Positions 1 through 64,000 of a DNA stretch of 64,000 nt are shown in pieces. The translations under genes were made by a program, and so were the position numbers. Every line of letters starts with the position of its first letter. The first letter of the stretch is position 1. The stretch is taken from positions 640,001-704,000 of the forward strand of contig OZ244937.1 in the NCBI GenBank assembly GCA_965222075.1, in the 5' to 3' direction. The DNA is from Candidatus Latescibacterota bacterium (GTDB lineage: Bacteria > Latescibacterota > UBA2968 > GCA-2709665). The notes beneath the pieces were generated by a model. That model was not told where the DNA came from. It did no database searches and saw only the letters and a program-made list of their open reading frames with translations.

Positions 1-376
1 GGCGACGCTGGAGTTGGTGGATAACCCGCGCATGCGCACCCGGGTGTCCTGGGAGTGGCTCCAGGCGCTGGCGACGCTGGATGACTTCAGCCGGAGGGCA
101 GAGTTGCTGCGCAGCGTGGACCCCGCCCTGCTGGAGGAGGCGCTCTTAGATCGTTTAGCGCATCTGGATCTGCACACGATCTTATCGGCCGGTGAATTCA
201 GCATTTACCGCTTCCGGCTCTTTTCATCGGAGGGGATCGCCGGAGTCCGTCCCAGCGCCTTTATCGATGATCCGGAAATGGGCGAGGTGCTGGACGCGGT
301 GTACGAGGCGGTGCCCGACCTGCTGGGCGATATTGTGCGCGTGGCCTGGGAACGCGCTGGTGGGGAGACGGGATGA
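1..376 (+). CDS. Hypothetical protein, 5'-truncated by the window edge
   Basis: The frame is open from position 2 to TGA at 376. Its stop overlaps the next start (ATGA), implying coupling. Confidence 0.7.
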   Translation, partial: ATLELVDNPRMRTRVSWEWLQALATLDDFSRRAELLRSVDPALLEEALLDRLAHLDLHTILSAGEFSIYRFRLFSSEGIAGVRPSAFIDDPEMGEVLDAVYEAVPDLLGDIVRVAWERAGGETG

Positions 377-1296
377 ACCGGTTAGCGAAGCTGGATCTGG
401 ACCGCTTGCGGATCGATTCGGAGAGTTTCCTGGGGCAGGCGATTGCGCTTGGCGTCCGCTTCGAGAAGCTGCCCGAGAATGCCCCGGAGGCGATGCTGGC
501 GTATCTCCAAACGGCGGGTATGACCTTTGCGCAGCGGTACCGGATGGGGATCGGGATTTCTCGTGAGGGGCTCGAGCAGGGGGTGTGGCAGACCCTGGTC
601 TGTATGGAGCTGGGGCTGGAAGATAGGGCCGGAGGCGATCTGAATGCTGCGGTGGACCTGATTGCCGGAGGCGACTTCGAGGTTTTCCGGAAGCGGGGGT
701 GGGAGATCGCGTTCTTTCGTTTAGAAGAGATGCGGGAGACCTCTGCGTCGCTGTTGGAGCGTCCCGAGGCCGCGTTTTTGCAGAGGCACCTTAAGGATGC
801 CGGGCGGTGGGCGCACCTGACGCCCGAGACCTGGACGATTCCTCCGGAGGCCGATGGTGAGGACAAAGAGCGGATTGACCCTTTGAAAGATTACGCCGCG
901 TTCCGGGAGGTTAAGGCCCGGATGGACTTTCTGCGTTCCCTGCCGCAGGCGGCGTTCCGGGAACTTGGGCGCACCGCAGGAGAGGGCGCGGCGTTTGAAG
1001 ATCTGCTCCGAAACCTGATTCTTTCTCTGACGCTTGACCTGGAGACGTTGACGCCGGATGCGGGACAGGCGGCCGAGTTCCGGTCGCGCTGTTTTAAGGG
1101 CGGAGCGATGCGGCCACAGGCGCGCGAGAAGGTGCTGCGCCTGGTTGAGGACCACCTCAAATCAGCGGTGGACGGTGAGGCTGCCCGCGCGCAGATGCGG
1201 GATGAGGTGGCGGCCGAGCTGTTGGTTCTGGAAGAGGCGTCGGAAGCTGGCATGGAGGCATTTTTTATTCTGGCGGAGGACGCACGGGAACCGTGA
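373..1296 (+). CDS. Hypothetical helical protein (weak resemblance to DUF6178-like proteins)
   Basis: 307-aa ORF with an ATGA overlap. The segment MELGLEDRAGGDLNAAVDLIAGGDFEVFRKRGW resembles DUF6178-type motifs, from memory only. Confidence 0.6.
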   Translation: MNRLAKLDLDRLRIDSESFLGQAIALGVRFEKLPENAPEAMLAYLQTAGMTFAQRYRMGIGISREGLEQGVWQTLVCMELGLEDRAGGDLNAAVDLIAGGDFEVFRKRGWEIAFFRLEEMRETSASLLERPEAAFLQRHLKDAGRWAHLTPETWTIPPEADGEDKERIDPLKDYAAFREVKARMDFLRSLPQAAFRELGRTAGEGAAFEDLLRNLILSLTLDLETLTPDAGQAAEFRSRCFKGGAMRPQAREKVLRLVEDHLKSAVDGEAARAQMRDEVAAELLVLEEASEAGMEAFFILAEDAREP

Positions 1297-1357
1297 GGGT
1301 TGAGCATTCGGCCGGATGGGAGGACGATGCCCCCGAGCAGTGGATGGCCTACTATGA

Positions 1358-1567
<210 letters not shown>

Positions 1568-1800
1568 TGACATTCGTCGTGACATTGATCGCTGCCCACA
1601 TCGCGAGGCTTCGTCATTGGAAGAAGTCATCCGCAGGGAGAGACCGGCTGTAGGGCGACGATTTTGGCTGGCACCGACCGTCCGATTGATCCGCGTGACT
1701 TTTTGGCGAAATCTGTTATATTGCCTGTGGCCGGAGAGGAGATCAGGGCGTTTCCAAACGCACAGAGAGAATCAGAAACAGGTAGAGGAAAGGACCGTGT

Positions 1801-2844
1801 ATGACATTCCGAGTGGGTATCATCGGCTGCGGCCGCATGGCGAGTACGATCGAAGACGAGGTGCAGGGTTCCGGGCACAGCGGGTTGGTGCTGCCTTATT
1901 GTCACGCGGGCGGCTATCAGGCGGTGGTGGAGACGGAAATGGTGGCTGCCTGCGATGTTGTGCCCGAAAAGCTCCGGGCATTTCAGGAGCGGTGGAACGT
2001 GCCGAGGGGATACGCTGACTTCCGCGAGTTGATCCACAAAGAGAAACCGGATATTCTCAGCATTACCACCCGCCCGGAGCAGCATGCCGAGGCGATGATT
2101 TACGGGGCCGAACACGGTGTTAAAGGGATGTACGCCGAAAAGCCGCTGTGCTGTTCGCTGGTAGAGGCAGACGCCATCCGGGAGGCGTTTGAGCGCAACG
2201 GGGTTTTCCTGGAATTCGGCCCTATGCGGCGCAACTGGGCGGTTTACCGGCAGGCGCGGGATATTGCCACCAGCGGTGATCTGGGAGCGGTCAGGTCGGT
2301 GCTGGGTTTTTCGGGCAACAGTGTTGGCGGGCATTTCCTGGACACGCTGCTTTTTCTGCTGGGCGACCCGGAGCCGGTTTCAATTCGAGGGACGCTGGGC
2401 GAACTCCATCCGGCAGAGGACGACACGTCCGGTATGCGGTTCGTCAAGGATACGCCGATTCTGTCGGCATTGGTGGAATTCGACACCGGCGCCTGCCTGC
2501 ACGCGGCGGGCACAGGCTTGGGCAGGGAGTATGAACTGGTGTGCGAGGCCGGCATCATCCGCATCCAGAACGATGGGGAGTCGCTCAGTGTGCGCCGGGA
2601 AGAGGAAAGACGACGCGCGTACGATCCCGTTTCCGTAGAACCGGTCACGCCCTGGAGCGGCACAGCGCGCAAGATCTCCGAGCTGGTGGAGGCGATCAAG
2701 ACCGGGAAGCCGGGGGTGAGCAACCTGCGGGCGACGCTGCTGGGAACGGAGATCGGTTTCGGGATTTACGAGTCGCATTTGCGCGGGGGCGTGGCGGTTC
2801 AACCGCCGGTTCCGAACCGGGAGCGGTGGGTGTCGAGCTGGTGA
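1801..2844 (+). CDS. Gfo/Idh/MocA family oxidoreductase
   Basis: N-terminal Rossmann motif VGIIGCGRMA and the family EKP motif (YAEKPL); SD AGGA upstream. Confidence 0.9.
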   Translation: MTFRVGIIGCGRMASTIEDEVQGSGHSGLVLPYCHAGGYQAVVETEMVAACDVVPEKLRAFQERWNVPRGYADFRELIHKEKPDILSITTRPEQHAEAMIYGAEHGVKGMYAEKPLCCSLVEADAIREAFERNGVFLEFGPMRRNWAVYRQARDIATSGDLGAVRSVLGFSGNSVGGHFLDTLLFLLGDPEPVSIRGTLGELHPAEDDTSGMRFVKDTPILSALVEFDTGACLHAAGTGLGREYELVCEAGIIRIQNDGESLSVRREEERRRAYDPVSVEPVTPWSGTARKISELVEAIKTGKPGVSNLRATLLGTEIGFGIYESHLRGGVAVQPPVPNRERWVSSW

Positions 2845-2871
2845 GCCCTCACCCCGAAAAGGAGCAGGACG

Positions 2872-4332
2872 ATGAGGATTGTTACAGGGGGGATCAGTCA
2901 CGAGACGAGTACGTTTACGCCGGCGCGCACGACGCTGGAAAGCGCAAAGGAGCGGTTCGGGTACCTGCACGGGACAGAAATACTGGCAAAGTTCCGGGGT
3001 GCGAATACGCCTTTGGGGGGATTTATTGAGGGAGCGGAGGCGCACGGGTTCGAACTGATTCCCACGGCCTTCTGGGAGGCGCATCCGGGTGGGCCGCTTC
3101 CGAGGGATGCGTTTGATGCCATTCTGGATGCGCTGCTTGAGGGCATCGAGGCGGCCGGTGCGGTCGATGGGGTTCTGCTGGAGCTGCACGGGGCTATGGT
3201 GGCCGAGGGGGTTGACGATGGGGAGGGGCATATTCTGGCGGCGGTGCGGGAACTGGTGGGGCCGGAGGTGCCGGTTGTGGGGCAGCTGGATATCCATTCC
3301 AACGTGTCCCACCGGATGGTGGAGGGGGCGGACGTGTTGATCGGGCGGGAGACTTATCCGGAGGTGGATATGGCGCCGCGTGGACGGGAGTGTGCCGATG
3401 TGCTGGCTCGCATGGTGCGAGAGGGGCTGCGTCCGACGATGGCGCTGCACCGGGTTCCCATGGTGTGGGGGCTGAACCAGGTCACGGGACATTCACCCAT
3501 GCGGGAGGCGATTGCCCAACTGCACCGGATCGAGGCGCAGCCCGGGGTGGTGTGCGGTTCGATTGCAACCTGCTATCCCCTGGCCGATGTGCCCGATATG
3601 GGGGCTTCGGTCTACATTGTGACGGACAACGACCAGAGGCTGGCCCAGGCGTATGCGGATGAACTGGGTACGTGGATCTTTGAGCGGCGGGCAGACTGGC
3701 AGGTGGCGATGTCTCCTACCCGCGAGGCGCTGGAGGAGGCAGAGGCCGCAGGACGGTTTCCGGTGGTCCTGGCAGACCGAAACGACAATACCGGAGGCGG
3801 GTCTCCGGGGGACAGCACCGGGCTGCTCCAGGCGTTTGTGGATGCGGACCTGGAGGACGCCTGCGTGCTGTATATCGTCGATCCGGAGGCGGTCGGGCAG
3901 TGCAGGGAGGCCGGTGGGGGGGCGAGGTTGACCCTGGAGGTGGGCGGAAAATCAACGCCGCTGCAGGGGCAACCCGTGCGTATGGACTGCGAGGTTGTCG
4001 CGCTTTCGGACGGGCGCTTTCGGTACGATGGCCCGATGTACGCCGGGCTGGAGGGCAATATGGGGCCTTCCGCCCACGTCCGACAGGGTGGAATTCACGT
4101 TTTGCTGGTGACCCACCGGGAGCAACCCTTTGATACGGCGTTTGCACGGACGCTGGACCTGGACCCGCGCCGGATGCGGTACATCGGGGTGAAGTCGGCG
4201 GCGCATTTCCGGGCCGGGTTCGAGTCATGGGCCGGGACGATCACTGTGGTCGGGGAACCCAGCGTGCACGATGCCGGGAATCTGACCTTTCACCGGCTGG
4301 GGCGGAAGGTGTACCCACTGGACGATATGTAA
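2872..4332 (+). CDS. M81 family metallopeptidase (MlrC-like)
   Basis: HETSTF N-terminus, LHGAM, LDIHSN, TYPEVD, DNTGGGSPGDST and VKSAAHFRAGF are typical of MlrC. Confidence 0.9.
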   Translation: MRIVTGGISHETSTFTPARTTLESAKERFGYLHGTEILAKFRGANTPLGGFIEGAEAHGFELIPTAFWEAHPGGPLPRDAFDAILDALLEGIEAAGAVDGVLLELHGAMVAEGVDDGEGHILAAVRELVGPEVPVVGQLDIHSNVSHRMVEGADVLIGRETYPEVDMAPRGRECADVLARMVREGLRPTMALHRVPMVWGLNQVTGHSPMREAIAQLHRIEAQPGVVCGSIATCYPLADVPDMGASVYIVTDNDQRLAQAYADELGTWIFERRADWQVAMSPTREALEEAEAAGRFPVVLADRNDNTGGGSPGDSTGLLQAFVDADLEDACVLYIVDPEAVGQCREAGGGARLTLEVGGKSTPLQGQPVRMDCEVVALSDGRFRYDGPMYAGLEGNMGPSAHVRQGGIHVLLVTHREQPFDTAFARTLDLDPRRMRYIGVKSAAHFRAGFESWAGTITVVGEPSVHDAGNLTFHRLGRKVYPLDDM

Positions 4333-4362
4333 TGCTTGACCGGCTGTGAGGAGAGAGAAGTG

Positions 4363-5337
4363 ATGGAGGCTGACAGGATGCTGTATCTTTCCAGGAAAGA
4401 TGTGGAAGAGATCAATTTGACCATGGATGATATTATCGAGGCCCTCGACCAGATGTTCAAGGAGAAGGGGGCAGGCACGGTCGAAATGCCGCCCAAGCCG
4501 GGGATTCACACGCGGCCGGATGCGTTTATCCATGCGATGCCGGCCTATATTCCAAGCCTTGAAGCGGCCGGAATCAAGTGGATTTCCGGGTATCCCGAAA
4601 ATCAGCAGAAGGGACTGCCCTATATTACCGGACTGCTTGTGCTGAATGACCCGGAGACCGGCGTGCCGATCGCGGTGATGGACGCGATGTGGATTACGGC
4701 CATGCGCACAGGCGCTGCGACGGCGATTGCCGCCAGGTACCTTGCCCGAAAAGAGAGTTCGAGCGTGGGGATTATCGCGTGTGGGGTGCAGGGCAGGGGC
4801 AACCTGGAAGCGCTGTGCTGTCTTTTTGAGATTCAGAGGGTAAAGGCCTACGATATCTATCCGGAGATTGCGGCGCGCTATGCCAGGGAGATGGGGGAGA
4901 AACTCCAGGTTGACATCGAGCCGGTGAAGAACCTGCAGGACGCGGTGAAGGGTCTGGATATGGTGGTGACCAGCGGCCCGATTCTGAAGAATCCCACGCC
5001 GCCGATCGAACCGGGCTGGCTGGCCGAAGGGGCGTTCGCCAGCCCGGTGGATTTTGACGCATACTGGCAGGGAGCGGCGTTTAACGAAGGGGACAAGATC
5101 GCCACAGATGATCTCTCACAGATGGCGTATTACCGGCAGGAGGGATATTTTCAGGAGACGCCCGAGCCGTACGCGGACCTGGGCGAGATCGCTGTTGGAA
5201 AGAAACCGGGACGCGAGTCGGACGGGGAGCGCACCTTCGGCATCAACCTCGGGATTGCCTTAGAAGATATGGCCACGGCTATCCGGATTTACCGGGCGGC
5301 CGTAGAACGGGGGATCGGTACGGAACTTCCACTGTGA
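4363..5337 (+). CDS. Ornithine cyclodeaminase / mu-crystallin family protein
   Basis: AMPAY, GIKW, ITAMRTGAA, GIIACGVQG and C-terminal GIALEDMATA. Confidence 0.9.
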   Translation: MEADRMLYLSRKDVEEINLTMDDIIEALDQMFKEKGAGTVEMPPKPGIHTRPDAFIHAMPAYIPSLEAAGIKWISGYPENQQKGLPYITGLLVLNDPETGVPIAVMDAMWITAMRTGAATAIAARYLARKESSSVGIIACGVQGRGNLEALCCLFEIQRVKAYDIYPEIAARYAREMGEKLQVDIEPVKNLQDAVKGLDMVVTSGPILKNPTPPIEPGWLAEGAFASPVDFDAYWQGAAFNEGDKIATDDLSQMAYYRQEGYFQETPEPYADLGEIAVGKKPGRESDGERTFGINLGIALEDMATAIRIYRAAVERGIGTELPL

Positions 5338-5398
5338 ACGCCCCCTCCCCGACACGGGAAGGGGGGCCAGGGGAGTAGGTTGTCTAAGGAGATACACA

Positions 5399-6736
5399 AT
5401 GGTCACTGCGAAAGCCGGTTGGACCGAGATTGACATCACACCGCCGCTGGGCATGCCTATGGGCGGGAGGGGACCGCAGTTTACGCCCGGCGCTTCGGTG
5501 CTGGATCCGCTGATCGCCCAGGCCCTGGTCCTGGAAGACGCCGAAGGCCGGCGCACGCTGTGGATCTCGATGGATATGATCGGCCTGTCGTACACTATGT
5601 CGAGCATGTTTCGGTATGAACTGGCGGCGATGACCGGCATTCCATACGAGGCGATCGTCCTGAACTTCTCGCACACGCACAGCGGGCCGATGACAGGATT
5701 TGAGGGATACGCCACCGAGACGCCCAAACCGGAGGCGCTTCAGGCCTATGAGGCCGGGCTTATTCCCAGAACCGTGCGAATGGCCTGCGAGGCGGTCGAA
5801 AACCTGCAGCCGGTCACGGTTCGACTGCACAGGGGGCAATCGGATATCGGGATCAACCGCCGCAGGCGCAACCAGGCGGGGGAGATGACGATGGGGCCGA
5901 ATCCGGAGGGAGTATACAACCCGGACCTGTGGGTGCTGGATATCGCTGCCGAAGCCTCAGGTGGTCGCTGCGTTGTGTTCTGTTACGGCTGCCACCCGGT
6001 GATTGTGTACGGGTTTGCGTATGACGGCATCTCGGCGGACTATCCCGGTGTGTGCCGCGGCCGGCTTGAAGAGGCACTCGGTCAGGGGACGCACACCCAG
6101 TTCATCCAGGGGCTGGCGGGGAACGTTCGACCGCGTTTGCTGGCCGACCTGGAGACGGGCAGGTTTCAGAAACCGACGCCTGAGGATCCGGTGGCAGTGG
6201 GCGCGCAGCTGGCCGGGGATGTGATCGACGCGCTCAACAGCGAGGGTGAAACGCTGGAACTCGACCTTGCAGCAGCGGCCGGATTTGCCCGGGCCCCGAG
6301 GGATCAGGCAAAGGTCCTTCCCATTGCGCACTGGCAGTCGCTGGCCGAAAGCGAGAACGAAGTGAGCCGCAACCTGGGTCGGTACTGGGTAAATCGCTTT
6401 CGGTCAGGCCTGTCCCCGGTTCAGGTGGTGCCCTGGGGAATTGGACTGGTGCGTCTGACCCGAAAACACAGCGTTGCCTGGCTGGCCGGTGAGGTGCTGG
6501 CCGAGTGGCTGGGGCATTTGAGGGACTGGCTGGAGGATGCGCGCCTCATCGCCTGGGGGTACTGCCAGGACGGCAGGGGGTACATGCCGACGGATGAGAT
6601 CATCCCGGAGGGGGGATACGAGGTGATCCGGTCGAATACGTTCAATAAGACCGGTCCGGGACCGTTTGGTGCGGGGATCAACGAGACGGCGCGGCAGGGT
6701 TTTCTGGGGCTGGCGAGACAGCTTGAGGGGGGGTAA
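5399..6736 (+). CDS. Neutral/alkaline ceramidase-like hydrolase
   Basis: DITPP, DPLIAQAL, SHTHSGP, NRR, CHP, ISADYPG, QGLAGN and GYMPT..EGGYE motifs. Confidence 0.8.
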   Translation: MVTAKAGWTEIDITPPLGMPMGGRGPQFTPGASVLDPLIAQALVLEDAEGRRTLWISMDMIGLSYTMSSMFRYELAAMTGIPYEAIVLNFSHTHSGPMTGFEGYATETPKPEALQAYEAGLIPRTVRMACEAVENLQPVTVRLHRGQSDIGINRRRRNQAGEMTMGPNPEGVYNPDLWVLDIAAEASGGRCVVFCYGCHPVIVYGFAYDGISADYPGVCRGRLEEALGQGTHTQFIQGLAGNVRPRLLADLETGRFQKPTPEDPVAVGAQLAGDVIDALNSEGETLELDLAAAAGFARAPRDQAKVLPIAHWQSLAESENEVSRNLGRYWVNRFRSGLSPVQVVPWGIGLVRLTRKHSVAWLAGEVLAEWLGHLRDWLEDARLIAWGYCQDGRGYMPTDEIIPEGGYEVIRSNTFNKTGPGPFGAGINETARQGFLGLARQLEGG

Positions 6737-6834
6737 GGGGGGGGTGTGAGCCGGAGGCGGGCTCCCCGGGATGGTATGACGGGGCATCACTGGTGGTTGC
6801 TTTTGCGTATTTATGACAAGGAGGAGGATATTCA

Positions 6835-8073
6835 ATGCTGGCAATCGATGGCGGTGAGAAAGTGCGTTCGACCCCGTTTCCAAGACGGCGCCTTTTTGGC
6901 GAGGAGGAGAAGCAGGCCGCTCTGGCCCTGTTTGACGAGAGCATCGAAAGCGGGAATGCATTCGGATATGGAGGACCGGAAGAACAGGCTTACGAACGCG
7001 ATTTTGGGGATTTTATGGGGGGAGGATATGCGGATCTGGTCAATTCGGGGACGTCGGCGCTTTTCGTAGCGCTGCACGCTTTAGAGCTGGAGGTGCCCGG
7101 CGAGGTGGTGGTCCCGCCCATTACCGACCCGGGGGGCGCGATGCCTGTTGCGCTGCTGAATCTGGTGCCGGTGGTGGCCGATGCTGAACCGGGTACGTTT
7201 CATGCAGGTGCGGAGCAGATCGAGGCGGTGTTGACACCCTATACCCGCGCGGTTGTTGTGGCGCATATTGCGGGCGAGCCGGCGGATATGGACCCGATCT
7301 TAGAACTGGCCGGGTCGCGGGGGCTGCCGGTGATTGAGGACTGCGCCCAGGCTCACGGCGCAACTTACAAGGGCAAGACGGTGGGGTCGCTGGGGACGCT
7401 GGGCGTTTTCTCAACGATGAGCGGCAAACACCACGCCACGGGTCCTCAGGGAGGGGTGGTCTTTACCAGAGACGAGGATCTCTACTGGCGGGTTAAACGG
7501 TTTTCCGACCGGGGAAAGCCCTTTAACCTTGAAGGGGACGCTCAGAGCAATGTGAGGGCCAGCCTGAATCTGAACGGCAACGATCTGGCCGCTGCGGTCG
7601 GGCGGGTGCAGCTGCGCAAGCTGGAGGGAATTACACAGCGCCGCCGGAAGGTTGCACAGGGGATCGAGGAGGGGACTGCCCACCTGCAGGCGGTCTCCAT
7701 CGGACGGCAGGCGCCGAATACGGAATCGGTCTACTGGTTCATGCGGTTTCACGTGGATGCCTCGAAGCTGACGGTGGATAAAGACAGGTTCGCAAAGGCC
7801 GTAGCAGCCGAAGGCATCCCGGTAAGCGTCTCTTACCGCCATATCCCTTCGGAAGCGACCTGGTTCCGTGAACGCAAGGTTTTCGGAAACAGCGACTATC
7901 CCTGGGGGCTGCCGGCGTACCAGGGCGACCGCGATGCAACATTTCCCTGTCCCAATGCGGTGGAAGCCGCCGAGACCCATTTTACGATGTCGATCCACGA
8001 GAACTACGGGCCGCAGGAAGTAGAGGATGTGGTCAGGGCGCTGGAGAAGGTGGAGAAGGCGTATTTGAAATAG
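6835..8073 (+). CDS. DegT/DnrJ/EryC1/StrS family PLP-dependent aminotransferase
   Basis: LAIDGG start, NSGTSAL, IEDCAQAHGA, and the PLP lysine in FSTMSGKHH. Confidence 0.9.
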   Translation: MLAIDGGEKVRSTPFPRRRLFGEEEKQAALALFDESIESGNAFGYGGPEEQAYERDFGDFMGGGYADLVNSGTSALFVALHALELEVPGEVVVPPITDPGGAMPVALLNLVPVVADAEPGTFHAGAEQIEAVLTPYTRAVVVAHIAGEPADMDPILELAGSRGLPVIEDCAQAHGATYKGKTVGSLGTLGVFSTMSGKHHATGPQGGVVFTRDEDLYWRVKRFSDRGKPFNLEGDAQSNVRASLNLNGNDLAAAVGRVQLRKLEGITQRRRKVAQGIEEGTAHLQAVSIGRQAPNTESVYWFMRFHVDASKLTVDKDRFAKAVAAEGIPVSVSYRHIPSEATWFRERKVFGNSDYPWGLPAYQGDRDATFPCPNAVEAAETHFTMSIHENYGPQEVEDVVRALEKVEKAYLK

Positions 8074-8119
8074 TTTCGGGTTGAGGTCGGGGGGCGACCC
8101 TCAACTGGAAGGGAGAGAT

Positions 8120-10204
8120 ATGGCTGTGCCAGTGGAAGTAAAAAAGATCAGCACGGTTCTAACGGCTGTTGAGATCTACAAGACCTCGAAGATCCACGAT
8201 CTCTGGATGGGTGACGCCGAGGAGGGGATTCACCTTTTTCGCGGGGATGTGGTGGAGAACGACAGTCCCGGCGCCGGGCGTTCAGACGCAGAAGGCAGGG
8301 AGCCGTTTATCGAGGTCTCCGGATCAATGGTGCTGCGCAAGGCGCTTCGATTGGACAGCCGGCCCGTTGGAGGGGTGCGGATCGCGTTTATCGGACGGGA
8401 GCGGAAGGGGCACGAGGCGACCCTGAGGTTTGCGGTGAACGGGCAGGAGGTTCTGCGGCCGCCTTCGCCTGTTGCCACGCCGGAGGCCCGGCAGTACTGG
8501 GAGCTGGTTTCGGATGAAGGGGCGTGGAGCTGGAGCCGGTGGTACTACGTAGAGGTTCCGCCGGAGGCCCTGAGGGAGGGGGACAATGAGATTAGGGTAC
8601 AGGCTGTTGACGGCCGCCTCGGGTGGAGTTTGATGGTGGCGGATGATCGAGATTTCGAAACGGGGATGCTGGACCCGGTGGTGCTGCCGAAGACCAGCAG
8701 CATCAGCCGGGACGAAGCGTGGGCGCCGGAGCGGGGTGAATACGTGGTGCGCCTGGCCCTGGACGAGTTTCGGGGAAATGGGGAGGTGGTTTCCGCGATT
8801 ATCGACGCCGCCGGTGAAGAGGACACGGCTGTGAAGCGCAGACGCTGCCTGAAGGCGCTGCGCCTTGACCGGGAGACCGGGATGCCGGCGGGGACTGAGA
8901 TTCGGTTTCAGGTTCGCACCGGAGCACGGTCGGTTTACGATGCGAAGCACTGGGGTGAGTGGGCGCCGTGTGACTCCGGGCAGCCCGTAGAAGAGATCGC
9001 AGGGCGCTATGTGCAGTGGAAGGCCGAGTTCTCAACCGAAGATGGATTACAGACGCCGCTGTTGAAGGGTGTGCGTCTGGATGCTGAGGTTGTGGATGAG
9101 GTGAGCGCTCCACTGCGTATTGTGAAGGCGCAGAACGCCCGGATTCTCCGTCCGTCTTATGAATTTGCGCACGAGGACTACGGGTGCGAGATGCTGCAGG
9201 AACTTCGGGAGCGTTTTGAGCTGGAGGCAGTCGTGGCGGGCGCACAGACCGAGTTTGAAAAGATCGAGCGGCTTATGGAATGGGCCTACACTGTCCCGCT
9301 GGGAGACTGTGTCCACTTTCCCTGGAATGTTCTGGACTGGTTGGTGCTGGAGCGCGATGAGCAGGGGGCGATCAGGATGAACGAGTACCGGCAGCGCAGG
9401 AGGGACCGGATGTGTCTTTATCCCAATGTGGTGCTGGTGGCCGCCTGTCTGAGTATGGGCATTCCGGCCCGGCACGTGAACTTCCACAGCGAAGGGATGA
9501 CCGGTCACGAGATTGCCGAGGTCTGGTCCAATGATTATCGAAAGTGGGTGCATTTGGATGCGACCAGAGACTATTACTGGTACGATCCGGCCACGCGGGC
9601 GCCGCTGGATACACTGGAGATCCACCAGGCGCTGGCGGACAGGTTAGAGCAGATCGAGCGCTGGGACCGGCCCTATCTCTTCCGGCAGGATCTGGACGCG
9701 CTGGTGGTGGACCTGCCCATCGCTTTCCGAGAAGGCAGCTACGAATGCTCTGTTGAAGAAGGAGCGTTTTTCCTGTTCCGCTCGTTCTGTCACTTCCGCA
9801 TGGTGCCGCGTACCAATACCTTCAGCCAGGCGCGCCCTCTGCCCGTGAGCCAGGGGACGGAGGTCTGGGCGTGGAACGGGTACCTCAACTGGGCAGACGA
9901 TCAGGTGCCGCCGCTGCTGCATTTCAGCCGTCATACCAACAGGCGGGCGGATTTTTATCCGACGCTGAACCAGACGCGGTACACCATCGAGCAGGGCGAA
10001 GACCCCGGAGCGTTGGAGGTCTGTCTGGAGACGGATACGCCCCGGTTTGCGTGTTACCTGGCCAGGGTGGACAAAGGGGGCTGGGAGGAGCGGCCGGACC
10101 ATTTCCAGTGGCCGCTGCACGAGGGGCTGAATACCCTTCAGGTGCGGTCTCGCAACAGCGCCGGTGTTGAGGGGATTATCAGCAGCGTGGCCGTGGCGGT
10201 CTGA
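8120..10204 (+). CDS. Transglutaminase-like domain protein
   Basis: Cys-His-Asp triad motifs RMCLYP..GIPARHV..GHEIAEVWSNDYRKWVHLD; SD GGAG before ATG 8120. Confidence 0.8.
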   Translation: MAVPVEVKKISTVLTAVEIYKTSKIHDLWMGDAEEGIHLFRGDVVENDSPGAGRSDAEGREPFIEVSGSMVLRKALRLDSRPVGGVRIAFIGRERKGHEATLRFAVNGQEVLRPPSPVATPEARQYWELVSDEGAWSWSRWYYVEVPPEALREGDNEIRVQAVDGRLGWSLMVADDRDFETGMLDPVVLPKTSSISRDEAWAPERGEYVVRLALDEFRGNGEVVSAIIDAAGEEDTAVKRRRCLKALRLDRETGMPAGTEIRFQVRTGARSVYDAKHWGEWAPCDSGQPVEEIAGRYVQWKAEFSTEDGLQTPLLKGVRLDAEVVDEVSAPLRIVKAQNARILRPSYEFAHEDYGCEMLQELRERFELEAVVAGAQTEFEKIERLMEWAYTVPLGDCVHFPWNVLDWLVLERDEQGAIRMNEYRQRRRDRMCLYPNVVLVAACLSMGIPARHVNFHSEGMTGHEIAEVWSNDYRKWVHLDATRDYYWYDPATRAPLDTLEIHQALADRLEQIERWDRPYLFRQDLDALVVDLPIAFREGSYECSVEEGAFFLFRSFCHFRMVPRTNTFSQARPLPVSQGTEVWAWNGYLNWADDQVPPLLHFSRHTNRRADFYPTLNQTRYTIEQGEDPGALEVCLETDTPRFACYLARVDKGGWEERPDHFQWPLHEGLNTLQVRSRNSAGVEGIISSVAVAV

Positions 10205-10249
10205 CTCCGCTCGGTAAGATACCCGGGTCCAGCTGTTCTTTTGTTCTTG

Positions 10250-10430
10250 GCCTTTTTCTTGCTCGCCCAAGAAAAAGGCCCAAAAAGAAGGGCGCCGCTC
10301 AGACGCCGCGGGGGCTGCTTTTCCGCGAACTGCCTTTGTGGTGGAAGCAGGCGTTTCTGCCCTGCGGACCTTTGGGGCGTTTTTGGGCGCAGGTGCTGGG
10401 GGGATCTGCGCGGAAAAGCCCCTTCCCCCC
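10250..10430. repeat. Structured dispersed repeat, copy 1 (REP-like)
   Basis: Hairpin GGCCTTTTTCTTG..CAAGAAAAAGGCC. The 89-nt core 10337-10425 aligns without gaps to 14351-14439. Confidence 0.65.
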
Positions 10431-10682
10431 ACCCCGAAGGCGGGGGAGGCGAGACGCGGGAGAGGGTGTGTCCGGTTACAGCACAGGTCTGTCAACGCAA
10501 CTCTTTTTATCATTAGATCTGCTGGAGCACGCTGTAGTGCGTCCACAGGTCGATTTTCAGGATCGTTCGAGTTGTGTCTGCCTGTCTATCTCCTCCAGGA
10601 TGTTCAATCCCATTATTTAGATGTCCTTCTCGTGTCTGGGAGAGATGCAGGCGAATCCGGATGTTTATTGCTGTGAACGGTT

Positions 10683-10830
10683 AAAGCCATCCTCGCCAGG
10701 ATGGTTTTTTAATATCGCCACCAAAAGGCCACGGCGCGAGTGGGGTGCCGTGGCCTTTTTCTATTCATCTGAGAGGGTTCAAAAAAAAAGGCCCTCGCGC
10801 GAGTCGTTGGCGGGACGACGCGAGGGCTCC
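10683..10830. terminator. Three tandem terminator-like hairpins (possible 3' end of a minus-strand sRNA)
   Basis: Stems CCATCCT/AGGATGG, GGCCACGGC/GCCGTGGCC and GCCCTCGCG/CGCGAGGGC, each flanked by A or T runs. Confidence 0.6.
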
Positions 10831-11098
10831 GAATCACACCGACAGGTAAAAACGGTGCGTTCACAATCAATTTATGAAATTCTCCGCCCGGTGGCAATAG
10901 ATTATTCTAAAAAAATCAAACCTTTGGGATAAAAGTTGCCGCCTGTAAACGGTCGAAGAAAGGAGGTCACACGATGCGTATCCGAATCAAGCTTGTGTGA
11001 AGCTGCACTTCTGTTGATCCCATGCTTCCGACCGGCACTGTGCTCAACACGTCCACTTGCGCTACGGCGCTGTCGCGCCTTGTGGCCAAAATAAGACC

Positions 11099-11127
11099 TT
11101 GCACACTATGCGTCATTGGCGTATAAT
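11099..11127 (+). promoter_or_regulatory. Sigma-70 promoter of higBA with an imperfect palindromic operator; likely leaderless mRNA
   Basis: TTGCAC-17 nt-TATAAT ending 6 nt before ATG 11134; imperfect palindrome TATGCGTCATTGGCGTATA. Confidence 0.7.
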
Positions 11128-11133
11128 AGATCT

Positions 11134-11451
11134 ATGATCTTTGTCGAAACGCCAATCTTCACAAAGGAGATATTGACACTATTACCCGATGAGGACTACC
11201 GGGCAATGCAACTGGCGCTACTATTGCGCCCGGAATCGGGAGAGATAATTCACCGTACGGGTGGCTTGCGAAAATTGAGATGGAAATTGCCGCACGGCGG
11301 CAAGCGGGGCGGTCTTCGTGTCATCTACTATTGGGACAAGCCTGACGAGGTCCTTTACATGCTCTGGGTGTATCGCAAGCGCCGACAGGAAGATCTCACC
11401 CCTCAACAGTCCAAGTTGCTTGGTAACCTCGTAAAGGAGTATCTCACATGA
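11134..11451 (+). CDS. higB: Type II toxin, RelE/HigB family
   Basis: FVETPIF..GGLRKLRW..GKRGGLRVIYY..YRKRRQEDLT; toxin lies upstream of the antitoxin. Confidence 0.88.
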   Translation: MIFVETPIFTKEILTLLPDEDYRAMQLALLLRPESGEIIHRTGGLRKLRWKLPHGGKRGGLRVIYYWDKPDEVLYMLWVYRKRRQEDLTPQQSKLLGNLVKEYLT

Positions 11452-11738
11452 ACGAGCGCGACTTTGACAAACTTGTAGCCAGCGTCAAGCAAGCCGGAGC
11501 TATCAAGCGCGGCAAGATGCAGCCAGAGCGCACTACCCGGATGGATCCGGTCGATATCAGGTTGATCCGAAAGAAACTGGATAAATCGCAATCTGAGTTT
11601 GCCCTGATGATTGGCATCAGCGTCTCTACATTGCAGAATTGGGAGCAGGGACGCCGCCATCCTGAGGGTCCCGCTCGGGCTCTGCTCAAGATTGCTTCAG
11701 AAAATCCCGAAGCAGTGGCGCGGTCATTAGGCGCTTGA
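11448..11738 (+). CDS. higA: Type II antitoxin, HigA/NadS-like XRE HTH
   Basis: SQSEFALMIGISVSTLQNWEQGRRHPEGPARALL; ATGA overlap with the toxin. Confidence 0.88.
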   Translation: MNERDFDKLVASVKQAGAIKRGKMQPERTTRMDPVDIRLIRKKLDKSQSEFALMIGISVSTLQNWEQGRRHPEGPARALLKIASENPEAVARSLGA

Positions 11739-11871
11739 CAAGCCACTCAACCCCACCCCTGGCCACCCAGCCTCTAACACCGCGTCTGCGCTGTGGCACA
11801 TTGGCCCTACGGGCAACCCTTCGCTTCGCTCCGGGTTCGCAAACCGTGGAAACAATGCGCAATTCCGCTTG

Positions 11872-11995
11872 TGTGGTTCTTGCCGCCTACCCCGGACAGG
11901 GCCATTCTCTGGCGGAATGGAACCTTTCAAGCCGATTGGATTATTCGGAACGCATCCTGATGTGGTTTGATGAGCATCTGAAGAGGAATGGTTGA
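11872..11995 (+). pseudogene. C-terminal remnant of an S9 (prolyl oligopeptidase) family peptidase
   Basis: YPGQGH (catalytic His) followed by DYSERILMWFDEHLK, the typical S9 C-terminus; no upstream body of the gene. Confidence 0.65.
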
Positions 11996-12045
11996 AGACG
12001 AGGTTTAATTCTGCTTCTTGCGCGTTGAACAGGCCTGTTTTTTTC

Positions 12046-12461
12046 TTGACTCCACAGGATTCAAAGTTTATCTTTTTGAATGCTGTGGATGCTTTAAACT
12101 TTTCGAAAGGGTATTTTTCTTGATCCTGCAAGACCCACAAGCGCTGTTGCCGCCAGGAGGCTCTGTGAGGGTGGAGGTCTCTTTTGCCTCCCTCAGCATG
12201 GTGTCTTTTTTCGGCTTTGCATTTGGCGTAACAGCGGTTCATTCGGCCCCAGAGGGGAGAAGTGTGCCCATGCGTTTCGAGGAGTCGGATCCTTAATTTG
12301 CCGTATCTGAAATTTCTACAACAGGTTAGGCCGTGAGGATGCGTCTCGCGGCCTTTTTGTTTTCCTGTCTGCGTGCGTGCAGCTGCACGCACAGGCAGGT
12401 CGGCTTTGAAACCGTGGGTATTCCGTCTGAATACGCGCGGTTTTTTTTGGGTTAGAAGGAT
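12046..12461 (+). promoter_or_regulatory. Promoter plus ~390-nt structured leader (uORF and terminators) of the ABC-F gene
   Basis: TTGACT-17-TATCTT at 12046-12074; uORF MRFEESDP at 12270-12296 with SD GAGGGGAG; terminator at 12328-12363; further hairpins at 12364-12399 and 12409-12447. Confidence 0.65.
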
Positions 12462-14330
12462 GTGGTGACGATGACGATTCTGGAAGTGAACAGTCTGACA
12501 AAGGCCTTTGGGGCCAATACGATCTTAGAGGGCGTCTCCTTTAAGGTCAATCAGGGAGAGAAGGTGGGGTTGATCGGGGAGAACGGCTCGGGAAAGTCCA
12601 CTCTTTTAAAGATGATTGTCGGGATCGAGGAGGTTACCGGGGGGACGATTACAAAACCGAAGGGGCTCAGAATCGGTTACCTCGCCCAGCATCTGACGTA
12701 TCGGGAAGGGCATACGGTTTATGAGGAGGTCCTGGATGTTTTCGGTGCTGTCAGGAAGCTGGAAGCGGAACTCAAGGATCTCGAAGCCGAGATGGGCAAT
12801 TCCGGAACGGCTTCAGATGAGGACCGCCTTCAGGAGACCATGGGGCGATACGGCCGGCTCGTGGAAGCGTTCGAGCGTCTGGGGGGATACACCTACGAGC
12901 AGCGGATCGAGGCGGTGCTGGAAGGGCTGGGGATTTCCGGGATGCGGGACCGGCGGATTGGGTCGCTCAGCGGGGGAGAGAAGAATGTTGTGGCTCTGGC
13001 CAGGATGCTTCTGGAGGAGCCGGACATCCTGCTTTTAGATGAGCCGGGGAACCACCTGGATTTCGAGGGACTGGCGTGGCTGGAGGGATTTATCCGGAAT
13101 TACGGCAAGACCACGATTCTGGTCTCACACGACCGGTACCTGCTCGACCGGACCGTGGAGCGTATTCTGGAACTGGAGGACCGGAAGGCCGCGACCTATT
13201 CGGGCAACTATTCCACGTATCGGGCCGAGAAGCTGAGAAATCTGATCAAACAGAAGGCGGCCTACGAAGACCAGCAGAAGGAGGTCTGGCGGCTGGAAGA
13301 GATGATCAAACGGTTTGAACTCTGGGGCGGTAAGAAAAATTTCCGGCGAGCCCGAAGCAGACAGAAGATGCTGGATCGGATGGACAGGATCGAGCGGCCG
13401 GATCTGGACCGGAAGCGCATCGATCCCAGCTTCGGTTTTGAGGAACGGAGCGGCCGGATTACGCTGGAACTCAGGGGGTATTCGAAGGCTTTCGGAGATC
13501 GGGTGCTGTTTCAGGATGTGGACATGCTCCTCTCTTTTGGAGACCGTGCCGGCCTGCTGGGCGCCAACGGCACCGGCAAGACGACGCTGTTCAAGGATAT
13601 CCTGGAACAGGGCGCGTGGGAGAATCCGGTCTTGAGGATCGGTCCGAAGACGAAGATCGGGTATTACGCCCAGGAACACGAGACCCTGAACCCGGAGCGT
13701 TCGATTCTGGAGGAGGTGCGCCGGGAGAAGGGCCTGACGAAGGCCCAGGCCTTCACGGTGTTGTCCAAATTCCTCTTCCGGTGGGAGGATATGGATAAGA
13801 AGGTGAAAACGCTGAGCGGGGGAGAGAAGAGCCGCGTTCAACTGGCCAAGCTGATGGTGTCGGACGCGAATCTCCTGCTCTTAGATGAGCCGACCAACCA
13901 CCTGGATATCCAGTCGAGGGAACAGGTGGAGGAGGCGCTGGAGGTATTTGAGGGGGCTGTCCTGGTCATCTCTCATGACCGGTACTTTTTGGACCGGATC
14001 GTGGACCGGATCGTGGAAGTCAGAAATCCCGATCTGGTATTCTATCCGGGAAATTTCTCAGCCTTCTGGGAGAAGAAAAAGGCTGAACAGGGGAGTGCTT
14101 CGCCTGCAAGGAAGAAACGACCGGCTGCCAAAAAGAACACTGCACGGCCGCTTTCCATCGGTCCGGAAGAGATTGAGGAGAAGATTGAGAAATTTGAGGA
14201 GGAGAAGCTCAGGCTGGAACGGGCACTGGCCGAGACGTATCGGAATCGAGATTACAAGAGAGGGGAGAAGCTCAGCCAGCAGCTGCGGAAGCTGGAGGAC
14301 CGGGTTGAGGAACTCTATGATCTGCTGTAA
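12462..14330 (+). CDS. ABC-F family ribosome-associated ATPase
   Basis: Two ABC domains (GENGSGKS / GANGTGKT, LSGGEK twice, DEPGNHLD / DEPTNHLD), interdomain linker, C-terminal coiled coil, no transmembrane segments. Confidence 0.92.
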   Translation: MVTMTILEVNSLTKAFGANTILEGVSFKVNQGEKVGLIGENGSGKSTLLKMIVGIEEVTGGTITKPKGLRIGYLAQHLTYREGHTVYEEVLDVFGAVRKLEAELKDLEAEMGNSGTASDEDRLQETMGRYGRLVEAFERLGGYTYEQRIEAVLEGLGISGMRDRRIGSLSGGEKNVVALARMLLEEPDILLLDEPGNHLDFEGLAWLEGFIRNYGKTTILVSHDRYLLDRTVERILELEDRKAATYSGNYSTYRAEKLRNLIKQKAAYEDQQKEVWRLEEMIKRFELWGGKKNFRRARSRQKMLDRMDRIERPDLDRKRIDPSFGFEERSGRITLELRGYSKAFGDRVLFQDVDMLLSFGDRAGLLGANGTGKTTLFKDILEQGAWENPVLRIGPKTKIGYYAQEHETLNPERSILEEVRREKGLTKAQAFTVLSKFLFRWEDMDKKVKTLSGGEKSRVQLAKLMVSDANLLLLDEPTNHLDIQSREQVEEALEVFEGAVLVISHDRYFLDRIVDRIVEVRNPDLVFYPGNFSAFWEKKKAEQGSASPARKKRPAAKKNTARPLSIGPEEIEEKIEKFEEEKLRLERALAETYRNRDYKRGEKLSQQLRKLEDRVEELYDLL

Positions 14331-14340
14331 TGGGTGCTCC

Positions 14341-14445
14341 GAAGGGCGCCTGTGGTGGCAGCGGGCACTTCTGCCCTGCGAGCGTTTGGGGATTCACGAG
14401 GCGAAGGCGGTGGACGGAACCGCGCAGAAAAGCCCCTTCACCCCG
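14341..14445. repeat. Structured dispersed repeat, copy 2
   Basis: 14351-14439 matches 10337-10425 at 67 of 89 positions by manual count. Confidence 0.65.
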
Positions 14446-14496
14446 GCCACCATATGTCGCCATTTGTGTTGTCCACCACTGCGTAGTGACCTTGAT

Positions 14497-14712
14497 CCCC
14501 CCCTGGGAACGCGGGCGTCTCGCCCGCATGTTGGGGTAGGGTATGGTCGGACAAGGCCGTCATGCTCCCGGGAGCATGGGCATCTTGCCCTCGAAAATCG
14601 CTTGACGCCAGGGGAACTCGACAGTCCCACAAAGCAGCCCCCATCACTCCCCCCTTGAGGGGGAGTCGCAGAAGCCGAGCCGACAGGCGACGGCTGATGC
14701 GGTGGGGGGGGC
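14497..14712. repeat. Cluster of REP-like palindromes
   Basis: GGGAACGCGGGCGTCTCGCCCGC, GGGAGCATGGGCATCTTGCCC and ACTCCCCCTTGAGGGGGAGT..GCGGTGGGGGGG. Confidence 0.6.
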
Positions 14713-14780
14713 CAGCCCACAGGCACCCGCAATGGAGGGACCGGGCGGGGCGGCTCTCACCACTCACCACTCTCTCCTGC

Positions 14781-14896
14781 TGTCCGATATCGGACACCAC
14801 TGTATCGCCAGCGGACACTTAAGGCCCCTCCAAAAAACCTCAATTTCAACTAATCTGTTGTAATCATTACAGAAACAATTTTGGTACGCTTATTGC
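14781..14896 (+). promoter_or_regulatory. Sigma-54 promoter with tandem activator (bEBP) binding sites
   Basis: Perfect palindrome TGTCCGATATCGGACA at 14781-14796, a second degenerate site at 14801-14817, and a -24/-12 box TGGTAC-N5-TTGC at 14882-14896. Confidence 0.75.
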
Positions 14897-14957
14897 ATCT
14901 ATCTAACGTTCATTAAGCCAGTCTGTCTTAAACCCTTTGATTTGTGGGCGTGTTGAC

Positions 14958-17354
14958 ATGATCAAAAATTACATTACTGTCGCCAGGCGCAACCTGCTGC
15001 GACAAAAACTGTACACTTTTATTCATATTTTTGGCCTGGCGTTGGGTATTGCGTGCTGTTTTCTGATGGCGCTGTTCGTGAAGCACGAGTGGTCGTTCGA
15101 TCAGTTTCATAAGAACAAAGCGCATTTGTTTCGGGTTGTGACGCAAGAGGTCAGGCCCAATGGTGGAATAAGACATCGAACGCTGTTTCCTCACACCATT
15201 GTAGAAGCGCTAAAAGACGACTTGCCAGGTATCATACGGGCAAGTGCATTTATGCGCCCGGAGGGTGGTTTCGAATATGGCGATCGGGAATTTGATGCGT
15301 TGGTGGGGCTTGTGAGTGCTGATTTTTTGACCCTTTTCACGTTTCCACTTCTGGCAGGCGACCCGGCTACGGCCCTGGGTCGACCTGATGCAATGGTGAT
15401 CAGTGAAACCGTTGCGCGAAAGGTCTTCGGTGGTGCTCAATTCGATTACAGCCACGTGTTGGGGCAGACACTCACATCAGGGGGATTGACATTTGAAATC
15501 ACAGGTGTTGCTGCCGATGTTCCGGATGTATCCAGTCTGAAATTCGATGTGTTGGCTTCGGTTGAACACCACAGGCATTTTGGAGGGAATTATGCCGACG
15601 GCGCGTATGCGTCGATCTATGTACAGCTGGCCGGAGGAAAGATGCCGGAAGGAATGGATGCGTCGCTCAGATCCTTCGCACGCACCCACCTGAGCAGGCG
15701 TATTGAGAATTTAAAACATTGGAATGTCATTCTGGGCGAAGAAGCATTTACGCTTATGCTGCAACCCCTGGTGGATGTATACTGGAACGCACAAATCCGG
15801 AATTCTTACGAGTTATCCGGTCATCTGGATGCCGTCTATGTTCTGTGGGGGCTTGCAGGGCTGGTGTTGCTGATTGCGTGCAGCAATTTCACAACCCTGT
15901 CCATCGCAAGCTCGGGGGGGCGGGCGCTCGAGGTCGGCTTGCGTAAGGTGTTGGGCGCAGGCCGCCATCAATTGATGCAACAATTCTGGAGCGAGGCGTT
16001 GTTGTTGAGCTTTTTGGGCGTCCTGCTGGGCGTTGCGCTGGCCGAGATGTTTTTGCCCATTTTCAATGGGTTGGTTCGGCGCGAACTCAATATTACGTAT
16101 TTTGGGGATGGATTTTTCTTCCTTTTTTTATTCGTCATTGTGGTCGCGGTCGGCCTGCTGGCCGGCAGTTATCCGGCTGCTGTGCTGTCGCGTCTTCAAC
16201 CGGTGTCCGCTTTGAAAGGTGGAATACGTATTGGGGGGCGCAGCCGGATGACGCGCACACTCATCGTACTGCAATATACGGCGTCGATCGCGTTGATGAT
16301 CTGCACGGGCGTGATGTTTGAGCAACAACACTATGTGCGCAACAGAAATTTGGGTTATGATCAGGAGCAAGTCGTCGTTGTTTATGCAAGGGAAAAGAAG
16401 CTTGCAGACCGTTACAAGCAGGAGATATTAAAAGCCCCGGACGTTTTAAATGCTACGATCGCGGACCGCGCTTTTACAAGCGGCTCGAACACAACCGTCT
16501 GTAAACTACCCGACGGCACGGTTTTTTCGGTTCGGGTGCTCGGGGTTGATCCCGATTATCTGTCCACACTGAGAATTCCTCTGCTTGCAGGCCGCAACTT
16601 TTCCAAGGCGCATCCAACAGATCGCGAACAGGCCGTGTTGATCAATGAAAGCCTGGCACAAAAACTCAAAATGGATAACCCCGTAGGCCAGTTGTTGCCG
16701 GGGTTTGGTTGGAGCGATATGAAGCCAGTCATTATCGGGATTGTAGACGATTTTCACATTGACTCATTGCACAAACGCATTCAGCCGCAGGTTTTGCAGA
16801 TGAAAAGGTTGAATAGCGGCCCGTATCTGCTCATTCGCATTCAGCCTGAAGATGTGTCCGGTACGCTTGCGTTTCTGGAAAAAACCTGGCAAGAGGTAGC
16901 CCCCAACAGGTTTTTCGCTCATTGGTTGCTGGATACTGCTCTTGATCGGCAATATCGCAATGAACAACGCTGGCAGCGGGTGCTAATTTATTCGGCGCTG
17001 TTTGCGATTACGATTTCGTGCCTTGGTTTGTTGGGGCTGGCGTCTCTGGCTGTGGCGCAGCGAACAAAGGAAGTCGGGATACGGAAGGTGCTGGGCGCGT
17101 CGGTGGGACATCTGGTAGGGTTGCTGTCGAAGGATTTCGTAAAATTGTTGATTGCAGCGAATGTGATCGCCTGGCCAGTAGCGTATTGGGCAATGGACAA
17201 GTGGCTGGCGAATTTTGCGTACCGTACCGAACTGAAAGTTGGTGTTTTTATATTGGCTGGCGGGTTGGCGATTTGTATCGCTCTGTTGACGGTGGGCCTT
17301 CAGACATTCAATGCCGCGCGGAGAAATCCTGTGGATGCCCTTCGACATGAATGA
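14958..17354 (+). CDS. ABC transporter permease, duplicated MacB/FtsX type
   Basis: MIKNYITVARRNL start, two EVG(L/I)RKVLGA repeats, NLGYDQEQ, and C-terminal NPVDALRHE. Confidence 0.92.
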   Translation: MIKNYITVARRNLLRQKLYTFIHIFGLALGIACCFLMALFVKHEWSFDQFHKNKAHLFRVVTQEVRPNGGIRHRTLFPHTIVEALKDDLPGIIRASAFMRPEGGFEYGDREFDALVGLVSADFLTLFTFPLLAGDPATALGRPDAMVISETVARKVFGGAQFDYSHVLGQTLTSGGLTFEITGVAADVPDVSSLKFDVLASVEHHRHFGGNYADGAYASIYVQLAGGKMPEGMDASLRSFARTHLSRRIENLKHWNVILGEEAFTLMLQPLVDVYWNAQIRNSYELSGHLDAVYVLWGLAGLVLLIACSNFTTLSIASSGGRALEVGLRKVLGAGRHQLMQQFWSEALLLSFLGVLLGVALAEMFLPIFNGLVRRELNITYFGDGFFFLFLFVIVVAVGLLAGSYPAAVLSRLQPVSALKGGIRIGGRSRMTRTLIVLQYTASIALMICTGVMFEQQHYVRNRNLGYDQEQVVVVYAREKKLADRYKQEILKAPDVLNATIADRAFTSGSNTTVCKLPDGTVFSVRVLGVDPDYLSTLRIPLLAGRNFSKAHPTDREQAVLINESLAQKLKMDNPVGQLLPGFGWSDMKPVIIGIVDDFHIDSLHKRIQPQVLQMKRLNSGPYLLIRIQPEDVSGTLAFLEKTWQEVAPNRFFAHWLLDTALDRQYRNEQRWQRVLIYSALFAITISCLGLLGLASLAVAQRTKEVGIRKVLGASVGHLVGLLSKDFVKLLIAANVIAWPVAYWAMDKWLANFAYRTELKVGVFILAGGLAICIALLTVGLQTFNAARRNPVDALRHE

Positions 17355-17392
17355 AATACAGGCCAGATGGTCGCCAGTGATGATTGCTTTTC

Positions 17393-18808
17393 TTATCTAA
17401 CGTCGTATCGCAGGATGGTAACGAAGGCCCCGGCGAATCCCAGGACCGCCAGGAGCGCCAGATTGAGGATGTGGAAAGCGTTGCGGGACAGACAGGATCC
17501 GAGCGTTTCCGTGTCCTCGTAGACGAACCAGGAAAAGTCGGACAGGTCGGCGTCCCCTTCGAACAGCTTGCTGCTTATGAATTGGGAGAGGGTGATGAGA
17601 TACGCGTTCAAAGCGTCCTCAATCCTATCGTGTTTGGCAATACCCGTACGGGCCAGATCCATAGAGGTGAACGTTGCTGCTCCGTAGGGGGATAGCGCCG
17701 ACAGCCAGAGAGTCAGATTCTGCTGACGACGCATCTGATTCCGCCTTGAGGCCCGCAGTTCCGCGACTCGAGCGTAGAGCTCGGCATTCCACTTCGCTTC
17801 TATGCTGCCAAATGCGGCCGCCCGGGCTTCCTGAATCCTGGCTCTCTGTGCGTCTGTGAGTGCTTCCCGGTCTGCCACGGCGTTCCGGCTCTCATAGGCC
17901 TCGCGTTCGTCCCGGCTTCCTTTCATAGCCGTCCACCGCAGCGCATCCCTCTGTTTCTCCTGGGCATATATGCTATCTACAGGCACGACCCATTGCGCGA
18001 TTCGGACGGCAAGGTCGGGTAGCACGAAGATCCAGACAGTCCACAGTCCGAGGAGCCCCAGAAATGCCGTCATCCGTCTATGCGTGGCCGATGAGACCCA
18101 CAGCCCGAAGGCGGCAAAGACTGTTAGATAGAGGCCGAACAACACCATCAAGACGGCCATGCGGGCCCAGTCCTGGCCCTTCAGGTCCAGTTCAGGATGG
18201 AGCGTGAGGACGGCGACGGCCAGGGTGTAGGCGAAGGCGAACGGCAGCAGCACCGCAACGGTGGAACCGACGAGCTTGGCCAAAGCCAGGGTGGATCTGG
18301 GCACCGGATAGGATGCATAAAGCCGCAGCGTGCCCGCCTCTTTCTCGCCACAGACGGCATCGTGGATCAGCAGCAGCACACAGAGGCTGAGGATGACCTT
18401 AACGATAAACCTGAAATCGAGGACACCGAGGAGCGCGTTCACCGGATCGACAGAGAAGAGACTGTCTTCGAAAATAACCATCCGCTGATGCTTCATGACC
18501 ACTTCCTGCCCCACCTTGCCCGAAAGCCCGAAAATGAGGGGGCTGAGGACCTCGGGCGGCCGGTTCCACAGAATGCCCACCCTGATCAAATCGGTGACGC
18601 CGCGCCAGCCTCCCCTTTCGATAGACTTCTGGACATGCTCCCGGTTCTTATGAGTGACCGTCTGGTGCTGCTGCCGCATCCGGAGATAATTCTGAACGCC
18701 AATGTAGACACCCAGGACCGACAGCAAAGCACAGAGCAGGAAGATGGCCACGAATCGGTGGTCGAGCAGGTGGTTGAGGAGTTCCTTTTGAATCAGACGT
18801 CCAATCAT
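17393..18808 (-). CDS. ABC-2 type transporter permease subunit
   Basis: LIQKELL, DAVCGEKEAGTLRL and C-terminal RYDVR; multiple TM segments; SD AAGGAG. Confidence 0.85.
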   Translation of the reverse strand: MIGRLIQKELLNHLLDHRFVAIFLLCALLSVLGVYIGVQNYLRMRQQHQTVTHKNREHVQKSIERGGWRGVTDLIRVGILWNRPPEVLSPLIFGLSGKVGQEVVMKHQRMVIFEDSLFSVDPVNALLGVLDFRFIVKVILSLCVLLLIHDAVCGEKEAGTLRLYASYPVPRSTLALAKLVGSTVAVLLPFAFAYTLAVAVLTLHPELDLKGQDWARMAVLMVLFGLYLTVFAAFGLWVSSATHRRMTAFLGLLGLWTVWIFVLPDLAVRIAQWVVPVDSIYAQEKQRDALRWTAMKGSRDEREAYESRNAVADREALTDAQRARIQEARAAAFGSIEAKWNAELYARVAELRASRRNQMRRQQNLTLWLSALSPYGAATFTSMDLARTGIAKHDRIEDALNAYLITLSQFISSKLFEGDADLSDFSWFVYEDTETLGSCLSRNAFHILNLALLAVLGFAGAFVTILRYDVR

Positions 18809-18904
18809 GGCGGCTCCTTGATGCACAACTCTCCAGGTGGCAGTTCCGAGTGGCAAGTGGCGAGCAGCCCAAACTGGCTATCGGCTACTGACAGTTGTCT
18901 TGTC

Positions 18905-20359
18905 TCACCGGACATCGTAGCGCAGCATGCTCACATAGGCTCCGGAGAAGAAGACGAGGGCCCATAAGACTACGACCAACACATCCACCAGGGCCTTTCG
19001 GAGGACTCCGGCGGTGCCCGCTTCCTGAAACGTGAAGCGCGGTATCCCGGCGAGGTCCCACTTCTGCTTGCCATACTTGGCCGGATGGATCCCGCTCAGA
19101 ACATAGCGCTCCGATTTCTCTGTCCTCCACGGCGAGTATATCTGGCGGATATGGTTCCGGATGAAGGCCTCTTCGAAGCTCTGGTGCCGATTGATGCCGG
19201 TTCCGGCCAGGCGGACAACAGTGTTCCGGAACGCGAAGGCGGGCGACAATCGAGCCAGCACAACGGCCAGACGCGTCCGCTGGTCATACTTATTTCGAAA
19301 GTCTTCGTTCAGGCGGTCAATAAGCGGCTGACTCTGGTTGGTGAGAATTTCGTCCCGCGTCTTGAGGTAGTTGCGACGCTGGGCTTCGCGTCCCTCCGGG
19401 GTCCGCCACCATTCTTTTCCGGCCTGCCGGTCCCGCCATTCCCTGCGGGCTTCGCGCCACTTTCTCAGGTACTGGAGTTGGATGGCGTAGCGCTTTGCCT
19501 GGTGTTCGTGAATGGAAGGGGCAGGCCGAAGGGCGTCGGCCGCGATCAGACTCACTTTTGGGACAACCACAACGGTGGTAACCCAGTAGACCAGCAGAAT
19601 CACAAAAGAGGTGGCTGAACGGTGGGTCAGGCACGATGCGAAGAGACCCGCACAGGTGCAGGAGACCAGATAAAGCAAAAAAGCGACGACGATGCCCCCG
19701 AGGCGCACCCATTCAGGGTCGGTGATCCGCACCTGAGGCATCCATAGCAGCACGGCCAGGCCCAGGAGCAGGGGCAGTCCGAAGGCGCAAAGCGAGAGTG
19801 TGCAGATTCCAGCGAATTTGCTCAGCAGCAGCTGATGTTTCGGAACAGGGTACGACGAGACGAGCCGGAGGGTTCCGTTCTCTTTCTCGCCGCAGATCGC
19901 ATTGTAGATAAAGAGCAAGACGAACAGGCTAAGAACGGCCTGGGCCACGTGTCCGAGGTCCAGAGAGGGGAACACCCCCAGGATGGGCTCTGCCTCTACG
20001 GGGCTGCGCCTGAGCCGCCTCTGGGGAGTACCGGTACTGGAGATGGAGCGGCCCAGCGTGGGTTCCAGTCCGCGTATGAAGATGCTCATCTGTGTGGGGG
20101 GTTTGTGCTCAAAGAACCCTATGTTGGTGATCTCGTACCAGGGGTAGTACGGCACCACCCGGTTGGCCTCCTCGATCTGCCGGATGCGCTGTTCGGTTGC
20201 AGCCTGTGCGGAACGGTAGTCCCTGAGCCTGGCCAGATAGTCGGCATATCCGCTGTAGAGGCTCAGCCAGATCGTCAGGGCTCCTATTCCGGTTAGAATC
20301 AGAAAGCGCACGCTGAGAATGTGGTCCAGGATCTCTTTACGGATGAGATGACCGAACAC
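18905..20359 (-). CDS. ABC-2 type transporter permease subunit (paralog of the downstream gene)
   Basis: LIRKEIL, ICGEKENGTLRL and RYDVR; GTG start after SD AAGGAGG. Confidence 0.85.
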   Translation of the reverse strand: MFGHLIRKEILDHILSVRFLILTGIGALTIWLSLYSGYADYLARLRDYRSAQAATEQRIRQIEEANRVVPYYPWYEITNIGFFEHKPPTQMSIFIRGLEPTLGRSISSTGTPQRRLRRSPVEAEPILGVFPSLDLGHVAQAVLSLFVLLFIYNAICGEKENGTLRLVSSYPVPKHQLLLSKFAGICTLSLCAFGLPLLLGLAVLLWMPQVRITDPEWVRLGGIVVAFLLYLVSCTCAGLFASCLTHRSATSFVILLVYWVTTVVVVPKVSLIAADALRPAPSIHEHQAKRYAIQLQYLRKWREARREWRDRQAGKEWWRTPEGREAQRRNYLKTRDEILTNQSQPLIDRLNEDFRNKYDQRTRLAVVLARLSPAFAFRNTVVRLAGTGINRHQSFEEAFIRNHIRQIYSPWRTEKSERYVLSGIHPAKYGKQKWDLAGIPRFTFQEAGTAGVLRKALVDVLVVVLWALVFFSGAYVSMLRYDVR

Positions 20360-20402
20360 AATATTCCTCCTTGCAGACGAAGACCAGGGCGACGCGACCC
20401 CA

Positions 20403-20515
20403 TCACGACCCTGGCCAATCGGCACCAGCACCCGGCCCCAGAACATGCCAGTGCATGTGCGGCGTCACACCGGGAGCCGCAGCATTGGCACGCACGTAAA
20501 ACCCCTCACCATTCT
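20403..20515 (-). pseudogene. C-terminal remnant of a HIT-family hydrolase
   Basis: Manual translation GFYVRANAAAPGVTPHMHWHVLGPG contains the histidine-triad HxHxH motif; no start was found. Confidence 0.55.
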
Positions 20516-20862
20516 GAAATGAACAATTTTACGATGTCCAACCAACCAGAGAAAAAATAGGGCTTATTGATGCAAACGCAACTTCTTTCTGGGTCTTGCA
20601 CTCAAACCTTTACGACAATTGCGCGAGTTGGCTGCGCTTTCTCCAGAGGCAGAGAAGTAGATGGCTGATTCGATTGATCCCATCTTAATTGAGATAAACA
20701 AATCGCACGTTCCCCTCCAAACCCACCTCACGTTCTACAAAGCGGATACCCGTTGCCTGATGTGTCAGAATTCCCTATCTTAAAAGTATTCAATGGGATG
20801 TTCTTCTTAGTGGATGGATATTCTTTCATTTTCCGGGTGTTTCAAACCAGGTGGAGTGACCG

Positions 20863-21050
20863 ATGTCAACGCGACAGGTTGTTATCGAAGTGCCGGAAAG
20901 GGTGTTGCTGGCTGCAGGTCGTTGAGCCCCATTCTGTACCTTCCGAATGGCTGGCGCTGGACCTGGGTGCAGGGGAGCTTGCTGCGCTGGCGCTTGGGCT
21001 GGAAAATCCAGACCGGGTGGTTCTTGTGGATGAGCGGCTGGCACGGCGCA
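20863..21050 (+). pseudogene. Collapsed UPF0175 antitoxin / DUF3368 PIN toxin remnant
   Basis: MSTRQVVIEVPERVLLA (UPF0175-like start with SD) runs directly into WLQVVEP..LDLGAGELAALALGLE..VLVDERLARR (DUF3368 core) in another frame. Confidence 0.6.
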
Positions 21051-21160
21051 CGTATTGGGAGACTCTCAGCCTGCCTACCGAGGCGGTGGAATACGGTTGA
21101 CCAGCAGGGTGGTCCGGCACTACGATGAGTTGGAGGCGCAGGCGGTCGCGAATGCAGGGA

Positions 21161-21197
21161 GCCCCCGATAGGACAGATTTATCGGGGCTTTTTTTTG
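21161..21197 (+). terminator. Intrinsic terminator-like hairpin
   Basis: CCCCGATA/TATCGGGG stem followed by T8. Confidence 0.6.
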
Positions 21198-21302
21198 TTT
21201 TTTTACGTCTCAGGAGGATACTTTCTTTTGATATGTGCGTCAATTGTTATGAACGCGTTCGAAGCAGGGTATTAACGTGCAGCGTTGCGGAGGGGACATC
21301 CG

Positions 21303-22745
21303 GTGGAGCGACCGGAAGACCGGGATCTGATCGAGCAGACGCTGGCCGGAAATCAGAGGGCGTTTGCCGTTCTGGTGGAACGCTACGGGCGGGAGGTGTA
21401 CGCCCGGATTGGCCGGTGGGTGCGTTATCCGGAGGATGTTGAGGATCTGGCACAGGAGGTTTTTATCAGGGCGTACTCTCGACTGGGGCAGTTGAGAGAG
21501 GTGCGCAGATTTCCGGCGTGGCTTCGGGCGATTGCCGACAATACGGCGCGGGGGTGGCACCGCCGCCGGATTGTGCAGCTTCAACTGGGAGAGGCCCTGG
21601 AGGCCGAATGGGCCGCTGAAACGGGGAACTCGGGAGACGAAGCGGAGGCCCGGAGGATTCGGGCAATGATTCGGGATGCGCTTCGGTCTCTTTCCGAAGC
21701 GCACCGGCAGGTGATTGTGCATCACTATTTTAAAGGATATACGTACGTGGAGACGGCCGATCTGCTGGGCCTGAAGGTGGATACGGTTCGCAGCCGCCTT
21801 CAGAAGGCGAGACGGCGATTGAGAGAGGAGATGATTGCGATGAGAAATGCGGATACACCCATGCAGGCGTTTGAACTGACGCGGAAAGACCTCAGCGCGT
21901 TGCGCTGGGGAATAGCGTTTGTCAGCCAGGATGAGAACCGTCCCATTCTTCAGGGGGTCTGTTTGGATACGGGGGGGCGGGTTGTTGCGACCGATGGCGC
22001 CCGGCTGCTGATCCGGACCGCGGAAGGTCTGAAGAAGATCGCGGCTCCCGTTATCCTGGGGCCCTGGGGCGAGGTTGAGATTCCCGATGCGGAGCGGGCG
22101 ACGCTTTCCATTGGAGAGGAAAGCGCTGTTTTACAGGTTCAGGGCGAACCGGATCGCCCGGTTTCAGTGATAGAGGGGTCTTATGTCAAGTACGAGTCGG
22201 TCATTCCCACGGATGCGCCCGTTTGCTCCGTAACGGTTCAGACGGGTGCGCTGCTGGAGGCAGTCGAACTGATCGGCGAGCATCTGGCGCCCCGACATCC
22301 GGTGGATCAGGAGGAGACGTGGCGATACTCCCCGGCGATGGAAATCCGGCTCTCTGTACCGGACCAGACGCTTTCGATGATCACGGCGCGAAATATGGGA
22401 TATCGCTGTAAGATGCCGGACGGGGAGTGGCGCCCATACGATCCACACAAAGACGCCGGGGAGGGGCCACCCGCGGACAGTCCGGACTGGACTTTCACGA
22501 CCACGGTTCAGGCCCGGGTGGCCATGAATGGGCCGGAGGAGATTTTTCGGATCGGGGTGAACCATGCGTACTGGCGGTCCGGCATTTGCGCCCTTGAGGC
22601 GGGTCGAGAAGAACCGATGGATTTTCGATTTGTGGGAGTACACAAAGCGATTCTGTGCTCACTTCCCGACCGGGAGGATCGAAAGACGCTGGTGATGCCG
22701 TTGAGGTTGAAACGGGACGAAGCGGGTTCGGAGGATAGCGGGTAG
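21303..22745 (+). CDS. ECF sigma-70 factor fused to a C-terminal DNA polymerase III beta-clamp-like module
   Basis: Sigma region 2 (EDVEDLAQEVFIRAY..FPAWL) and region 4 (YVETADLLGLKVDTVRSRLQKARRRL). DnaN motifs follow: SQDENRPILQGV, VVATDGARL, IEGSYVKYESVIP, IGVNHAY and LVMPLRL. Confidence 0.85.
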   Translation: MERPEDRDLIEQTLAGNQRAFAVLVERYGREVYARIGRWVRYPEDVEDLAQEVFIRAYSRLGQLREVRRFPAWLRAIADNTARGWHRRRIVQLQLGEALEAEWAAETGNSGDEAEARRIRAMIRDALRSLSEAHRQVIVHHYFKGYTYVETADLLGLKVDTVRSRLQKARRRLREEMIAMRNADTPMQAFELTRKDLSALRWGIAFVSQDENRPILQGVCLDTGGRVVATDGARLLIRTAEGLKKIAAPVILGPWGEVEIPDAERATLSIGEESAVLQVQGEPDRPVSVIEGSYVKYESVIPTDAPVCSVTVQTGALLEAVELIGEHLAPRHPVDQEETWRYSPAMEIRLSVPDQTLSMITARNMGYRCKMPDGEWRPYDPHKDAGEGPPADSPDWTFTTTVQARVAMNGPEEIFRIGVNHAYWRSGICALEAGREEPMDFRFVGVHKAILCSLPDREDRKTLVMPLRLKRDEAGSEDSG

Positions 22746-22768
22746 GCGTTTGTGGTTCGTGGACTCCG

Positions 22769-22798
22769 GGGCAACCGTTTGTGGTTGCCCTTTTTTTT
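22769..22798 (+). terminator. Intrinsic terminator after the sigma gene
   Basis: GGGCAACC/GGTTGCCC stem followed by T8. Confidence 0.75.
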
Positions 22799-22948
22799 GT
22801 GGTTCGGACATACCGGTGGTGGGTAAAAACGTGTCCGGGTTTTCTCTTTGGGGTTGACATTCGGGCGATCAGGATACATGATACGTCTTTGGTTTGTCGA
22901 AGCCTTTGGACAGCCACGGGAGGCTGCCTCTACGCAAAGGAGACGGTT

Positions 22949-24094
22949 ATGGATATCGAGGCTGTGCGTGTGGGGATTCCAGCGCTGCAGGAGACATGTT
23001 TTTTTAATACGGCGGGCATCGGGCCGATGCCTTCGGCTGTGGTCGATGAGGTGGTGGGTTTGATCCGTCTGCAGGAGGCGCAGGGGCGGTTCCGGCCGGA
23101 TGTGCGTGGGATGTTAGAGGAGCGGACGGAGGGGGCGCGGGGAATCGCGGCCCGGTTTTTTGGGGTGACGCCGGAGGAGATGATGTTTTCACACAGTATT
23201 TCCGATGGGCTGAATACGGTTTCCGAAGGGTTGGACTGGAAGGCGGGAGACGAGGTGATTACTTCGGACCAGGAACATCCGTCGGGCTACCTGCCCTGGC
23301 TGCTTCAGGCTAAGCAGCAGGGGGTGGTGATAAAACGGCTGCGGCTTCTGCCCGAACCGGAGGGGATGGCCGACCGGCTGAGGGCGCTGCTGACGGAGCG
23401 GACGCGCGTGGTGGTGCTGAGCCACGTGACGAGCAGCCTGGGCATCCGGGTGCCTGCGGCGGAGATCGTTCAGGCCGGACACGAAGCCGGGGCGCTGGTG
23501 GGATTCGACGGGGCGCAGTCTGTGGGGCAGTTTCCGATTGACCTTCGGGAGATGGACTGCGATTTTTACGCGGCCACGAGCTACAAGTGGTGTCTGGGGC
23601 CGTACGGGGTGGGCGCTCTCTACGTGAAGCGGGACGTGCTGCCGCAGGTCGCGGTGAGGCGTTCGGGAGCCAAGGCGGTGGACCGGGTGGATATGGACGC
23701 AGGCACGGTTGTTTTCCCGGATACGGCCCGAAAGTTCGAGTTCGGGGCGCGGAATCTGCCGCTGCGGATCGGGTACGGGAGGGCGCTGCGCCATATCGAA
23801 GAGATCGGGACGGAGCAGATCGAGGCGCGGGTGCGGGAGATGGTGGATTATTTCAGGAAACGGACCTCTGAGATCCCGGGGGCCCGGGTGCAGACGCCGG
23901 CAGGGTTTGACGCGGGGGCGGTGAACGTGGCGGTGGAAGGGGCGGACCCGGATGCGGTGTGCCGGACGCTGTGGGAGGAACATAAGATCGTGGCTGTATC
24001 TCCCGCAGGAGGGCTGCGGTTTTCCGTGGCGTTTTTCAACACGCGGGAGGAGGTGGACGGGGTTGTGGAGGCGTTGAAGCGGGCAGTGGAGTAA
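22949..24094 (+). CDS. Aminotransferase class V-fold PLP enzyme (cysteine desulfurase / IPN epimerase-like)
   Basis: FNTAGIGP, QEHPS, DGAQSVG, PLP lysine in SYKWCLGPYGVG and FEFGA; SD AAGGAG; promoter TTGACA-17-CATGAT at 22854-22882. Confidence 0.88.
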   Translation: MDIEAVRVGIPALQETCFFNTAGIGPMPSAVVDEVVGLIRLQEAQGRFRPDVRGMLEERTEGARGIAARFFGVTPEEMMFSHSISDGLNTVSEGLDWKAGDEVITSDQEHPSGYLPWLLQAKQQGVVIKRLRLLPEPEGMADRLRALLTERTRVVVLSHVTSSLGIRVPAAEIVQAGHEAGALVGFDGAQSVGQFPIDLREMDCDFYAATSYKWCLGPYGVGALYVKRDVLPQVAVRRSGAKAVDRVDMDAGTVVFPDTARKFEFGARNLPLRIGYGRALRHIEEIGTEQIEARVREMVDYFRKRTSEIPGARVQTPAGFDAGAVNVAVEGADPDAVCRTLWEEHKIVAVSPAGGLRFSVAFFNTREEVDGVVEALKRAVE

Positions 24095-24112
24095 GGCGGG
24101 AAGCGTGGGAGG

Positions 24113-24982
24113 CTATGTGTGACACCATTTTTTCAGGAGCGAATTCACGATGTCCAGCGTGCCGTCGTTGTATATGACCGCGTCATAAGCAGAGGCGTAT
24201 TGTTCCAGGGTTGCTTCTGTGCTATCGTTTAAAAAACCGAAACGAATCATACAGGTGTGGTCTATTCCGTCGCCCATCCTTACGTCTTCCAGGGTGTCTC
24301 CCAGGAGCAACACGTTTCTCCTGTGGACGATTTCGCGGTAATAACCGGACTGTTTTGCGCGTTCCTCGTTTTTGTTCAGGCTGTGAATCAACGGTTTTTC
24401 ATAGTCTCTGGCCCTGCCTTCAGCGTCAAGAATCAAGGTGTTGGCGATGATATGGACGTTTTTTGTGAGGCGGTTTCTGGCTTCTAAATAGGCCTCAATC
24501 ACATTTTTGATCCCTGCCGACAGGATCAGGAGGGGGATGTCGTGTCGGTCCAGGATATCGAAAAAATCCCATACCCCCTCTCTCATCCGCAGTTTGTCTT
24601 CCTCAATGATGCGTTCTATAATCCTTCTGTTGAAACCGTATGCAACCAGAAGCTCGTACTGCTTTGACCACCACTGGCGCATTTTGACGATTTTTTCATT
24701 CTCTAAGATATCAGGGGATGTTTCTATGTGACGGTAGGTGTCAAAGAGGGCTTGAGACCGCCGGTTGAAGCCTTCGTCCAGGTAATTTTTATTGATGATG
24801 AGCGAGTAGGTAGACTGGTCTTTGCGGTCTGCTGTTGACGCTCTGGTCAGGGTTCTGTCCCAATCGCTTACAACGTGGAGTTCGCCGATCCCGTCTGCCT
24901 TCAGTTTGTCTAATTTCCGTTTCCATTCCTCAGGGTTTGAAATCCGCACGCTGCTTATGTTGTGTATTTTGTCGTGACTCAC
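24113..24982 (-). CDS. HAD-family pyrimidine 5'-nucleotidase, UMPH-1 / cytosolic 5'-nucleotidase III type
   Basis: HVVSDWDRTLT (DxDxT), EKIVKMRQWW, LILSAGI, IHSLNKN, NVLLLGDTLEDVRMGDG, FGFLND and YDAVI. Confidence 0.82.
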   Translation of the reverse strand: MSHDKIHNISSVRISNPEEWKRKLDKLKADGIGELHVVSDWDRTLTRASTADRKDQSTYSLIINKNYLDEGFNRRSQALFDTYRHIETSPDILENEKIVKMRQWWSKQYELLVAYGFNRRIIERIIEEDKLRMREGVWDFFDILDRHDIPLLILSAGIKNVIEAYLEARNRLTKNVHIIANTLILDAEGRARDYEKPLIHSLNKNEERAKQSGYYREIVHRRNVLLLGDTLEDVRMGDGIDHTCMIRFGFLNDSTEATLEQYASAYDAVIYNDGTLDIVNSLLKKWCHT

Positions 24983-24992
24983 GTCGGGTACT

Positions 24993-25868
24993 TTACGATG
25001 AACATCGGCGTTCCTGTTGGAGACCGACGGCCGAATGGACCGCAAGCGTGATCAGGACGATTGCGCCACCGATAAATGCCTGCGCCCCCGGCTGCTCGCC
25101 CAGCGCGAGCCAGACCCAGTAGGGACCGATTACCATTTCCAGGAGCATCAACAGGTTCACTTCCGGCGCTGGAAGGTATCGCGGCCCGAGCACGATCAGG
25201 CCCAGGGACAGGGGCAGGACGACCAGGCCCAGCAGGAGCAGGTACAACACATCGTTTCCTGCAACGGCCCAGGGGGTGGCCAGCGGGGAGACGAGCACGG
25301 CGGCCATCAGTCCGCCGATGGCGACGCTCGGGGTCATATCTACCTCGGGTACCGACCGCAGCACCGCGAACTGCCCTCCCAGGCAGCATGCGCTGCCAAG
25401 GGCGCACAGGTCGCCAACCAGCAGGCCGCTTTGCAGGTTGCTCGACACGGTGACACCGAGGCCGCAGAGGGCTGAGAAGATGGCGACCCAGGTGCGCTGC
25501 GCAACCGGTTCCCCCAGGAAGGTGCGGCTGAAAATGGCGGCGGCCAGCGGTCCGGCGCCCAGGATGATCAGGGTGTTGGCAACGGTCGTGTGGATGATGG
25601 CCAGAACGAAAAATATCGTGCCGACGGCCATCAGCCCACCCACCAGCAGTCCCTTCCGGCCAACCGCTCGAAACGCATCTCTTACGCCCTGATGAGGGCG
25701 CAGAGAGACCAGAACCGTGAGGCCTGCGGCCATAAGCAGGCCGCGCCAGAAAATCAGGGTCCAGGTGTCGGTTTCAATCAGGCGAATAAGCAGGCTGTCC
25801 GGACTCAGGATCAGGACGCCGCTGACGGTTATCAGAATGCCTTTGAGGTGAGGAGGGTGTGTTGCCAT
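24993..25868 (-). CDS. DMT/EamA family transporter
   Basis: About 10 TM segments; LSPDSLLIRL, FWRG, FLGEPV, GDLCAL and GPRYLPAPEV..LLE. Confidence 0.88.
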   Translation of the reverse strand: MATHPPHLKGILITVSGVLILSPDSLLIRLIETDTWTLIFWRGLLMAAGLTVLVSLRPHQGVRDAFRAVGRKGLLVGGLMAVGTIFFVLAIIHTTVANTLIILGAGPLAAAIFSRTFLGEPVAQRTWVAIFSALCGLGVTVSSNLQSGLLVGDLCALGSACCLGGQFAVLRSVPEVDMTPSVAIGGLMAAVLVSPLATPWAVAGNDVLYLLLLGLVVLPLSLGLIVLGPRYLPAPEVNLLMLLEMVIGPYWVWLALGEQPGAQAFIGGAIVLITLAVHSAVGLQQERRCSS

Positions 25869-26035
25869 AAGCGCCTTTCAAAGGGTACGGGTTTGACGCT
25901 ACAGCCCAGACTCAACCCGCTTTCCGTTTCCACAGCGCCTGCTCGACCCGCTCCCGGATCTCATCCATGCTGGTCCTCAGGTTTGAGTTCCTTGGCTACG
26001 AAGTCATGCGGGGGATTTCCAAAGATCAGTCGCCA

Positions 26036-27520
26036 TCACGCGCGTCTGTCCCATGCCAATTGACGGAGAGTTGCTTCGCGTATTTCCTCCTCGTCGAAGC
26101 CGTACTGTGAGTAGGCGATAACGGCGTCCCGGTTGATGACATAGTTCAGCGGAAAGGCGGTCATGCCGGTCCGTTCGGAGTCCTGGTACTGGTTGGCGAA
26201 CAGGTCCCAACCGGCTGGCGTGGTGTCAAGGATGTTCGGAAACGTGACGCCTTTGTCGGCCAGGAATTGCCGGAGAATGGGTTTCTCGTCCGCCGGGTTC
26301 ATGCCAATGACAACAAGGCCGCGATCCCGGAACGCCTGATGCAACCGCTCCAGCGCAGCCGCCTGCGTTCGGCAGGGTTTGCAACCGACGCGCCAGAAGG
26401 ACAGGAGGACGACGCATCCGCGCGCGTCCGACAGGCGGAATCGTTGTCCGCCTAACGTCGTTCTCTCGAAGTCGGGCGCGTCCGCGCCGATAGGCAACAG
26501 GTTGTCTTCGAGCGAAGGGTGGCGGAACTCCACCCAATCGGCCGGGGGTTCCCATGCGAAAATCGAGTCGTCGATGGTTGGGTTGAGTTGGATGGCGTTC
26601 CATCGCGCGCGCTGGAACTGACGGTCATTTACGTATAGCCGCTGTTCCACTTTGCGCGGCAAGCCGTCTGCGAGGGACAGCCAGAGCGCCTGAACGCGTT
26701 GGCCCTTCATCAAGCTCACCTCGATGACGTCGCAGTCTTCGCCAGCCGCCGTTCCGACCCCGACACAGGCGATGCTGTCCACATAGGACAGCATCGGGTC
26801 GTTATAACCGTGGAAGGCGCTTGGGTTGAGAATGAGGTGCGCGCCGATGTTTTTGGCGGCGTGCCAGATGGAGAATCGATTCGCCGGCTGTTCCTCGACC
26901 ATGTAACTGGTGAGCTTCGCGCGCTCGTGTTGGGCGGGGTCTTCCCACGAGTATTGGGGTCGTCCGCCGGGCCAGGTTCGCCAGAATCGCTTCCCGTCTC
27001 CGATAAGTGCGCTGGTAACGGCCCCATCCTCCAGATTCTCGAGTCGTGCATAACCCGGCTTCTTGAGCCACATGCGGCACTGGCCCTTGCGGAGCGTCTG
27101 CGCTTTAACACGCCAGACGAAGTCGATTTCGACGTACAGGGAGTCGGCGCCGCGCAGTTCACGCAACATCCGGTCGAAGCGTTCCCGGCCTCGCGGGTCG
27201 TCCTGAGCCGCTGCGTTGACGGGAGCGTCTCCTGTGTTGCGCCACTGGGGCGCAATCGACCCGCGCAACGCGGCGACACGCGCTTTCATCTGCTCCCAGT
27301 TGTCGAAGCCATACTCGCGGGCGAGGGTGAATTGCGCCTCTGCGAGCGGCAGCGAGGCTGCGCGTATCTCGTCGTCCGACTTGTCTGTGAATCTGGGGTG
27401 TGCGGCCCGTATTCGCGCGAAAGCATCGCGCTCCTGAGCACGGTAGGCTTTATGGAGGGCCTTCGCCTGACGGCGAAGATGGTTGACGTCGGGGTCGGCA
27501 GGCAGACGTGGGGTTGGCAT
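26036..27520 (-). CDS. Multidomain protein: N-terminal helical module + LolA-like domain + TlpA-type redoxin
   Basis: LPADPDVNHLRRQAKAL..AQFTLAREYGFDNW; LolA-like KKPGYARLE..IGDGK..LNPTIDDSIFAWEPP; APDFE..FWRVGCKPC. Confidence 0.75.
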   Translation of the reverse strand: MPTPRLPADPDVNHLRRQAKALHKAYRAQERDAFARIRAAHPRFTDKSDDEIRAASLPLAEAQFTLAREYGFDNWEQMKARVAALRGSIAPQWRNTGDAPVNAAAQDDPRGRERFDRMLRELRGADSLYVEIDFVWRVKAQTLRKGQCRMWLKKPGYARLENLEDGAVTSALIGDGKRFWRTWPGGRPQYSWEDPAQHERAKLTSYMVEEQPANRFSIWHAAKNIGAHLILNPSAFHGYNDPMLSYVDSIACVGVGTAAGEDCDVIEVSLMKGQRVQALWLSLADGLPRKVEQRLYVNDRQFQRARWNAIQLNPTIDDSIFAWEPPADWVEFRHPSLEDNLLPIGADAPDFERTTLGGQRFRLSDARGCVVLLSFWRVGCKPCRTQAAALERLHQAFRDRGLVVIGMNPADEKPILRQFLADKGVTFPNILDTTPAGWDLFANQYQDSERTGMTAFPLNYVINRDAVIAYSQYGFDEEEIREATLRQLAWDRRA

Positions 27521-27739
27521 GGCTACCTTCTTTCTGTGTTGGGCCCGATGTCCGCCTGAACGGGTCGAAAGAAGGTTGTAAAATATGACGAACGGCCGGT
27601 GGACTATGTCCTTCCTGCGGACGCGGCGCTTCCGGCAAAGCATAAATAAGATAACGTTGCGATGCGCGCGTGTCAAGCGCGGTTTTTATCTTTGTCGGCG
27701 TATTCCTGAGCGTAATCGGCGGCTCGACAGGGTCGGGCT

Positions 27740-27902
27740 GGTGCTGCGCCTGTCGGCGGTGTCGACCGGCCAACTGACCCTGCACATCAGCGGGCGCTCG
27801 TTCACGCTCGACGACGCGCCGGCTTCCGGAGGGGAGTATGTCTGGGAGCCGCGCGACATGTGGTGGCGCGATGGCGAGACGGTGTACATGAGCCTGATTT
27901 AG
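27740..27902 (+). pseudogene. Remnant of a beta-rich surface/adhesin-type domain
   Basis: LTLHISGRSFTLDDA..EYVW..WRDGETVYMSL resembles repeats of large secreted proteins; no credible start. Confidence 0.4.
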
Positions 27903-28191
27903 CGGTTGTTTCGGGGTGGCATTCATACTAAATTATCTTTGTCACCACACACGATCGGCGACCGGACTTGGCCGGGCGTGGACAAGACGATACTTTGGGC
28001 ATGGCAGGTTCCTTGGGCGAGGAGGCATGCCCAATCTACCAAGGAGCCTGTCTTTATTCAACCGCTGAACTGAAAAGCAAGTACGGATTCACGCACCAAT
28101 GCCGCTCAGAATTGCAAACAACTGACACGCGGAACGAACACAGGCCGTCCCCATCAAGGGCAATGTCTGAAATAAGGAGAGGTAAATAGCC

Positions 28192-29388
28192 ATGTCTGAG
28201 GAGAAAGCATTCTTAGAGAAAGTTCATATCAAAAACTTTCTTAGCTTGCGTGATGTTGAGCTTCCGCTAAAGCCTTTGACGGTTCTCGTCGGACCCAATG
28301 CAAGTGGAAAATCGAATATCTTGAATGCGTTGAGCCTTCTCAACGGGATGATGATTGATGAAGAACTACCTCCAGTTAAATCTATCCGAGATTCTCTTTG
28401 GGCAGGTGAAGCAAACCAAATCACTTTCCAATTGCAGGCCAAAGTGAAAGAAGTCCCAACACTATACGAACTGAAGCTAAAAGCGGAGGCTGACAGTCCT
28501 GTTGTTGCTGAAGAATTATCGGTTAACTCTGTAAACGTCATATCCATTCAGCGCGGGAAGGGCGAAGTTCAGGATGAAGATGGCGAGAACAAGACACCAT
28601 ACAAGTCCAATAAACTCGCTTTGAGGTCCGCTGGCGATTATGGAGACAAGCCCATTACGAGTGTCTTAACGGGGTTTATTAAGGATTGGGAATTTTATGA
28701 CTTTCAACCAAACCTCATACGGAAGTATTTAGAGGTATTACCATTTTTTATAGTAGAGAAGATTTTATCGGAAGAGTTGTGCGAATCTCCAAAACTCAAT
28801 GATGATGGTTCGACGTTATCGGCGTTACTCTCGTACTGGCACGAGAATACGCCAGAGCGTTTCCAAAGCATTAGTGATTCCCTCGCCGCTTCTACGAATC
28901 TCAGAATAGACCAACGCTCAATTAACGGAGATAACAAGCCCTGTCTTTTAGAAGGATACAAGCAGCCGATACCTTTGGGGAAAGCATCTGACGGCATATT
29001 GCGTCTCGTTGCATATTACATCTTGCTTAACGAACCTGAGTTGCCGCCGTTTATTGCCATCGAAGAACCGGAGCGAAATCTACACCCCGGTGCTTTGACG
29101 GATATTACAAATGTACTTGAGCAAATTTCCGAACACTCCCAGGTGATTATCACGACGCATAGCTCTCAACTCCTCGATGCCTTTAATCCTGAGAACTTAT
29201 CGGATTCGCTCGGCGTTTTACTCTTACGCAACGTTCCCGGACACGGCACAGAAGTCATCAACCTTGAGAATATCCGCTGTGGCCGAGCAGCACTGGACGG
29301 TTGGATTACGGATTTCGGAATCGGCAGTGCCATTTTCGATAGCGAACTGCTACAAGACCTGATGGAGGAGCCAGTGTGCCAACCATGA
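28192..29388 (+). CDS. ABC-type ATPase, AAA_21/AAA_15 family
   Basis: Walker A GPNASGKS, signature ASDGILRL, Walker B IEEPERNLHP and H-loop ITTHS; lower GC than the flanks. Confidence 0.9.
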   Translation: MSEEKAFLEKVHIKNFLSLRDVELPLKPLTVLVGPNASGKSNILNALSLLNGMMIDEELPPVKSIRDSLWAGEANQITFQLQAKVKEVPTLYELKLKAEADSPVVAEELSVNSVNVISIQRGKGEVQDEDGENKTPYKSNKLALRSAGDYGDKPITSVLTGFIKDWEFYDFQPNLIRKYLEVLPFFIVEKILSEELCESPKLNDDGSTLSALLSYWHENTPERFQSISDSLAASTNLRIDQRSINGDNKPCLLEGYKQPIPLGKASDGILRLVAYYILLNEPELPPFIAIEEPERNLHPGALTDITNVLEQISEHSQVIITTHSSQLLDAFNPENLSDSLGVLLLRNVPGHGTEVINLENIRCGRAALDGWITDFGIGSAIFDSELLQDLMEEPVCQP

Positions 29389-30130
29389 GAATCTGGACTT
29401 TGGAATCAGACAATGATGCCAAAGCGGTCAAATGTTTGGCAAATAAGTTGGTGACACATCTGCAACTGGAAATTTATCTATCCAGGCATCTGGTCGAAAC
29501 GCAGTCCCAAAACGAAATAGAAGAGGGGCATCTTCGAGCGACACGCTGAAGATGGCGGTTCAAAATTATCTCCAGCAAGATGTCTGTGTTATTTTCGTTA
29601 TCGACAGTGACGGTCCGATGTCAAGCCACCAACGGCAGCAAGAACCGAATTCGCTTATCAATCAGATCACACGGGTCGTCGAGGACAGCCGTTTTACTGG
29701 CAAAGTATTTCTCGCACAGGCTGTGCAGGAACTTGAAGCGTGGTTGCTGATTGATTGTCTTGGGATTTTCTGTTATTTCGCCAGCAAAGTCGCACAGTAC
29801 AGGGAAAATTGCCGTGATGCTGTTTTGACAAACCAATCTTTCACACGATTGGTCGATCATTATCAGAAAGGCGATACGGAAAAGATCGTCGAAGCGGAAA
29901 TAGGAGGCAGTGGCGCCAAAGAATATTTGATTGAATTTTCTAAAGAAATTCTGCTTGCACTCAATCCAAACCTGCCTCACAGGAATGTCAACCGGCGGCA
30001 GTACCGTGAAAACATGTCACCCGAAGTAGCTGAACAGGTGCTCATTGACCGACACACATTAGGACGAAACCATTCTCTCTGCAAACTGGGAAACTTGCTC
30101 GCTCAATTCCAGCGAGCAGAGTACGCATGA
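29385..30130 (+). CDS. DUF4276/TOPRIM-like partner protein, one frameshift near 29470
   Basis: ATGA-coupled start MRIWTLESDND. After a missing base in CTGGAAATTT the frame continues into the 29552-30130 ORF with IDSD and QELEAWLL. Confidence 0.7.
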
Positions 30131-30398
30131 CTCTTGACATGGCATTACCAAAGCTGATCGCATGCAGACGGCCTCACCGCGCGCTTTGTGCATCGCCATA
30201 CCACTTACCACCCTCGAAGAGACAGGAGCCTCAAGCATCGGTGAACGGACGGGCGCTTCCGTGCCACCGTCACTCGCTCCTGGTCAGGACGGACCACAGG
30301 TAGAGCAGCATGCCCGCGCCAATAAGCAGGGTCCCCAGGCCCAGGAACAGGAAGAACGAAATCGGATGGTTCCAGTGGCGTCTACTACGAGAACGTAC

Positions 30399-30438
30399 AA
30401 AGAAGGGGAGGCTCCCATGCGGGGGCTTCCCCTTCTTT
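30399..30438. terminator. Bidirectional terminator-like hairpin
   Basis: AAAGAAGGGGAGGCTCCC / GGGGGCTTCCCCTTCTTT inverted repeat. Confidence 0.65.
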
Positions 30439-30446
30439 ATGGATCG

Positions 30447-30773
30447 TTAAACTGCGGCGGCGAGACGCTGGTTGACGACTCGCCAGAAGGTTGCAACTGC
30501 TTTCTTTTTTGTATCAAAAAAATCCTCAAAAAACCCACAGCCATTCAGCGGCGGCGGATAAGCATAGCGCTCATCGGCATCGCCAAACTCTGTTACCCAA
30601 TCGTCTGGCTCGCGAGGATCGACAATGTCGAATAACTGATGAGGATACAAGTAGGGCCGACCCTGGTCGCTCAAAATCCGCAAATCATCGGCCTCGATCC
30701 CGATCACCACATAGTCTTGACCAGGCGTCAGGTCCGGATAACGCGTGTTTTTACGCTGTAATCTGACAATCAT
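30447..30773 (-). CDS. Small conserved hypothetical protein, putative immunity/antitoxin
   Basis: 108 aa, LTPGQDYVVIGIEADDLRILSDQGRPYLYPHQLFDIV; start overlaps the stop of the upstream HWYE-motif ORF. Confidence 0.7.
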   Translation of the reverse strand: MIVRLQRKNTRYPDLTPGQDYVVIGIEADDLRILSDQGRPYLYPHQLFDIVDPREPDDWVTEFGDADERYAYPPPLNGCGFFEDFFDTKKKAVATFWRVVNQRLAAAV

Positions 30774-30934
30774 ATTTCATCCACCTGCGTACGTTTCAGT
30801 TCAACACGACCAATACCGGGATGTTCATACCAGTGATACTCGTACCGCTGGCGATCGCGGACACGATTCGGGGTGAATGCTCCGGACGCCTGAGTCCACG
30901 TCGAGTCAGAGGTGAAGGTGAGGTGATTGAACAC
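30770..30934 (-). pseudogene. Short HWYE-motif toxin-tip-like ORF (54 aa, below the ORF-track cutoff)
   Basis: Manual translation ends RYEYHWYEHPGIGRVELKRTQVDEI*, with an ATGA overlap into the next gene. Confidence 0.55.
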
Positions 30935-30982
30935 AAAAAGCCGGCCCAGGGAGAGGGATTGGGCATTGCAGGGCGCGTTGAA

Positions 30983-31831
30983 TCAATGCAGGGCAATGCC
31001 GAGATCTCTTGCCACATACCGGATGTATTGCTGGCCGGCAATGGTATCTGCTTCTGAGAAGTGCTCCACGTGCAGGGTGACATCCTGGTCCAGCACATCC
31101 AGCCGTCGAAGGATCGTGGCGTAATCCATAGCGCCTGTGCCCGGTACTGCTTCGTCTAAGTGAACCACGGAGAGGTACTCGCCGTTGCGCTGGACTGCCG
31201 ATATCGTCACATCCTTTGCGTGGAGCGCGGTGATGAGATCTCCCAGCTCATCGAAGATCTGGTTCACCAGTTCTGTGGTTCTGTAGACCATGTGAGGCCA
31301 GGTGAGATTTACGGGGTCCATCAGCACCTTTAGCCGGGGAGAAGCCACGGCATCTAAGAGCTCTCTGTACCGCTCGGAGGAACAGAGCGGGCTGACGATG
31401 TGGGGGTGTGCGGCCACATTCATCTGCGTTTTTTCCGCTTCCTCGACCAGTTCTTCTACAGCGGCGATGCACCGCTGCCAGGTCTGCTCAGACCACATTT
31501 GAGGTGTGGCTCGATCGCAGGTGATCGAAAATCCGACGCATTGTGCGTCCAGGATGCGGGCGTGGCGAAGTTGGCGGCGGTAGTGCTGGATGGCCGAGTG
31601 GTGGTCCTCCGGGCTGGCCGAGGCAAACCCTTTGTGGAATCCGCTGAACTCCCCAACCCGGATGCCGTGCTCATCGAGGAACTTCCGGGCGTCCTCGACC
31701 TCCTTATCGGTCCAGTCGGCCGGTGTGGCCATCGAGACGGTTTTTACGTCTAAGATGCCGGCTTTGTGGAGAAACGCCTCCCGTTCCTCCGCTGTCTTTC
31801 CCAGCCGAGCCGGCGGACACATCAGGATCAT
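30983..31831 (-). CDS. Sugar phosphate isomerase/epimerase (xylose isomerase-like TIM barrel)
   Basis: MDPVNL, LHAKDV, PGTGAMDY and HVEH motifs; SD AAGGAG. Confidence 0.85.
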   Translation of the reverse strand: MILMCPPARLGKTAEEREAFLHKAGILDVKTVSMATPADWTDKEVEDARKFLDEHGIRVGEFSGFHKGFASASPEDHHSAIQHYRRQLRHARILDAQCVGFSITCDRATPQMWSEQTWQRCIAAVEELVEEAEKTQMNVAAHPHIVSPLCSSERYRELLDAVASPRLKVLMDPVNLTWPHMVYRTTELVNQIFDELGDLITALHAKDVTISAVQRNGEYLSVVHLDEAVPGTGAMDYATILRRLDVLDQDVTLHVEHFSEADTIAGQQYIRYVARDLGIALH

Positions 31832-31972
31832 TGGGGTTCTCCTTTTCTTATCAGGGTTTGATAGAATCGAGGGAGGCGCAGTTGCCCGATCTCAGTGCCC
31901 CGGCTACTGCGACGCTTCGGCTTCGAGGGGTTAGGAGAGGGCCTGTTTGGGAATGCGTCCGGAATGGATTCG

Positions 31973-32000
31973 GTAGGGGCGGTTCGCGAACCGCCCCTAC
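31973..32000. repeat. REP palindrome
   Basis: Perfect inverted repeat GTAGGGGCGGTTCGCGAACCGCCCCTAC with a GTAG head. Confidence 0.8.
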
Positions 32001-32129
32001 GAAACGGAGAACCGGGAAAAATGTGTGAGGCGGCGCAAAAAAACACGCCGGATACAACAAGCCCCCAAGACGGCAGTCCTCGGGGGCTCGCGTTAACCAA
32101 CAAACCGCCAAAGTTAGTGGTTAGAAATT

Positions 32130-32206
<77 letters not shown>

Positions 32207-32309
32207 TCAACTTTATTCTAAATCTACAATATTTAGACAAAAGAGCAAGTTTTTTGTTGCGCAGACCACAGACCACGGATCCCGGTCAGAATTCCTGAAG
32301 CCCCGGTTT

Positions 32310-34131
32310 TCATGCCACCGGGGCCCCCTCTCCTGCGGGGGGGGACGATCCCTTTTCGATGAGGGCCTTCCGACCTTCGGTCAGTTCCCGGTGTTTTTCC
32401 ATGAGGGCTTTGAGGTCTGGCCCGTCGCCGGCTGAGCGGAGTTCGGCCTCTAAGGCGTTGATCCGGGCGTCTAAGTTTTTGAGGGCGAACGCGTTGATGT
32501 AGTCCTGCAGGGGGGGCTGGGGCCGGTCGGGATCGGCGATGCCGGTTTCCAGGGAAAGAGCCGAGAGGACCTGCGCCAGGTCGGGGTGCTCGCACTGGTT
32601 GATGAGCAGGGCGACTGCGGCGCCCTGCTTTTTTTTCCGTCTCTGAGCGATGAGCGCAGCGATGCGCCTGTAGACGCCGTTTGAGAAGTCCTCCACCCGG
32701 ATCTGTTTCAGGACAGCGTCTGCGGTATCGTCGTCCGCCATGATCCGGATCAGAAGTTCCCTCTCCAACCGGGGCCTGGGGTCGAAGGTTGGGGCGCGCT
32801 GTTCTGTGGAGGCCTCCCCCTGGCGCTGCCGCGCGGGGCGGCTGAACCGCCGGACGACCTGGATGAGCGTTGCTTCGTCTATGCCGAGCTTTTGGGCAGC
32901 TTCCTGGGTGAGAAACCTTCGACGCGCATCGTCACCTACGCGGGATATGAATTCGGCCAACGACTCGGTTGCGCGGCCCTTGCCGTCGGAGGTGGAGAGG
33001 TCTTCTTGCGTGGCGAGCCAGGCGACCATAAAGTCGAGCACGGGGTCTGCGCCTTCAAGGAGGTTGTGAAGGCCGTCCGGTCCGTGTTCCCGGATGTAGC
33101 TGTCGGGGTCGTGGCCTTCGGGCAGGGTGACAACGCGGGTGTCGAGCCCGGCCTCAAAGAGGGCACCGATGCCCCGGACCGCAGCGGCGGTCCCGGCGGC
33201 GTCTCCGTCGAAAACCAGGACGGCCCGCTGCGCATAGCGGCGCAGAAGCCGGGCGTGGTCGGAGGTGAGGGCCGTGCCGGAGGAGGCGACGGTGTTTTCG
33301 ATGTCCTCGCTGCGCCAGGGCGAGGAGGTCCATGTAGCCTTCAACGACGATTGCCGCGCCCTGGGTGCGGATGGCATCGCGGGCCTTCCAGAGCCCGTAG
33401 AGGGTGGCGCTTTTGTGGTAGACGGGGGTTTCCGGAGAGTTGAGGTACTTGGCCTGCTCCTGGGGGTCGAGCGCCCGGGCGCCGAAGGCGACGGTGCGGC
33501 CGGTGTGCGCCCGGATGGGGAACATGATGCGGTTGCGGAAGCGGTCGTAATAGCCCATTCCGTCCCGGCGGGGGAGGGCCAGCCCGGCCTGTTCCAAGGT
33601 TTTGGGGGTGATCCCCCGCCTGCCGGCGACCTCCAGCAGGCCGTCCCAGGCGTTGGGCGCATAGCCTAAGGAAAAGGCGTCCATCATCTTTTCGGATAGG
33701 CCGCGAGACAAAAGATAGGCCCGGGCTTCAGATCCGGCCGTGTCGACCATGAGGAGGTGGTTGTAGTATTTCCGGGCAAGATCGTTGGCGCTGTAGAGGG
33801 CGTCGAAAGCCTCCTGCTGCTGGCCCCCGTCCCGGGCCTCGGGCAGGGGGATGCCGGCCTGCGAGGCGAGTTTGCGGACGGCTTCGGTGAAGCTGATCCG
33901 CTCCATTTCCATGAGGAAGGTGAAGACGTTTCCCCCGGCGCCGCAGGCAAAGCATTTGTAGATCTGTTTGTCCTGGGAGACATTGAAGGAGGGGCGCCGG
34001 TCGTCGTGGAAGGGGCAGAGGCCGATGTGGTTTTTGCCCCGTTTGGTAAGCGCTACGTGGTCGGAGACGACCTCGACGATGTCGGCCGACTGCCGGACCT
34101 GCTCGATGGTTTCTTCAGGAATCCGGGGCAT
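32310..34131 (-). CDS. dnaG: DNA primase, interrupted by a +1 frameshift near 33304
   Basis: CPFH..CFAC zinc finger, DRFRNRIMFPI, KYLNSPETP and VEGYMD in one frame; GTALT..FDGDAAG..DPD in the other. Confidence 0.92.
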
Positions 34132-34176
34132 GGTTGGTTTTTGAAAATTCTGTAAATGCGGACTCGCAACTTTCTT

Positions 34177-36135
34177 TCAGGCCTCGATCCACCGGTCGTC
34201 TTTCCTGATCAGTTCGATCAGTTCATCGACGGCGACCTGGGGGGGGATGTTCCGCTTGACGATCTCTTTGCCCCTGTAGAGGGTGATTTTTCCGGGGCCG
34301 CTGCCCACGTAGCCGTAGTCGGCGTCGGCCATTTCGCCCGGGCCGTTGACGATGCAGCCCATGATGCCGATTTTGACGCCTTTGAGGTGGTCCGTGCGCT
34401 TGCGGATCATGGCGGTGGTTTCCTGGAGGTCAAAGAGGGTCCGCCCGCAGGAGGGACAGGAGATGTATTCGGTTTTGGAGATCCGGGTGCGGGTGGCCTG
34501 CAGGATGCCGAAGCTGATTCGGTTAAGGGTTTCGGGAGAGACGGAGGGGGCGTCCAGCCAGATGCCGTCTCCCAACCCGTCGATGAACAGCCCGCCACAG
34601 TCGGTGGCGCTGTAGACCATAAGGTCGTCTTCACCCAGGCCGTGATATTCCCGCTTGATGATGACGGGGAGCCGGGGGGCGTGCTGCATCACCTTGATTA
34701 TGGCCCGCCGCAGCTCGGGCATGGCATGCGCGTTGTCTGTTCTTAAAATGAGGACCGCGCACCGGTCTTGGGAAAGGGCATGAAGGGCCTCTTCAGTCAA
34801 AACGCTCAGATCCGCTATCACAAAGTTGATCCGGTCGGAATGGCGGTCGGCCCTCAGGTAGGGGTGGATGTCAAAGAGGGGGAAGGCGTCGGAGGGGGCG
34901 TCCAAGGCCCGCCAGGCGTCGTAGTCAAAGATCTTTTTGAGCGTTCCGGGGAGTTCAAAGCTCAGGTCCCGATCCCTCAGATAGATGAAGTCGGGGGCCA
35001 TGTCGGCGATGTTCCACTTGTCCAGTGCCGCGTCGTAGGCATAGCCGAGGGCGGCCAGTCCACCTGGCGTTTTCAGGGTCTCACAGTTTGGGGTGACGAC
35101 GACGACCGGGACATTGTCTTTTCCGATTTTGTCGACTTCGAGGGTCTGCCTGCGGGTGTAGGTAAAGGGGGTGATGGGACTGGTAACGACGGCCGGGATC
35201 GGGTCGTGAGCCGGCCTGCGAGTATAACGTTGGGCGAGGCGGATGCATACGGGGACTTCCGCTTCGGGCGCTTCGGTCAGGGAGACCCGGATGGTATCCC
35301 CGATGCCGTCTTCCAACAGGGCGCCGATGCCGATAGCCGATTTAATTCTGCCGTCTTCGCCGTCGCCGGCTTCGGTGACGCCCAGGTGGGTCGGATAGTC
35401 CATGCCTTCCGCTTCCATTCTGTTTACAAGCAGGCGGTAGGCCTGGACCATAACCTGGGGATTGCTGGCCTTCATGGAGAGGACGATGTCGTGGTAGTCT
35501 AAGTCACCACAAATCCGGACAAATTCGAGGGCGGATTCGACCATGCCAAGGGGCGTATCGCCAAAGCGGTTCATGATCCTGTCGGAGAGGGAGCCGTGGT
35601 TGGTGCCAATGCGCATGGCCGTGCCGTTCTCCTTGCATATTTTGACCAGGGGCGCGAATTTCTCCCGAATCCGTTCCAGTTCGGAAGCGTATTCGGCATC
35701 GGTATATTCGATGATCCGGAACTTTTTCTTGTCGGCGTAGTTGCCCGGGTTGACCCTGACCTTTTCGACAATACGGGCAGCGATTTCTGCGGCGTTGGGC
35801 GTGTAGTGGATATCCGCAATGAGGGGGGCATCGTATCCCCGGCTCCGCAACGCTTTCACGATGGCCTCTAAGTTGCGAGCTTCGTTCTGGCTGGGCGCGG
35901 TGATGCGGACATAGTCTGCGCCTGCCTCGATGATGCGGATGGATTGCTCGACCGTAGCCAGGGTGTCCATGGTATCGGTGGTGGTCATAGACTGGATGCG
36001 GATGGGGTTGTCCGCGCCCAGGGGAACGCCGCCGATGTTCACTTCACGGGTTCGATACCGGGAGTAGGCGGTGAGGGAGTTGCAGTATATTGTGGGAGGG
36101 GTCTGGAGATCCGTATTCAACGCTGTGGATTGCAT
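34177..36135 (-). CDS. ispG: HMBPP synthase, long form with insertion domain
   Basis: IRIQSMT, ADIH, RVNPGN, RIGTNHGSL, HLGVTEAG, GDTIRVSL, CPSCGR and GCIVNGPGE. Confidence 0.96.
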   Translation of the reverse strand: MQSTALNTDLQTPPTIYCNSLTAYSRYRTREVNIGGVPLGADNPIRIQSMTTTDTMDTLATVEQSIRIIEAGADYVRITAPSQNEARNLEAIVKALRSRGYDAPLIADIHYTPNAAEIAARIVEKVRVNPGNYADKKKFRIIEYTDAEYASELERIREKFAPLVKICKENGTAMRIGTNHGSLSDRIMNRFGDTPLGMVESALEFVRICGDLDYHDIVLSMKASNPQVMVQAYRLLVNRMEAEGMDYPTHLGVTEAGDGEDGRIKSAIGIGALLEDGIGDTIRVSLTEAPEAEVPVCIRLAQRYTRRPAHDPIPAVVTSPITPFTYTRRQTLEVDKIGKDNVPVVVVTPNCETLKTPGGLAALGYAYDAALDKWNIADMAPDFIYLRDRDLSFELPGTLKKIFDYDAWRALDAPSDAFPLFDIHPYLRADRHSDRINFVIADLSVLTEEALHALSQDRCAVLILRTDNAHAMPELRRAIIKVMQHAPRLPVIIKREYHGLGEDDLMVYSATDCGGLFIDGLGDGIWLDAPSVSPETLNRISFGILQATRTRISKTEYISCPSCGRTLFDLQETTAMIRKRTDHLKGVKIGIMGCIVNGPGEMADADYGYVGSGPGKITLYRGKEIVKRNIPPQVAVDELIELIRKDDRWIEA

Positions 36136-36242
36136 TCGATAGGCTCCGGTGTTGGAGAAAAATTCACATCAAGGTGGGGAGACGATCCTGGTCTTTCTCC
36201 GCGCCCTCTGCGTCTGTGCGGTTCAAAATCTAATATAGACAA

Positions 36243-38621
36243 TTATTTCTCCAGGTCAAGCGCCACAATGGTCACGCCGCTGCCGCCTTCGTCCCGGTTT
36301 CCCAGGCGCTGCGTTTTCACACGCGGGTGCTGCTTTAAGAAGCCTCCAACCGTTCGGCGCAACGCTCCGGTTCCCTTCCCGTGGATGAGGGTGGCCCGCT
36401 CCATCCGGTTCAGGTAGAGGTCGTCCAGGTATTTGTCGACCACCTCAACAGTCTCTTCCGAGGTCAGCCCCCGCAGGTCTACCTCCGGAGAGATGTTTCC
36501 CCGGCCCAGGAATCCGGCGGAGGGCGTTTTGGAGGCTTCTTCAGGGGCCTGCTCCCGCGCTTCCAGGTCGGCAGGAGAGACTTCCACTTTGATCTTGCCC
36601 ACCTCCACGACGACCCGGTCCGCCCCGTCCCGGCTCGATACGACCACGCCTTCTTTCTCAAAGCTCCGGAGCCAGACCCGGTCTCCGGGTTTGAGCGGTG
36701 AGCGGGGATGTTGGGAGGGAGGTTCTTTGAGGGCCTGGTTCAGTTCCTGCCGGGCGGTCCGGATGCGGGCGTGGGCCTGCCGGATCGCGTCCCGGTCGGC
36801 GTCTCGCTGCCGGATTTCCTGCACGGTGCGTTCAACCAGGGCGTTGGCCCCCTCCAGGATGCGCTGCGCTTCCTGCTGGGCCGTCCGCTTCAGTTCCCGT
36901 TCCCGGCGTTCCACATCCTTCAGGCGGGTTTCGTAGTCTGCCTTTAGCCTTTCTGCTTCTTTTCGGTCGGCCTGGGTCCGGACCCGTTCTTCCTGGTAGT
37001 GCTGGTAGGTTTCATCGAGTTCGGCAATAAGCGATTCCACCCGGCCCACGTCGCTGCCGGCAATGCGCACGGCTGCGTCCACGATCTCGGCGGGCATCTC
37101 CAGCCGCCGGGCGATTTCGAAGGCGTAGCTGCTGCCCGGGACCTTCAGACGGAGCTGGAAGGTGGGTCGAAGGGTGGCGGCGTCGAATGCCATGGACCCG
37201 TTGGCCATGCCTTTGGAACTGTGGGCAAAGGCCTTGAGGGCGCCGTGGTGCGTGGTTGCAATGGTGCGGCTGCCCCGCCCGGTGAGTTCCTTAAGCAGGG
37301 CCATGGCCAGGGCCGAGCCCTGGTCGGGGTCGGTGCTGGACCCGATCTCGTCTAACAGGATCAGGGACCGGAAGTCGGCCTTTTCACAGATTTTGACCAG
37401 GTTTGCCATGTGAGAAGAGAAGGTGCTCAGATCGTTTTCGATGGACTGGGCGTCTCCAATATCTGCAAAGATTCCAGAGAAGACCGGAAGTTCCGATTTG
37501 GGCCGGGCCGGGATGGGCAGGCCGGCCTGGGCCATCAGCGCTAAGAGGCCCACGGTTTTGAGGGCGACGGTTTTGCCGCCCGCGTTGGGGCCGGTCAGGA
37601 CCAGGGTCCAGAATTGATCGGCGCCAATCGTCAGGTCCAGGGAGACCAGGTCCCGTAGGCGGTCTTCGCTGCGGAGCCGGTAGACGAGGAGGGGGTGCCT
37701 GGCCTGCCGGAGGACGACGCGCCCTTCCCGATTAAAGAGGGGCTCGGTTGCGTCAAGGTCCCGGGCAAAGGAGGCTTTGGCGAAAACCGCGTCGAATTTT
37801 CCCAGGATCTCCAGGTTGTCTAAGAGGTCGTCGCTCACTTCAGCGACAGCCCCGGTCAATTCGAGCAGGATCTTTTTGATTTCCTGCTGTTCGGCCAGTT
37901 CCAGTTGACGGAGCCGGTTGTTCAGCTCCACGGTGGCCATCGGCTCGATGAAGAGGGTGGCGCCGCTGGCGGACTGGTCATGGACGATGCCTTCTATGCG
38001 GCGCTTCTGGTTTTCCCGGATGGGGATGACGAACCGGCCCGCCCGGATGGTGACCAGGCGGTCCTGCACCACGTCGTCCGGGAGTTTGCCCAGGACCGAT
38101 TCAACCTGTTTCCGAATGGAGGATCGCGTCTGTTCGATGTTCCGGCGGATACGGCGGAGTTCGGGGCTGGCCGAGTCTTTTACGGTTCCCGCTACGGGGT
38201 CCAGGGCCCTGTTGAAGGCACTTTCCAGGTCGGGGTGGGCGCTCAAACCGGTGATGAGGCCCCAGAGCCGGGGGTATTTCTCCTGCCGGGTCGAGATGTA
38301 GGCGAGGAATCTCCGCGAGGCTCTCAGGACGTCACCTACTTCGAGGAGTTCTGTCACCGTCAGGGTCGACCCGGGAACAGTACAGGTCCTGAGCGCCGGG
38401 CGGATATCGGGGATGTGGCCGATGGACAGGGGATCGTCGAAGGCGATCAGGTCGATCGTTTCCAGCACCGGCCGGAGGCGATTCTCAATCGTTTCGGGAT
38501 CGTCGGTGGGGGCCAGGGTTTCCACCTCTTCCCGGCCAAGCGTGGAGACGGTCCGCTTTGCGATGTGCGCCCGGATCTTGTCGAATTCCAGCGTTTCAAG
38601 TGTGTGTGGAGCGCATGCCAT
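36243..38621 (-). CDS. mutS2: Endonuclease MutS2
   Basis: TLEFDKI, HDQSASGATLFIEP, TGPNAGGKT, LSTFSSHM, and Smr domain DLRG..IHGKGTGALR. Confidence 0.95.
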   Translation of the reverse strand: MACAPHTLETLEFDKIRAHIAKRTVSTLGREEVETLAPTDDPETIENRLRPVLETIDLIAFDDPLSIGHIPDIRPALRTCTVPGSTLTVTELLEVGDVLRASRRFLAYISTRQEKYPRLWGLITGLSAHPDLESAFNRALDPVAGTVKDSASPELRRIRRNIEQTRSSIRKQVESVLGKLPDDVVQDRLVTIRAGRFVIPIRENQKRRIEGIVHDQSASGATLFIEPMATVELNNRLRQLELAEQQEIKKILLELTGAVAEVSDDLLDNLEILGKFDAVFAKASFARDLDATEPLFNREGRVVLRQARHPLLVYRLRSEDRLRDLVSLDLTIGADQFWTLVLTGPNAGGKTVALKTVGLLALMAQAGLPIPARPKSELPVFSGIFADIGDAQSIENDLSTFSSHMANLVKICEKADFRSLILLDEIGSSTDPDQGSALAMALLKELTGRGSRTIATTHHGALKAFAHSSKGMANGSMAFDAATLRPTFQLRLKVPGSSYAFEIARRLEMPAEIVDAAVRIAGSDVGRVESLIAELDETYQHYQEERVRTQADRKEAERLKADYETRLKDVERRERELKRTAQQEAQRILEGANALVERTVQEIRQRDADRDAIRQAHARIRTARQELNQALKEPPSQHPRSPLKPGDRVWLRSFEKEGVVVSSRDGADRVVVEVGKIKVEVSPADLEAREQAPEEASKTPSAGFLGRGNISPEVDLRGLTSEETVEVVDKYLDDLYLNRMERATLIHGKGTGALRRTVGGFLKQHPRVKTQRLGNRDEGGSGVTIVALDLEK

Positions 38622-38627
38622 GGAATC

Positions 38628-39281
38628 TCACTCTTCCGGCCTTGATTCCAGCCTCTTGCGGGACTCCTCCATCAGGCTGTCCAGCACGGCGCGTGCGGCA
38701 TCTGCTTTGTCTGACACTTTGTCTAAAATCGGGTGCGAGGGGGCCTCCAGTGCCTGAGGCACCAATTGTTCGTAGAGGGAGGCCGTGCGTGGAAGGGCCG
38801 CTTTTATCCCGTCCAGGAGAAGCACGGCCGCGCGCTGGGTCGGCTGTCCCAGGCTGGACGTGTCAATATATTCGGTGAGCTTGCTGTGGGGCGGATGCGC
38901 TCGAAGCAGCATGACCAGCAGGCCCAGGATGAGCAGCGCATTGGCCAGACCGACGGCCGCCCCTCCAACCGCGTCGAAGATGCCAAAAGGGGAGCTTCGA
39001 AGGGCTTTGCGGAGCATCCGGCCTGCAAGGGTACTGGCGAGCAGGGTGAGCAGGAAGACCGACAGAAAGCCGATGAAAGCCGCTCCGCTGCCTTTTTCTG
39101 CCGAATCACCGGTTATCCAGACGCTTGCCTCTGCTCCATAACTGAGCGCAAACCCATAGGCCAGGACCAGGCCGATGAGGACGATCAGGCTCTGTAAAAG
39201 GCCGATCCGCCAGCCTTTTACTGCGGCCCAGAGGAGGCCGACCACCAGGATCAGGTCTACGAAGTTCACAGGTGTGCTCAA
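38628..39281 (-). CDS. cvpA: CvpA family membrane protein
   Basis: NFVDLIL..GWRIGL, D(A)VGGAAVG; TM pattern; usual position upstream of mutS2. Confidence 0.8.
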   Translation of the reverse strand: MSTPVNFVDLILVVGLLWAAVKGWRIGLLQSLIVLIGLVLAYGFALSYGAEASVWITGDSAEKGSGAAFIGFLSVFLLTLLASTLAGRMLRKALRSSPFGIFDAVGGAAVGLANALLILGLLVMLLRAHPPHSKLTEYIDTSSLGQPTQRAAVLLLDGIKAALPRTASLYEQLVPQALEAPSHPILDKVSDKADAARAVLDSLMEESRKRLESRPEE

Positions 39282-39300
39282 GGGCTACGCGTTTCCTTTT

Positions 39301-39344
39301 AAAAAACAATAGCCGCACCCAATCGAGCATCGGTGCGGCTATTG
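39301..39344 (-). terminator. Intrinsic terminator after rpsU
   Basis: CAATAGCCGCACC/GGTGCGGCTATTG stem with T6 on the minus strand. Confidence 0.7.
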
Positions 39345-39386
39345 TCTTCCTGATTTCATAACGACGGTGCGTCTGCAAAAGGCTTA

Positions 39387-39581
39387 CTATTGATATCTGG
39401 ACTCAAGTTTCAACCGTTTACGCTTGGCCGCAGCGATCTTTCGCTTCCGCCGTTCACTCGGCTTTTCAAAATGCTGGTGTTTTTTCATTTCCGTTATGAT
39501 ACCGGCCTTTTCACATGTTTTTTTGAACCGTTTTAAGGCCTTTTCAAACGGCTCATCTTCTCGCACCAAGACGCCAGCCAT
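39387..39581 (-). CDS. rpsU: 30S ribosomal protein S21
   Basis: MAGVLVREDEPFEKALKRFKK..FEKPSERRKRK; SD GGAGG. Confidence 0.96.
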   Translation of the reverse strand: MAGVLVREDEPFEKALKRFKKTCEKAGIITEMKKHQHFEKPSERRKRKIAAAKRKRLKLESRYQ

Positions 39582-39784
39582 ACCTGGAATTTTCCCTCCT
39601 TTCTCTCTATATTTGTAATGCGAAAATTTCAGCTCGTTTTTTATAACCATACCTGTTTGAAATCAGCGGGTCGTCCAGTTATAACCCCTTGATTTACTTG
39701 AATGCATACGCAGAAAAACGGTTCATTCTATCGAATATGAATATATAGAAATGAACGATATTTGGCAAATGGTTTTTCAAAATA

Positions 39785-39814
39785 TTGACGGATTTGCCCA
39801 AAAAGCCGTATAAT
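39785..39814 (+). promoter_or_regulatory. Sigma-70 promoter
   Basis: TTGACG-18 nt-TATAAT upstream of the kinase/porX-like operon. Confidence 0.6.
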
Positions 39815-39857
39815 CAGGCATAAAACGGTCCTGAGTCCCAAGTCCAGGCGTCCGGAC

Positions 39858-40202
39858 GTGTTGGGGTGGGCGGTGCTGTCGGTTACGCCGGGCAAGGCGG
39901 GGGAACTCCTGAAGGCCTATTTTATCCAATACCGCCTGGGCACCCCCATAAGCTGGAGCGCGCCCGCTGTCATGGCGGAGCGGCTAACAGATTTTATATC
40001 CTTGATTTGTCTGGCTTTTCTGGGTATGTTAATTTTCGAATCCGGTGCTTTTTACCTGGTTTTGGGGGGTGCCGGGATCTGGTTTGCCGTGGCCCTGAAG
40101 GGCATTTCACTTCCCAACGCCGTGGCGGCCACGTTTGTGATTCGCGTGTGTACCCTCTGGTTTGGGCGCGGGGGTGCTGCTTGTCTATCGGAGCCGGTTT
40201 GA
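39858..40202 (+). pseudogene. Internally deleted lysylphosphatidylglycerol synthase TM (flippase-like, UPF0104) remnant
   Basis: SVTPGKAGELLK..AERLTD sits next to the C-terminal AVAATFVIRVCTLWF, with the N-terminus and middle missing. Confidence 0.65.
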
Positions 40203-40300
40203 GGCGGAATCTGAAGGGGATGCGGAACCTGTGGGAGGGCGAGGCGTTCAGAAGAGAGAGGGAATTGCAGAATGAAGTTGGCGATGCATAAGGGTGGGCA

Positions 40301-41641
40301 ATGAGCATTGTTGCGGATGAAAAGGTGGTGAAGCGCCGGGCCGTTTCCACGCAGGCTTTCCGGGGGCGGCTGGGAAACTGGAAGGGGGCGCTTTCCAGTA
40401 GCCGCTGGTTCGGGGCCTATTTCTTCCTGGCGGGCATGGTGATTATTCTTGCCTTTATGGTCTATACACAGATTTTTGTGGTGGGGGCTTTGCGGCAGGA
40501 TACCCGGCAGATGATCCAGCGGTACGCTTTTTTCTACAGCATTGCCACCCGGGATACGGTTCTCGTAACGCCCGGTCCGGATCTGGATATCATTTTTGAT
40601 ACGATCAGGAATACCAGTTTCCCGGTTGTGATTACCGATGAACATAGTGTACCTCATATGTGGAAAGCGATTGGTGTGCCTCCCGATGATAACAGCCCTC
40701 CGGCGCTTAAGAAGGTTCGGGAAATTGTGCGCCGTCTGGATCTGGAGAATCCTCCTTTTCCATTTGTTATTCCTAAAATCGGGCCCAACAAGACACCGGC
40801 CACCCGGGTGCTCCATTACGGTGATTCGAGTCTGGTCAAGCGCCTCTCCTGGCTGCCCTGGATTGCGCTGGGTGTGACGGCGCTTTTCATCGGGGTGGGC
40901 TACGTGGGGTTCCGGCATATTAAAAACAGCGAGCAGCGCTCTTTGTGGGTGGGCATGGCCCGGGAGACCGCCCACCAGCTTGGTACCCCGCTTTCCTCCC
41001 TTTACGGGTGGATTGAGCTGATGAGGGCGGAGTTGCAACATGCCCCCGAACAAGACCGTGAGGAGGCCCTGGACCGTTTTGAGCAGCTCGTGGCGGAGAT
41101 GGGGAAGGATACGAGCCGCCTCAACAAGATCGCGTCCCGCTTCAGTCTGATCGGCTCTTCGCCGGAGCTTCGGGTGGACAATCTGCGCGAGGTGGTTGCA
41201 GAAACGGCCGCCTATTTGCGCGGCCGCCTGCCCCGCGATATTCAGATTGTGCAGATGGAGGGCGAGGCTCCCCCCCTGCCGATGAACCGGGAGTTGCTGG
41301 GGTGGGCGTTTGAGAATCTGTTTAAGAATGCGGCCGATGCGATGGAAGGAAGGGGGGGACGCATCGAAGTCTCTGTCGAGGCGCGCCCGGACAGCGAGTG
41401 GGTAGACATCCGGGTTCGAGACCACGGCAAGGGCATCCCCCACTACCGCATCAAGCAGGTCTTTATGCCCGGCTACAGTACGAAAAAGCGGGGGTGGGGG
41501 CTGGGGCTTACGTTTGTGAAGCGCATTGTGGAAGACTATCACCGGGGAAAGATTGCGGTTCAAGAGAGCGTTCCCGACATGGGGACGACGTTTCTCGTTT
41601 CTCTCCCAACGGCGCCTCCCGAAACTCAGGAAGCCGCGTAA
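40301..41641 (+). CDS. Sensor histidine kinase (PorY-like context)
   Basis: Two TM segments, H-box WVGMARETAHQLGTPLSSL, N-box ENLFKNA, DHGKG and STKKRGWGLGL. Confidence 0.92.
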   Translation: MSIVADEKVVKRRAVSTQAFRGRLGNWKGALSSSRWFGAYFFLAGMVIILAFMVYTQIFVVGALRQDTRQMIQRYAFFYSIATRDTVLVTPGPDLDIIFDTIRNTSFPVVITDEHSVPHMWKAIGVPPDDNSPPALKKVREIVRRLDLENPPFPFVIPKIGPNKTPATRVLHYGDSSLVKRLSWLPWIALGVTALFIGVGYVGFRHIKNSEQRSLWVGMARETAHQLGTPLSSLYGWIELMRAELQHAPEQDREEALDRFEQLVAEMGKDTSRLNKIASRFSLIGSSPELRVDNLREVVAETAAYLRGRLPRDIQIVQMEGEAPPLPMNRELLGWAFENLFKNAADAMEGRGGRIEVSVEARPDSEWVDIRVRDHGKGIPHYRIKQVFMPGYSTKKRGWGLGLTFVKRIVEDYHRGKIAVQESVPDMGTTFLVSLPTAPPETQEAA

Positions 41642-41677
41642 GAGCGACCCGGCGGGTCGCCCTGGAAAGGGATTGTC

Positions 41678-43246
41678 GTGAATAAAGAAGTAGAAAAGAA
41701 ACAGGTGCTCTGGGCAGATGACGAGATCGATCTGTTAAAGCCTCACAGCATTTTTCTCAATGAACGGGGATACGAGGTGACCCCTGTAACCAACGGCGAC
41801 GATGCGATCGCGCTGATCCAGAAGCAGGGGTTCGATATTGTCCTGTTGGATGAAATGATGGCCGGCCGGGACGGGCTCTCGACGCTTGCCGCCATCAAGG
41901 ATGTCAATCCGGATATTCCGGTGATTATGATCACCAAGAACGAAGAGGAGCGCCTTATGGAGGAGGCGCTTGGGCAGCGGATTGACGATTATCTGACCAA
42001 GCCTGTAAATCCGAGCCAGATCCTCTCCGCATGTAAAAAGCTGCTGGATGCCAGGCAGATTTTAAAGGACCGGATGGGGCTGAATTATGTGGCCGCTTCC
42101 AATCGGATTCGGGGCCTGATGGCTTCGGCAACCTCCTGGGAACACTGGATTGATATTCACGTTAAGCTTTCGGAATGGGACCTCGACCTGGACCGGTTTT
42201 TTGACCCTGGCCTTCGGAAGATGCACGAAGACCTTCGGCGGGTCTGCAACTTGGAGTTTGGAAAGTTTGTCGAGCGCAACTACGCGCGATGGTTACGGGA
42301 CGAGGAGGACTCTCCTCTCCTTTCGGTCGATATTGTCTCGGAGTTTGTTGTCCCTCCCCTTCAGGCCGGGCAGCAGGTCTTTTTTGTGGTGGTCGACTGC
42401 CTGAGGCTGGACCACTGGCTTGCCATTTTGCCCCTTCTGGCCGATCTGTTTCAGATCGAGCACCACTACCACTACTCGATTCTGCCGACGGCCACGCCCT
42501 ATTCCCGGAATTCGATTTTCGGCGGGATCTTCCCCGGCGACGTGGCACAACTCTACTCAGAGGAGTGGCATGGTACCCGGGACGACGATATGAGCCGCAA
42601 CCGCCACGAGCACCAGCTCCTGGACCGGCAGCTTGAGGAGATCGATCCGACACTGAAGTTAGAGACCCGGTACGTCAAGGTGCTGGATATTGCCGAGGGG
42701 AACAACCTGGTGCAAAAGGTCCATACCTACCGATCTTTCCCGCTTATGTCGGTTGTCTTCAATTTTCTGGACATCCTGACCCACGGCCGGTCAGAGTCGG
42801 AAATCCTGCAGGAGATGGCGCCCAACGAATCGGCCTTCCGGTCCCTTACCCGGTCCTGGTTCGCCCACTCGGCGCTGTTCGAGATGCTTCGAAAGCTGGC
42901 AGATACCGATACCACGGTTGTTCTTACCACAGATCACGGCTGTGTGATGAGTACGCGGGCGTCTGTGGCCTATGGAAACCGGGAGACGTCTACAAATCTC
43001 CGGTACAAATACGGGAAGAATATCCGGTGTGATACCCGGCATGCCGTCCATATCAAAGATCCGGAGGTTTATGGGCTGCCCAACTTCGGCATCGGGACCA
43101 ATTTTATTCTGTGCAAAGAGGACTTCTACTTTGTCTACCCCACAAAGTTTCACGAGTACCAGCGTCAGTACGCCAACAGCTTCCAGCACGGAGGGATCTC
43201 CCTTGAAGAGATGATTCTTCCCGTGGCGGTTTTGAAAGGAAAGTAG
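41678..43246 (+). CDS. porX: Response regulator with PglZ/alkaline-phosphatase domain (PorX family)
   Basis: Receiver WADDEIDLLKPH..LLDEMM; DCLRLD, LPTATPYSRN, TTDHG, NLRYK and FQHGGISLEEM. Confidence 0.9.
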   Translation: MNKEVEKKQVLWADDEIDLLKPHSIFLNERGYEVTPVTNGDDAIALIQKQGFDIVLLDEMMAGRDGLSTLAAIKDVNPDIPVIMITKNEEERLMEEALGQRIDDYLTKPVNPSQILSACKKLLDARQILKDRMGLNYVAASNRIRGLMASATSWEHWIDIHVKLSEWDLDLDRFFDPGLRKMHEDLRRVCNLEFGKFVERNYARWLRDEEDSPLLSVDIVSEFVVPPLQAGQQVFFVVVDCLRLDHWLAILPLLADLFQIEHHYHYSILPTATPYSRNSIFGGIFPGDVAQLYSEEWHGTRDDDMSRNRHEHQLLDRQLEEIDPTLKLETRYVKVLDIAEGNNLVQKVHTYRSFPLMSVVFNFLDILTHGRSESEILQEMAPNESAFRSLTRSWFAHSALFEMLRKLADTDTTVVLTTDHGCVMSTRASVAYGNRETSTNLRYKYGKNIRCDTRHAVHIKDPEVYGLPNFGIGTNFILCKEDFYFVYPTKFHEYQRQYANSFQHGGISLEEMILPVAVLKGK

Positions 43247-43400
43247 ACCGGTATACAAGACGAAAAAAAGTCTGCCTCTCCTCCCCATTTTCCCTTTTCC
43301 CCTGAATTTCTCCCTTTTCCCCACAATATCCCTACCGTTCACCTCTGCCCTTGTCGGCGGGTCACTGTTTCTTGCAGGATAGTCACCGGGGATCTGTACG

Positions 43401-43841
43401 ATGCCGGTTTCGACTTTGATCTCCTCCTCCCCCGAAGAGACCGGGACGATTGGGAGGGATTTGGCCGGTCGGTTGCGCCGGGGGGACTGCGTGGCCCTGT
43501 TTGGCGAGTTGGGCAGCGGAAAGACCTGCCTGGTGCAGGGGATTTGCAATGGGCTGCAGGTGACCGGCCCCGTGACGAGTCCGACCTTTATCCTGGTGCA
43601 CGAATACCGGGGGCGGGTTAAGGGCGGGGTGCTGCCGGTCTATCATTTTGACCTGTATCGGCTCGGCGGCCCGGAGGAGCTGATCGATCTGGGGTGGGAC
43701 GACTATTTAGACAGCGGAGGGATCTGCCTGGTTGAGTGGGCCGACCGAGCCGATGGCCTGCTGCCACCTCATACGATTACCGTAAAGATCGACGCTCCCC
43801 AACGTCGACTACGCACCTTCAAATTAACTTATGGGGAATAA
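43401..43841 (+). CDS. tsaE: tRNA threonylcarbamoyladenosine biosynthesis ATPase
   Basis: GELGSGKT, VTSPTF, YHFDLYRL and LVEWA. Confidence 0.95.
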   Translation: MPVSTLISSSPEETGTIGRDLAGRLRRGDCVALFGELGSGKTCLVQGICNGLQVTGPVTSPTFILVHEYRGRVKGGVLPVYHFDLYRLGGPEELIDLGWDDYLDSGGICLVEWADRADGLLPPHTITVKIDAPQRRLRTFKLTYGE

Positions 43842-43847
43842 TCTGCC

Positions 43848-44603
43848 ATGGCCATATTCATCCTTGTTTTCATGTTTTGCTTTGGGATTGCGCAATCCCT
43901 CCCTGCACAGGCGGATCTTCAGCCCCGCTGGCTTGTCGATAGCCCCACTGCCGGCCTCCTGCCCAAAGGCAGTTTTGCCATGGACCTTCGATTCTACGGC
44001 GAAAACGGTATTCTAACCCAGTTGGAAGTAGGGCTGCTCAACCGGGCAAGTGCGGGGTTTTCGTTTGGTGGTGAGCAGCTTGTGGGCAACAAGGGGGCCC
44101 GGTGGAATCCGAGGATTGAGTTTATGGGCAGGGTCCGGGTGATTGAGGAGGGGATACAGATTCCCGCGCTTGCCGTGGGTTTCCATTCTCAGGGATACGG
44201 CGCTTACGATCAGGATTTGGAGCGCTACACGACAAAGTCCAAAGGGTTCTATGCGGTACTGAGCAAGAACTTCGGGTCCGTGCTGGGAGATATCGGGGTC
44301 CACGGGGGGTTGAATCGGAGTCTGGAGGATGGGGATGGAGACGGAGATATCTCGGGATTTGTGGGGATAGACAAACAGTTTGGAAGGATGTTTTCGCTGT
44401 TGTTGGAATACGATTTTGCGTTTAACGATAACCAGGACAATACACTCGATTCCGGACGGGGAGGACTGTTGAACGGCGGCGGCCGCTGGACCATCATCCA
44501 GCGGTTTACCCTGGAATTTGACCTCAAGAATATCTTTCGGAGCGGCCGCCGAAGTCCGACGCCGGACCGGGAGATTCGGGTGCTTTATGTTCAGAAGTTT
44601 TGA
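43848..44603 (+). CDS. Secreted outer-membrane beta-barrel protein (YjbH-like)
   Basis: Signal peptide, LVDSPTAGLL, amphipathic strands and C-terminal Phe. Confidence 0.65.
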   Translation: MAIFILVFMFCFGIAQSLPAQADLQPRWLVDSPTAGLLPKGSFAMDLRFYGENGILTQLEVGLLNRASAGFSFGGEQLVGNKGARWNPRIEFMGRVRVIEEGIQIPALAVGFHSQGYGAYDQDLERYTTKSKGFYAVLSKNFGSVLGDIGVHGGLNRSLEDGDGDGDISGFVGIDKQFGRMFSLLLEYDFAFNDNQDNTLDSGRGGLLNGGGRWTIIQRFTLEFDLKNIFRSGRRSPTPDREIRVLYVQKF

Positions 44604-44625
44604 TGAATAGGCGGATGTGAGGGGT

Positions 44626-46374
44626 TCAGGCGGATTCGTCTGCGCGCTTGATCTCTCCGGGGGCGACGAAGAGGGTCTTCTCGTTCCGTATGGTGACCAG
44701 CCCCGGGGGCGCGTTTCGGGGTTTCTGCACGTGTCGGACCTCGGTGTAATTGACAGGTACGGTTTTTGACCCCCGGGCTTTGCTCCAGTAGGCGGCCAGA
44801 CTCGCCGCCTCTTCAAGGGTTGTACGGGGAGGCGTGTCCGGTTTTCCTCCGCGCTGCAAAATGACGTGAGAGCCGGGACATCCCTGGGCGTGGAAGAAGA
44901 TGTCGTCTTTTGCCGAGGCTTTTGTCAATCGGTCATTTTCGCTGTTGTTTCGTCCCACCAGCACGGTCCATCCATCCGATGTCCGATACCGTCTTGGGTG
45001 GATGTTTTTCCCCCTGGGTGTTCCTTTTTGCCCCTTCTGCCTGAATTGTCCGGAGCGGATGAGGCCCGCATTCTCCAATTCCTCCTGAAATGCAATCAGG
45101 TCCTTCTCCTGTATCAGGGTCTCCAGGCGGTCTAAGCAGGCCTGGAGCCTTGCCCTGTCCTGGCGTGCAGCTTCCAGCCGCCGGGCCAGTATGGGAGCGC
45201 CCTTTTTCGCCTTCCGGCTCCGTTTCAGGTAGTCCCGCGCGTTTTCAAGCGGGAGCCGATTGGGGGCGAGCGGAATGGTTACAGGGGGGCCTTCGGGATT
45301 GAAGAGGTCGCTCAGGGTTGCCGATGTGGCCCCCGGCGCTACATGGTGAAGGTTGGACATCAAAAGGCTTCCGTATTTTTCATAACGGTCGGCCTGTTCC
45401 ATATCTTTCAGGTCGGCCTCGATTTTGGCGATTTTTGTGTCCATCGAGGTGAGGTACCGGTTCAGGGTTTGTTCAACTTTCTTTCGTTTTGCCCGGAGCA
45501 CCTGCCCCTGCTGTTCTTTTTGGACAACCGCCTCGATTGCATCGCTTACAGAGGAGAAGGACCGCAGGGCTTCACCGGCCCTGTGCTGTAAGGCCAGGAC
45601 GCAGATTTCCGCCCTGTGATCCACCGACGCGGGCAGTTCGACCGCGCCTTCCAGGAAAGGGGGGGCCTCAAAGAGGGCCTTCAGTGCCACCTGGAGCCGG
45701 TCTATCGCACCGGGGGGCGCTGCCTGGCCTTCCCGGATGCCGGCGCGATGGAGGAGCTCCCGGGCCGCGAGCAGGTCGAGTCCGGCTACGGTGTGGAGAA
45801 GGGCCTCTGCCGGGGCGTCCCGCTGCCGGTCCAGGGCCTCACCCAGGGCGGCTGAGGTGACTTCTGTGGGGTGCAGACGGTTGAGTGGGGGCGGTGGGAG
45901 GTAGGGTTTTCCGGGCAGGACTTGTCTTTTGCGGCTCATACGCCCCCCCACCCGACGGAGGGCGTCCAGGACCCGACCTTCCGGTTCTGCCACCAGGACG
46001 ACGTTGCTGTGGTGTCCCATGGCTTCCACGATCAGGCGGCATCGGGTTTCCCCGCCCAGGCGGTCCCGCTTGACCAGGGTCAAGAAGACGATCCGTTCCA
46101 GGGGGACCTGGTCGACCGATTCGATTGTAGCATTCAGGAGGTATTTTTCGATCCAGTAGGGGCGACCTCGTTCGTCCTGCTGCGGCTCCCTGGAAAAGGC
46201 AATACGCCCCCGGCCGGGAGAGGCCGACAGGTGCAGGTGGTCACTGCCACCTACGTTCAGGTAGAGGTCGTGCGGTCCGGTCAGAAAGGCGTCCAGAATC
46301 CGCTGCCTTTTCAAAGCCTTCTGCAACTCTTCCGTCAACCGCCGCAGTGTGAAGTAGCTCAGGAAGGGACTCAC
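44626..46374 (-). CDS. rqcH: Ribosome quality-control NFACT protein (RqcH/FbpA family)
   Basis: ERIV, L(I)VEAMGHHSNVVL, PGKPYLPPP, VGRNNSEND, FFHAQGCPGSHV, AAYWSK and KPRNAPPGLV. Confidence 0.92.
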   Translation of the reverse strand: MSPFLSYFTLRRLTEELQKALKRQRILDAFLTGPHDLYLNVGGSDHLHLSASPGRGRIAFSREPQQDERGRPYWIEKYLLNATIESVDQVPLERIVFLTLVKRDRLGGETRCRLIVEAMGHHSNVVLVAEPEGRVLDALRRVGGRMSRKRQVLPGKPYLPPPPLNRLHPTEVTSAALGEALDRQRDAPAEALLHTVAGLDLLAARELLHRAGIREGQAAPPGAIDRLQVALKALFEAPPFLEGAVELPASVDHRAEICVLALQHRAGEALRSFSSVSDAIEAVVQKEQQGQVLRAKRKKVEQTLNRYLTSMDTKIAKIEADLKDMEQADRYEKYGSLLMSNLHHVAPGATSATLSDLFNPEGPPVTIPLAPNRLPLENARDYLKRSRKAKKGAPILARRLEAARQDRARLQACLDRLETLIQEKDLIAFQEELENAGLIRSGQFRQKGQKGTPRGKNIHPRRYRTSDGWTVLVGRNNSENDRLTKASAKDDIFFHAQGCPGSHVILQRGGKPDTPPRTTLEEAASLAAYWSKARGSKTVPVNYTEVRHVQKPRNAPPGLVTIRNEKTLFVAPGEIKRADESA

Positions 46375-46414
46375 AGGCGATCCTGCCTTTTCACCTCCTT
46401 TCCAATGAATCGTC

Positions 46415-46443
46415 TTGACAAGCTTTTAGAGACCTGGTATTCT
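46415..46443 (+). promoter_or_regulatory. Sigma-70 promoter of the clpX-like gene
   Basis: TTGACA-17 nt-TATTCT. Confidence 0.65.
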
Positions 46444-46524
46444 TAAATGTTCCCACCCTTCCCAACCCCACCCCAGTTGCGAGTCGTGGGTTCCCCACCA
46501 CCCCCAGTCAGATGGAGAATTTCA

Positions 46525-48078
46525 ATGTTGGAACAGCGTCCTGTCAATCCTGCAGAAATTCAGAAAGACATTAAAGAATTTCTTGAGAAGAAGTACGGCA
46601 CCCAGGTGATTATTCCGCAGGCTGAGGTCGAGGGCATCCAGGAGGGACCCCACACGATTGACCCCGAAGAGGAGACGATCGATTTTGACCTGAAGCCGGA
46701 AGAGCTGGAGGCCTTTCTCAACGAATATGTCATCAAGCAGACCGAGGCCAAAGAGGTTCTGGCGACCAAGATCTGTACGCATTTTAACCGGATGAAACTG
46801 GACCGGGAAAATCCCGAAGATGCGCACGCGTTTGTGGGCAACATCAAGAATAACATCCTGCTTATCGGGCCCACAGGGGTGGGGAAGACCTATCTGATCA
46901 AGCTTATTGCCCAGCGAATCGGCGTTCCTTTTGTTAAGGGTGATGCTACCAAGTTTAGCGAGACCGGTTATGTGGGCGGCGATGTAGAGGATCTGGTTCG
47001 AGAACTGGTGCGAGAGGCAGGGGGGAATATTGAGAAGGCCCAGTATGGTATTATTTATATCGATGAGATCGATAAGATCGCTTCCACACCAAACCTTGTG
47101 GGACCCGATGTCTCCCGGACCGGCGTACAGCGCAATCTCCTGAAGCTTATGGAGGAGACCGAGGTCGATTTGAAGGCGCCGCACGACCTGGCCTCTCAGA
47201 TGGAGGCCGTGATGCAATTTCAGCAGAGCGGAAAGATGGAGCGTAAGAAGATCAATACGCGAAACATCCTGTTTATTGTAAGCGGGGCCTTCAACGAGCT
47301 TGAAGAGATTGTCAAACGCCGCCTCAACAAGCGCAGTGTGGGCTTCAAGCCCGAGTCGGAGCGCGTTGAGGACCAGGAGTTCGGTCAAGCGGCCTATCTC
47401 AAGCAGGTCACCTCGGAAGACCTGATCGAGTACGGTTTTGAATCGGAGTTTATCGGACGCCTGCCGATTGTGGCCGTTCTGGAACCGCTTACGGTAGACG
47501 ATCTGTATGAGATCTTAAAGAATCCGAATTCTTCGGTGATCTTAGGCAAGAAACGGGACTTTCAGGCCTATGGGATCGCGTTGACGTTTGAGGGTGAGGC
47601 CCTCCGCCGGCTGTCCGCGCTGGCCGCTCAGGAACAGACCGGTGCGCGTGCGCTGGTGAGTGTTTGTGAACGCGCCCTTCTGAAGTTTGAAAAGAAGCTG
47701 CCCTCTAACGAGATTCGCTCGTTTACGGTCACGGAGGCCGTGGTGAACCATCCGGAGGCCGAACTCCGGAAGCTGCTGATTTCCCGGGAGATTGCCGCTT
47801 ATATCGATCGCTTTTACCAGGCGTACGGTATCGAGCTGAGCTTTGACGACGACGCTCTGGCGTTCTTAGCCGAAGAGGCTGCCCGGCAAGGGCTTTCGGT
47901 GGTCGACCTCTGCCATAGCAGGTTCAACGATTACGGTCATGGTCTCAAACTGCTGGGGCAGACCGGGTTCCGGCTTACCCGGGCAGCCGCCGAGCGGCCC
48001 AAGGAACACTTAGACGAGCTTGTGAAGGCGTTTTACAATCAAAAGGAGGTTGAGGTCAGCAGAGTCGATGGCCAATAG
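46525..48078 (+). CDS. ClpX-like AAA+ ATPase lacking the N-terminal zinc finger
   Basis: GPTGVGKT, pore loop GYVG, IYIDEIDK, DVSRTGVQRNLLK, VGF loop, EFIGRLP and TGARAL. Confidence 0.88.
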   Translation: MLEQRPVNPAEIQKDIKEFLEKKYGTQVIIPQAEVEGIQEGPHTIDPEEETIDFDLKPEELEAFLNEYVIKQTEAKEVLATKICTHFNRMKLDRENPEDAHAFVGNIKNNILLIGPTGVGKTYLIKLIAQRIGVPFVKGDATKFSETGYVGGDVEDLVRELVREAGGNIEKAQYGIIYIDEIDKIASTPNLVGPDVSRTGVQRNLLKLMEETEVDLKAPHDLASQMEAVMQFQQSGKMERKKINTRNILFIVSGAFNELEEIVKRRLNKRSVGFKPESERVEDQEFGQAAYLKQVTSEDLIEYGFESEFIGRLPIVAVLEPLTVDDLYEILKNPNSSVILGKKRDFQAYGIALTFEGEALRRLSALAAQEQTGARALVSVCERALLKFEKKLPSNEIRSFTVTEAVVNHPEAELRKLLISREIAAYIDRFYQAYGIELSFDDDALAFLAEEAARQGLSVVDLCHSRFNDYGHGLKLLGQTGFRLTRAAAERPKEHLDELVKAFYNQKEVEVSRVDGQ

Positions 48079-48118
48079 ACCCGACTGCGGGCGATTTGGG
48101 CTCCCGCGCCGTCTGGTC

Positions 48119-49042
48119 CTATATCTCCGCTTCGAGGGCCTTTTTTACGATCCCGTTGTGACGGGCGAGCAGCCGGCGGGCCGTTTCTTTAGAGACGGCC
48201 CGTTTGACCATGGTGATGGCGGTTTTGAGGTTGTTTTTCGAGGCTTTCAGGGCCTGACAGCTTTGCTCCCGAGACAGCCCGGTGACCTCCGAGAGGATGC
48301 GTTCTGCCCTGTCTTGCAGTTTGGCGCAGGAGGGGGTCAGGTCTACCATGAGGTTGCTGTAGGTCTTTCCCATCTGTACCATGGCCGCTGTGGTGACCAT
48401 GTTCAGGACCAGCTTGGTGGCCGTGCCGGCCTTCAGGCGGGTCGAGCCGGTGATGACCTCGGGGCCGACTTCAGGAACGATTTTGACATCGGCTTCTACG
48501 CTTTCGGCCGAGGATGGATTGCAGGTTAGAAAGAGGGTGGCGGCCCCGGTTTTGCGGGCCTGTGAGAGCGCTCCCAACACAAAGGGGGTCACCCCGCTGG
48601 CCGCAATGCCCATCACCACGTCGTGCTGTTTGAGGCCCTGCGCCTGGAGGGCGGCTGCCCCACCATCCTGCTGGTCTTCTGCGCCTTCCTGCGACTGTAT
48701 CAGAGCCGCTTCCCCTCCGGCAATGATCCCCTGTACCATGTCGGGGTCCGTATCGAAGGTAGGGGGGCACTCGGCGGCATCGAGCACGCCGAGCCTGCCG
48801 CTGGTTCCGGCCCCCACATAGAAGAGCCGCCCGCCTTTTTGGAACGCGCCCACAACCAGGTCGACGGCCCGTGCGATCCCGGCGAGTACCATTTCTACGG
48901 CTTCCGGGACCTTGCGGTCCTCTGCGTTCATCATCCGCAGCACCTCTGAGGTCGGCAATTCATCGATGTTTGCACTGGCGGGGTTGCGCTGTTCTGTCAG
49001 CAGGTCCGCCCACCTGGATGTTCCTTCCCGGTTATTTCCCAT
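48119..49042 (-). CDS. murQ: N-acetylmuramic acid 6-phosphate etherase
   Basis: TEQRNP, GAGTSGRLGVLDAAECPPTF, and GPEVITGSTRLKAGTATKLVLNM. Confidence 0.96.
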   Translation of the reverse strand: MGNNREGTSRWADLLTEQRNPASANIDELPTSEVLRMMNAEDRKVPEAVEMVLAGIARAVDLVVGAFQKGGRLFYVGAGTSGRLGVLDAAECPPTFDTDPDMVQGIIAGGEAALIQSQEGAEDQQDGGAAALQAQGLKQHDVVMGIAASGVTPFVLGALSQARKTGAATLFLTCNPSSAESVEADVKIVPEVGPEVITGSTRLKAGTATKLVLNMVTTAAMVQMGKTYSNLMVDLTPSCAKLQDRAERILSEVTGLSREQSCQALKASKNNLKTAITMVKRAVSKETARRLLARHNGIVKKALEAEI

Positions 49043-51809
49043 TGGTTTTCACCTGTTTGTTGAGCTGGATGAGGGCCTCCCGCAGCTTTTGGATAAATTC
49101 TCCATATCCGGTGAAGTCTCCGGCCCGAAGGCGTTCCTGTGCGGTTTCGAGGTGCTGCAGCGCGTTTTCCGTCATGGCCTTCAGGCCTTCGGGTGCAGCG
49201 GATGGATGTGGAGGCGCTTTGAGCATTGCAGATACCGGAGGAGGCGCCCGGTCGCTGAAGACCTTAAAGAGGGCCTGATCCAGGTTTTCGGCCATGGCCA
49301 GCTTTTCCCCGTGGACGACCAGCACCCGTTTCAGTTCGGGCATGCCGCTCTGGGTGGCCCTCAGGTAGAGGGGCTCAACGTAGATGAAGGAGGTTTCGAT
49401 GGGGATGACCAGCAGGTTGCCGCGAATGACGTCCGAGCCCCGCTGGCTCCACAGGGTAATTTCCCTCGATACGTCGGTGTTTTGGTCGATCCGGCGCTCG
49501 ATGAGCATGGGGCCGTAGATCAGCTTTTCCTTGGGGAGCTTGTAGACCATCAACCTGCCGTAGTTGGGGCCGTCGCACCGGGCGGAGAGCCAGGCGATCA
49601 TGTTGGCCTTCTTCGTGGGCGTGGCCGGCAGCATCAGGACGAATTCTTCCGGCTGGGCGTCGGGGAGTTTTACAATAACGTAGTAGGGACTCATGGTCTG
49701 GGGGCGTTCCGATATGCCGTAGATCTGGACGGCGGGCTCCCAGACGTCTTCCCGGTTGTAGAAGACCTGGGGGGAGGTCATGTGGTAGGTGTTGTAAAGC
49801 GAGGCCTGGATCTGGAAGAGATCAATGGGATATCGCATGTGGGCGCGCAGGGCCTCCGGCATGGTTTCTTTGGGCCGAAAGAGGGCGGGAAAAATTTCCA
49901 TGTAGGATCGGATGAGGGGGTCTTCGGGCTCCCAGACGTAAAAGGTTACGGTCCCATTGTAGGCATCCAGGGTGATTTTGACCGAGTTGCGGATGTAGTT
50001 TGTTTCCCGGACGTAGGGTCTGCCATAGGGTTCCGAATAAGGATACATGCTGGTTGCGGTATAGGCGTCCTGAACCCAGATCAGGCGTCCTTCGACCGCC
50101 ACAAGGTAGGGGTCCCGGTCGAAGTGGAGGAAGGGGGCCAGCTTCTCAAACCGCTTGGGGCCATCCTCTCTGAAGCGGCGGCCGATGTGCCGGTCGAAGA
50201 GGATGCGGCTTTCCGGTTTGAGGTTGTCGGTGACTAAGAGATAGGGATCCCCAAAGCGGAAGGCAAAGGCGATCCGGCGAAAGAGGGAGTTGACGGCGAC
50301 GCCTCCCCGGCCCTGGTAGGAGGTGTAGACGTTTTCGTCGCCCCGGGGGTAGTCGAATTCCTGGGTTTTGGTCCGGACGATCACATAGTCTTGCATGTTT
50401 TCCCCATAGTAGATTTCGGGGCGATCGATCCGGGGGCCGACAGAGGAGACCGGAGGGATATCTTTGATGTAGAACTTGGGCAGCCCTTCACTTGCAATCT
50501 CGCTGGCCGGGCTCATGCAGATGCCATAGCCGTGGGTGTAGACGAAGTGACGGTTGACCCAGGTTTCCCCCTGCATGGCGAGCTGGTGGCGGGAGAATTC
50601 CCGGGCGGCTAACATGACCTGCCGGTACTGTCCATCGATCCGATAGCGGTCCACGTCGACGCTGCCAAACCGGTAGTAGGAGCGGATCTCCTGGAGCTGG
50701 CTGTAGGTGTCCATCAGCGGGCGCCGGTCCCACAGGGGAATGGACCGGACGGTGGGCAGGTTGTTTTGTATGTCCTGGAAGGTGAGGTTGGATTCCGCCG
50801 GTAAGGAGACCTCTTCCACTTTGTCAAGTCCATAAGCCCGCCGGGTAAAGGCGATGGAATGCCGGATGTAGGGGGTCTCCAGGGTCAGCTCGTTGGGCTT
50901 GACGATGAACTGCTCGAAGAGGATGGGGACCAGCCAGCTGAAGAGGAGGATTGATCCAACATATCCGATTGCGCCGGTGCGGGGGAGCCGCCAGCCTTTG
51001 AAGCGGAGGTTGTAGAGGAGGAGGACGGCCAGCCCGACCGAAAGGACCAGCATCAGCCGATAGGCAAAGATCTGGGCATGGATATCGGTGTATCCCGCGC
51101 CGGTGAAAGTGGTTTTTCGAAAGGAGTAGAGGAGTTCATATTCTTTTAACCAGTAGCCCCAGGCCATCAGGAAGGCGAAGGCTGCGCCCAGTGCCGAGAT
51201 GTGCGCCCTGACATGGGGCGCGGACGACCAGGTTGCTCCGTTGTTGCGGATGGAGCGGTCCTGGTGGTAGGAGAGGAGAACAAGCAGGGCGGCGGCCAGG
51301 AGGGCCACGATCAACCACCCGTAGACGAAGGTATAGAGGGGCAGGTTGAAGACGTAGAAGCCAAGTTCGCGTTTGAAGATGGGGTCTGTGATGCCGAATT
51401 CGACCGGGTGGAGGTAGCGGAGGGCCGAGGTCCAGATCGGGGTGCCACCCAGCCCCATGAAGAATCCCACCCCCACAACGATGCCTCCCCACATGAGGCG
51501 TTCTCGTTTTATCCGGTAGGGCAGCATGGGGAGGGTATCGCCTGCAATAACCTCTAAGGGCATTGCCCGGGTGCGTCTTCCAAAGTAGCGGGCCACCCAG
51601 AGGTTGCCGCCGGCCAGGGCGATAAAGGCGCCCCAAAAGGTGGCAAACGCGACGGCTTTGGCCAGGGCCATGGTGACGAAGGCCGGGCCGTATCTGAGGT
51701 GATCGAACCAGAGCCAGTCGGTATAGAAGATCATGAAGAGCCGGAGCCCCACATACCCCAGGATGAGGCCCAGGGTGAGGATAATCCCCCAGAGGGTGCG
51801 TTTTTTCAT
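49032..51809 (-). CDS. UPF0182 family membrane protein
   Basis: YTDWLWF, DPIF..FYVFNLP, GAGYTD, VKPNE, DVDRY, YTHGYG, NYIRNSVK and YVEPLYL. Confidence 0.93.
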   Translation of the reverse strand: MKKRTLWGIILTLGLILGYVGLRLFMIFYTDWLWFDHLRYGPAFVTMALAKAVAFATFWGAFIALAGGNLWVARYFGRRTRAMPLEVIAGDTLPMLPYRIKRERLMWGGIVVGVGFFMGLGGTPIWTSALRYLHPVEFGITDPIFKRELGFYVFNLPLYTFVYGWLIVALLAAALLVLLSYHQDRSIRNNGATWSSAPHVRAHISALGAAFAFLMAWGYWLKEYELLYSFRKTTFTGAGYTDIHAQIFAYRLMLVLSVGLAVLLLYNLRFKGWRLPRTGAIGYVGSILLFSWLVPILFEQFIVKPNELTLETPYIRHSIAFTRRAYGLDKVEEVSLPAESNLTFQDIQNNLPTVRSIPLWDRRPLMDTYSQLQEIRSYYRFGSVDVDRYRIDGQYRQVMLAAREFSRHQLAMQGETWVNRHFVYTHGYGICMSPASEIASEGLPKFYIKDIPPVSSVGPRIDRPEIYYGENMQDYVIVRTKTQEFDYPRGDENVYTSYQGRGGVAVNSLFRRIAFAFRFGDPYLLVTDNLKPESRILFDRHIGRRFREDGPKRFEKLAPFLHFDRDPYLVAVEGRLIWVQDAYTATSMYPYSEPYGRPYVRETNYIRNSVKITLDAYNGTVTFYVWEPEDPLIRSYMEIFPALFRPKETMPEALRAHMRYPIDLFQIQASLYNTYHMTSPQVFYNREDVWEPAVQIYGISERPQTMSPYYVIVKLPDAQPEEFVLMLPATPTKKANMIAWLSARCDGPNYGRLMVYKLPKEKLIYGPMLIERRIDQNTDVSREITLWSQRGSDVIRGNLLVIPIETSFIYVEPLYLRATQSGMPELKRVLVVHGEKLAMAENLDQALFKVFSDRAPPPVSAMLKAPPHPSAAPEGLKAMTENALQHLETAQERLRAGDFTGYGEFIQKLREALIQLNKQVKTNGK

Positions 51810-52008
51810 GGGTTTTCTCTTCTTGAATCAGGCGTACAGATCGTTACATAAGGTGATGAAATATAAGCAGGATAAGCGGAATGAACAAGGATATTCTCAC
51901 CCTGCTGTTCTCTTGACTTTTTGCCAGAATCAATTATTATACATCACGTTGTTGCGATGGATAGATCGTATCTGTATACCTGTGAACCCTCTTTTTAAAG
52001 GTTGATTT

Positions 52009-53394
52009 ATGGAGCTTGCGGAACCCGAGGTTGTCGATGGCTGTAGATTGTTAGAGAAACCCCCTGTAGATGCTTTGGCTCTGGAACACCGAAAGTTGCG
52101 CCGGGACGAGTTCTGGAGGGGGATTCCGGCGTATGAGAAGATCGACGCGGAGGCGTTTCATTCCCACGTGTTTCAGACGAGGTCTTCGATTACCAGCGTG
52201 GACAGGCTGGCGCAGGTCCTGGGCAATCGCGTTCCTGAAGCGTTCTACGAGGATGTCCGGGAGGGGCTCCGGCGATCGCCGATGAGCATCCGCATTTCGC
52301 CTTATATTCTGAGTCTGACCGATTGGGACGACCCCTACGGCGACCCGCTGCGGACCCAGTTTTTGCCCGTGGCTTCCCAGCAGCTGCCCGACCATCCGGA
52401 GCTCTACCTCGATTCTCTCAACGAGCAGGGGGATGCGCCCGTGCCCGGACTCACCCACCGGTATCCCGATCGGGCGCTTTTTCTTGCGCTGGATACCTGT
52501 CCCGTGTACTGCCGGTTCTGTACGCGCAGCTACGCGGTAGGGCTGGATACGGAAGAGGTCGAGAAGGTCCATCTGGGTGTGAGCCGGGAGCGCTGGGAGC
52601 GGGTTTTTGCATATATCGCCTCCCGCCCGGAACTGGAAGATATTGTGATAAGCGGGGGCGATGTGTACAATCTGAAGGCCGAGCAGATTCGGTTTCTTGG
52701 CGAGACGCTGCTGAAGATCGACCAGATCCGCCGGTTCCGCTTTGCCACCAAGGGGCCGGCGGTTATTCCGCAGAAGCTGCTGACGGATACGGCATGGGTG
52801 GATGCCCTGACCGGCGTGGTGGAGATGGGCCGCAGGATGCACAAAGAGGTGGTGCTGCACACGCACTTCAACCATCCCGCGGAGATTACCGGGGTGACGC
52901 AGGATGCGATGGACCTCCTGATGGAGCGGGGGATTAAGGTACGCAACCAGGCGGTGCTGCAGCGGGGGGTGAACGACGATGCAGCAACGATGAACCTGTT
53001 GATTAAGCGGCTCAGCTACGTCAATGTGCAGCCCTATTACGTTTTCTTTCACGATCTGGTGCAGGGGGTAGAAGATTTGCGGACGTCGCTGGAGGCAGGG
53101 CTTCGGGTCGAGAAGCAGGTGCGGGGGACCACGGCGGGCTTCAATACGCCGACCTTTATCGTGGATACCCTGGGCGGGGGCGGCAAACGGGACGCCCATT
53201 CCTATGAGTACTATAACCGGGAGACGGGGGTTGCGGTGTATACAAGCCCTGTTGTTCGTCCGGGGGCATATTTCTTCTACTTCGATCCGATCGATTGCTT
53301 AGACGGCAAGGTCCGGAACCGCTGGGCGGATCCGGTTTGGCGGCGGCAGGTGATGGAAGAGGCCCTGGCGGTGGCGAAACAGAGGGTGGGTTGA
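52009..53394 (+). CDS. KamA family radical SAM aminomutase
   Basis: GLTHRYPDR, CPVYCRFC, ISGGD, THFNHP, NQAVL.RGVND and GGGGK (PLP lysine). Confidence 0.92.
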   Translation: MELAEPEVVDGCRLLEKPPVDALALEHRKLRRDEFWRGIPAYEKIDAEAFHSHVFQTRSSITSVDRLAQVLGNRVPEAFYEDVREGLRRSPMSIRISPYILSLTDWDDPYGDPLRTQFLPVASQQLPDHPELYLDSLNEQGDAPVPGLTHRYPDRALFLALDTCPVYCRFCTRSYAVGLDTEEVEKVHLGVSRERWERVFAYIASRPELEDIVISGGDVYNLKAEQIRFLGETLLKIDQIRRFRFATKGPAVIPQKLLTDTAWVDALTGVVEMGRRMHKEVVLHTHFNHPAEITGVTQDAMDLLMERGIKVRNQAVLQRGVNDDAATMNLLIKRLSYVNVQPYYVFFHDLVQGVEDLRTSLEAGLRVEKQVRGTTAGFNTPTFIVDTLGGGGKRDAHSYEYYNRETGVAVYTSPVVRPGAYFFYFDPIDCLDGKVRNRWADPVWRRQVMEEALAVAKQRVG

Positions 53395-53425
53395 ACCGCT
53401 CTAAATTTACCGCATTTCCGTTGGT

Positions 53426-53461
53426 AAAAAGAGCAGTCCCACTGAGGGCTGCTCTTTTTTT
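53426..53461 (+). terminator. Intrinsic terminator after the KamA gene
   Basis: AAAAAGAGCAGTCC / GGGCTGCTCTTTTT stem with T run. Confidence 0.8.
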
Positions 53462-53583
53462 GTAAAGATAGTTTTTAGCATATCAGCGAAATTTTATTTT
53501 AAATTTGGATCGGTGTTTTTGCTGGAGAGATACATAAATCTATTAAAATATGAAACTTTTTGCATCTATGTTTATTTTAATGC

Positions 53584-53621
53584 TTGACAAATTTAGAGAG
53601 TTTAGTTAGCTTATAAGCTAA
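53584..53621 (+). promoter_or_regulatory. Sigma-70 promoter overlapped by a perfect 16-bp operator palindrome
   Basis: TTGACA-17 nt-TAGCTT; palindrome TTAGCTTATAAGCTAA at 53606-53621 covers the -10 box and start site. Confidence 0.75.
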
Positions 53622-53675
53622 TAATTCGATGTTGGAAAGGTTCAACGGTAAACTATATATTCAGGAGGAACGATC

Positions 53676-54815
53676 ATGAGCGGTGCTTTTGGCAGGCGGC
53701 TGCGGGAGTTGAGGGCTGAACGTAAAATTTTACAGGGCGTTTTTGCGGAAAAGTGCCAGATTTCGTCGTCGTACCTGTCAGACATCGAACGGAGCAGGCG
53801 AAACCCCCCGGCGGATCAGGTGATTCTGGAGTGGGCGCGTTTCTTAGATCCGGGCAATGCAGAGGAGATCGGTGGGGAACTGGTCGACCTTGCAGCCCGT
53901 GACCGGAGGCGAGCAGAGGCCGTTACCGAGACAGAGGTCGAAGAGGCCGCTACGATCTGGGAAACATCCGGCGCACAGGGCGGCAGGGAAGACAAGCAGG
54001 CGGAAAAAAGCAGCAGGAAGAGCGAGACCCCCTTCCTCGACCATTTCGGCGTGGACATGGTCGCGCTTGCCCGCGAAGGCCGGCTGGACCCGGCGCCCGA
54101 GCGTTCCTGGGAGTTTGAAGAGGTGGCCTGCGCGCTTGCCTGCCGGAAATGCAACAGCGCTGTGTTGACATACGAAACGAATGCCGAGATTTATCGCGTG
54201 GTGCAGGGGCTGGCCTGCGAGATCGCCGATGGGCGAGCGCCGGAGCCGCCGGCGGGTAAGCGGCTGCTGACGCTGAACGGGGTGCAGGCGGGCGTCAAGT
54301 ACCGGGGTCAGTTCGAGGAACGGTTGAAGGCCCTGATCGACGAGACCGCGAAGATCAGGGATGTGGTGATGTACTTCCACAGTCTGGCGGACCTGGTGGA
54401 CCTGGAAGGGAATGCGAAAGGATCGTTCTTTCGTCCGGCGCTTCAGGAGGGCACGATCCAGGTGATTACGGGCGCTACGCCGGGAGAGATGGACTACGCC
54501 CGAAAGGTGAACCCAGGGCTTGCCGAATGTTTCAGGACGGTGCCAATCCGGCCGCTGGATCGTGATGGCGTCTTAAGAGGGTTGTACGGGGTGCGCGACA
54601 GATATGGCAGTCATCACGGTGTGACGTATTCCGAAGAGGCGCTGGTTGCCGTTGTGGATACCGCTGAAGCGGACGGTGAGGTCGAATTCTGGCAGCGGGC
54701 GCTCGATCTGCTCGACGAGGTAGGCGCACGTCTACGTCTGAAGGGAGACAGGAGGGAGGTCACGATGGAGGATGTGGACCGGGCAACCACAGGGACTACG
54801 CGAACAGTTCCCTGA
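53676..54815 (+). CDS. XRE-family HTH fused to a degenerate ClpA/ClpC-type first AAA+ domain
   Basis: FGRRLRELR..ISSSYLSDIERSRRNPP; Clp D1 motifs LDHFGVDM..AREGRLDP, AGVKYRGQFEERLK, IQVITGAT and HHGVTYSEEAL; Walker A and B are degenerate. Confidence 0.85.
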   Translation: MSGAFGRRLRELRAERKILQGVFAEKCQISSSYLSDIERSRRNPPADQVILEWARFLDPGNAEEIGGELVDLAARDRRRAEAVTETEVEEAATIWETSGAQGGREDKQAEKSSRKSETPFLDHFGVDMVALAREGRLDPAPERSWEFEEVACALACRKCNSAVLTYETNAEIYRVVQGLACEIADGRAPEPPAGKRLLTLNGVQAGVKYRGQFEERLKALIDETAKIRDVVMYFHSLADLVDLEGNAKGSFFRPALQEGTIQVITGATPGEMDYARKVNPGLAECFRTVPIRPLDRDGVLRGLYGVRDRYGSHHGVTYSEEALVAVVDTAEADGEVEFWQRALDLLDEVGARLRLKGDRREVTMEDVDRATTGTTRTVP

Positions 54816-54868
54816 TCGGCATCGTCCAGCCCGGCACAATTGCATGATTTTTAGCCAGTAGCGGCCTT

Positions 54869-55336
54869 CTACTCCAGTTCCCCGTTGAGCCATCTGACCA
54901 GGGCCTTGTCCGGGGACTTGATTTCTTCAACCGAGGTGTAGTAGTAGTTTTCCCAGCCGACTTCGGGCAGACCGGTGAACAGCATCAGGTTCAGAGGGTA
55001 GTTCTCCGAGTCGGTGCACTTTCGGAAGTCGTCTCTGAAGAGGAAGGTTTTCTTCTTCAGGGCAATTGCCGCGCCCAGCTCGACCATCACGCCCTCGTCG
55101 GGGGGCGTGCCGTTGACGATGGCGAAGGTGGCGTCGGATTCGACGACGTCCCTCAGGTCGTTCTGGCCCACCTGATAGGCCCAGCCGCTCCGGGCGAAGT
55201 CGACCTGGTTGTTCCTGGCGAAGGGCTCCCAGACTTCGGCGCCGAGGGATTCCAGGGTCCGGACGAAGACGGGCAGGAGGTGTTCCTTCTGCTGGGCGGA
55301 AAAGCCGTAGGGGCTTGCCAGGTAGATTTTCTTCAC
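54869..55336 (-). CDS. Nucleoside 2-deoxyribosyltransferase family protein
   Basis: IYLASPYGF, PDEGVMVELGAA (catalytic Glu) and NLML; GTG start after SD GGAGG. Confidence 0.85.
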   Translation of the reverse strand: MKKIYLASPYGFSAQQKEHLLPVFVRTLESLGAEVWEPFARNNQVDFARSGWAYQVGQNDLRDVVESDATFAIVNGTPPDEGVMVELGAAIALKKKTFLFRDDFRKCTDSENYPLNLMLFTGLPEVGWENYYYTSVEEIKSPDKALVRWLNGELE

Positions 55337-55369
55337 TATGGATTGTCCCTCCTCCGATCGCATCACTCT

Positions 55370-55730
55370 GCGCCAGATAGAACACGTCTGATGCCTTGCC
55401 TTTATTACCCGTGATATTCCGACCATAAAGCGGCAAGAGATTATCATCCGGCCCAATGAGTTCAGCCCGATAGGCATGAACAGCCCCTGGTGCATCGGTA
55501 TCCAATGCAACCCGATAGCGAACGGCCTTTTCGCGTCGGACCTGCTCGGGCAGTTCCAGATGAACGCCGCGATTCGCCTTGGGCAACAGTGCCAAGATCG
55601 TCGGCAGCCACGGATCCAGTATCAGGCTAACCCGTCGCCGATCCAACTCGAATCTCGGTTCCGGTTTGGTCTCGAAGAGATCCCTTTCAGCTCAAGAGCT
55701 CGGCGAATGATGTCGTAACGGGCGTCATCC
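55370..55730 (-). pseudogene. Frameshifted C-terminal remnant of a large hydrolase-type protein
   Basis: Protein-like segments ARYDIIRRALEL and ILALLP..HAYRAELIGPDDNLLPLYGRNI lie in different frames with no valid start. Confidence 0.35.
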
Positions 55731-55839
55731 GGTCTTATGGGGCCCGGGAAGCATATCCGGCGCGAGGACCAGGTAGAATGTGGCCGACAGCAATGTGTCG
55801 ACAGCACACGCAGCTTGATAGGAAATGGTTGAGGGAGAC

Positions 55840-57048
55840 TCAGGCGCGTATGCGGTTGAGGCAATCCTCATAAGCTTCAAAGCGCTCTCCTTCGCGTTCC
55901 TCGGGATCGACCTTCTTGAGGAACAACGCGCTGCCCGGCTTCTTGCCGGTGAACTCGCGGTGGCTCTTGATGTGTGTTGGGTCCTCACCGCTCCACTTGA
56001 CCTCGCCATCCTGCAGATACACGAAGTTCCCTCGGTGTTCCTCTATCATCGCTTGCATGCGATCGCGATAGAAGAGTCCCTGCTCGCAAGCCGTTTCCCT
56101 TACCGTGGCCATGATAGCAGGCGGATCTTCCTCGACAGAGTCGAATTCGTTCAAGGGACCCTCGACCTCACTTTTGAAGTCAATTTCGTCGAGATTGACC
56201 GTTCCGAATCCGCTCTGCGCGGCGATGAGCAGATGGTTGCGGTCGCGACGGAATGGTGGCGTGGGCCAATCGGACGCGGGATCGTGCCCCATCAGGTGGG
56301 CGCCGACGGCATCGGTGGCTATGATCTGGTCGCCCGCGATGAGGGCATTGCACATGCGGCCCTCGCCGTCCCACTCACGACCCCATTGACCTGTCGTGGC
56401 GTCGACGATATTAAGGCACGGGTTGGTAATGCGCGCCAGATCGGGGAGCACGTAGGACAGCCGGATTGCGTGGTGGAAGTATGTGCGCACGCGTCCCTCC
56501 GGCGGGATCGTGGGTGTGAGGCCAAACAGGTTCTTTGTGCAAAGCGTGACTCCCATGAAGAGGTGATTCTTCATCTTGGCGACGGAGACGACCTCATCTG
56601 CTTCGCTGAAGCAGCGGCTGAGCGTGTAGCGCTGAAACATGCAGCCGCCTCCCGGCACGTCATACTCGGCGAAGGGGGGCAGGTTTGACTCCGCGTACTC
56701 GACGTCGAATTCCTCGAGCAGCGGACGGTAGTTGAAGTAGTCCGTCACGGCCCCGGACGCGTCTCGGCAGAATGTGTCGGCGGCGACAAGAGTAGCTGAG
56801 GTTCGCTCGCGCAGGAGCCGAAGGACGGCGCGGCAGACAGCGTCGTCGACGAGCTCTCGACGGCGGCCCTCGAAATGAGTCACATTCGAATGCCCCATGT
56901 TGAACTTGAGAGCGATGCGGCCCGCCTTCTGCAGCTTCTCCCAGGAGCGCTCCAGGGGGGCGGTGGCCCGAACCAGGTTCTCGTAGACCTCCTCGTCGGA
57001 GGCCCGGTGATCGCAATGGACTGCACGAACGCTGAATTCCTGGTTCAT
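55840..57048 (-). CDS. DUF362 domain protein with a C-terminal extension
   Basis: IALKFN, VSVAKMKNH..GVTLCTKNLFG, IVDA and D(Q)IIATDAVGAHLMGHDP. Confidence 0.82.
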   Translation of the reverse strand: MNQEFSVRAVHCDHRASDEEVYENLVRATAPLERSWEKLQKAGRIALKFNMGHSNVTHFEGRRRELVDDAVCRAVLRLLRERTSATLVAADTFCRDASGAVTDYFNYRPLLEEFDVEYAESNLPPFAEYDVPGGGCMFQRYTLSRCFSEADEVVSVAKMKNHLFMGVTLCTKNLFGLTPTIPPEGRVRTYFHHAIRLSYVLPDLARITNPCLNIVDATTGQWGREWDGEGRMCNALIAGDQIIATDAVGAHLMGHDPASDWPTPPFRRDRNHLLIAAQSGFGTVNLDEIDFKSEVEGPLNEFDSVEEDPPAIMATVRETACEQGLFYRDRMQAMIEEHRGNFVYLQDGEVKWSGEDPTHIKSHREFTGKKPGSALFLKKVDPEEREGERFEAYEDCLNRIRA

Positions 57049-57210
57049 CTCTATGCTCTCCTGGCGTAAACGGCGGTTCTGGGGTGGACCCATCATACGA
57101 TGGGACGCCCGAGTGGGTCAACAGGCTGGGATAAAAAACGAGGCTGAATGGGAGCGTGCCTCATTTGAAGCAGAAATCGAGGACGTGTCGCTCAGCAATA
57201 TCCGCATTCT

Positions 57211-57610
57211 CTACGGGCTCTGGATCTTTGCGAGATCCCGATTCGTCACCCGAGTATAGATCTGTGTGGTCTTTGGGCTTACGTGCCCGAGCAACACCTG
57301 GATATATCGCAGGTCGGTCCCGCGCTCAAGCAGGTGTGTCGCAAAGGAGTGCCGCAGCGTATGTATCGATATCCGCTTGTTAATATTGGCTTTTTTGCAA
57401 GCCCGGTCAAACGCTTTCTGTACCGCCCGCCCGGTCACCCGGCCTGGCGCCCGGGAACAGCCATGTTCGGGGTTGATATTGGCGCCTGTAGTCTTGAACC
57501 GCCTTCTGTGCGACCGTGGAGAGCATCGTGTAGCGATCCTTCCGGTGCTTGCCCTGGCGGATATGGAGCAGTTTTCGATCCCCGTCGATGTCTTCGACCT
57601 GGAATCGTCT
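57211..57610 (-). pseudogene. Truncated, frameshifted tyrosine recombinase/integrase
   Basis: [31 protein letters not shown], then a frameshift into [32 protein letters not shown]; N-terminus absent. Confidence 0.85.
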
Positions 57611-57849
57611 TGATTCTCTCTACACCGTCCCGCGAATAAGAAAACCGTTTGTGAAACGGCAAGTTATGTGTCAGATGGGAGAATATCCTTCTGAAACTTC
57701 CTCAGCGCCTCCCGGGTGGCCGCCTTCAGTTCCCCATCAATCGGTCCGGTTTCATACCCCAGGTGATTTAAAATCATTTATTGATATGTGCTGCGCGCTG
57801 ATTCGTCCTGCTCTGCCTTCAAAGCATAAAGGGTAGCCCCACCGCTGGG

Positions 57850-58248
57850 CTACCCTTTATGCTGGGTAACCATTGGCTCTTGACACGATGGCGACTCTGT
57901 ATCTATGGGTCTGACGATTGCATAGATTCCCTGTAGTACTTCGTTGAATCGGGCGCGACTTAAAACCCCGATTCGACCGTCGAGCATCGAACGGTCTACG
58001 GTTGCGATCTGAGAGATATTGACGACGCAGCTCCCTGAAAGGCCCGCTTCGCCTTTTGAGAGCGTCACATTGCCGAATGCCCGACCGAGCCGCAAATTGC
58101 CGGTGATGGCTACAACAACGACCGTTGAGATTCTGCTGGCGTTAAACGCGTTGTTCTGAATGATCACACAGGGACGCCGATAAGGGGGCTCCGATCCCTT
58201 TGGGACGCCGAAATCAACCCAGTGGACTTCGCCCTGTGAGATTACTAT
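57850..58248 (-). CDS. mazF: MazF/PemK family toxin; start codon appears mutated to ATA
   Basis: The frame extends upstream as (I)VISQGEVHWVDFGVPKGSEPPYRRPCVIIQNNAFN..GNV..SCVVNISQIATVDR. Confidence 0.85.
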   Translation of the reverse strand: MVISQGEVHWVDFGVPKGSEPPYRRPCVIIQNNAFNASRISTVVVVAITGNLRLGRAFGNVTLSKGEAGLSGSCVVNISQIATVDRSMLDGRIGVLSRARFNEVLQGIYAIVRPIDTESPSCQEPMVTQHKG

Positions 58249-58490
58249 TCCTCTTTCCCCGCCAGGTCCCGAAAGTGAGACAGAGCAGCGCGTCTGAAAG
58301 CGACATCGTCGGGCGTATCTCCTTCTCCGTGCACCTGGTTCAGGTTCGCAACAATGGCCTTTGCGGATTGTTTTTCGATATAAGCCCTTGCCGCCCTCTG
58401 GAAAAATTCGCTGCGTGATATGTTGGCGGTTTTGAGGAATATTTCGATGCTCTCATTGAGGGCATCGGGAATCGAGATTGCCGTTTTCAT
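58245..58490 (-). CDS. Ribbon-helix-helix antitoxin of the MazF pair
   Basis: MKTAISIPD..ISRSEFFQRA..LNQVHG; overlaps the toxin start. Confidence 0.85.
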   Translation of the reverse strand: MKTAISIPDALNESIEIFLKTANISRSEFFQRAARAYIEKQSAKAIVANLNQVHGEGDTPDDVAFRRAALSHFRDLAGKEE

Positions 58491-58555
58491 GCGGTTTTAT
58501 ATACCATTCTTATAGCTGTTTCTCAACCGGGATTGTCCAAAGTTTAGTATAATGG

Positions 58556-59335
58556 TTAGCCAACCAGGTTTTGTAGAAACTCGCGGCTTAGCTGTTGCGC
58601 AATTTCAGAGTCTGGAACTTGCTCGTAAAGCACTCCCATGAGCTCTCCACGCTGGGCATTGACGGGGGGTTCCAAGGCCTCAATCAAGACCGCCTCCAGG
58701 ATACGGATAAGGCGTCTTAGATCGAATTCTTTTCGTGAGTGTCCCAGTTCACCGTTGTCACTAACATTGCAGAATCCGAACCAAGAAAACTTGTCCCATC
58801 TCGGTGACTTGCGATCTCGATTGTGATCGCGCAACCGTTCAAATAGGCTGGCGTCAGTCCTGCCGACGTAAACGACTGATCGGTCCTTGTGGAGCAGATA
58901 TACGCCTCGCTGTTCAGCAAAATTTACCGAGGCCGCATCACGCGTCTGACGTCCAAGCATTTTGCGCTTCTTCCAATTTACTTTCTGTCTCTCCCAGTAC
59001 AGCCCAAAAGCAGGCACTCCGATTGAATCCTCGGTTTGTTCGTCCTCTTCGATGTCCTCTCTTTCTCGCACTACAGGCTGCTCATCTTCCTTTGTGCTGA
59101 CGAATTCGTAAACCCCTCTGGTCACACGTCGAATCCTATTGTCGTACGAATTAGCTTCAGGATCTACCATTGAAAGCAGGCACGCCCTTACTGTCGCAGA
59201 AGGCGTGGCCCCCGAGAGGGCTCTTAGCCCGCGGGCCCCTATCATTTCGGTTATTCGCTGGTAGTGGAGCGGCTGGTAAGAATCCTCAAGAACTCTCGTG
59301 ATGGCTTCTTGCCATGTTATGTCATCAGATGCCAT
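58556..59335 (-). CDS. HARE-HTH + GIY-YIG nuclease domain protein
   Basis: WQEAITRVL..PLHYQRITE..GATPSATV (HARE-HTH); AFGLYW..GVYLLH..VYVGRT..ERLRDH..WDKFSWFG (GIY-YIG). Confidence 0.78.
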   Translation of the reverse strand: MASDDITWQEAITRVLEDSYQPLHYQRITEMIGARGLRALSGATPSATVRACLLSMVDPEANSYDNRIRRVTRGVYEFVSTKEDEQPVVREREDIEEDEQTEDSIGVPAFGLYWERQKVNWKKRKMLGRQTRDAASVNFAEQRGVYLLHKDRSVVYVGRTDASLFERLRDHNRDRKSPRWDKFSWFGFCNVSDNGELGHSRKEFDLRRLIRILEAVLIEALEPPVNAQRGELMGVLYEQVPDSEIAQQLSREFLQNLVG

Positions 59336-59450
59336 TTTCCTGTCCTCTATTGGGAAGGGGCTTAGTTGATGAGGCCACGGTGCTCCTGAGATTGCGGGCG
59401 CACTTTCCTCTGCGGCCGGTTACATCGTGTCTTTCTCTCCAGGTCGACGA

Positions 59451-59768
59451 TCACGATTCATCCTCCACGAAGAATCCCAGATCCGGATGGTCCTTCACTA
59501 TGGTGAGAAGTGCTTGCTCAGCCTGTTCTCGCTTCTTGCGTTGGGCCACATCAGTGGGGAACTCCTCCGGGCAGTCCGACGGATCGTCCACCATGCTGGC
59601 AAAGATGACGGCGCGGCAAGCCGCCAATGGACGACGTGCCCACCAAAGATGTAAGGTGGACGGATGGCCGTGCCGGATAGATTTCTCGCGTGCAGACTCG
59701 CGGTTGATATCGTCGAGGGGCAGGTCAACTTCGATGAGTTTACGGCGGTATTGGGTTTGGGTAGTCAT
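59451..59768 (-). pseudogene. N-terminal stub of a DUF1156 DNA methyltransferase
   Basis: [55 protein letters not shown]; ends at 105 aa with no methylase core. Confidence 0.85.
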
Positions 59769-59973
59769 ATCAGCGCATCGTCCCTGCGTTTGACTGAATC
59801 AGGTTGGCTGGTTAGGTCCAATGCCAAGATCAAACTGAACCGTCTGTGATGGAGGGAGAGGGATATGCTGCTTGATAAATGCACGTCCGGTATGGTTTTC
59901 AACGATTTTGACCGCAGGGGTCCCGGTAAACGTATGGGTAGTTGCATGAAATACCGACAGACTGAATGCAGGT

Positions 59974-60183
59974 TTACTGGGCGTTAGCGTGGTCAGTCGT
60001 TATCACAATTTCCGAGTGTTTGGTTGCCTGACGGTAAGAATCAAGCCCCTTATCCGCCTTCTGGTAATTTTGGTAAACCTGCATAACTTCGCGGACACCC
60101 GGGCGGGCCAGCGCCTCCTTTAGCATGGCGGCATGTTCTTGCTCACGGTTGGAACTTTGAGGCTTTGCTGTGTGTTTGGGCAT
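59974..60183 (-). CDS. Small hypothetical protein
   Basis: 69 aa with SD AGGAG (EALARPGVREVMQVY). Confidence 0.55.
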   Translation of the reverse strand: MPKHTAKPQSSNREQEHAAMLKEALARPGVREVMQVYQNYQKADKGLDSYRQATKHSEIVITTDHANAQ

Positions 60184-60214
60184 GGGGAGTCTCCTGTTGG
60201 GTTAGTAGTCTCGC

Positions 60215-60337
60215 TGCGTGAACGTTGGGATCTGCCTCGCTTGGATCACTTTCTTTGGCCCAGCGCATGTCGTGGCCGACTCTGCGCAGACGAGCGACGG
60301 TGTGCTCCGACATATTTTCGTCGTCCAGTATTTTCAC
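60215..60337 (-). pseudogene. N-terminal stub of a DUF5615 PIN-like protein
   Basis: MKILDDENMSEHTVARLRRVGHDMRWAKESDPSEADPNV matches the family N-terminus, then similarity stops. Confidence 0.65.
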
Positions 60338-60492
60338 GGTCTTTCGCTGTTTTGCCAGATCATCTTGTATCTTCCGCCTATAACCGGCGCCTCGGCAGCC
60401 AGAGACGGGTTTGCAGCATCATTTGGCGCATCCAATCCACGCTCGTTTTAGGGCGGCAACCCGGCGGCGGCCTGGCCGGTTTCGAAGGGAAG

Positions 60493-62421
60493 TCATCTGG
60501 CATTAAACGCCATCAAAGCTGCGTCGGCTCTACCGCAGGAAACCCATAGCTCAGGCACGGCATGACAAAGCCACTTCAGGGACGAGCAGAACACCTGCCC
60601 TTCCTCATCTTTCAAATCGCCGAATGCGAATTCCGTAAGCCAGTCACCGACAAATTCTGTCCATTCGCTCAGGTCCGAACGGCTTGCAGCGGCTACGAGG
60701 CAAATCGTTATGACCTCCTGTATAGACAACGCATACTCAGCATCGTGCCTGTATCTACGTACAAGGATTCGCAATTCGTCCGCAAGCGTGGGACTCCTTG
60801 TAACGGCGGCAACCGTAGCTAACCCATTCAATATAGTAACAAGCTGCGATCTGTTCTCTATGTTTTGAAGTCGATGGCTGGCACGCATCAGCGCTTTTGC
60901 CGCTAATTCAGCCTGGTCTGCACTAATGGGAAAAATCAAGGCGAAATTCACAAGAGCAATAAACGATGATGGCCCTACTTCGTTTGCGCGGAGCTGTGTC
61001 TCAATCGCTTCTGCGACTTCGGGAGGCAAATTGCGATGCGTACCTTCGGTTCCCTCTAATGGTCCAGGTAACCATGGGCCAGGGGAAACCACCAAGAGAC
61101 TGAAGACTTCTGGCATCATCTCCGAATACCAGGTCATATATATGGCTACCCGCTATATTCTGCTCGTAGTCCTTAGCTGAGATCATGATGCGACCGAAGA
61201 ATTCAGCCTTCATTTGTGAAGCCACTGCAAGATCGGGATCCCAGTGCGGCTCCAAACGCATATCGGCGAGCGATTGCATGCAATATTGCTCTATACGACT
61301 GCTAAACGCCCATTTACTGAATTGATCAATATCAATAGCTGAATTCACAAACTGACGATGAATCAATGTGGCCTGTGACAAGGCTGCCAATCTCCTGTAG
61401 AAAGGAGGCTCCTTCCGAAACAACTGGATTCTTGATAACTCTCCATCCACAAGACAGAACAATGCCGAGAGAAGCTTGAAACCGCTCGTTTGTCCATCAA
61501 CGTCGTCGTCTCGAATCTGCTCAATGAGACGAATAAGTGCCTGCTCTATCTCAGGTCGTGACGGAAGAACGCGAAAGCCGACTTCAATGGCCCCCAACTG
61601 CGAGATTCTGTCTCCATGTTTTTCCAAAAAATTGTAGGCTCTTACAAGGTCTTCACGACTCAAATGGTCAACATTGATTTCGTCCGTTAGCGAAGAATGT
61701 GATGACAGAAGAGGCTAAACATAAAGCCATCATAGGATCGCCACGCAGCCAGTTGATCAAAGAGCGCTCTGCCGTTACCAGAGGCATAATCGCGAATGGA
61801 GGCACTTCCGTCATATTCGCCTACAAGTCTTTCAAAATATCTACGTGAAGGAGGAACCAGAGAGGATATACTACCTTGTCTGCCTATAATCTCACTGCGT
61901 ATGGTTCGTGTCTTTGCGACTGGCGTATCGTGAAACTCACTGTGAAACGCATCGACTTCGTCATCTTCGAGAGCACGTTCCGCAAGAATATTGCGCCATG
62001 GGTCTGATGCACTGTTGGGTAGATTGACGTCGGAAGCGGCTTCATCAAAGGAACGCAGACGTGTATCTCTATCTGGGGAAAGTGCCGCAAAAGTAGACGG
62101 GAGAAGATGCTGTTCATCGCAAGAAAGTGAAAGACGCGGCAGTTCTCCTTCTCCGCTGATGTTCTTTATTTTCCACTTTTGTCCCTTCGTGTCAGTCACT
62201 TCCTGTATTGATGCGCCTGCAAGAACCTTTCGAATAGCATGACACAGACTGGAACATTGAACTAAAATATCAAAATCACGAAAGGTAAGAATAGGATCCG
62301 CCGTAAAACCGTATTCCTCCCGAAAATCCGAATCCTCAAGCAAAGTCTCACGTATAAGGGGAGGCACAAAATTCAAAGCTGCCTGCGCCAATGCAGATCT
62401 GACATCAAGACTATTCGTCAT
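60493..62421 (-). CDS. Unknown ~642-aa protein split by two compensating frameshifts (about 61707 and 61078)
   Basis: ORFs 61687-62421, 61001-61663 and 60493-61137 join as FSLF-LSSHSSLTDEINVDHLSRED and GGFPW-PWLPGPLEG. The first and last segments share a frame. Confidence 0.7.
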
Positions 62422-64000
62422 TTATCCTCCCTCTCCATCATATCCATACCAACCACGTCTACAATTCGTCTTCGATACCATTCGACCAGATCAAGATACA
62501 AATCGGGATTTTGTTCCTTGAGCGGAGCCAAAACTCTCTCGTCGACCCACCTCCAGTATTCGTCCTTGACTTCTTGGGGCTCTTTGATCGGGGGTACGAG
62601 CATTGATAGGATATTTGTACCACGTCCAGTTTTGACCATGTTCTCTCCATCTTCTTTTCCAAGACTGTGCGCCCAGCCGCGAACGTCAATCAGGTTCAAA
62701 ATCCAGTCAGAGCGTACCCGCGCACTCGCAACGTCAACATCGGCCCTCCACAAGCCTGCCAGCACTCGGCTGAACACTTGTAGCAACGTCTCTAACCAAG
62801 GAGTTTCTTTCGGACGCTGAAGCCAAGTACTCATCCGAACCTGAAGGATGTTTTCTCGTATAGCCTTCAGTTCGGCCGTCTCAACAAACTTGCCGTCCTC
62901 GACCACAGAGGCATCAAGATAATGTGTCAGTTCATCCTCGCTTACTGGTACAAAGAAATATCCGGCCTGGCGAAGTCGAGTCCTGTACTCCAGCCGTTCT
63001 TCGGCCGTTTTAGTACCCGTGGAGACCAGTGCATCGATAAGATCCAACGTTGAAAATATCGGCGCATGTGCGTCGCCATCAACGATATTGGCATGTTGGT
63101 TGAGGTATCTGTCATCCAAAATGATTGCATCACAATGCCTTGCCAAGAAGGAAACACCAGCGGTCGGGTGTTCATATATTAGCTGCTCTTTTGATTGACT
63201 AACGTTGATGCGCTTGCTTACCTTTACTTTTCCTGACTCTATCCGCGAATTGACGGCAGACCGTATGCGTTCTATGGCGTCCTCAACCTTGCCAGAAACA
63301 CCTGCGTAAGAAATGAGTAGATTTATTTCAGATTCCGTTCTTGGCGAAATAATCGGTCTGAAGCCAGCGGCTCGGAGTTTTCCCAGTATCCCAAGATGAA
63401 GGAAACGGTATACAGCCAAGTCATCCAGGTACAGTACCGCCCCATCAGCAATCTGCGGCTGATCTGGCCACGACTTCTCGTGAAGTTGAAAATAGGCTCG
63501 CGCCTTCTCTACTTCGTTCGCCGTAATCTGGCCCTTCTTCCGCAACTTGTCCACAATAGATTGACAACTACTCAGCACGGTTGCATGCGCTGTTAAGTCA
63601 GCTTCTTCTTCCATCAGAGAAGCGACCCGATGAACCGGAGACGACTGAACAACAATGCGCTGTGAATCGTCTTCGTTTCTCACCTTTTCCGCCTCCGCTA
63701 TAAACAGCGCCAACTCATCCCCAACCTGATCGGATAGATCACTATCCGGTACAGTGCTTGGCGAGAGTTCTTCTAACGCACCTGTGGCCAGCAAATGCCT
63801 CACCTCATGCGCATCTTTAATCCGGCTTGGCTGATGAAATGCAACCCTCTGTTTTTCCTCAAAAAGCCAACTAAGAGTTGAATGTGGTATGTGGACTGTA
63901 CCAAAAGCGTCCAATGCCTCATCAAGCACATTCAGAAAGCTCAAGGTGAGTAATGCGGTTGCATCCATTCCAACCTGCCCACTGGTATTGAGGCGTGTCG
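62418..64000 (-). CDS. C-terminal part of a large protein with tandem PIN-like domains (TPR-GreAB-PIN-like); starts beyond the window
   Basis: The frame is open to the window edge. VGMDATALLTL..VHIPHSTL..SCQSIVDKLRKKGQIT and LYLDDLAV..IILDDRYLN..STLDLIDALVSTG form two PIN-like repeats. Confidence 0.7.
   Translation of the reverse strand, partial: TRLNTSGQVGMDATALLTLSFLNVLDEALDAFGTVHIPHSTLSWLFEEKQRVAFHQPSRIKDAHEVRHLLATGALEELSPSTVPDSDLSDQVGDELALFIAEAEKVRNEDDSQRIVVQSSPVHRVASLMEEEADLTAHATVLSSCQSIVDKLRKKGQITANEVEKARAYFQLHEKSWPDQPQIADGAVLYLDDLAVYRFLHLGILGKLRAAGFRPIISPRTESEINLLISYAGVSGKVEDAIERIRSAVNSRIESGKVKVSKRINVSQSKEQLIYEHPTAGVSFLARHCDAIILDDRYLNQHANIVDGDAHAPIFSTLDLIDALVSTGTKTAEERLEYRTRLRQAGYFFVPVSEDELTHYLDASVVEDGKFVETAELKAIRENILQVRMSTWLQRPKETPWLETLLQVFSRVLAGLWRADVDVASARVRSDWILNLIDVRGWAHSLGKEDGENMVKTGRGTNILSMLVPPIKEPQEVKDEYWRWVDERVLAPLKEQNPDLYLDLVEWYRRRIVDVVGMDMMEREDK

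Follow-up and report, generated by a model that had tools for sequence, protein, structure and literature searches.

A sigma factor of the ECF type with a C-terminal extension derived from the beta sliding clamp in Latescibacterota: pocket residues kept and ring features lost

In the window, that is, the whole stretch of 64,000 nt analysed here, one gene on the + strand encodes a complete ECF sigma factor that continues in the same frame into an old, strongly diverged copy of domains II and III of the bacterial beta clamp (DnaN). As judged from aligned residues, both subsites (I and II) of the clamp-binding-motif (CBM) pocket are retained in this copy almost residue for residue, and the binding of ligands there is putative. 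A DNA-encircling ring is unlikely from the sequence and the predicted model, because domain I is gone, the interface residues are changed, a channel helix is lost and the charge of the channel is reversed. The best reading, which we give tentatively and at somewhat under an even chance, is that ligands docking in the clamp pocket gate the sigma factor. ECF sigma factors bearing an extension at the C terminus are a known kind; an extension derived from DnaN is a new type as far as the literature searched goes. No description of a sigma–clamp fusion was found there, in agreement with an earlier note on this DNA, made from the sequence alone, which knew of no characterised sigma–DnaN fusion and mentioned MerR–DnaN fusions in Actinobacteria.

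The open reading frame runs from TTG 21285 or GTG 21303 to 22745. The database protein of the gene (P0002, 480 aa) begins at GTG 21303, which is preceded at a distance of 9 nt by the Shine-Dalgarno sequence GGAGG (21289–21293; with the start codon, 21289–21305, + strand), and TTG 21285 is argued against as the start because a strain variant from run X8 reads CTG at that place. Sigma region 2, for core binding and -10 recognition, lies at 21372–21569 (+; PF04542, E 7e-12, residues 30–95 of P0001) and sigma region 4, for -35 recognition, at 21663–21827 (+; PF08281 and PF04545, with Sigma70_r4_2 at residues 127–179). Between them, the sigma2–sigma4 linker (21570–21662, +) carries V91 and Q92 within RRRIVQLQL, both invariant in 30 of 30 sequences. 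PF04542 and PF08281/PF04545 scored above their cut-offs, the other sigma regions (1.1 and 3) were unmatched in Pfam, TIGR02937 gave 102.4 bits against a cut-off of 42.9, and ECF sigma factors were the best PDB matches of this part (E 1e-18). A complete ECF (group 4) sigma factor is thereby contained in the N-terminal 183 residues. In the full-length AF2 model the last helix of sigma4 (predicted at 159–183) is followed by a strand at 188–193, leaving about 4 residues to the first strand of the module.

The gene ends in a short acidic tail with a TAG stop (22710–22745, +; tail pLDDT <50). Terminator-like hairpins had been claimed on both flanks and were located at 21163–21187 and 22768–22791, each with a T run (21163–21197 and 22768–22799, +). 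The upstream hairpin, with a 10-pair stem that includes 5 GC pairs, closes the preceding transcription unit, and an equivalent hairpin with a T run stands ahead of the gene in related loci as well. Each of two metatranscriptome libraries contained a single short contig of identical sequence (200 and 169 nt) within 22180–22381, which is not proof of transcription and gives no information on starts; the remainder of the gene was without RNA cover in these libraries, and this carries no weight.

The relationship of the C-terminal part to clamps was faint when the single sequence was searched, with a weak clamp match (7ybd_A, E 0.07), PF02767 at E 0.18 (12.5 bits against a cut-off of 27), and no match to PF00712 or PF02768 in the protein by Pfam. 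When the family profile was compared with the PDB, 50 distinct beta-clamp sequences were matched at E<=0.001 (best 3e-13), profile positions 8–142 corresponding approximately to clamp residues 125–267 and positions 217–285 to clamp residues 300–365. An AF2 model of residues 182–480 (the last 299) reached a pLDDT of 88.8 and a pTM of 0.86, and the Foldseek matches listed for it were all bacterial beta clamps, none of them PCNA, with a best E of 1.3e-15. By VIA-align, model residues 1–288 were superposed on residues 120–366 of E. coli beta with Z 20–24 and an rmsd of 2.4–3.0 A over about 235 residues covering both domains; clamp domain I was absent. Taken together, Pfam, TIGR02937, the clamp profile and the AF2 fold bear out the architecture first described, namely complete ECF regions 2 and 4 followed in frame by about 290 aa of DnaN-like sequence; the five DnaN motifs quoted for it were all found in the order given, and Foldseek, VIA-align and the family profile agree on a two-domain clamp fold (II and III) from which domain I is gone. 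In the ESM Atlas all matches scored <0.9 and belonged to short clusters named 'DNA polymerase III beta', to be taken as leads only.

The domain II equivalent lies at 21864–22202 (+) and holds the pocket residues R213, L216, T230, G232, A233, R234, L235 and V295; the domain III equivalent lies at 22203–22709 (+), has two family-specific insertions and ends in the pocket motif VMPLRL. The insertions carry invariant residues specific to the sigma–clamp family (R331-H332, Y342, G366-Y367 and W396), and one of them occupies the site of the former ring interface. A separate canonical dnaN is present in the same genome. In the ML tree, 10 modules formed a single long branch (support 100/100) that excluded all 24 canonical DnaNs, and the identity between module and host DnaN was about 24–27%.

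A word-indexed search retrieved 48 relatives and one canonical DnaN. Sigma Pfam domains were present in 41 of the 48; the other seven were modules alone (268–306 aa), five of which begin at or close to the junction Met, and all but two of which are known solely from contigs <5 kb. In an exhaustive profile search, 39 representatives were obtained at E<=1e-30, grading into canonical DnaN; 8 of 10 distant long matches were likewise ECF fusions, and the relatives also include two-domain forms that stand alone and a fusion to a zinc ribbon. Among genome contigs 27 loci were found, comprising 24 fusions and 3 ordinary dnaN genes. Twenty-one of the fusion loci are labelled as Latescibacterota/Latescibacteria MAGs, two as Gemmatimonadota and one as 'uncultured bacterium', and 23 of the 24, complete chromosomes included, have a single open frame of 460–506 codons; L001/G001 has an in-frame TAG inside the module and is cut short at 380. 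Within a phylum sample of 151 genomes, 55 carry the fusion, with exactly one copy each, in 4 of 14 families that all belong to one class; all 55 copies lie in open frames of 370–662 aa, and 54 of these frames are free of internal stops. The survey of genomes for which the earlier note had called thus found the same architecture in 24 loci and in 55 of 151 genomes of the phylum. The gene is accessory, since no match was obtained in several genomes of that sample that are 97–99% complete.

The pocket was mapped with a residue list taken from the available part of the review PMC11139829; 14 members of the family were aligned for this with 13 canonical clamps, E. coli DnaN (whose numbering is used) and 12 others. 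R152, G174, V247, P363 and R365 were unchanged in all 14 modules, and L155, T172, L177, V360, M362, N320, Y323 and M364 were kept or conservatively replaced. R176 was R in 10 of the 14. P242 was replaced by V in every module, and V also stands at this position in the organism's own DnaN; R246 and V344 varied among the modules, as they do among canonical clamps. H175, the bridging pocket residue, was variable. When module and DnaN of the same genome were paired, position 175 was identical in 8 of 10 genomes (A/A in four, H/H in two and S/S in two) and held similar small residues in the remaining two (T/S and S/A), small residues being ones that interchange easily. This agreement points to parallel change more than to a recent duplication, because the modules stand on a separate long branch and share so little identity with the host DnaN; the co-variation is suggestive, since it amounts to about two parallel changes among related genomes. 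Mapping of the 14 members and comparison of the 10 module/host pairs uphold the earlier claim that the peptide-binding pocket is kept.

The residues and surfaces by which a clamp closes and lines its ring had a different fate. On the ring-interface side of domain III, I272 was replaced by H, Y, Q or F and E304 by A, G, V or S across the 14 modules, and E298 was replaced by R in 13 of them; L273 was kept as L or M. The modules have not kept K198. Domain II alpha2, which lines the channel in real clamps, is replaced in the AF2 model by a shorter, non-helical segment, LGPWGEVEIP. The charge of the channel was compared over aligned helices between 10 modules and 15 host DnaNs, by sequence and predicted model. 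The net charge was -2.6 in the modules versus +1.5 in the host DnaNs for domain III alpha1, -2.3 versus -0.4 at the place of domain II alpha2, +0.1 versus +1.0 for domain III alpha2, and +0.6 versus +0.7 for domain II alpha1. A complex prediction with three copies of the module scored 0.00 in both runs, with controls absent, and weighs neither way on the ring. The module is not a DnaN family member in the functional sense, because it lacks three of the features that define one: three domains, a ring interface and a positive channel. The acidic channel helices, the change of one helix to a loop and the altered interface residues of domain III also disfavour the suggestion of the earlier note that the protein might tether RNA polymerase to DNA through a ring.

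A possible internal start was found at the sigma–clamp boundary. The sequence GAGGAG (21825–21830) stands 9 nt ahead of ATG 21840, a conserved Met (M180 of P0002), and the element (21825–21842, +) is a putative second start for a free module of 301 aa, in keeping with the earlier proposal that the clamp part could also be expressed alone. RAGGAG occurs 9–11 nt ahead of the conserved Met in 37 of 38 loci (23/24 and 14/14), and the sole exception reads GGGGAG. The hexamer is written in two codon registers, mostly as AAG GAG or GAG GAG and in one clade as AAA GGA GAG, so that conservation of the protein alone is not a sufficient explanation. Such a hexamer precedes only 123 of 17,613 internal in-frame ATGs in this genome (0.7%), and with this baseline the free module is likely, on the pattern of conservation, to be a second product. 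As an alternative to a second start, the internal RAGGAG may be a translational pause site. If the conserved internal start is used as predicted, the gene yields two proteins.

Upstream of the gene, a putative self-promoter of the ECF type was recognised at 21216–21241 (+), with the -35 element GGATAC (21216–21221), a spacer of 16 nt and the -10 element CGTC (21238–21241). The pattern [GC]GA[TC]ACTTT[CT], followed 12 nt on by nRTC (CGTC, CATC, TATC or GATC), was present in 25 of 25 loci belonging to three synteny types; in 8 further loci from other families, GATAC-type motifs ahead of CATC or CAAC were seen by eye and were not flagged by the pattern search. GGATAC-N16-CGTC is built like an ECF promoter, which makes autoregulation the natural inference, and the sigma factor probably drives its own promoter. 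There is one copy of the strict motif in the 5.36-Mb genome. With the looser pattern, 49 matches in 21 genomes were obtained, versus 26 for a reversed control; 5 recurrent extra sites that were inspected in relatives all lie inside ORFs, and the one extra loose match in this genome is intragenic. No other target was found by the strict and loose motif searches of this genome and its relatives.

No anti-sigma gene was found by Pfam among 8 neighbours in the window and 10 from related loci. The neighbours differ among the three synteny types and are metabolic and transport genes, among them transporters and genes for an aminotransferase and a nucleotidase. In 10 loci a gene for a pyrimidine 5'-nucleotidase recurs in convergent orientation, which was taken as plain synteny.

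Bacterial signalling has one of its main routes in the ECF sigma factors, and with every new kind of extension fused to them a new input has come to light. According to the available text of PMC7826278 and PMC8999054, C-terminal extensions replace the anti-sigma factor, and the extension of ECF41 contacts a motif in the sigma2–sigma4 linker. The protein described here resembles ECF41, ECF56, ECF294 and ECF295 (SnoaL-like), ECF42 (TPR) and ECF238 (Cys-rich) in having a sigma2–sigma4 core with a fused domain of >50 aa (about 300 aa here) and, as those texts describe for the extension groups, no anti-sigma gene nearby; it differs in that its extension is derived from DnaN and that contact with the sigma core is only putative. 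The words clamp, DnaN and DNA polymerase occur 0 times in the main texts of the two papers, whose supplementary group tables might list such a group. With DnaN itself, the module shares the fold, the relative position of the domains (Z 20–24) and the CBM pocket residues, and it differs from it by the absence of domain I, the loss of the ring interface and the basic channel, and the two insertions in domain III.

Three other systems are also close to this one. Producers of griselimycin and mycoplanecin carry extra DnaN copies as self-resistance; these are a likeness, as second clamp-like proteins whose pocket has a role apart from replication, and they are full three-domain clamps with no regulator fused. 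In T4 late transcription, gp45 is a separate trimeric ring loaded on DNA, to which gp55 and gp33 bind through C-terminal motifs. There too a sigma-type factor is coupled to a clamp fold, by way of the hydrophobic pocket of the clamp, but the link is covalent in the present protein, the module is like bacterial beta, and the features of a ring on DNA are lost. In phage Mu, according to the available part of a preprint (bioRxiv 10.1101/2025.01.04.631326), a CBM of MuC docks on the ring clamp of the host, with sigma70, in transcription activation; the clamp pocket is tied to transcription in both cases, and here the sigma factor itself bears the clamp-derived pocket.

With the docking pocket kept, and with domain I, the ring-closing contacts and the positive channel lost, the module would most likely act in solution, as a receptor to whose pocket clamp-docking proteins or compounds bind, and not as a ring on DNA. 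By analogy with ECF sigma factors that lack an anti-sigma partner and are controlled by their extensions, we propose that the state of the pocket, occupied or empty, decides whether the sigma part is active. The protein probably drives its own promoter, and the internal ribosome-binding site and Met would probably also yield the free module, which may compete for the same ligand and so set a threshold. Whereas the architecture, its conservation, the kept pocket, the lost ring and channel features, the promoter-like motif and the internal Shine-Dalgarno sequence with its Met are observed, we infer the gating by the pocket, the autoregulation, that the short form is made and what it does, and what kind of ligand binds. 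From the sequence, the earlier note had proposed that the protein senses clamp ligands; this fits the evidence, and it is the reading we prefer. Against gating, a retained pocket would equally serve recruitment or loading by a clamp loader, and the full-length AF2 model (pTM 0.58, linker pLDDT 52–56) gave no confident packing of the sigma part on the module. If the pocket is the input, transcription would be linked directly to the network of replication-clamp proteins or to agents that attack the clamp, and the clamp fold would be reusable as a soluble peptide receptor. The module also offers, in a natural and probably ring-less form, a pocket that is validated as an antibiotic target, and it could be of use as a small binding scaffold for clamp ligands.

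A more specific form of pocket gating, which is possible and on the doubtful side, would have the module hold the sigma factor inactive, perhaps through a weak CBM-like VQLxL in the linker, until free CBM proteins, phage clamp binders or clamp-targeting natural products compete for the pocket and release it, with the free module acting as a buffer. Of 36 fusions, among them distant ones, 34 have the linker Q. An intramolecular pseudo-ligand is nevertheless a weak idea, because VQLxL agrees with the CBM consensus at no more than its first four positions and similar linkers occur in the other ECF sigma factors of the same genome, 6 of 15 of which have Q at the equivalent site and among which linkers of the VSLxxL type are common. 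If this form were true, bacteria would have an 'integrated decoy' of a replication hub with a direct connection to RNA polymerase.

We consider it improbable that the module serves as a decoy in the strict sense, mimicking the host pocket so as to catch foreign agents that target the clamp (griselimycin-type peptides, or phage or toxin proteins), with binding activating the sigma factor, raising expression of its own gene and so supplying more free decoy. The pocket follows that of the host DnaN, including V242 and position 175; loss of the ring and channel would keep it out of replication, the promoter of the gene itself is the sole clear copy of the motif, the internal start would add free module, the distribution is patchy and accessory, and the extra DnaN copies of griselimycin producers offer a parallel. 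However, consistent linkage to a defence, efflux or biosynthetic gene is lacking, the surroundings of the gene change from clade to clade, endogenous ligands would account for these data too, and we know of no clamp inhibitor for this phylum.

An adaptor for recruitment, with no switch, is no better placed and must also be counted as improbable. Here the module would bring CBM-containing replication or repair proteins to the holoenzyme of sigma and RNA polymerase at promoters, or the reverse. Such a role would be consistent with a conserved pocket that tracks the host DnaN, and with a module only some 4 residues from the last helix of sigma4, a placement that would put it upstream of the -35 element; MuC of phage Mu, as the available part of the preprint describes it (10.1101/2025.01.04.631326), gives a link between clamp and transcription. 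Yet no target promoters beyond its own were found in the motif searches, and recruitment would face competition from any free module made at the internal start.

Less probable still is a ring that tracks on DNA, in which three modules, PCNA-like, would be loaded and would tether the sigma factor as a covalent version of T4 gp45–gp55, free modules from the internal start filling the other two places. The relative position of the two domains does match the 120-degree arc of the beta ring (rmsd 2.4–3.0 A), the kept pocket could serve a clamp loader, rings of mixed composition could arise through the internal start, and T4 is a precedent, but the reversed channel charge, the shorter, non-helical and acidic segment at the place of domain II alpha2, the loss of K198 and the replacement of I272, E298 and E304 all speak against such a ring.

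Finally, an artefact of assembly or annotation, by which two genes were joined through a missed stop or a chimeric contig, as the earlier note had considered, is refuted to the point of having practically no probability, the in-frame TAG of L001/G001 notwithstanding, by the open frames in 23 of 24 loci and in all 55 survey matches, and by contigs from other sequencing runs that span the whole gene (run X8, 6,134 nt) or bridge the sigma–clamp junction (run X2, 5,047 nt), in both of which the ORF is without indels.

The fusion gene was compared with that of another sequencing run, X8, of which one contig spans the whole gene. Of the 28 substitutions and two indels that separated X8 from the window, 22 substitutions and one indel fell within 21263-21341, a segment covering the 5' leader and the first codons of the fusion; outside this segment, the X8 gene was almost identical. 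The 5'-end substitutions included a T>C change at 21285, by which the alternative TTG start upstream of the GTG start (21303) was abolished. In a same-genus genome (G001:C228:983-1849), an in-frame TAG was found within the clamp-derived module, leaving an open frame of 380 codons. This copy (L001) may be a pseudogene, or it may reflect an assembly error of the MAG, which consists of 320 contigs.

A pyrimidine 5'-nucleotidase (UMPH-1) gene (24113-25045, minus strand) lies convergently downstream of the fusion. This arrangement recurs in 10 loci, and in the synteny group L003-L012 of related genomes the UMPH-1 gene is followed by a gene for an HU-type DNA-binding protein. The recurring UMPH-1 and HU neighbours were read as plain synteny; they could conceivably have a tie to DNA metabolism. 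Directly upstream of the fusion, an ORF of 115 aa (20753-21100, plus strand) stops ahead of the terminator at 21163; a Pfam scan of this ORF gave no match.

The window's own genome (G000) contains 16 ECF-like ORFs, five of which sit within long open frames (487-827 codons), and the organism may therefore possess further sigma factors with large C-terminal extensions. ECF-like ORFs outside the window include G000:C1:4704849-4707329, G000:C1:3538966-3540837, G000:C1:538182-540464, G000:C1:3468558-3470018 and G000:C1:3457667-3459190.

Distant relatives of the module were found as stand-alone proteins of 266-284 aa and, in a single case (P0073, 324 aa), behind a zinc-ribbon-like CxxC...CxxC N-terminus. 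The C-terminal MPxR motif was degenerate in the distant relatives considered (P0073, P0080, P0084, P0087, P0067, P0074, P0112 and P0120). The ESM Atlas clusters closest by features comprised short proteins from Fusobacteriota (∼245 aa) and phages (193-196 aa) that carry the name "putative DNA polymerase III subunit beta". Given their scores of 0.83-0.84, these clusters count as leads only, hinting at further truncated clamp-like proteins.
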